This document shows, in pieces, positions 1 to 64,000 of a stretch of DNA of 64,000 nucleotides. The stretch's first letter is position 1. Every line of letters starts with the position of its first letter. The position numbers were made by a program, and so were the translations under genes. Source of the DNA: Lepidodermella squamata (Eukaryota; Animalia; Gastrotricha). The DNA lies in assembly GCA_047495785.1 (NCBI GenBank), contig JBLDXI010000010.1:2604001-2668000 (forward strand). The letters run 5' to 3'. The notes beneath the pieces were generated by a model. That model was not told where the DNA came from, ran no database searches, and saw only the letters and a list, made by a program, of their open reading frames with translations.

Positions 1-27200: not shown

Positions 27201-27627
27201 AATAAACATCAGCCGCGCGTGTGTTGCCGCTTTTCTTTCCGGTACAGCCAGCAATTATTTCGAGCTTTGTCGCATTTGCGGCATGCGCTCGCAAAAAAAC
27301 GAGCGAAACACCTGTCGCCGTAATTAGCCGGTCAGTTTTTGCGCGCTTGTCCACTTGATCGACCCAGCGCGCGGCAGCAAAACATCATCATCATTAACAA
27401 CAACAACAACAAGAAAAACATTGATATCAACTTCCGGCTGCTCATTAAGAATGTAGTCGTAATAGCTATATTTCGTCCCTTTTTTTAGCCGCGCTCCAAT
27501 AAGTAATGGCTAACCAGTTCGTCACCATTAAGGAACGCGCCATTTTTCACGCGCAAAAAATATGAATTAACAGATTATATTATTTGCGATTTTTTAACGT
27601 TTTTCATCTATTTTTCAAGGTTTAGAC

Positions 27628-30259
27628 ATGATTTTATTGTTATTCGTCGTCGTTGTAATTTTGTCACCAAGTGTCAACGCTCAGTTGACGCGGTCGTGTC
27701 GGCATTTGCTGAAAGCTGAATGCATCAGCGCCCACGCCGATCTCGCGCTCGATTTCGACAACCTCTGCGAATGCGATCTGCAAAGCGCGTTCAAGTCGCA
27801 GCAGAACCTGGCTATGCCGCAGCTTGACATCGTCGCCGTCACATCGCCCGGCTATTCGAGCCCCGTTAAACCGGCGGCGGCTGCGGCTGGTCCACTTCAA
27901 ACGTCGCCTGGTATCAAGTGCTTGAGATTCAGTCTTGCTAAGACAAAATTACTGCTGAGTTGCCTCGCCCAGCCGCAGTCGTTGCGATCTCTAGATTTCT
28001 ACAAGGAATCTTGGCCATCTCTGCCTGACCTTCGCAATTTGACCTCGTTAACCGTGTTGAGGCTACGCGATTTAGGCCTGTCTGAATTAGACGCGAGATC
28101 TCTTCACGGCCTGACGAGGCTACGCACGTTGGAACTGGCGAACAACAAATTCCGGTCGTTGCCGCTCGGACTGTTGGACGGTGTTCCTGGCCTCGATGAG
28201 TTGGTTCTGCACGGCAATCGGTTGGCCAAGTTGGAACGCTCGCAATTCGCAGCGGCTGGCACGAAACTGCGCCGACTCACGCTGTCCGAGATGGAATTCG
28301 CCGCCATTCCACCCGGCTTTTTCGACGTCTTTCCCGATCTCGAGTTCCTGGCTATTCGACGTAAGTTTTAAATTTCTTATCGAAGCTTAGAAATGCTAGA
28401 ATCAGAGTGCAAATTTTACAGGATACGTTTTTTCCATTCAGTTACCGTAAAAAATTTTCCGAATATATATGTAACATAGATATTTTTGAGTAGATTTATG
28501 GAAGACTGTTTACTCAAGTTCCGTTAACATTTGAACAATTTTTCACATATTTCACATTCGATCTTTTGAAATTCGGCTAGAATATTTTTAGAGCTGGTAA
28601 ATTTCGTGGTTAATTTCAACGAAGACAGAAATTGTGGGGTAAATACCTGTTCTCTCAAGCAGGTCTCACTTTCTCGAATGAGCCAGATAAAACGGAAAAT
28701 TGGCACTAGATATCTAATTTCGTTTAATTTTCAAAAATTATTTTATCAAAATTTAAAAACAATTGAAGTAAATTTTTTATATAGACTCCTTAGGTATTAA
28801 TTAGGATTATCTTTTCCATTGTCCATCTCTATTTTTTATTTAAATAGGCACTTTTCTGAGTCACGTTCCGAGTCTGGGCACCCTGCGCCGGCTGCGCGAA
28901 CTGCACCTGGACCAAAACCGCATCTCGTCGATCGAGACGAACGCCTTCGCCGGGCTCTACGCCCTCCGCACGTTAGACATGAGGCGCAACTGGCTGCGGT
29001 CGTTCGCCGGCGAACTGCTCGCCAACCAGCTGCAGCACCTCGACGCGCTCTGGCTCGGCGACAACATCTTCACGTGCGACTGCCGCCTCGCTTCGCTGGC
29101 GCAGTGGCTCGCGAGCCGCGCCTCACTGCTGCGCAACGGCGCCTCGCGGCCCGTGCTGTCACTCGACGCCAACAACGACGCGTGCTCGCTGTCTTCGGTG
29201 CGCACCCGCCTCGGCTGCGGACCGCGTTGCGAGAACCGGACGCCAGCCGACTTCTTCATCGACGCCTCGCCCGACCAACTCACCTGCACGACGACCTCAA
29301 CCACGACCACATCGACCAGCACTACGAAACCGAAAGTGAAACCTCAGCCGAAGAAGAGCCGAATCGCCAATCGACCTGCGTGGTACCTGGGCGACGATTT
29401 GAGCGACGAAATCGACGACACACCCATCGCGTTCAACACCTTCGACACGCCTCTGCTGTTCGTCGGAGCCGCCGAGTCGTCGACACCCCTGCCCCTGTTC
29501 GCCATCGACAAATTCTCGCTTGTGCTGTGGCTGGCGATTGTCGCGGCTTTGTCGCTGATAGTCGTAGTTGTCGTGACAATCGTCGTGCGGTACCGAGCGC
29601 AGAAACGGCGCTTCAACCCGCGGCGACAGGGCTGCAACTCGAAGGTCGCAAGCCCGGACAGCGCCTCGTCCGAGTCGAGCCACGCCTCAACCACCGGGCC
29701 GTTGCACGACGAAGAGATGGCTGTGCCGCCGAAACAGTCTTCGTGCTGCGTGCCTCGCGTTGAAAACAACAACAATCAGCCGATGACTCAGGCGAGTCGC
29801 GAGTCGAGCGGCATGTCAGTCGCCGAGCGGGCGGCGAACCGCGCAGCCCCTATCGCTACGAAGGCGGATTGGTCGCCGCTGTTCGAGGCGAAAAACCGGG
29901 CTGCTACCACCTTCTCGTCGCCCCTACTCGTGTCGGTTGACTCGGCGCCGAGGCCGAAACCCGTGTCAACCGCCTTCGCCATCGAACCGCTGCTTCTACC
30001 GTCGCGACGCGTCACCGGCACGCTGCAGCACGCGACACCTGTGCAGGTGCAATCGCAGCCGAGTCGAGCGACGATGACGCTGAACCGCGCCCATCAAACC
30101 GTGCTAGGCGGCGGCGCCGTGCTGTACCCGGCGTACAAGACGCTCAGCAAAAGCAGCCACGTCACGCTCAACTCGTCGCTGTCGTCGTCGAACGGCAGCT
30201 CACCGTCTCGAGTCGCCGCTGCCGCGCTGCTGCGCGACAACTCCGAGAGCCTCGTTTGA
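27628..30259 (+). CDS. Leucine-rich-repeat type-I transmembrane protein, ~714 aa, exons 27628-28360 and 28848-30259
   Basis: Signal peptide, LxxLxLxxNxL repeats, LRRCT cap (NIFTCDCRLASLAQWL), Thr-rich stalk, TM helix (LVLWLAIVAALSLIVVVVVTIVV) and a disordered tail ending in the class-I PDZ motif ESLV. Confidence 0.88.
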
Positions 30260-30808
30260 CAGCCAGGTCATCCTTCGTCACGACGTCCGACACACTTCGG
30301 TGCTTTCCTACTTTTTTACTAAACATATTATGACATCAACCAACGCCAGAGCTTAGCCAAAAATGAAAACTGTACAGAGCTTTATCAGCTTCCGACTGCG
30401 AGCTTCCCTTGTGCACACCCTATCTCGTTTCATTCATATCAACGACTGATATTTGTTATATTATATTATATTGTAATGTATAAAAACGATGCTTTGATTT
30501 CGATAGTAATAATAATAATATGACAATTTTTGTGTAATAAAATTCTATGATAATATACGCCGATAATTTCTATCGATTTTGTTTTCGTAAACGAACGCGT
30601 CATATGCGTCTCATTGCTGCTGCTGAGCGGAGCGGGGGCGAGCGGGCGATAAGCTTATCGATCCAGCTCAGCGGCCACACTCTCGCATCATCGCCCGATC
30701 GATATTCGCAGTAAAAATACGAGACGAGCACACATCTGCAAAAACAAAACATCACAAAGTGACTTTTCTCCCTCCATTTCATAGTAGGATTTTACTACAA
30801 AACGAGAC

Positions 30809-31387
30809 ATGCGTTTAAGTTGCGTGATAACTGCGTTGTTAGGCTACTGCATCGCCTTAGCTAGTGCGTCTCGTGGATTCGAAGACGCTGCCTTCGACTT
30901 TGACAACGACGTCGCCGCTCCGTTGAGTTTCTTCCGCGGCTACGGCGCCGAGCCGCCAGTCGAGCTCGAAGCCGCTGCCGAGGATGATGACGATGAATCA
31001 GAGGCTGAAGACGGCGACGCCGATGAGGCCGCCAGTTTGTCGTCGATGCTAGTCGACAAGCAGAGCATGTACGCCGCGAAACCGTCGCCAGCGCCGGTCG
31101 AAAAGCACCGCAGCTACTGCCACCCGCCGAACCCGTGTCCCAAGGGACACACGCCCGCTGCGAATGGCTGCCAGCTCGGCGTCAAGGACACGGCTGACTG
31201 GAACCGATTGGACCAGGAACGGAATATGCGCAACGGCATTTGCGCCTGTGACGTCGAACACATGTTTTCATGCCCGCCCGGAGTACCAACTGTCTCGGTT
31301 GCCACAGCTAAGCAGGTCTCGCAACAGCAGCAACAACAACAGCAGCAGAAACTTGTTCAGAAGAAGTCGCCGCCTCCTTTCATCTAA
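30809..31387 (+). CDS. SCG5: Neuroendocrine protein 7B2 (secretogranin V, PC2 chaperone), 192 aa
   Basis: Signal peptide; YCHPPNPCPKG...GC...CACDVEHMFSCP core typical of invertebrate 7B2; C-terminal LVQKKSP resembling the VAKKS inhibitory motif. Confidence 0.85.
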   Translation: MRLSCVITALLGYCIALASASRGFEDAAFDFDNDVAAPLSFFRGYGAEPPVELEAAAEDDDDESEAEDGDADEAASLSSMLVDKQSMYAAKPSPAPVEKHRSYCHPPNPCPKGHTPAANGCQLGVKDTADWNRLDQERNMRNGICACDVEHMFSCPPGVPTVSVATAKQVSQQQQQQQQQKLVQKKSPPPFI

Positions 31388-34300
31388 AAAGCCAAAATCC
31401 ATCAGCTTTCCGTCCTGTTGTTATTCACATCGTATTGTACTGTCTTGAGGCACCTTGAAATGTCTTCTTCTTATTTTAACAGCTGTTGTTATGAGACCAA
31501 GTTTATTTTTACATCCTGAGGGGACACATCACGCCATTTTATCTCGCGAGCACAGACTAATTCATATTATGATCAGTAAGTATGGCATTGACGAACCGGT
31601 GACTATATCCAATTCATACACAAGTAATTGGCAAATTTAATCACATAGCTGTGTAAATGACCGCAGCGAACTCTATTTTTGCTGCCACGTGGAATGTTAA
31701 TTTCGTGGCCGATTTGCCGCAATGAATGCCGTTTTTATTATACGTTGCCAACTGTGTGAATGGAGACGCTTCTTTTATCGACTGCGTCAGGCCATATTTT
31801 CAAGATTATTCTCCCTTCCAATGAGAATGGCGTGTTCGCTTATTTTCTGTGCCGATAAGGATAGATGTCCCTCGCTGCATCAAAAGCAGCATTGAACTTC
31901 GCAAAAATGAGCACTTCGCTCTTCGAATTCGCATTATTTTCATGTAAATACTGGTGAAATTGTGAATATCTATTGATTTTATATGGTGTCCTGTAAAGTC
32001 TTGCGCAGAGTCAATTTTGCTTTTATTTTATTTTTTAATACCAAACATTGACGATCGAAAACCAGTCGTTGAATTGAATAAAATGAAATGATTACTTTAA
32101 TAATTGTCTCTTCTCTGATAAAGATGATAAAGAGCTGAGTGAATAATGTTAAGTGCTGGTGAAAAGTAACCGGAGTCGGTGAAAAGAGTAAACCTGAGAA
32201 AAGAGCTTGGCAGGGAAGGGTAACTTCTAACAGTTCACCTGCAGTTACCAGCGGCAGAAGTTGTAGAGAACTGAAAAAATAGATAGCAATAAATGGACTA
32301 GATGTATTTCAAATGTATTTGTTGTCGGTTAACGCTAACAATGTCTTCTCTCTTCACGCTTACCTCGCGCCTCGGTTTCCCACCACTCAGCAGATTTTTC
32401 ATCATTTCCTGCAGCAAACAAATTTTACACCATCTTTCACGAAGAAAATATGTTTTATTTGAAGATATTAATGTTAAATATATGTTTAATTTATATATTT
32501 ATTTGCGTTCTTGACAAAGTCACATAAAAAAATAAGGGTAGCAGAATGCCTTTTGTTCGGTTTTTTCTAAGCCGGGTAAGAGGTTTTACGGTTTGCCGGG
32601 GTAACCTGATCGGTCCTGCAGCCGGCGCCTAACCGCATTTTTTCTGGGTCAAAGTGGACATTTGCTCCACCTTGAGGTTACATTTCATCTTTTCTCATTG
32701 CCAGCTTGGTGCACCTTCCACCTTCCACTCCTAAGCTGAAAGGGTCTGTGGTAATTCAAGTAACGCTGTAAGTATTCCTTACTGGCTGATCCCTTGTGCT
32801 GTATATTGCGGAATACCGATGGTTTCATTACATTCACTTTAATCTCGAATCTCTATAGGGTTATTTGCTTTACCGTTCACCGTTCAATTGTGCTTTTTCA
32901 ACTACGCGCACCTCAGTACTCAGTATTAAAGAATTATTGGAACTGTGGCATTCTTGATTGCAATTCCGTCAATGTGATGATGATGTGTTTTCTATGCTTG
33001 ACGCTGTAGGGTGAGAAAAGTTTAGCGTCATAGCTTTGCGTTTATTGTGTTTAACGTTTATTTTTAATTTTCGCCTATATTTCAAATCCGTGAACTCATA
33101 GGCATTTGCTCAAATCTTGAATTTGAGACTGCCCCTGTACGAATCGCAAATCGTATCGAGTGATCCAACCTTAAGTCATTTCTGAACTGAGAGGAAGAAG
33201 TAACTTTCTACCTCAGTAGTTGATGATCGAGCTTTCCAGCCGTCAATTGCCCTGTGTAATGGCCAACGCTAAGGCGTGAGTTCTCATTGTTACATACTCG
33301 TAGGTCAGAGGTCTACTGCATCGAAGATTTTGAAGGTATTTGGTCTCTATTGATAGTCGACAAGTTGAAATTTAGAGAGCATTGAGCATTGCCAAATGAA
33401 GCTATGCCACACCGGCGAAAGATTCCGTTCACTTTACTCTTTGTTTGATCTATGCTTGAGTATTCTTGTATAAGTTATAGGGTATCGAAGTAAACTGTAA
33501 CATATTTCTCGCTCTATGCATTTTTTCTAAAAATGGTTGTTGCAAATTATTAATTTTTGATAATTACACAGCATTCAACCTTAAGATTAAGATGAGGTTA
33601 AGACGTCACCCACAACTCTGTTGCTGTTCAGTTGTGAAGTCCTCGCGTCATGATTCTGCGTTAGCGTGGGATCGTTTTCGCAGAGCCAAGCTTGTATAGG
33701 TAGCTGCATGAAGTTACCTTTGCTCAATCGTATCAATCATATCATAGTGTCTAGTAATCAACAGTCTTAGTAGATGATCTCCACGCAGAATTACCCATGA
33801 CTTCGGGCGAGTTGTTGACCGCAACTGCTTGGTTAGTCAGAAGTTGAAATATATTGGAAAACTTTTCTTGGCATTTGAATCGCCTTGCGAAATGTTAGAT
33901 TTATCAGTGCGATTCGGCAGGACAATCATTTGAAGTTTACGCTTCGAATTGTCAAATCAGGTCAATTCAGAGCCACACCGGCTTTCGGTTGTGTGTGCGT
34001 GTGTAAGACAGCGGAAACGCAATTGTCACGTATGACCGGTCACACAGCTGAACAACTTGAATGAGTAGATTTGATTAGCGGCAGCGCCAGCAATTTGTTT
34101 AATGCGCCTCACAGTCGTAAAAATAAATCTGCGGCTCGAGAGTGCCTTGTGAACCTTGCGATTTAATGGCTTTGCTGCGCATTGCTTTCTTACTCGTTAT
34201 AGCCCTGCATTTGTGTTAGTGTGTGTTTGCAATTGTTGTTGCCGGAGCTCTGGCGTTATCCAGGCTAAGCGTGAGCATATATATATTTATATATGTGTTG

Positions 34301-36582
34301 TAGATACAGCAGCAGTCGTAAAAAAGTGTGATAGGATTGTTATCAGCAGCAGCAGCAGCAGCGCGAGCTCGCCAGGATTTGGCCTCGCTTCACACCACAC
34401 GCACGTCTCTCTCCTGTGTGTGTGTGTGTGTGTGCTTGGGAAATGGCTTTTTCATGCGCCTGCAAGCGTAGCATTGTTTATGTCTGCTTGCTTTGCACCC
34501 GAGATCTCAGACGTCTTATAGCCTCGATCATCGCTAGCTATCCGCTCGTGTTTTTCGCGTCGAAGGATGAATAAACCAACCTGCCGTATGAATAAATAAT
34601 AAACCTGAAATTGGTCTGGCTGCGTTTATTTACTTGCACAAGCCACGTGACACGAGCCGGCTGTTTGCGGTTTTTTGCGCAGTTTTGTGTCCATCAATTA
34701 GCTGGTATAAAATGTGCCGAAAGTGCGGTGAATTTTTAGCATTAAAAAACTGCTGTTTTATTGCATTCGCGCGCCGATTGCGAGGTCCGCGCATTTTTAT
34801 TAAACACTCACTCGCACACACACACACACGCACGAGCACAGACATTGAGAAAACGCGTTTGCGTTTCCAGCTTGTCTCGATGATTCCAGGATAGATTTTT
34901 GACTGTTGCTGTAACAACGCCATGTATATTTTTTTCGCGTCATGTAGCAGCAGCAGCAGCAACCCACTCGTCGCCATCGCCATCGAGTTGGTTTAGTAGT
35001 CAACGAGAGCGGCGCTATGCGTGTGTTTTTTGTGGCGTTGATGACAATTTATGTGCAGCACAGGTCTAATCCATTACTGCGCGATATTATAGCGTTGAGG
35101 CTCCAGCCACATATGTACAACCACAGCGTGTGGCTGAGGCGATGATACCTGCTGCTGCTGCTGCCTCGTTTTTTTGAAATTCTATCAACGGTAAACATGC
35201 GTGTCTTTCTTTCAATTACTTCTCCTTTCAAGTAAACTGCGTAGTTTTTTTCAACAACCAAACTGACGACGCTCGGCAGTGTATTAAGAGAGAGAGAGAG
35301 AGCGTCAAACGAACTATATCGTTGTAGAAATACTTAGTAGTAGTAGTAGTAATAATAATTTACAACCGCCAAGTCAGTTAGTCATTTTGACTCTTTGTGA
35401 TTTATCGACGAAGACGACGACGATGAGGACGACAGGGATGAAAAGCAGGCGCGGTGGCCTGCTTTCCCACGGCCTGGCTGGCAGCAGTTAGCAGCAGCAG
35501 CTGCTCGTTTTTATGGCTTTGTGGCCGCATTTAGCGCAGCGTGAGAACCGCCCATCAGTTTCAGCTTTATTGTGGGTCATTCCTCACATGCATCTCGCGC
35601 ACACACATTGCGAGGAGAAGTTTTATTGCCCAGCTCTCTCACAGCTACAAGCACTTGTTGCTTATCGCCACCACCACCACTAGCACAACTCACAGTCGCT
35701 CGTTGGCTGTGTGTGTGTGTGTTAAAAACGCGACCGGCAGTTGGTTGGTTGGTTGGTTGGTACAAAGGGCGCGCGATGCTTGTTTTTGATAACACCAGTT
35801 GATAACAACGAGAACAGCTTTTCCCTCTCTCCCCTCGTTATTATTATTATTACTACTTCTTATTGTGAGCGAGACGCACAGAGTGAGAGAGAGAGAATGG
35901 CGGAGGAACAGAACAGAGGAGGTAACTACTCGGCGTCATCATGTAGTTTTTGTCGTCGTCGTCGTCATTGATCGATTATTGCCGGCTTGCTCGATAGTAT
36001 ATTTCCATGTATGTATGTATGTACGTATGTACGTATTGGATGGATGTGTGAGTGAGTGGATTAGCTGAGCGTGAAATCCGACGACGACGACGACGAGTTG
36101 CCGGTTGTTGCTTCTTATATTACTCGGTGTTTTTTCTTCGTCTTCTTCTTCTTGTACAACTACTACAACTGCGTCGTTGCAATTAACACGTGGTGGTATA
36201 TGCAGCAGCAGTAGTAGTAATAATAATAATATTTCCGCTGTATTTTTTTCTTGTTTTTACCCATGATGTTGTAGGTTCACCCAGCTACAGCACTGACTGT
36301 GTTATCAGTTGCTATTTTTATAACACCAAAATCTCACTGTTAATCATCCGTCAATCGGCTGCTGTTTCAGCAAACATCATCATCTGCAACTGCAATACAC
36401 GTTATTACGATGAAATGTTTTCGTTGGTGTAATGCTGCCGCGTGCTGAGCGCGCATTGTCTCGTCGCAGTCGTCGTCAAAACCAGGTCATCATTGTGCGC
36501 GATGCTTTTTTTATCAGCTGCCATAGCAGCACAACAACAACAACAACAACAACAACTGTAGTAGCAGTAGCAGCAGAAGTGA

Positions 36583-39500
36583 ATGGCTACTTCGCAAATC
36601 GCTAGTAGTTGCGTGCCGCAGCCGCCGCCGTTGTTGTCGGCGCTCGAAACGACACCGGTGCGGGGAGGCAGCACGCCGCGGCACAACCGCCACAGCCGCA
36701 ACAACGGCACCGCCTCGCCGTCGTCATCCTTGCCACCACAGCCGTCACAGCCTGCCAACACAACCAGCTTGTGTGCGCTGTGCCACCGCGAGACGTCGTC
36801 GGTGGCGAACCGCGGCGTCGAATCCAGCGACCACAACCACTACGTGCAACAACTGGTGATGCGCCAGGGCGTTGGCGAGCGCGTGTCGCTGTGCGCCGAC
36901 TGCTCGGAGCTCACCACCTCCCCCTCGACTGCTGCGACGGCCGGCGGTGGCAGTGGCAGTGGCGACAACTCGTCGACGGCGCCTCTTCTCGCCATCAGTC
37001 GCAGCAATAGCAGCAACAACCATTATCATCATCCGCAGCAGCAGCAGCAGCAGCAGCACTACCCTGTGATGGTGCCGGTGGGCGCCAAGTCGTCGGATCT
37101 CGTGCCGGTGTCGCAGCCGGAAATCGCCGAAATCTTCGACTCGGAGGCGGCGGCAGGCGGCGGCGGCGGCGCCGATGCCGACTCGACTGCCTCCACCGAG
37201 TCGCGCTACGTCGTGCCACCCGACGGCGGCTGGGGCTGGGTCGTCGTCACCGCGTCTTTCTTCATCTGCTTCATCGTCGATTCAGTCGCCTACAGTTACC
37301 CGTATGTGTATAGTCTTATCGTAATCTAATGTTTTAATTTCGAAAAATCTACAATTCACAGGATGATTTATGCGAACTTGACGTCGAATACCATCGACGG
37401 CCCGGTGGCGTTTTTCATTGGCGCCACGCTAATGGCTCTCTACATGATCACCGGTAATTTTACCTCTCGTTTATTTCTTTTTTTTCTCGTCATAGATTGT
37501 AGTAGATTGTAGGTAATAATATTATTACTTAATTAGCGCGCGTTGACCTGGGCTATTTTGCTGTTCTGCGCATTTTCGCACACATGGCAATAAAACAGCA
37601 AAGCGATGTGCGTTGTGCGAGGTGTTTTTCACGTCGTCGTTTATTTTTAGCCACTCGTGTGTTATTTTTTAGACGCGTTTTCATTAATTTGGTAATCAAA
37701 ACTCGCCTTATTGCCCTTCTTTTACTACTACTGCGTTCGTGTTTGATGAATTGCGGCTTGCCTAGGCTTCGAACACGACACGACTCGAATTCCTAGCTCC
37801 TTGCTGCTAATTTAGCGAGATTATGATGATGAAGATGATGAAGAAATTCGTTCTTGTTCGATCTAGGGTGTCCTTCTCGCGCGTTTTCGACGTTGTCGTT
37901 CATTCGCATTAGGGTCAATCGAGTACGCGTACGCGCAGCATTTTCAGTACTTCTTCTTACTCTTCTTCTTCTTGTTGTATTAAACAATGCGCGTATTGTG
38001 TGCGTATGTGCGACGCGGTATTATTATTATTATTTGTAGCGAAATACTTAGCTTGTAATAAAAAGCGGCCGTCTCAAGTGAGAATAATAAAGCAGCTTTT
38101 ACTTCTTCTTCTTCGCGTTTGTTATTAATATGTACAAACAAAGTGCACACACAGTAGTGTGTCCTCTTGCGTTGTCAATCACGTGAAAAATGGCATTGTA
38201 GCTTTAGTGGTAGTAGTCGATACTGCCAGACAGCGAGCGGCGCCTCGAGGCGTTCTACTTCATCGTGTCTCAATAATTTTAAGGTGCGGTCTTCTGTTTT
38301 TCTGAACTCGCGGCGAATTCAGCGATAGAGATCATAGAAATGACAAGAAATTGAAATGAAATGTTGAGTAAAGTTGAGGAGTACCTAGCTAACTGTGTAT
38401 TATTTGCGTAATTGCAGCTCCTTTCGCCTCGGCGCTGGTCAACGTGTACGGAACGAGGCGAGTAATCGTGCTCGGGTCGATCCTGACGTCGACCGGGCTG
38501 ATCGTGTCGTCGCGGACGGCGGAGAACGACGTGTACTGGCTGATCCTGACGTTCGGCGTGATGGGCGGCGTCGGGCTCGGCATGATGTACATCGGCGCCA
38601 TGGTCTCGGTCGGCACGTACTTTGACAAGCGGCGGCCGTTGGCGCTCGCGCTAGCCGTCTGCGGCTCCGGGCTCGGCATGGGCCTCTTCCCGCTCGTCGC
38701 CCACCACCTCTTCGACCACTTCGGCCTCGCCGCTGCGCTCGAACTCTACGCGTGTTTTGTCCTTCAAGGTAAACACAACATCATTTATTTGTTTTTTTTT
38801 CATCACCTCCTGTTGTTTTCGATTCGGTTTTTTATTCCTCACAATACTAGATTTTAGGCACATATTACACACCTATTATTACTGCGGTGAAAACGACACA
38901 AGCGCGCTGTTGCGATTTTATTGCGTTACTATCATGTCGCGTGCGCAGTAATAAATATATTGCTTTAATCTGATTAGCACGTGATTTTTCTACTATTATA
39001 TACCTGTGCGCGTTGTTTGCCTAATGTCTGGCGATTATTTGCGTATCTGCGCGCGGTGACAAATAGGTACATTATTTCAATCACGCGTCCCTGTTTCTTT
39101 TTTTTCGGCCTACCTGCCTGCCTCAATGGTGAATTGAGGTTTATTACTCATTTTATTGCTATTCATAGCGGCGATCGATTATTAATAACGGCAGGGTGGT
39201 TGGTGTTCGTGGCCTTTGACCCCTCTAGGGTTCATCGCGTTGTCGACACGTTCGCATGAGGATGATGATGATGAAAAAGTGCTGCTGCTATGAATAGCAG
39301 GGGGCATTGAGTGCATCCATCGACGGCTTATTCGTATGCATTTAATGTGCAATACTATAGTAGTAGTAGTATGCGTATGTATTACGTACGAAATGGCGGC
39401 ATCTATGTATGCAGGCAGGGAAGAAAAAAAACCGCTTGGCTTGAGGGTAAATACATTGCGAGCGTTCGTGCATGCTTCTTCTTCACGTGCCTGGTAAATA

Positions 39501-42500
39501 CTAACGCTAATAATAAGCTGCTGCTGCAGACGAAACAGAAGCAGAAGAGAATCTGCACAAGAATAATGACTGTAAGCAAGCAAGCGACGCCGGCCGGCCG
39601 GCCGGTCCGTCCGTCGGCCTGCCTGCCTGCCTGCCGGCTGTGCACAGCGAAAATGGCTACATTTACGTTGCAGTGTTTGAAAACTCAGTGAGTCAGAGTA
39701 GTATGCGCCGCAAGCAAGGCAAGCCCATGCGTAAAAAGCGAGCGCGGGGATGGGCGGCGGCGGCCAGTGGTTGGTCGGCTGTTGCTAATAATGCGCGCCC
39801 TTACGCTCGCTAATGGACCGCACACGCCAGCCACCACAAGCAGCGGCCACCACCACCGCGAAATGTCTGAAAAATGAGCGATTGTTGAGCTCATTTCGAG
39901 TAAAGTGGGCCTTGATGTGAGTAATGCGTGGTGTCTTAACTTGAACCACCGACTCTCGACTCTCAGGCAATCTTGCACTTGATCACTCACTGGTTCATGG
40001 CAACATTAGACGATAAATTGCGAATGCTTTTGCAAAACACGCCGACTCGCATTTTAATTACTATCAATAAATGAGCGCAGCAAAAATGTGTCAAAGCAAG
40101 TGTGTGTGTGTAATAAAAATGCGCGGACCTTGAAACAGCAACCGCGCCGCAGTGAAAATGAAACAAATGATGATGAGGATGATGATTTACAAATTTTGTT
40201 GTTTCTTTATTCAGGAGCATGGCTTGGCATGCTGGTGTGGCCGTTGCCGCCGCGGCCGTTGCACGCGTGTGCGAAGCCGCGGCGCAAGGACCTGCTCGAT
40301 CGCGTGACGGAGTGGGTGGACAAGCTGCGGCACCGCAGCGACTCGCTCGACTCGCTGTCGAACAACCCGGCGTTCGTGCACGAGCGGAACCTGCTGGTGC
40401 GCGAGGCGGCGCAGAAGCGCATCTCGACGCTGCAGCGGTTCGAAAGCGGCGCCGCCACGCCCAACACCACGTCTAGTCTTTCTGTGGCTGCGGTGACGCC
40501 GCCGACCTCGGGCAACCACCACCGAGGTTATCAGCAGGCGAATTACACGGGCGCGACGCTGCTGTTCACGCTGGGCGAGGACGGCGCGCAGCAACCGGCG
40601 GCGATTCTGTTCCGGCGCGCGACGTCGACGGGCGTGGCGCGGTGCCGCGCGAACGGCGCCACGTCGAAATCGTGCCCGGCCCTGTCGAACCTGGTGTGGA
40701 CGCCGCACGCGCAGCACCCGCTCATCGAGAAGTCGAACGAGCCTCCGCCGTCGCAGCCGCCGCAGCCCATGTCGATGACGATGGTGAATCGACGGCAACG
40801 ATCGGCGACCACGGGTACGCCAGGAGGGGGTATGGGTATGGGCAACGCGTCACCGTGCTCGTCGACGTCGCGCTCGACTTCGGGCGTCGTGTGCGAGATT
40901 GCGGAACTCGGCGACGTGGCCACAACCCCGCCGCCGTCGGCTAATGTTGGCCCTGCGAAGAAGAAATCTGCGCTTAAACAGTCTTTCACTAGTAATAACA
41001 ACAACAATAGTAATAATAATAGACGATTGCGATCGCAACAACAACAAGATGATTGCGATGGCGATGAGGACGACGACGACTATGGCAATACGCCAATGAC
41101 GTCTGTCAGCCAGACGGAAGTGCTGCGGGCGGCTGCGAGGCGGCTTCGAGGCGGCGGCGGAGGTGGTCGCGGTCATCATCACCGTGGTGGCGGTGGTCGC
41201 AATTCTGACTTGCCGACGTCGTCGTCGACGTCGGACTTTGCGATTCTGCCGCAGGCGAAGCCGATGCCGCTGCTGTCGGCCGGCTGCTGCGCCTGCGTCA
41301 AGAAGGCGCTCGAACAGTCGCTCGACATCTCGCTGCTGCGCGACTCGCGCTTCTGGATCCTCGCCCTCGGCAACATTGCCGCCATGATGGGTAAGCGACG
41401 CTAACTTTTGTTTGTTTACTACCGATTTTACCGATTGTCTTAGCCAATAAATGAAGGCACTAGTTTTCTTGAAATTTGCCTATAAATTATGGACTAAATA
41501 TTTTATTTGCTGGCTGAAAAGATGGATAGGCTTATCGTTTCAGATTGACGTAGCATGATTGAACCAAACATTTTCAAAATCTACTCTGAGGATTCATCAC
41601 TCGTATCGCTTTTCGAAATTGATAATTCGCAGAACACGACGGCATCACAATCTGTTGATGTCAGAAATTTGCAAAACCCCAAATTTCAGTAGTAGCAAAG
41701 TAAACGTTTCTCTAATTGTTTTTTGTGTTTGCGCTTGCAGGCCTGTACCAGATAATCTTCGTGCTGCCGGCGTTGGCGGCGTACGCGGACAACGACGACT
41801 CGGCGCACATCACCAGTGTCATCATGGCGGTGTTTGGCGGCACGCACACGATCGGCCGCGTGCTCACCGGCGTGCTGTCTGGGCCGCGCTTCCGCCCCCT
41901 GTTGCTCTGCAACACCGCCTTCGTGCTGTCGATGGGCGTGTTCGGCGTGTTCGCGGTGGCGCAACAACCGCTCGGCTACCCGGTGCTGTGCGCACTCGCC
42001 GCCCTGCACGGCCTGTGCTACGCCTTCTTCGCCGTCCTCTCCACCGTCATCATCGTCAACGTGTTCGGCGTGCGCAAGCTCTCCTCCTGCTTCGGCATGA
42101 TCACGTTGGCGCGAGGGCTAGCGCCTTACTTGACAACACTGTCGTACCAACTGGCGTATACGATAGGCCCACAGCAGCAGCAGCAACAACTGGCTGCTGC
42201 TGCGGCAGCGAGTGGTGGAGCGAACGAATCAGTCGACGGCGTGTCTCTGGCTTTAGGCGGCGGCGGCGAGCCGGTGCAGTCGCGCGAGACGATGGACGCG
42301 GAGACGCGCTACGTGCAGCGGACGTACGGCGTCGCCGGCATGGTCTACGTCGGGCTCGCCTTCGCCTTTCACTTGCTGCTCCACTTTCGCTACTTCAAAC
42401 GGCGTCTCCTCGACGTGCAACTGCGCGGCAACAAGTCGTCGCAGCACCGCGGCCCGCGCCTCCGCTGCGTCTCCGTGCCAACACCTAGCAGTCTTTCAGG

Positions 42501-42993
42501 TTAGTCTACTTGCTTGTACTCAATGTGAGATGCGTCCAAAACAGCTAGCTATCTATCACTTGTGGTAAGCTAGCATAAGTTAGACAGGATCGAAAATCGG
42601 ATTTATTTCCATGCTATCCATCGATTTATCACGTCTTTATTTATTGAGCTTAACACGTCGATGAGGCAGTGAAACGGTTTTTTAGTATTACGACAATGGT
42701 GTTAATTTTCTTTTCTTGTGTTTGTTTGCTGGCGAATAGGCTATCGGCTAGCAGCAGGTGCCGCACGCTCGGCTGCCGACATTGACATTGACGAGGAAGA
42801 AGAAGAAGAAGCAACAACAGTGGAACAACAACTAGAAGCATCCGCAGCTGCAGCGACTGAACAACAGCCAATGCAAGCCACCGCATCACTCGGCCAAGTC
42901 GATGAAATCGACGACAACAACAACAACAGTCGAGTAGCAGCAGACATACAGCAGCAGCAAAGGACTGCACAAGTGACGAATTCGAACAGGTAG
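36583..42993 (+). CDS. Monocarboxylate transporter family (SLC16/MFS); exons 36583-37301, 37362-37453, 38418-38768, 40215-41390, 41741-42499, 42740-42993 (possible further exon 43245-43350)
   Basis: SLC16 signature PPDGGWGWVVV, FGVMGGVGLG, YFDKRRPLALALAVCGSG, and LDISLLRD after a very long TM6-7 loop; all junctions are phase consistent. Confidence 0.9.
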
Positions 42994-45344
42994 CACAGGC
43001 CACCCGGCAGGCAGGCAGGCACACGTGCTGATGATGCTGATGCTGATGAATTGATTGCATTGGGGATGCATGAATCGATCATCGATGGACAGATATGCCG
43101 AGTTTGAATAATAATAATTTGGACGAAATCGATCTTTCTCGCTCGCTCGCTCGCTCGCTTCACTTTTCGACATACAAACACACACACACTTACCAAGTCT
43201 TTCGTCGTCGCCGTTACGAGTGTCGCGTCGATTCAGCATTTCAGCATCAATTCATCGTCCCACCCACCAGCTGCCCGTCTGCCGACGAGCCACAGCAACA
43301 GCAACAGTCTTTTGGCCCGCCTGTCCTGCCCTGCTCTGTCCTGCGAATAACAACAAGTCTTGGTGTCTGCGTGCGAGTCTTCCCGGCGGGTCGCAGTCGC
43401 CTAAACTGATGAATAATAAAACAGTCGTCCTCGATGTATCGATGAATCGAACTGATCAATCAATCGATTGATTGATTAGTGTATCGATATCGCGCGTTTG
43501 TTCTTGTTTGCTAGTTTGTTACATTATTAAAACAACAAATATTACTAACACTTATTATTATTATTATTACCAATATATATATACATATAATATCTATGAT
43601 GATGATACTAATAATGTGTTACATTGATAGATGAAACAATTGATGAAAGAAAGAGTCAGTCAGTCAGTTGGTCAGTCACTTACAAAAGTGCGTGTGTGTT
43701 GTCATTAGCATTGTCATTAGCATCGCCACCACAACCATCATCATCCTGATCATCATCTTGTTCCTTCCTTACTCCTCGTATGATGAGTACCTATGAGAAA
43801 GCGCAGTCGTCGTCATCGTCGTCATATAATAATGATAAGGCACCTTCCACCACCCCCTTTCAGCAAATCATTTTTCTTCTCGTAGACTCCTCATAGATTA
43901 TTACGTAATTATTATCAATTGATTGATTCATTGATTGATTGTTGTTTCTTTGTAGTAGCTCTGTATCAATCTACCTACATGTATAACTAACTATCTACAT
44001 ACCTATCATTGGTAGGTACCATCATCATCATTTTCATTATCATTCATGTTATTATTATTCTATTAATAATATCTCAAATATTATTCTATTATTAACATTA
44101 TTGATACGAGTGGCGCCGCCGCCGCCTGTCGATCGTCGTATTTTTTCTCAGAAAAACGGAAAAAAACAAGCACAATAAGCACACTGACATGTGCGTGTTC
44201 TCGTTCTCGTCTCTTATTGATCACAGCAGCAGCAGCAGCAACAGCGATCGCGTGCCTTTTTCTTGCGCTCTCTTGCTCTCTCTCTCTCTCTCTCGCTCTC
44301 TTGAGACAGTTTTTCATCCGTAGTGGTGGCGACTAGATACCTAGCTCTACCACCACCACCACAACCAATGCCCGTTTATTAACCTGGATCAACCTGCTAA
44401 CACAATCAATCCGAAACCGACTGCGCTGTTATGATGATACCAACCGCTAAACCCAACACAACTCTTCTGATGATACATACCCTGGAATATAAACAAACAA
44501 TAATAGCGATGACATGATGGTTGATCAACACAACTTGTACATTTGAATTTCGAAAAATTATATATTATATATATGATACAAAAGATATATTATTATTATT
44601 AATATTATTATTATCATTATCAATTGTACTTACGTATACATATAGATATATATATGAAATGAATGAATGAATGAATAGATGGTACACTAAATTGATAATG
44701 ATGAGAGAAAACTCTAAAACGACTTGACACAAGTGAGAATTCACGAAATGAAATAATGAATAAAAAACGTGAAAATGATACATAATTTACTGCGTTTTCT
44801 CCTTTTCGGGTACAATCTTCGGGTACATTTGAACCACAGTTTGCTTTCAGCAAAATCCGTTTCGACAATCGTACTCTTTACACGATATCAGTATTGCAGT
44901 TTGCTGACGCCAGGTACCCGAGCTTAGGTATTATATGCAGCCGATGAGAAAAGTGAATACGAAACCACGAAGCCATTTTCCACACATATAATCATTGAAC
45001 CTCAGTGACGAACAGCACAAAACGTGCACAAATCATTTGCTGTATGAACCCTCGACAACTTGAAGCAAGACAGTTGTTACCGTTTGTGCTCTAGGTATTC
45101 CTATGATGATTAACCATTGCATAAGGCATCGTTGAAGCTAAACCAGTTTTGTGTACGTTATTTCCTTACAAAATGATCACCGATCGCTTTACGAGTGATG
45201 ATTAGATGCTGCAAATATAACCCTTCAGGAATAACACACACACACGCGCACACACACACAACAGGTTGATGTTGCCTTGTACAGCAATACTGGCTAGCCA
45301 CATCATTGAGATCAAGCACTCAATTTAAACAACACCTGTCAGCT

Positions 45345-45397
45345 GTTATCGTCTTGAGACTAAAACGTATGGACTCGTTTTAGTCTCAAGGTTATCG
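45345..45397. mobile_element. ~40-bp hairpin micro-insertion with 6-7 bp target-site duplication
   Basis: CTTGAGACTAAAACG (45353-45367) and CGTTTTAGTCTCAAG (45376-45390) form a perfect 15-bp inverted repeat; GTTATCG is repeated on both sides. Confidence 0.65.
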
Positions 45398-45869
45398 CAC
45401 CGTGAATACTTGATCATCTCCGAGACGCCGCACTAACCACGCGTTATCATGGCAACGAAACTCCTTAAAAAATCGTCCTTTCGTGAATAAAAAGATAATA
45501 TTAGTAGTAGCCCACCATAATTTATATTCGCGAGTAGAATATCGGATAAAATTATTTTATTCATTTTAGACCTTGACGCCTTAAGCCGCGCGTTTTATTT
45601 TTCTCAGCGTCGCTCAAGCTCTCGCATCGGGTTACGCGACTCTTGAAAGATGGAAGATGATTGGTATGTGTGTGGTCAACCCAGTCGACCACCGGTTCAC
45701 ATTTTTGCTGGGAGCGATGGTAATTTTGCAGGAGTAAAAGCAGGTTGTTTGGTGTAGGCAACGCATCTTCACACCTCCCTCATGAACATCACAACCTGTG
45801 ACTTTTCATGAATGATGATGATGACCCAATTCAGGGTTTCGCAACAGAGGCACAAATTCTTTCGACAAG

Positions 45870-46260
45870 GTCACGTCACCAGGTTCTGTTGCTGGCTAGA
45901 TGGACGAGGTCTTCGTGGCAGTTAAGACTGGGGACCCAGGGCTGTCGCTTAATATGCTTAGTCGTGGTCGTTTTATATGGGGATTTGCTTTCTGGAGGTC
46001 TTAGGCGAATAATTTCGGCAAGACGATTAGACACCTCCCGGGGAACGGTTGACCGGGCTTCAAAAATATTGATCCATAGCAACCTGAGCGGGAGTTAGCG
46101 CCGGGAGCCGTAGAATTTAAGTAACCAAATAGCCTCCATCTTCGCCTTTTGACGGTTACGGACAGCGGTTCTTCCTTCGTGTTGTGATACGGATCGTTAT
46201 AGGAGATGGTAACTTGGCTGTGATGTGCGGTGGCGCCGTTATACAGGAATCTGGCTTAAT
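45870..46260 (-). mobile_element. Decayed 3' fragment of an RTE-like non-LTR retrotransposon
   Basis: Frameshifted translation ISYNDPYHNTKEEPLSVTVKRRRWRLFGY / ILRLPALTPAQVAMDQYF ... LNCHEDLVHLASNRTW matches the pattern of the post-RT C-terminal region of RTE-clade ORFs. Confidence 0.6.
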
Positions 46261-46747
46261 TTCCAAGCGCTAAGGCGCTCAGAGAAGCTTTCAGGCGCCG
46301 TCCATGCCGACGAAACTTACCAGAACGATAGTAAATATCAGGGCGAAGGCTTTGCCAAGGAGTGACCTCAGAATAATTTTGTTATTGCCGCTAAGGGATA
46401 GAATATCTGTAAAATGTGCAATGTGCAATTGAGGTTGAAGCTGAGTAAACGATAATAATGACTTTCTGATATTATATTTACTTATTACTCGTTATCTATG
46501 ACTTTTCTCAACTCTTGTTGTCCTGGGAAATGTAGCATCTTGCATGTAGCATTGAAGAAGCTCTTGTCTTATTAACACAACTGTTAATTTCGAGCTCGTA
46601 GACCCTTCGAACAATAGCCTTTTACTAGCTTTCACGTCAGTAATATTTGTCGAATTGCCGACGTGCTCAAAAATGACTATCTACTATGTTTTCAATTAGT
46701 TAGATTCCATTTACTTGCTCAATTCAAATCGCAGCCGTTGGTCAATC

Positions 46748-47983
46748 ATGGAGAAAGAGAAGCTACTCGACGCCAAGATTGAGCAGATTCGTAAGAAGGC
46801 ACGTGAGCAAGAAGAACGCGAGCGGGTGAGTGTTTTTTACTTCGACTAACTATTTAAGTGTTCTATTGTTGTATTTGATCATCAGCGCTTACGTGAGGAG
46901 GAAGAGGCGATTCTAGCCGAGCTTGGCTACCGTCCGGCTAAATCAGCCGACGACGTCGAAGCAGAAGCGCCAGTGTCGAATGGCGATGGCGATGGCGACG
47001 ATGGCGAGGAAGCGACAGACCCGGCGACAGTGGAGAACGGATCGTCGCGAGGCTTGAATGTGCGACTGGCGCACATGGACGACCCGGAGGTGATTGCAGC
47101 TGCGGAGAAGGCGGCCGCCGACTCGCTGAAGTGGCGCGAGGAACGACTGAAGGCGGACGCCGACCGTGAAATACGCGCCAAGTCGTTCGGCACTCGCGAG
47201 TGGGACGAGGGCAAGGACGCGGCGATGAATGGGCGCAATCGCAACAACAATGGCTATAACCGGAGATCAGACCCGATTGCCGGTGCCGGTAATGGCCGGG
47301 GTCGAGGTTACGCCGCTAATAGCAACAACCAGCAGCGGTCGAATGGCTGGACGACTGGTCCGCGGGGTGGATCGAACAGCAGCAGCAGTAACACGAGGCG
47401 GAGTCATGACGGCGGGTCTGCGTTGAAGTCGCCTACTGGCGGCCAGAATGGCCATGTTCCGACGCGGACTCGCAAGGTCTCGGCCGAGTCGAACGAGCAG
47501 CAGCAGCAGGTGGTGGGCAAAAGCAACGGCGCTGCGGCTGCGAGTGTGACGTCACCGGTTCGAGGTTCGCCGAGGCGAGGCGGCCGTCACGGCCACGATA
47601 TTCGTCATAAACACGACAGGAAGTCTGCGACGGCGGCGGTAGCGGGAGAACCCAAGCCGGGCGAGCCGTCGTCGTCTGAGGTTGAGGTGCGGCAAGTTGC
47701 GGACGAGCTGGTCTCGTCTGCCATCGAATCGGCGCTCAGCCTCGTGAAAGCAGCCGACGAACGAAAAGAAGAAGAACCTCAAGCAGAGAATGGTGTTGCT
47801 GCTAGCTCAGAAGAGGAACGGAAACCCGCCGCCATAGCTCAAGTTGAGAAGGAGGAGGAGGAGGAAACTTCGAAACCAGCATCAAATGCTGTTGTCGAAA
47901 ATGAAGAATCTGCAAGTGCTGAGAAGGCATCATCGCCTGACGAGCCGCAAGAGCAGCAGCAGCAGCCTGAACAGAGTGAATGA
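46748..47983 (+). CDS. CCDC9: CCDC9-family protein, ~391 aa, exons 46748-46825 and 46886-47983
   Basis: N-terminal coiled coil EKLLDAKIEQIRKK..ERER and WREERLKADADR..REWDEGK, resembling the CCDC9 WKQER..ID..R..REWD.EK motif; RG-rich and acidic tail. Confidence 0.65.
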
Positions 47984-49394
47984 AAAGGACTCGTGCAACA
48001 GAAATCTATCGCTTCTTTCGTCTTGTTTGTATACAACTACTAAACCTACTACTACTACCACTACTTGAACCATTTGATCACACACCATTATTGATTTGAA
48101 ACCAGCTCATTGATGTACTTACTTATCCGACCGACGAGAAGAGTCATTCTTTTACTAAGAGATCGAAAAAGTATTGTTGTTGTACGCATTTTGCCAAGTC
48201 GTCGGCACATATTAGAGCTGACTTTAATCCTGAAATGTTTTCGTCGAGAAAAAACGTCTCATAGCCGTGCATCTGTCAATGTTTACTACACATTTTTAGA
48301 ACAAAAATCCCTTGGTTTCTGGGTAAGGTTCACCGCGTTGAATGAACTGTTTTGGGTTCATTTCATTCGTGGACTAGCTCCATCTTTATTTGATTTATCA
48401 TTTGATTTATTGAGCAGCATTTGCAAAACTGTCTGTTTTTTGTTGTTGAAAGCTAGCTACGAGAAGCCACATGCAACGTTTACCTTCCTTCTTCCTGTGT
48501 ATCCGCTTTTATTCACCAACAATTATTTTTTGTCTTCTTTTTTCGCCGTCGCTAATCGCTCCGTCATTACATTGTCATAAAACTATAATGATGATGATGT
48601 GTTATTTACCGCTTGAAAGGCGGGCTAAACCGGACTTGACGATGCAACATTACGGAAGCAACAAAATGCTTATACAAATCGCTGCCTTTAACGCTGTCTT
48701 CTCGCTCTCTCGCTGTGTCTTCTCTTGTTTCTATTTGTCGCCGCTGCAATTTTTGAAATTGACGTTCACTTTGAAATTATTGCTCCGAAGAATGAATGAA
48801 CCTTCTTCTTGTATACGCGTTTATGTATAAACAAAATGTGCTACATACTACTACTATGTATTGGCGTGTACAGGTGATGCCTAAAATCGTATATCTAAAA
48901 TTATTATTATTATTCTTTGCAAAAAAACATTTGGAAAAACGATCACAGATTTTGAATTAAAAAGATCAACATTTTTGCTATCGCGTGCTATCACCGTCTA
49001 TTGGTCAAGCATTTTCAAACCGGCACCGAAGGAGACAAGAAAGCATATCTCGAATTGCTCATCAAATCGCTAGAAGTACAATGGGAGTTTGGATTGGAGA
49101 TAACTAAGCAAGCAATGTATACATAGCAGATGGCAGTAGGTATAGAAGTCTATAGCAGTGAGGGAAGCTACTTCAGTCATTGTGACAACCGCATTTGCAT
49201 TTGCGCCACAACCGGTGTCAAATCGCTGCAAAATGATGCATGGGCGTAGTTGTTATCACTGCCAGCATAAGCATAGCCTTTTTACCCTTGATTCCTTTCA
49301 TTGTTGCTCAATCTAGGATGTTAAATTCTGTCCGTTCCCGTTCACGTTCATGCTAAAACATTTTAGTTTTTATAATCATTCATCAATCAAACGT

Positions 49395-49563
49395 GGCAGA
49401 AATGTATTCCTGCCGAGTTGCCGTTTTGCCGTATCGTCAAAATAAGACACTCTGCCCAATAATCGTTTGCCGCATTGTCGTTTTGGGTCCTTATTAACAT
49501 TTTTAAATGTAGAATTCTCGTGCCGAGTTGTCGCATGTTGAATAGTCGCTTACTCAGTTGTCG
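49395..49563 (+). repeat. Degenerate ~15-bp tandem motif TGCCGAGTTGTCG (about 8 copies)
   Basis: Copies at about 49395, 49411, 49427, 49453, 49468, 49521, 49536 and 49551; resembles the subterminal repeats of a non-autonomous DNA transposon. Confidence 0.55.
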
Positions 49564-49856
49564 TCATATACCCAAGAAAGAGAATTCGCCGCCATTCGAA
49601 GCACTAACTTTCTCAAGGATTCAGAAAGAATGGAAAAAGGTTGGAATCTGAGCTGGCACTTGCACATTGCGCATTGCAAAATTGGCGATGACTTGAGGGT
49701 GACAACTTTCGATCTAGCTTTGCAACTGCCTTTGCAGAGATTAACGTGACTATTCGAGGGTGCTTTTTCAAGCTTACAATGAGAGGCTTAGATAGAGGTT
49801 TCTCCCGGTTTTCTTTCACCTCTTTCTTCTTTCTTCTTTGTTCTTGCGTGTTTCAG

Positions 49857-50636
49857 ACGACTGCTACGAGCGTCAAGTTCGAGGACCTTAAGGCCCAGTC
49901 ATATTTCAAGGGCAGGGGCCATCTGCGAGGGGTCATCATTTACGTTTCTGACTGCCGGCGAGCGGGAGGCGGCGGCGATCACGACCGCGTGCTCAATGGA
50001 GTCTTGGTGATGTCGACCACCACTCGCGGCGCGTGCCTGCCGTTCGAGTGGTGGATGAAGAGCTCCGAGAACACGGTGTACCAGGAGCTGGCGATCGGTA
50101 GCCGTCTCCGGCTTCGGAACTTCAAGGTCATCGCAGGCGTCGTGCGGTCGTACGTTTGGGAGCCGTACGTCACCGACTTCCCGACGATGCTGCTGCCGCC
50201 GGGCCAGGTCAGCGACGTCATCACGCGTGGCCTGACGCTGACGATGTCGATGGCGAACAGCGTCGACATTATCGGGTCGCCTCTCGGCATCCTCGAGCTC
50301 GTGCCTCTGTCGTGGGTGCGCTTCACCGACGTCGAGGAGTGGGAGTGGGAATATGCGCACGCTGCCGCAAGCCCGCAGCAAAATCGGCGTGCTGCTATTC
50401 GACTCGCCGGCCGAGCGCATTTGTACTGCCGTTTCGCGAAGCTGGGCGGTGGCGGCCTCGTGTTGAAGCGCGCCGACGACATTGAGCCCAAGTCGGTAGG
50501 GCCGTTCGGGCAGCTGAACCAGCGAGCGGTGGTGTCGGGCAGCCAGTGGTGGCTGGAGAAGCCCAAGTCCGGCTTCCGGTACGCGGCCCGCCTGCAGACC
50601 GCCAGCAGCAGGAAAAGGCGCGTGAAAAGCGCGTGA
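49857..50636 (+). CDS. Orphan protein, OB-fold-like N-terminal region, basic C-terminus (259 codons after a strong acceptor; true start unresolved)
   Basis: GC3-rich open frame beginning exactly after a polypyrimidine tract and TTTCAG. The pattern FEDL..LRGVIIYVSD..VLVM..LPFEWW..ELAIGSRLRLRNFKV resembles OB-fold beta-strand periodicity; ends in RKRRVK. Confidence 0.55.
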   Translation, partial: TTATSVKFEDLKAQSYFKGRGHLRGVIIYVSDCRRAGGGGDHDRVLNGVLVMSTTTRGACLPFEWWMKSSENTVYQELAIGSRLRLRNFKVIAGVVRSYVWEPYVTDFPTMLLPPGQVSDVITRGLTLTMSMANSVDIIGSPLGILELVPLSWVRFTDVEEWEWEYAHAAASPQQNRRAAIRLAGRAHLYCRFAKLGGGGLVLKRADDIEPKSVGPFGQLNQRAVVSGSQWWLEKPKSGFRYAARLQTASSRKRRVKSA

Positions 50637-50835
50637 ATAGGCGTCGGTCGCTTGAAACATCATCGAATGCATCGATGCCGAATTCAGCCAATTTGCTTAT
50701 TGTTGAGCTAGATGCGTCTGACTATTCTGATAGTACCTATACTTATCATATTACTCTAGGCGAAGCTCACATAATAACATAATAACATAATAAGAAACCG
50801 CTTATTTAAGGGGGATTTTTTAATTTTTACAGTGA

Positions 50836-51277
50836 GCACCGAAGGTGCGAAAACCTTGCCCCGCCGTGAAACGCGAGCGCAGCGAGCATCACGGGGCAAG
50901 GTTTTCGCCCGAGCAAAGCGAGGGGACGCTGATTTAATCGAGCGAAGCGAGAAAAAGCACTTGAAACTCTTCGAGCGAAGCGAGATCACTTTTCTTGTTT
51001 CAGCATGAAATTCGTTCAAAAATGCCGTTTTCATCGTAAAGTTTTAAGGTTGATTTTTTAAAGTCGCATTTCACACCAGAAAATCACCTATTATGTCACA
51101 TTTGTCCACTTAAATTGCAGTTTTATCGGGAACGGTGAACGCGTCGCCTTGAGTAATATGTCTAATAAGGCCCACGGTACGGCTAGTTCCTCGGAAAAAT
51201 CGCATAATAAGACTCGGCTTCGCCTCGCCTTATTATGTGACTTTTTCCTCGAAACTAGCCTTCCCTAGGGCCTTATT
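50836..51277. repeat. Structured repeat: GNA-triloop mini-hairpins and two long inverted repeats
   Basis: CGAGC(G/A)(A/C)AGCGAG four times, a 16-bp perfect inverted repeat (50847-50862 / 50893-50908) and an imperfect 114-bp foldback (51164-51277). Confidence 0.75.
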
Positions 51278-52434
51278 TATACATATGCAACGCTGTGTTG
51301 TATGCAGACATCTTGCTCTGCTTCTTTATATAGTTAGCAGTCTTTCAATGAGCAATAACAGTGTTGTTATTTCGTTGTACATATAATATGGCGAAACAAA
51401 GAACAACTGCCTCTATTCTTTGAGGCTACGGTTTCCGTGATTTGCGTAATATTTTGCTATTTAGACCTGATTATTGGTATTAGACCAGTTATTACTGCAA
51501 ATTAATGCACAGGCTTTTGTGCAAAAATTATAGCGAAAAACTATAGTGGAGTGGGAATCTAACTTAAAATTAGCCGAATAGCCAAAAGAAAGTTCTTCGA
51601 ACTTGAAACAACAACTTGAAACCCATTTCGCTTTTTATTTTTATGTTCCAGCTCTATCCAGCTCAAGCATGTTTTGCGCCGAAAAGATGTCGGCTCGTGT
51701 AAGCAGGCAGCCAATCAACAGTGACCTATAATAAAACCCAGATTGAAAAATTGTCAGTTGATGACCGTGAAATGTTCAGTTTTTTCAATGATACTCAAAA
51801 AGCCGCTATTTAAAAAGCTGGTTATAACGTCGAGGCTGATGCTTTTCAACGACAGTTACCTAATACTATCTAATAGTCTTGTGCATGTAATGAGTAAAAT
51901 CGCGTCTAGAAAACAATCGTGTCGTTTCGTGACATCAAAACGAGTTTTTAACAACCACCATCACTGCGTAGTAAAACGAGGCAATCATGTTCACTTTCAG
52001 GGCCACGTTTTTCACAATGAAACGGCGTCGGTGCGCCTGTGGCCATTGACACGAGCACGAAAATCCTTCATTCTCCATACTCTCTTTCGTCGGCGCCGCC
52101 GCTGATGCTGCTGCTGCTGAAATAAAACAGCGAATAAAAACGCGCGCTGAATGGGCGCGAAAAACAACGCGATTATGGCGCACACTCGCCGGTGCCACAA
52201 CTAGGCAATAAATAAAATAATAATCATCATCACCTGCCCTATATCGTCGTCGTCGCCGTAGTAGTAGTGGCGAGTGCGAACATCCGGTGCGCTCTCCACC
52301 TCTTATTGCACACACACAAATAAATCGCCATTTTTACACCTAGAAGCAGGGGCGCCGAGAATAATAACAATTTAAACAATTATTTTTTGCCCATATTAGT
52401 TTCATAATATCATCCTCGTATAAATGCGATTAAA

Positions 52435-55400
52435 ATGCGCATCCTCACTATTCTGCTGTCGGCGTTGTTAATCTACTGCTGGCGGGCGGTCGACGCGCAG
52501 TCGGCAGTTACTGGCGCCGCGTTGGGCGACGCCGTTCGACGCGGCGATGTCGACGCCGTCGGCGCCATGCTGGCGCAGCGGCCACACCTCGCCTCGTCGT
52601 TCATCGCCGGCTACGACGACGCGGACGGGGCGCAGCGGCAGCGCACCACGCCGCTGCACGTCGCCATCAAAGCCGACGACGTGGCGATGGCGAAGCTGCT
52701 CATCGAGCGAGGTGCCCACGTCGGCGTGGCGGATGGCGCCGGCGCGACGGCGCTGTCGTGGGCGGTGCGGCGCAACGCCTCGCTGCCGATGCTGGCGCTG
52801 CTGCTGAACCACGGCGCCGCCGAGCCGATGTTGCTCGAGCACCGCGACGGCGCCGGCAGGACGGCCCTGCAGACCGCTGTCACGAATGGCAACTCGGGCG
52901 CCGTTCGGCTGCTGCTGGGCGCCGGCGCCATGGCCGACGCCGCCGACGACGCCAACTGCTCGGCGCCGCTCAGCATGGCCGTGCAGCTGCGCGCCTCCGC
53001 CTCGCTGCTGTGCGCATCACTGAGCGGCGATTCGGCGGGGTTTGCGGCATGTCGGCGCCACCAGCAGGCCGTGTACCTCACAATTGGCGCCACTTTGATG
53101 CGACACGGCGCCGACCCGCACCGCGTCGACCCGTGCTCGATGCAGTCGCCGATGCAACTCGCCCTGCGCCTCGATGACACGCCCATGGTTGCACTGCTTG
53201 GCGGGGCGACGAATATCGATGAGCTATCAGCGCCGCCGGTAGTTCATCGTGTCAAGTCAATGTCGAACAACAACAACAACAGCCTACCTCGCGTCAACTT
53301 TCGCCAATTCCCTTCATTCGGTAAGTATTCGGTGATGGAATTTTTTGAAATTTCTATTAGCTGGTGAAGTTTTAGCCTTTTTGATTAGCATTAAATTGAC
53401 TCACACACGACTTGCGAACTTCCTTTTTTTATCAATTGTTTAGTGTAATGATTTTTCGCATATTCAGATTACTCTGAGGGTTAAGCTTTTGTTGAATTCG
53501 AAAAGCGGGCACTGGCCTGCACCTTTGGCCACTAAACTTACCTGGCACTGGGATGAGCCTCGATCACGAAGGGGGCCGCCCCAGGGCGAGGCGGGCCATT
53601 GCACTACGGCCCGCTGACCCCTGCGCTCTGCCTCATCGGTGGAGTCGGGTGCAAAATATTTCACTTGGGTACCGGCGTTCGCGCCACACCCGTAAATCAA
53701 TTGAAAAATACTTTGTAATTAGTTGAAAGAGATTCATCGAAAACTAGTATTATTACCAATTGCTAGTAATTAGTGCGCGCGCAATAGAATGTGCGTTGCT
53801 GTTTTTATGAGAGTGTGTCGCGCGCCGCGTTTTTATTGCTAACATTATTACCAAAGTTGCGTTTGCGCGGCGCGGCCGCATTTGCGGCGTTTATTACACA
53901 CCGCGATCGCGCGATTTCGGAAAAACAATTGTAAAGAGTAAATAGTAAAGAATAAAGATGATAAAGAAAGGAAAGAGTGGCCGAGAAATTCATATTAAAT
54001 CATTTCAGAATTGGTGCCGTTTTCGCGTTGTTCGAGCGGCGTTCGGAACCCAGGCGCGTTTTCGCAATCGGCGTCTTCATCGTCTTCATCGTCGTCGTCG
54101 TCGTCGTCGTCGTCGCATTCGGTGCCGCAACTCGGCTCGGTGCGGATGATAGGCGCGGAGGAGTGCGCGAGCGTGTGCGCCGACATCCCGGCCTGCTACG
54201 GCTTCAACCTGATGGTGTCGGCGACGGCGGGCGGCAACGGCGGCGGCTGCATCATCAAGGCGGCGCCGTGCCACCTCGAGCCAGACTCCATGTACGCCTT
54301 CTACCGCAAACGGCCCATCAATGCCAATGCAACTACTACGACGACGACAAGAAAGGGCAAAGTGACTGGGAAGATATCAACAACGCCACCTGCAGCAGCA
54401 GCAACAACAACAATAGCAACAGCAACTGAGGTTTTCTTTTAGATGAAGTCTGAATGGCGATTTTATGTCATTTCTTTGAACTACGATTTATAGGATTTAG
54501 CTCGAGTGTCCACATTGAGACCGAATACCCAGCAGCTGATACTCGGCCTGTCGAGCATGGTGGATAAGTCAGAACGTGGCGAAAACGGCAGTGCCTCATC
54601 ATCATCATCATCAGATCGAATCGTCGCAACACCGCCAGCATCAACGAACGAACTGCATCACGACTATCTGCGTGAGTGTTGCAATTGCCCTGAAACACAA
54701 CCTAGCCATCATAGATGTTTTTTGTTGAATAAAACTCCCTCAGCCCCTTTAGCCGGTGCTATGGTTCCACGCCTTACCCTAGACACTTCCATCTATCCGA
54801 ACGCGCCTTCCCCTTCGTTTCAGCATCCCTCTTCCTACCCTGCCCTACCGCCGCCTCAAGGTAACTAAATCGAAACCTAATCACATTGAATCCCATTTAA
54901 TCATCGTCACTATCATTAGGTGATGTTTCACCGGTGATTTTAGATGCGACGCGAGAGGAAGCGGGTGGCGGCGGCGGCGACGGGTGTGGCCGCGTGCCCT
55001 GGTACGGCTGGTTGTTGATTGGAGCCGGCGCCAGTCTGGCGGCATCCGCCATCGTGTTCACGTGCTTGTTTCGGCATTACAAGAAATCGCCTGATCGCGA
55101 CCGCACCAATGCCATGTTAGTTTTTGTTTCAATTTTCTCATATTCTTCATCAATGACGCAAATTGGCAATCGCAAGCCGGAACACTTTTCGAAATTTCAA
55201 GGTTTTCGCGATTTTGTTTCGTGGTACCGTCAGCAAGTGGTAAAAACTTTTCGATGCTGGCTACCTCTGACATTGATTTTTAAAATCAATCGAATTAGGC
55301 TTTGTGACTTTATAGGCAGAATAGTAAAAGATTCAGATTAAGAGGGCGAATTTTCCGCACTGTGCGGTTCTTCGTGCTGGAACCCTAAATTACCTACTTG

Positions 55401-56576
55401 TCACACCCAATATCAACATTCAAAATAATATCTGACCTGTTCACTGTTAAATCTCCCTACTTGAATTTTTTCTTTTTTTTGCATGGCAGGCGTGGTCATG
55501 ATAATGGCGGGCTGATGGCCGTTCATTCGATTGGCGAAATGTTTGCGCCAGAATTCAAGCACCAGCCTACGCCTAAGCTGGGCATTGCTAATACCAGTAG
55601 TAGTAGCGTGTACGAACCTCAGCCTGGTGTGGCCCGAAAACCGCCGACTGGTCGGCTGTTGTACGAGCCTATTAAAGCAGTACCAAGTAGCAATATCAGT
55701 AGCAATATGCAAGATCCATCCCATCAATTACCAGCGTCGATTGATTTCTCAGCGACGACGTGCTGGTCATCCGTGCCGAGTGCTAATAACAATGCCGATA
55801 ACGAGGATGGCGGCGGCGATGATGACGATGATGACAACGTGTTTCAACAACAACACCAATCACCTGCTAGCCCTGTGTTATCGATATCGAAACGCAGGGC
55901 GCCACTGCCACCTAATAACACTGCTGGTGGCGTATCGGCGCCGTCGTCTGCCGGCTCGGTTGAGAATAAGAAAAAGACGAAGAAGCGGCGTGTGAGCCGG
56001 AAATCGCGCGAGGAACAAGCAATAGCGCGTGACGCATCTTCGAACTCGCTGCCATCACTTGTTGCCGCGCCTACGACATCCGTGCTGCCTCCAATTCAGC
56101 AACATGCAACTGCTGCTGCTGCTGCTGCTGTGATGACAACGAATCGCCATTCGATAAAATCACTGCATAAAGTGTACGTCGACGGCATGGATGCGTTGGC
56201 GAGCAACAATACGTTGGAATCGGCGGCGGCGGAAGCGAAGCCAGCAGCAGCAGCATCATCACAACAACCAGTAGTAGCACCGGTTTGGTTATTTACAACC
56301 AGCACTGAAAATAACTGCTTCAATAGTGGTGGCGATGGTGGAGGTGGTGGTGAACAAGTTGACGAACAGCAGCAGAGATTACAAGATGTTGGTTATGATG
56401 AGCATGATGATGATAATAATATCAAGCCGGCAGCTGGCATCAACACCGATGAGCAGATGGTGGTGGACGAGCGGATAGAACGGCGGTTGTGCTGGTTGGA
56501 TGACGCTTGGGCGCGACGCAACGGCAAAATGGTGGCACAAAACAGCAACAACAAGAATAGCGGCAGCATATCTTGA
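52435..56576 (+). CDS. Type-I membrane protein: signal peptide + ankyrin repeats + PAN/Apple-like domain + Thr/Ser/Pro stalk + TM + disordered tail, ~961 aa; exons 52435-53320, 54009-54430, 54494-54671, 54744-54860, 54920-55115, 55490-56576
   Basis: MRILTILLSALLIYCWRAVDA signal; TPLHVA, TALSWA and TALQTA ankyrin repeats; EECASVCADIPACYGFN..GCIIK..C..YAFYRK; TM WLLIGAGASLAASAIVFTCLF followed by RHYKK. Five GT-AG introns join in frame (2886 nt). Confidence 0.75.
53534..53692 (+). ncRNA. U1: U1 snRNA (variant) inside intron 1 of the ankyrin-PAN gene
   Basis: 5' AAACTTACCTGG, SL1 loop GATCACGAAG (U1-70K site), SL2 loop ATTGCAC (U1A site), GCAC/GTGC closing helix, SL3, and terminal GGCG-TTCG-CGCC SL4. 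The Sm-site position reads AATATTTCA. Confidence 0.92.
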
Positions 56577-57363
56577 GATTTTTGTTACACCATCTCATCA
56601 TCATTACCGCTTTGTGATACACATTCATCTACTGATATAATTATTTATTGCCTATATACTACAACTACTACTGATATGAGATACTACAAAAAAATAAAAA
56701 TATGAAACAAAAAACATCATCGTGATGTGTGTAAAATGGCGGGGTTTTAACACCTACTGCTGCTGCTGCTTGTGCGGTTAAATGCTCGTTTTATGCGATG
56801 CCGCGTGTTTTTTCCCGCGTCTCTGTACATGCGTGTATTTTATTATTTGAATACACAGCCGCAGCCATCAACGTAGTAGACGTAGACCACGCGTAGTAGT
56901 TGAGACCGGTGTCCAGTGCATGCGCCCCCTCTGTGCCGCCGCCGCCGCCGTTGCCGTTGCCGTTGCCGTGCCTGGCAATAAACAGCCGCGGGCGACAAAA
57001 CGGCCGAGAGCCGAGAGAGCCGAGACAGCAGCAGTGGCGCCGCTTCACAGCCTACTACCTACCTACCCTACCTATGATGTGTGCAAAACCATTACTGCCG
57101 GTCACCATCATCATCATCATCGTTATTATTGCCTATTAAGCTGGTGGCGGTGTCAATGAACAAGGAGGACTTGAGAGATTTCGATCCAACTACTAGCTTA
57201 CACTAGTTACTAGCATACACACACACACACCCGCCGCTGTTCAATCTGATAATATCTCATCGTTTTCATTTCATTTCCTGTTCGTTTTTGCTTTTCATAT
57301 AGGCGGGTCGGGCTGATTAACTGACATTTCGATAATTAACTGATAAGCAGCAGATACTATATA

Positions 57364-58893
57364 ATGAGGAAGTGTAGTCGTGTCGTAGCCGCGGCCGTCG
57401 TCGTAGTCGCAATGTTCGGCGGGCAACACGCGCTCGCGCAGCAGCAGCAAGGCGCGAACCCGCTGTTTTGGGCGCAGAATTCCGGTGGTCTCGGCCAGAA
57501 CTTGTTCCTGAAGCCCGGCAGCGCCAACAACGCAGCCGCGAGCCAGCTGAAACTGCCCAGTGGCATGCAGCCGCTGCAGATGAACCAGCTCGGCCAGTTG
57601 GGCCAGATCGGCTCGTTCGGCTCGTTGAACAGCCTCGGCCAGCTTGGCAACGTCGCCGGCGCCGGCGCCGCCTCCAGCAGCGGCGCCAACAACAACAACG
57701 TGGCTGGCACGAATGCCAACGGCTTCTTCCTGCCCGCCATCACCAACTTGTGGGGCATGGGCAACCAGGCGGCCGTACCAGCCGTCGCCGGCGCCCCCGT
57801 CGTCCCGCCCATGCCCACGTTCGGCGACAACAAGTCACCCATCAGCACGGGCGCGTCGCTCGGCAGCCTGCGCATGCCGGCCCAGACGGCGCCCTACGTC
57901 CTGCCCGGCGCCGCTTCGTTCCCGGGCGCTGGCGCCCAGCAGCAGTGGCAGATGCCGCAGCTGGCGACGAATCCGTTCACGCAGATCGCCCAGTCACAGA
58001 TCCCCGGCATGGCTGCGGCGGCTGCTCCGGCCGTAGCTGCTGCTGCTCCGACGGCGCCCGTTCTCGCCTCGTCACCCATCGTTGGCGGCGCCGCTGGTGA
58101 GCAGCCGGTGGTGATGTTGTCCGCGCCCGCTTCCGCCGCCGCCCTGCCCATCTCGACCGGCACCGCCTTCCTGCCCGCCGGTGTTCAGAACGCCGCCGTT
58201 GCAGCCGACAGCGCCAAGCCGGCCGCTCTCGCCGCCGCCGCCGCCGCACCCGCCCCGGCCCCGGCGCCAGCACCCACTGCAGCACCCGCTCCCGCACCCA
58301 CGCAAGCCCCAGCAACTGAGGCGCCCGTTGTCGCCGCCGCCGCCGCCGCCGCCCCCGTCGCCCAGCCGAACCAGTTCAACATGAACTGGCTGCAGTCGGT
58401 GGTGCCGAACGTGCCCGGCCTGCGCCTCGGCCAGCCGCTCGCCTTCCAGCCGCCAGCCGTGCAGCCGCTGTTGCGCATGCCGACGCAGCCGCAGCAGACG
58501 GCGCCCGTGAACGGCGGCCAGCCGCTCGGCTCGCAGCCCCTCGCCGGTGTGCCGAATCCGGGCGCGTCCGTCGCCCAGGCTGCGGCCATGCAACCGCCGG
58601 CGCTCGGCATCCCGCAACTGCCGTCAATCCCATCTCTGGCGATGAACAACCAGAACTCGCAACAACAACAACAGCAGCAACAACAGCAACAGCCAGCTCA
58701 GCAACAGCAACAACAACAATCGCAACCTCAACAGCAGCAACAGCAGAATCAATTTTTCAATATGCGTAAGTCTCGATATAACGATTAGCATTTGCATTTT
58801 AAGAATTGTTCAACTTTGTTTTTCTCGATTTCAGAGAACAACTGGCTGCCACGATTCAGCAGCAGCAACCTATTCAACTCACCCGGATTTTAA
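57364..58893 (+). CDS. Secreted low-complexity Ala/Pro/Gln/Gly/Asn-rich protein A, ~486 aa, exons 57364-58765 and 58835-58893
   Basis: Signal peptide (VVAAAVVVVAMFGGQHALA/QQ), strong coding-type GC3 bias, no Cys in the mature part, phase-1 intron to a short terminal exon. Confidence 0.8.
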
Positions 58894-59489
58894 ATATATT
58901 AAAATAATTAAGATTATAATGTTGCAAATGTGAATGTGAATTAATGGAAGAGTATTTTAGTTATATTGCTGATATTATGATGTTTCTGTTTTTCTGTTTT
59001 TCTGTTTTGTCGAACTCGATCACACGGGTTGTGTGTATACTCTTCTTCTTTTTGCGTGTTTTTTTGCGTTAAACGTTTCACCGCCTTCATCTCTTTCTAT
59101 CTCTCTCTGTCTATCTCTGTTTTGGCCTCATCATCATCATCATTTAATACTAGTACTACCAGCACCAGCACATTATACTTTTAATGAAGACTGTTGCGCA
59201 ATGACGAAGACGAAGAAGAAGACGAAGAAGTAGGAGAAGAAGGCAGAAGAAGCGCCGTTGTATGTTTGCGAAAAAAAAGAGATAACATGATGTGTTTTTT
59301 TCTCGAAGAATAAAAAGTGAGCAGACCACTACAACTACTTACTATACAGAGAGTTTTTTTTCTATCCACTCCACTGACCAGTCGCCCAGCCACGAGGGCC
59401 GAGCGAGTGAGCGAGAGCGTGTGCGCGACAGACTCACGACGACGACACGACACACGAGTCGCCGCTCAGCTCTCATAATTTGACACATC

Positions 59490-59517
59490 GCTGCTGCTGC
59501 TGCTGCTGCTGCTGCTG
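59490..59517. repeat. (GCT)n microsatellite, representative of many in the 24-63 kb region
   Basis: About 9 perfect GCT units. Similar (CAA)n, (AG)n, (CT)n, (TAT)n and (CGT)n tracts are scattered through introns and intergenic DNA. Confidence 0.9.
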
Positions 59518-60798
59518 GGCTGAATGCGGTCGCTTGACCACTGCCTCTACTGAAGGTATACATTATTGGCTGGCATGACTAACTCCATCATCGCACGGTG
59601 CGCTGATGTGTTTAATTGCCGGGCTCGTTTTTTTCGGCTATTCCGCCGCCGCCGACCCGCGTCGTTTTAAAGGCACACACTGCCACAGTTGCAGTCGGTG
59701 GCGACTGGCTGGCTTTTGACTTGACGATGCATGGATGGATGGATGACCAGTCGAAATTATCGCCGCACGTGCTCGTTGTCGCATTCACGTAAGTATATCA
59801 CTTTGACATAATCGACGGCGGGTGCGCATCTTTTTTGCCGCCGCCGCCGACGGCATCATGTTTACTACATACACAGCCAACCTCGAGTCGCAGAATTTGC
59901 GGTCTATTTAACACTGGACACTGCACCCGCTTTCTTTTTCATTCGCATTTAGCGATGGTATTAATTTTTGCGAACGGCCATACCTGCACATAACCCAAAC
60001 CCAAGAGCCTGCTAATTATTTCGCTTTTGTGCCAAAACGCGCGCAGCAGTTTTACATGGTGGCCTAATTTCGCGGGTGCACTTTTTGGTGATTTTTAGGT
60101 CAAAGCAATTACACTGCCATTTTGTATGACAACTAGGAAGGAGATGACCCTTTTAACGCTGCGATCAATTGTCTAAATGGCAGCAGGCAGGCAACAGCTA
60201 GCGGTTATATGACACTTGTGACACGGCAGCGACGGCACCTTCTTTTTTTTGTTATTGTTGTTGTTATGTTGTTTTTTGTTGCCGCTGCTGCTTCTACTGC
60301 TGCTGTCGTCGGCGCCGCGCTCGCGCGAGTAGTCTCGCAACAATAAACAATATAGAAAAGCGCCGCCGCTGAGTTGCAGCCGCCGCACGTGTCGCACATC
60401 GCTCGCATCGATCGAAGCAAAAACTCGACCTGAGACAATTATGATGCGATGATTATGATGATGTGCGAAACATTCGGCGTGGCCTCTCACGCCTCTGCCT
60501 CGTGGTCTTCGTCGTCGTCGTCTAGGCTAGGCAAGGTTTTTTTTTCTATTACGCGAGTTCGGTGCGTGCGCGCCACAGGTCACCTAATGGGCGGCTCAGA
60601 CAGAGAGATAGAGAGAGAGAGAGCGATGATGATGATGCTCACTTTCATGGTAATACCTTTTTATCCATTTACAAGGTTTTACAGTAAGACGAGCTGCTGG
60701 CTGCTTAAGAACATCATTATAAACTCCTGCTGGTTACTTATTTTTTTGGTATATAGGTAGACATTATTATTTTTATTACCTACCATCAAAAGGCAAAG

Positions 60799-62450
60799 AT
60801 GACGAAGAGCAGGGCAGTTGCGCTGCTGGCGACGGCCGCCGTGTTGTTGGCGAACGTGCACGTGATCAGCGGCCAGGGCTTTTTCGGCGGCAACTTTTTC
60901 GGCCAGCCATTCGGCGGTAATGGCGGCGGCAACAGCAACAGCTTCTGGCCCAGTTTCGGCTCCTCGTTCATGCAACCGGCCAGTGCCGTGAGTCTGCAAC
61001 TTTGAATTATCGACATGTTATTATAATAACTGTAATACAAAATGTATGTAGGCGCCGGTGTCGAACAACAACTTTCTGTCGCCGTTCATCGCCGCTCAGC
61101 AGCAACAACAACAGTCGCCGTGGGAGCGTTCGTTCGTCGCGTTCCAAAGCGATGCCCAGAAACCAGTCTCGGTTAGTGTTATTATATCAACTTGAGTAGC
61201 AAGTCACTTTTACTATCCATTAATTATAGTACATGGCTATTAACGGCGTAGTTGTCACTCCGGCTCCGGCTGTTGCCGCCGCGCCCCAACAACCAGCAAC
61301 AGTTGTAAGTTGTTTCACATGTTTTGCATTTGCGACAGTTAGACCGCACCGTATCATAAAACCATTCTTTATACTCTATTTCGCCCCATTATTTTTATTT
61401 TTTGTCTATTTTTTCAGCTTTTATTGGCTCCAATTTCCATCACATAGTTTACACACCAATAGGTATATGATATGCATTTTTTTCGACCGTTAGACCTGCT
61501 ATAAGCACAATTGAAATTCTCTATCAACGTGGCTTTAAGCGAACTATCTTTTCACTTTTACACTTTTATACTACTGCGTTGGATGAATTTGAAACAAGAG
61601 ACAGCAGCGATTGTTTCCAACTTTCATGTTCAACTCAATAGGTTCTCTATTCGATGAAATCGCAAAATTTCGGGACAATTCTTCCATTTTGACAATTTTC
61701 TTCAAATAATGACCAAATTTAAAAAAAAAATTATGTGAACATTTATTTTAATAAGCGGCACACTTTTTTCTCAGAAATTCTTAAATCTTAATTTCCGAAA
61801 AATTATTCCTTGCTTTATAATTACGACCCATTTGACAAGCAATAATGGAATTATTCTGAACACGCTCGATGAATTGTACTTATACATAGGTGCTGCCTTT
61901 TATCATGGCGACGCCTGCGCCACCACCACCGCCGCCACAGGCTCCGGCGGCTCCGGCCCCAGTGCGCGTGCAGGAGGCGCCCATCTCGGTGCCGCCGGTC
62001 CCAGTCGCCGGACAGCCGTTGACGGTCGCCGAGTCGCCGCGCCAGCCGCCGCAAGCACCGCAGTACTCGCCTGTCGTGGCGCCACTCGCGCAACGCGCCA
62101 CGTTCTGGGCCCCGGCCCCGGCGCCGGCCGTCTCCTGGTTCCAGCCGCAGCAGCCTGTCCTCATGCAGCAACAACCCGTGCAGCAGCAGCAACAACAACA
62201 GCCGTTCAACTTTGGTGGGCTGCCTCAGATGCAGGGCTTCCCCGGCTTCCAGATGAACAGTCTCCCGGGCCTTCAATCAGGTGAGTATTCGCGCCGTGCG
62301 CTGAAGCCGTTTTTGGCTGTTTGATGTCTAGTTTCGCCAGGCTTTCTAGGTCGGCTGTTCGGTGGCAACAACAACAATAACGCAGTCCGCAGCCCGTCGA
62401 TGAATAACTGGTTCCAACAGCCGGCCGTCCGACCACTCGCTTTCCAGTGA
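60799..62450 (+). CDS. Secreted low-complexity Pro/Gln/Ala/Gly/Phe-rich protein B, ~294 aa, exons 60799-60987, 61052-61171, 61230-61304, 61890-62280, 62341-62450
   Basis: Signal peptide MTKSRAVALLATAAVLLANVHVISG/Q; four GT-AG introns join in frame (885 nt); ends MNNWFQQPAVRPLAFQ*. Confidence 0.78.
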
Positions 62451-64000
62451 AATAACGATGATGACACGTGTTGTCCCTGCTGCTGGTGAAATGCCGTGTG
62501 CCGTGCGCTCCCTCTGTCTCTCTCTCTCGTCTTTGCATATATTAATAAACACTTAAATCGTATTAATATTTTCATATTATAATATTATAATACGTGAAAT
62601 TTGCGTTGTGTTGAAACATACCAAAGCGTACGATGATGCGATACAATTATTATTATGATTATTGTTGTTGTTGTTGTTATTTTCTACTGCGCAAAAACGT
62701 CACTATTATTGCTCTAAAATACCTTTTACGTATCAGTATAATGTTGATACTGCTATTTTAAACGCCGTTTATTTTTAATAATCTTATCATCAAGTAGCTT
62801 TATACGTTGATGAACAAAGTGAATAAATGTTGTGTTTTGCTGCAAGACAATACTATGACAGCTCCATTTTTGCATTACCATCAAAACCAATACCTATAAG
62901 TCGAATGGTAACGTGTCTGAAAAGGTGTAGTAGCTGAAAGTGTGATAGAAAATTCAAAATAATATGCCAATCAAAGTTTTGTTTGACCTTATACCTAAAA
63001 AGCACAAATGTGCGCAAAGTGCCGCAACTTCGTAGCTTCACTACTATACTTAGTACATAGTATACACGTCGTATCGTATAAGGCAATCCCCCCAATTGCC
63101 GATAGAGATATCTCAACGAGCAATCCGAAAGCTGCTTTTTGCCTGTTGTTTTCATCAGCCTTCAGGTTATTGAATTTAATAATCTATCACATATTAAAGA
63201 GCCCGAATAGCCCTATCGATTGGTCTGCTGATTGATTAATAACGAGTTTAAATGGACCGAAAAGGCCAGAAGACTGTTACAGTGAAAAGTCAGTCGTATT
63301 GCGCACCGCAAGTGGGAACTGTCGAACAATAACTCATAACGAATGCATGAAGTAGCTTGGAGTTTTCAGTTGGCTGCTCTGAACCTATATGGATCGACCT
63401 TTGGAAAATTGATTAATTAACTGGAGAGAAAAACTTCAACTACTGATGCTAGATATCGAACTTGAACAATGTTCGTACCTGCACCTGATAGGCATTTTAT
63501 TGCGCACAGCAATTAAAATAGGTACTATTGAAGCTCTGCTGGACCTTTCAGGTTTCGGTGCAAATTGTAGAGCTTGAAACGCGGAACGCTGAATAATGAC
63601 CGTTTTGAATTTATTGTTTCGCCCTCTCCATCGCAAAACACAACGAGATTTGTCTTCAGCTAAAATGCGTTTAATGGGTAGTTCAGCCATTTATTATTGT
63701 TCATAGAGGAACACGGAATTGATTCAGCAGCGGAATAATAGCCGTCGAGGGTCATTCCACAAGTTTTTTTCGCGTGCGGTGAAACCGGCACACGCAACTG
63801 CGCGACTCTTGTTCAAAGAAGTGCGCTATCAATAATAATAATAATAATAATCGAAATCACAGGCGCTTTTACGATTATTTATAGACAAGTGCACATGTCC
63901 CTGCGATGAATTATACTAGCATATGGCTGAAACTAGCTCAGTATAAGGAGGTGCGATTCGTTTAAGCGATTCCGATGACGGCGGCGACGGCGGCGGCGGT

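Follow-up and report, generated by a model that had tools for sequence, protein, structure and literature searches.

A candidate single-pass surface protein with predicted extracellular ankyrin repeats in Lepidodermella squamata

Introduction

As a binding scaffold, the ankyrin repeat is the textbook case of one that works inside cells, and engineered ankyrin repeats (DARPins) perform well outside cells. Literature searches returned no surface receptor of an animal in which the natural ectodomain is made of ankyrin repeats. Here we describe a gene within the 64-kb stretch of Lepidodermella squamata DNA that was analysed (the window), the predicted product of which would place such a domain at the cell surface, and compare it with the closest described systems.

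Like this product, Notch crosses the membrane once and unites ankyrin repeats with extracellular Cys-rich modules and a tail that bears a basic cluster. The ankyrin repeats of Notch are cytoplasmic, however, whereas here they are predicted to be luminal and to precede the membrane span, and the EGF, LNR and RAM elements are absent. In Toll/LRR receptors and in the variable lymphocyte receptors (VLRs) of lamprey, a repeat solenoid likewise serves as an outward binding surface on a stalk or anchor, but it is built from leucine-rich rather than ankyrin repeats, and the protein described here has neither a TIR domain nor a GPI anchor. Plant G-type lectin receptor kinases, apicomplexan MIC adhesins and nematode PAN-ZP proteins share a small, Cys-rich, extracellular, membrane-proximal module of PAN type. 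These PAN/Apple surface proteins are without ankyrin repeats. Here the module scores below the Pfam cut-offs and is accompanied by no kinase, lectin or ZP domain. The protein described here resembles the non-catalytic tyrosine-phosphorylated receptors, which are of the immunoreceptor type (single span, binding ectodomain, Tyr motifs in a tail that lacks a kinase domain), in its predicted type I arrangement, in the absence of an enzyme domain from its tail, and in its two closely spaced Tyr motifs, of which one fits the ITIM pattern. Their ectodomains are of the Ig or lectin kind instead of an ankyrin solenoid; here the spacing and residues of an ITAM are lacking, and the motifs are mostly at chance level. 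Finally, ankyrin repeats leave the producing cell in the secreted ankyrin (ANK) effectors of oomycetes (PMC11139960), in bacterial Ank effectors and in alpha-latrotoxin. The effectors act inside the host cell and alpha-latrotoxin forms pores, and none of them is anchored in the membrane of the producing animal as a receptor.

Gene structure and transcript evidence

Six exons, separated by introns of 688, 63, 72, 59 and 374 nt that are all GT..AG, join into a single 961-aa open reading frame (positions 52435-56576, 2886-nt CDS) with a lone terminal stop, as a preliminary description of this DNA had proposed (Table 1). Use of an alternative acceptor at 54753 would give a product of 958 aa. The sole in-frame splice model supports a predicted architecture of signal peptide, ankyrin repeats, PAN-like module, stalk, membrane span and tail, and on balance we regard one gene, encoding a type I single-pass surface glycoprotein with an ankyrin ectodomain, as the probable reading of the locus. 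Exon shuffling, which had been suggested as its origin, finds no basis in the gene structure: the ankyrin repeats and the signal-peptide-like segment lie in the same exon, and the PAN exon has phases 1-0, i.e. it is asymmetrical.

Table 1. Positions of the features of the locus within the window
Feature	Position	Strand	Basis
Exons	52435-53320, 54009-54430, 54494-54671, 54744-54860, 54920-55115, 55490-56576	+	
Start ATG with signal-peptide-like stretch, aa 1-21	52435..52497	+	hydropathy
Ankyrin-repeat domain, six repeats, aa 22-265	52498..53229	+	Pfam, AF2, Foldseek
Exon 1 end: disordered Asn-rich linker, then donor TCG|GTAAGT	53230..53320	+	AF2, donor sequence
Intron 1 (inferred), phase 1, 688 nt, 3' end TTTCAG	53321..54008	+	in-frame model
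Full-length U1 snRNA copy within intron 1	53534..53693	+	Rfam RF00003
Exon 2: C303 linker with poly-Ser run, PAN-like module, start of Thr-rich stalk	54009..54430	+	
PAN/Apple-like Cys core, aa 341-398	54143..54316	+	Pfam below cut-off, ESM Atlas
Exon 3: Ser/Thr/Pro-rich stalk	54494..54671	+	in-frame model, cDNA-like piece ends
Exon 4: Pro-rich stalk	54744..54860	+	cDNA-like piece, exon 4|5 junction
Exon 5: Gly run with C557 next to the membrane, the span itself, RHYKK	54920..55115	+	hydropathy, junction
Membrane span, aa 561-586	54997..55074	+	hydropathy
Exon 6: low-complexity tail of 375 aa (predicted cytoplasmic) and stop codon	55490..56576	+	
Tail YEP motif SVYEPQ (Y641)	55605-55622	+	
Tail YEP motif LLYEPI (Y658)	55656-55673	+	
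Tail RRAPLPP	55893-55913	+	
Tail basic cluster	55968-56009	+	
AATAAA poly(A) signal in 3' UTR	56693..56698	+	

Exons 3-6 are expressed and spliced. The junction between exons 4 and 5 is directly visible in one low-depth cDNA-like run, in which a 28-nt loose end is the exact 54860|54920 junction, a sequence absent from the genomic DNA. Splicing of introns 3 and 5 fits the same run, because its pieces have boundaries at 54671, 54744 and 55116 and its fold-back distances reach the usual 85-127 nt only once these two introns are removed. One cDNA-like contig spans 54272-54331 within exon 2, and coverage continues to ~56731, ending in the bin 56538-56731 near the AATAAA. The preliminary description had named RNA reads over 53320|54009 and the downstream junctions as a check on the model; the downstream part stands in this way for exons 3-6, while 53320|54009 has no RNA reads.

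Ankyrin-repeat domain

The domain at the N-terminal side, earlier put at about five to six ankyrin repeats, has six. Pfam identifies it as Ank_2 (E 6.1e-20, 72 bits, cut-off 27.3) and Ank (E 2.4e-16, 59.4 bits, cut-off 21.1), with Ank_3, Ank_4 and Ank_5 also matched. The AF2 model contains six helix pairs (pLDDT 83.9, pTM 0.80), those of repeat 5 being elongated, and falls below a pLDDT of 50 in the linker that follows (mature residues 244-274). When this model was searched with Foldseek, the best PDB matches were all ankyrin proteins (E down to 9e-8), including Bcl-3, IkB and bacterial ankyrin proteins.

Two sequons, NAS (N114) and NCS (N174), occur in the domain, and Cys 175, 193, 206 and 234 lie in repeats 5-6. 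Sequons and "extra" Cys had been read as signs of a luminal location. Both are present, but at chance level, and are no evidence for that location: sequon enrichment is absent (P 0.12), and a count of four Cys per 244 aa is unremarkable.

GC3 is 0.84-0.95 in the ankyrin domain and the PAN-like module, 0.73-0.85 in HSP90 exons and 0.80 in the neighbouring gene. Since its GC3 matches this high norm of the genome, exon 1 is native coding sequence. A foreign origin of the ankyrin exon, by horizontal transfer or contamination, was considered and dropped, a GC3 of 0.84 being normal for the genome.

Cysteine-rich module and stalk

The module encoded by exon 2 has five Cys in the pattern C-x3-C-x5-C-x17-C-x6-C (C348, C352, C358, C376 and C383, a 36-residue core), and C303 lies 45 residues 5' of this core with a poly-Ser run in between. 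The pattern typical of the PAN core, C-x3-C-x5/6-C ... C-x-[LI]-K, is found as C348-x3-C352-x5-C358-x17-C376-I-I-K, and a Gly-rich insert widens the gap between the fourth and fifth Cys. PAN families are the sole Pfam matches to the module, all of them under the gathering cut-offs: PAN_2 and PAN_4 at E 0.014 and 15.9 bits (cut-offs 21.1 and 27), and PAN_1 at E 0.11 and 12.8 bits (cut-off 21.4). In a feature search of the ESM Atlas the closest clusters are also PAN (0.93 and 0.92). A single-sequence AF2 model is unusable (pLDDT 39), although the order of helix and strands in it fits PAN. The assignment is thus a sub-threshold one, and of the six-Cys PAN/Apple module described earlier the core pattern and the exclusively PAN matches stand, but with five Cys and a distant C303.

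A Ser/Asn linker separates the ankyrin domain from this module. In the linker and the stalk, Ser, Thr and Pro together make up 35-43% of the residues, which agrees with the earlier designation of the stalk as mucin-like.

Proposed joining of exons 1 and 2

We infer the 53320|54009 join from the in-frame splice model, because exon 2 has no usable start of its own and exon 1 ends in a consensus donor in the phase that matches exon 2. The frame of exon 2 is interrupted by a TAA at 53996-98, four codons ahead of the acceptor, its first Met is M342, which is without a signal peptide, and the stretch from 53321 to 54008 was found to offer no other exon that could come first and encode a signal peptide; on these grounds exon 2 must be internal.

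The same observations weigh against the best-surviving alternative, which we consider unlikely, namely that there are two genes. Exon 1, read through to a stop at 53365-67, would then encode a 310-aa secreted ankyrin protein, followed by a U1 snRNA gene, and the PAN-like module, stalk, membrane span and tail would belong to a separate gene that has its 5' exon with a signal peptide elsewhere or that leaves exon 1 out. In that arrangement the ankyrin repeats, though again extracellular, would form no part of a receptor. An ATTAAA at 53390, 25 nt past the unspliced stop, speaks for such an arrangement, as does the U1 copy, which lies on the same strand in the gap between the two exons. This copy (109 bits, E 1.6e-27) is one of many in the genome, with a DNA-run depth of ~2900-4000 vs ~47 in its flanks. 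A further point in favour is that the cDNA-like run spans exons 2-6 and not exon 1, and a run search with exon 1 alone found it in the DNA run only. This absence of coverage is uninformative, however, because in the single low-depth run the first half of exon 2 (54016-54209), necessarily transcribed, is equally bare, and depth declines steadily toward the 5' end. Besides the lack of a candidate signal-peptide first exon in 53321-54008, the impossibility of beginning translation of exon 2 before M342, and the consensus donor in correct phase, two genes are also disfavoured by the neighbouring upstream gene on the + strand, which already terminates at 50636.

N-terminus and topology

If the exons form one gene, the topology of the product depends on the two hydrophobic segments that a hydropathy analysis of the 961-aa model finds, aa 1-21 and ~561-586. 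The first has the signal-peptide-like layout that had been noted before: judged by eye, n, h and c regions are followed by V-D-A ahead of Q22, with small residues at -3 and -1, and cleavage would probably occur after A21. The N-terminus is not extendable, because an in-frame TAA (52405-07) lies 10 codons 5' of the ATG with no AG acceptor in between. At the ATG (52435), GC3 jumps to ~0.86 after AT-rich DNA. The second segment, with a Kyte-Doolittle peak of 2.08 at aa 566, is followed by RHYKK, so that the single transmembrane span with a positive flank is also borne out. As no membrane span lies between them, the ankyrin repeats and the Cys-rich module would be on the same, luminal side.

Two short elements are found just 5' of the start, an out-of-frame ATG in good context at 52424 and a TATAAA at 52420-25, immediately 5' of ATG 52435. 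Were the start of transcription or translation shifted by either of them, the product would begin at Met45, without its signal peptide. It is thus conceivable, although improbable in our view, that the exons are joined and the N-terminal stretch is not a cleaved signal peptide, through a Met45 start or as an uncleaved anchor, with a different topology. The TATAAA would set the start site 3' of the ATG, and the upstream ATG would add to the case, but the codon bias begins exactly at ATG 52435, the n/h/c layout carries V and A at -3 and -1, and a Cys-rich PAN-like module with a Ser/Thr-rich stalk would be implausible in the cytosol. With an uncleaved anchor, moreover, the ankyrin and PAN-like domains would in any case stay luminal, between two spans.

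Least credible is a third alternative, in which exon 1 would be a gene fragment that is silent or in decay, or the join an assembly artefact over the multi-copy U1, so that no such protein exists. Short-read DNA contigs do break at the U1 copy and the poly-Ser repeat, and exons 1 and 2 are not connected by any independent contig. Exon 1 is nevertheless an open frame of 295 codons that shows the codon bias of the genome and an intact ankyrin fold, and the U1 repeat covers only ~175 nt with unique flanks on both sides in the same window.

Related sequences

Searches of sequences and literature, with individual exons and modules as queries, returned no relative or published family with the ankyrin-PAN-transmembrane layout, in keeping with the earlier statement that no described animal receptor family is known to combine ankyrin and PAN in this way. 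A word search with the ankyrin exon gave generic ankyrin proteins only (162-516 aa, at most 41% identity); the window's own protein was not among them, and none had a PAN family. Among the best 150 of 91,833 matches in an exhaustive search of representative sequences there were giant ankyrin arrays only (5-27 stretches each), and no self or near-self match was among the matches listed. Because such multi-repeat arrays fill the top matches, a diverged orthologue of this exon would be swamped. When ankyrin families were excluded from the Atlas search, unnamed ankyrin-like clusters were all that the exon matched. For the PAN-like module the word search and the PDB sequence search were both empty, and the tail had no match in Pfam or the Atlas. 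Pfam finds no Sushi, EGF or protease modules in any exon, and tblastn finds no paralogues within the window.

Possible mode of action

For the single-gene receptor, the following sequence of events may be envisaged. The signal peptide would bring the N-terminus into the ER and probably be cleaved, leaving the six-repeat ankyrin solenoid as the membrane-distal tip outside the cell. Next would come the Ser-rich linker, a small and possibly disulfide-bonded PAN-like module, and the Ser/Thr/Pro-rich stalk, probably O-glycosylated, and then the one membrane span and the disordered cytoplasmic tail. The ankyrin groove, perhaps together with the PAN-like module, could bind an extracellular protein or glycan ligand, and clustering would then allow cytoplasmic kinases to phosphorylate both YEP tyrosines. 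These, together with the proline motif RRAPLPP, may recruit SH2/SH3 adaptors, as in receptors without an enzymatic domain of their own.

A membrane-anchored ankyrin receptor with a signalling-type tail would, if true, mean that evolution has taken the step that protein engineers also took, and it would offer a testable entry point, with its ligand, its disulfide stabilisation and its signalling as subjects of study. A more far-reaching idea, which we regard as distinctly doubtful, is that in this animal ankyrin solenoids have been co-opted genome-wide as extracellular recognition scaffolds, comparable to the leucine-rich repeats of lamprey VLRs. The gene described here would then provide such a system with an arm for signalling, anchored in the membrane, that couples an outward ankyrin surface to YEP phosphotyrosine signalling.

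Motifs of the tail

The low-complexity tail is close to the ~380 aa given earlier. SVYEPQ and the ITIM-like LLYEPI are both present as had been described, but the likeness to an ITIM is at chance level: with the pattern taken as [SIVL]xYxx[IVL], LLYEPI is the only match, at P 0.16 when the tail is shuffled. An ITAM (YxxL/I, 6-12 residues, YxxL/I) is not formed, as the two motifs read YEPQ-13 residues-YEPI, which is too wide a spacing, and the first is without L/I. YxxQ and SH3 motifs are likewise each at chance level. YEP itself occurs twice in the tail vs 0.015 expected, and this doubled YEP, unlike the resemblance to an ITIM, the sequons or the number of Cys, is non-random, the sole motif of the protein to be so.

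Gene model and transcript evidence

The protein predicted from the gene at 52435-56576 would be a mosaic single-pass receptor carrying a module unusual on the outside, an ankyrin-repeat domain. When the gene model was rebuilt from the sequence, the six exons joined in frame as the preliminary description had proposed, giving one open reading frame of 2886 nt (961 aa) whose sole stop is terminal. An alternative acceptor at 54753 also keeps the frame (958 aa); in both other exon combinations tried the frame was lost. All five introns are GT..AG, and four of them are AT-rich, with a GC content of 0.30-0.40 (0.44 in intron 1), against 0.52-0.68 in the exons. The first donor, TCG/GTAAGT, is a consensus site, and the first acceptor is TTTCAG.

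Features of the gene and its surroundings
Feature	Position	Strand	Remarks
Exon 1	52435-53320	+	in-frame join
Exon 2	54009-54430	+	in-frame join
Exon 3	54494-54671	+	in-frame join
Exon 4	54744-54860	+	in-frame join
Exon 5	54920-55115	+	in-frame join
Exon 6	55490-56576	+	in-frame join
U1 snRNA copy	53534-53693	+	full-length; inside inferred intron 1, same strand as host gene; Rfam 109 bits
Neighbouring ORF	57364-58788	+	single exon, 474 aa; signal-peptide-like N-terminus; low-complexity body extremely rich in Gln/Ala/Pro; GC3 0.80
Upstream ORF	49746-50636	+	296 aa; hydrophobic N-terminus; without Pfam match

The RNA evidence comes from one cDNA-like run, X1, which is flagged 'RNA?' and made up of short fold-back contigs at low depth; 43 of its 57 pieces are at least 99% identical. 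Coverage includes 54272-54331 and then exons 3-6 up to ~56731, just beyond an AATAAA at 56693, and midway through intron 5 the depth is ~10-fold lower. One loose end is the letter-for-letter reverse complement of the 54860/54920 junction, a 28-mer absent from the genomic sequence, and pieces end exactly at 54671, 54744 and 55116. Four fold-backs across introns 3 and 5 span 152, 497, 459 and 463 nt, or 80, 123, 85 and 89 nt when intron-free; only without the introns do they match, or nearly match, the 85-127 nt seen in the other fold-backs. Together, the junction 28-mer, piece ends, fold-back distances and coverage support the 3' end as well as introns 3, 4 and 5.

Nearly all X1 contigs (54586-56617) are fold-back chimeras in which opposite strands are joined ~85-127 nt apart. 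It seems to be a library artefact, one to bear in mind when junctions are read from this run. One contig lies wholly within intron 5 (55344-55452), and therefore either some transcripts retain this intron or some DNA is present in the run. At 55472, the poly-T tract within intron 5 is also longer by one T in X1.

One gene or two

It is likely that exon 1 is joined to exon 2 at 53320/54009. We infer this join because a TAA closes the frame 4 codons ahead of where exon 2 is accepted, M342, the earliest Met in that exon, is inside the Cys-rich module and without a signal peptide, intron 1 contains no other candidate first exon that would supply a signal peptide, the exon 1 donor is consensus and phase-matched to exon 2, and the upstream ORF terminates at its stop at 50636. 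Counting against it, the unspliced frame of exon 1 stops at 53365-67 with an ATTAAA next at 53390, and intron 1 holds a full-length U1 copy. X1 covers neither exon 1 nor 54016-54209. Since the latter must belong to the transcript, and a depth of 17 at the 3' end has dwindled to 1.6 by exon 2, the missing coverage of exon 1 is uninformative rather than negative.

DNA-run depth at the U1 copy is ~60-85x that of the flanks. Just beyond ~53521-53697 the other U1 copies diverge, so the dispersed, multi-copy U1 segment is roughly 175 nt long.

Predicted extracellular domains

The ankyrin repeats seen in the preliminary description are genuine. Exon 1 matches Ank_2 in Pfam (E 6.1e-20) plus four more Ank families above cut-off; AlphaFold2 with a 36-sequence alignment predicted with confidence a solenoid made up of six helix pairs (pLDDT 83.9, pTM 0.80), with disorder beyond mature position 243, and Foldseek matched this model to ankyrin structures only. 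Sequons and extra cysteines had been read as consistent with a luminal location, but their counts are no evidence of one: two sequons were observed against 0.64 expected (P 0.12), and an ankyrin domain of 244 residues with four Cys is nothing out of the ordinary. Their positions suggest two possible disulfides: C193-C206, which would bridge the elongated hairpin of helices in repeat 5, and C175-C234, which would link the loops preceding repeats 5 and 6.

With the ankyrin exon as query, neither a word search nor an exhaustive representative search found a self match or orthologue, the latter search being dominated by giant ankyrin arrays that could hide a diverged orthologue. Among the word-search matches listed, none had a PAN family. 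In the literature searched, no animal receptor was reported to carry ankyrin repeats outside the cell; the phrase 'extracellular ankyrin' occurred in one latrotoxin review, and 'secreted ankyrin' led to microbial effectors only, including oomycete ANK effectors.

The Cys-rich module of exon 2 is, with good confidence, PAN-like. The PAN/Apple assignment stands as to its core pattern, C-x3-C-x5-C...C-I-I-K, and as to the nearest clusters in an ESM Atlas feature search, which are PAN (0.93 and 0.92), but not as to Pfam, where the only matches (PAN_2 and PAN_4, both E 0.014; PAN_1, E 0.11) are below cut-offs. Sequence search found no homologue of the module for an alignment, and AlphaFold2 from the single sequence gave a pLDDT of 39. 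Ser, Thr and Pro make up 35-43% of the linker and stalk.

The ankyrin domain has a GC3 of 0.83-0.95 and the PAN-like core one of 0.92, whereas the stalk and tail, both disordered, are at ~0.45-0.5. Genes here normally have a high GC3 (HSP90 exons 0.73-0.85, neighbouring gene 0.80), so exon 1 is native and a foreign origin is ruled out.

Predicted membrane topology

Hydropathy of the predicted protein shows two hydrophobic segments only, aa 1-21 and ~561-586; RHYKK follows the second. In the first, a basic n-region precedes a 14-residue hydrophobic core, with V at -3 and A at -1 relative to Q22. The frame cannot reach further upstream, since a TAA in phase at 52405-07 closes it and no AG follows that stop before the ATG, and GC3 jumps to ~0.86 exactly at the ATG at 52435, after AT-rich DNA. 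Caveats for this start are a TATAAA at 52420 and an out-of-frame ATG at 52424. It is therefore topology that makes the case for luminal ankyrin repeats: a predicted N-terminal signal comes first, the repeats are not separated from the Cys-rich module by any span, and a span follows the stalk. Sequons and cysteines carry no weight in it, as these are at or near chance or ordinary.

The membrane span (54997-55074) has a small-residue run, G-A-G-A-S-L-A-A-S, with C583 at its cytoplasmic end and C557 just outside the membrane; these may be sites of helix packing, palmitoylation and covalent dimerisation. Counting C557, the ectodomain's Cys total is odd, at 11.

A type I surface glycoprotein with the ankyrin domain distal and the tail as a docking platform is a moderately likely reading. 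The solenoid would be the distal binding surface, held away from the membrane by the PAN-like module and stalk, and partners would dock on the tail via two YEP tyrosines and a proline motif. The preliminary description is confirmed in its sequence observation and partly supported in its interpretation; its proposal of exon shuffling is not supported, with signal peptide and ankyrin repeats on one exon and a PAN exon of phase 1-0.

Predicted cytoplasmic tail and neighbouring ORFs

The 474-aa ORF has a sole Pfam match, IPP-2, which is sub-threshold (E 0.0011) and probably compositional. The 296-aa ORF is overlapped by long antisense ORFs, so the + strand is only a putative coding strand there.

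The tail is 375 aa long, close to the ~380 first estimated, and has no family match in Pfam or the ESM Atlas. The ITIM-like LLYEPI highlighted earlier is at or near chance (P 0.16), as are YxxQ (P 0.24), RRAPLPP (P 0.18) and a basic cluster (P 0.11). YEP occurs twice, 17 residues apart, where 0.015 is expected, and none of 5000 shuffles reached two; the doubling is non-random and suggests that a short linear motif was duplicated. In the Ala-Ser-Ser-Gln stretch of the tail (~aa 854), X1 shows an in-frame CAT insertion at 56253.
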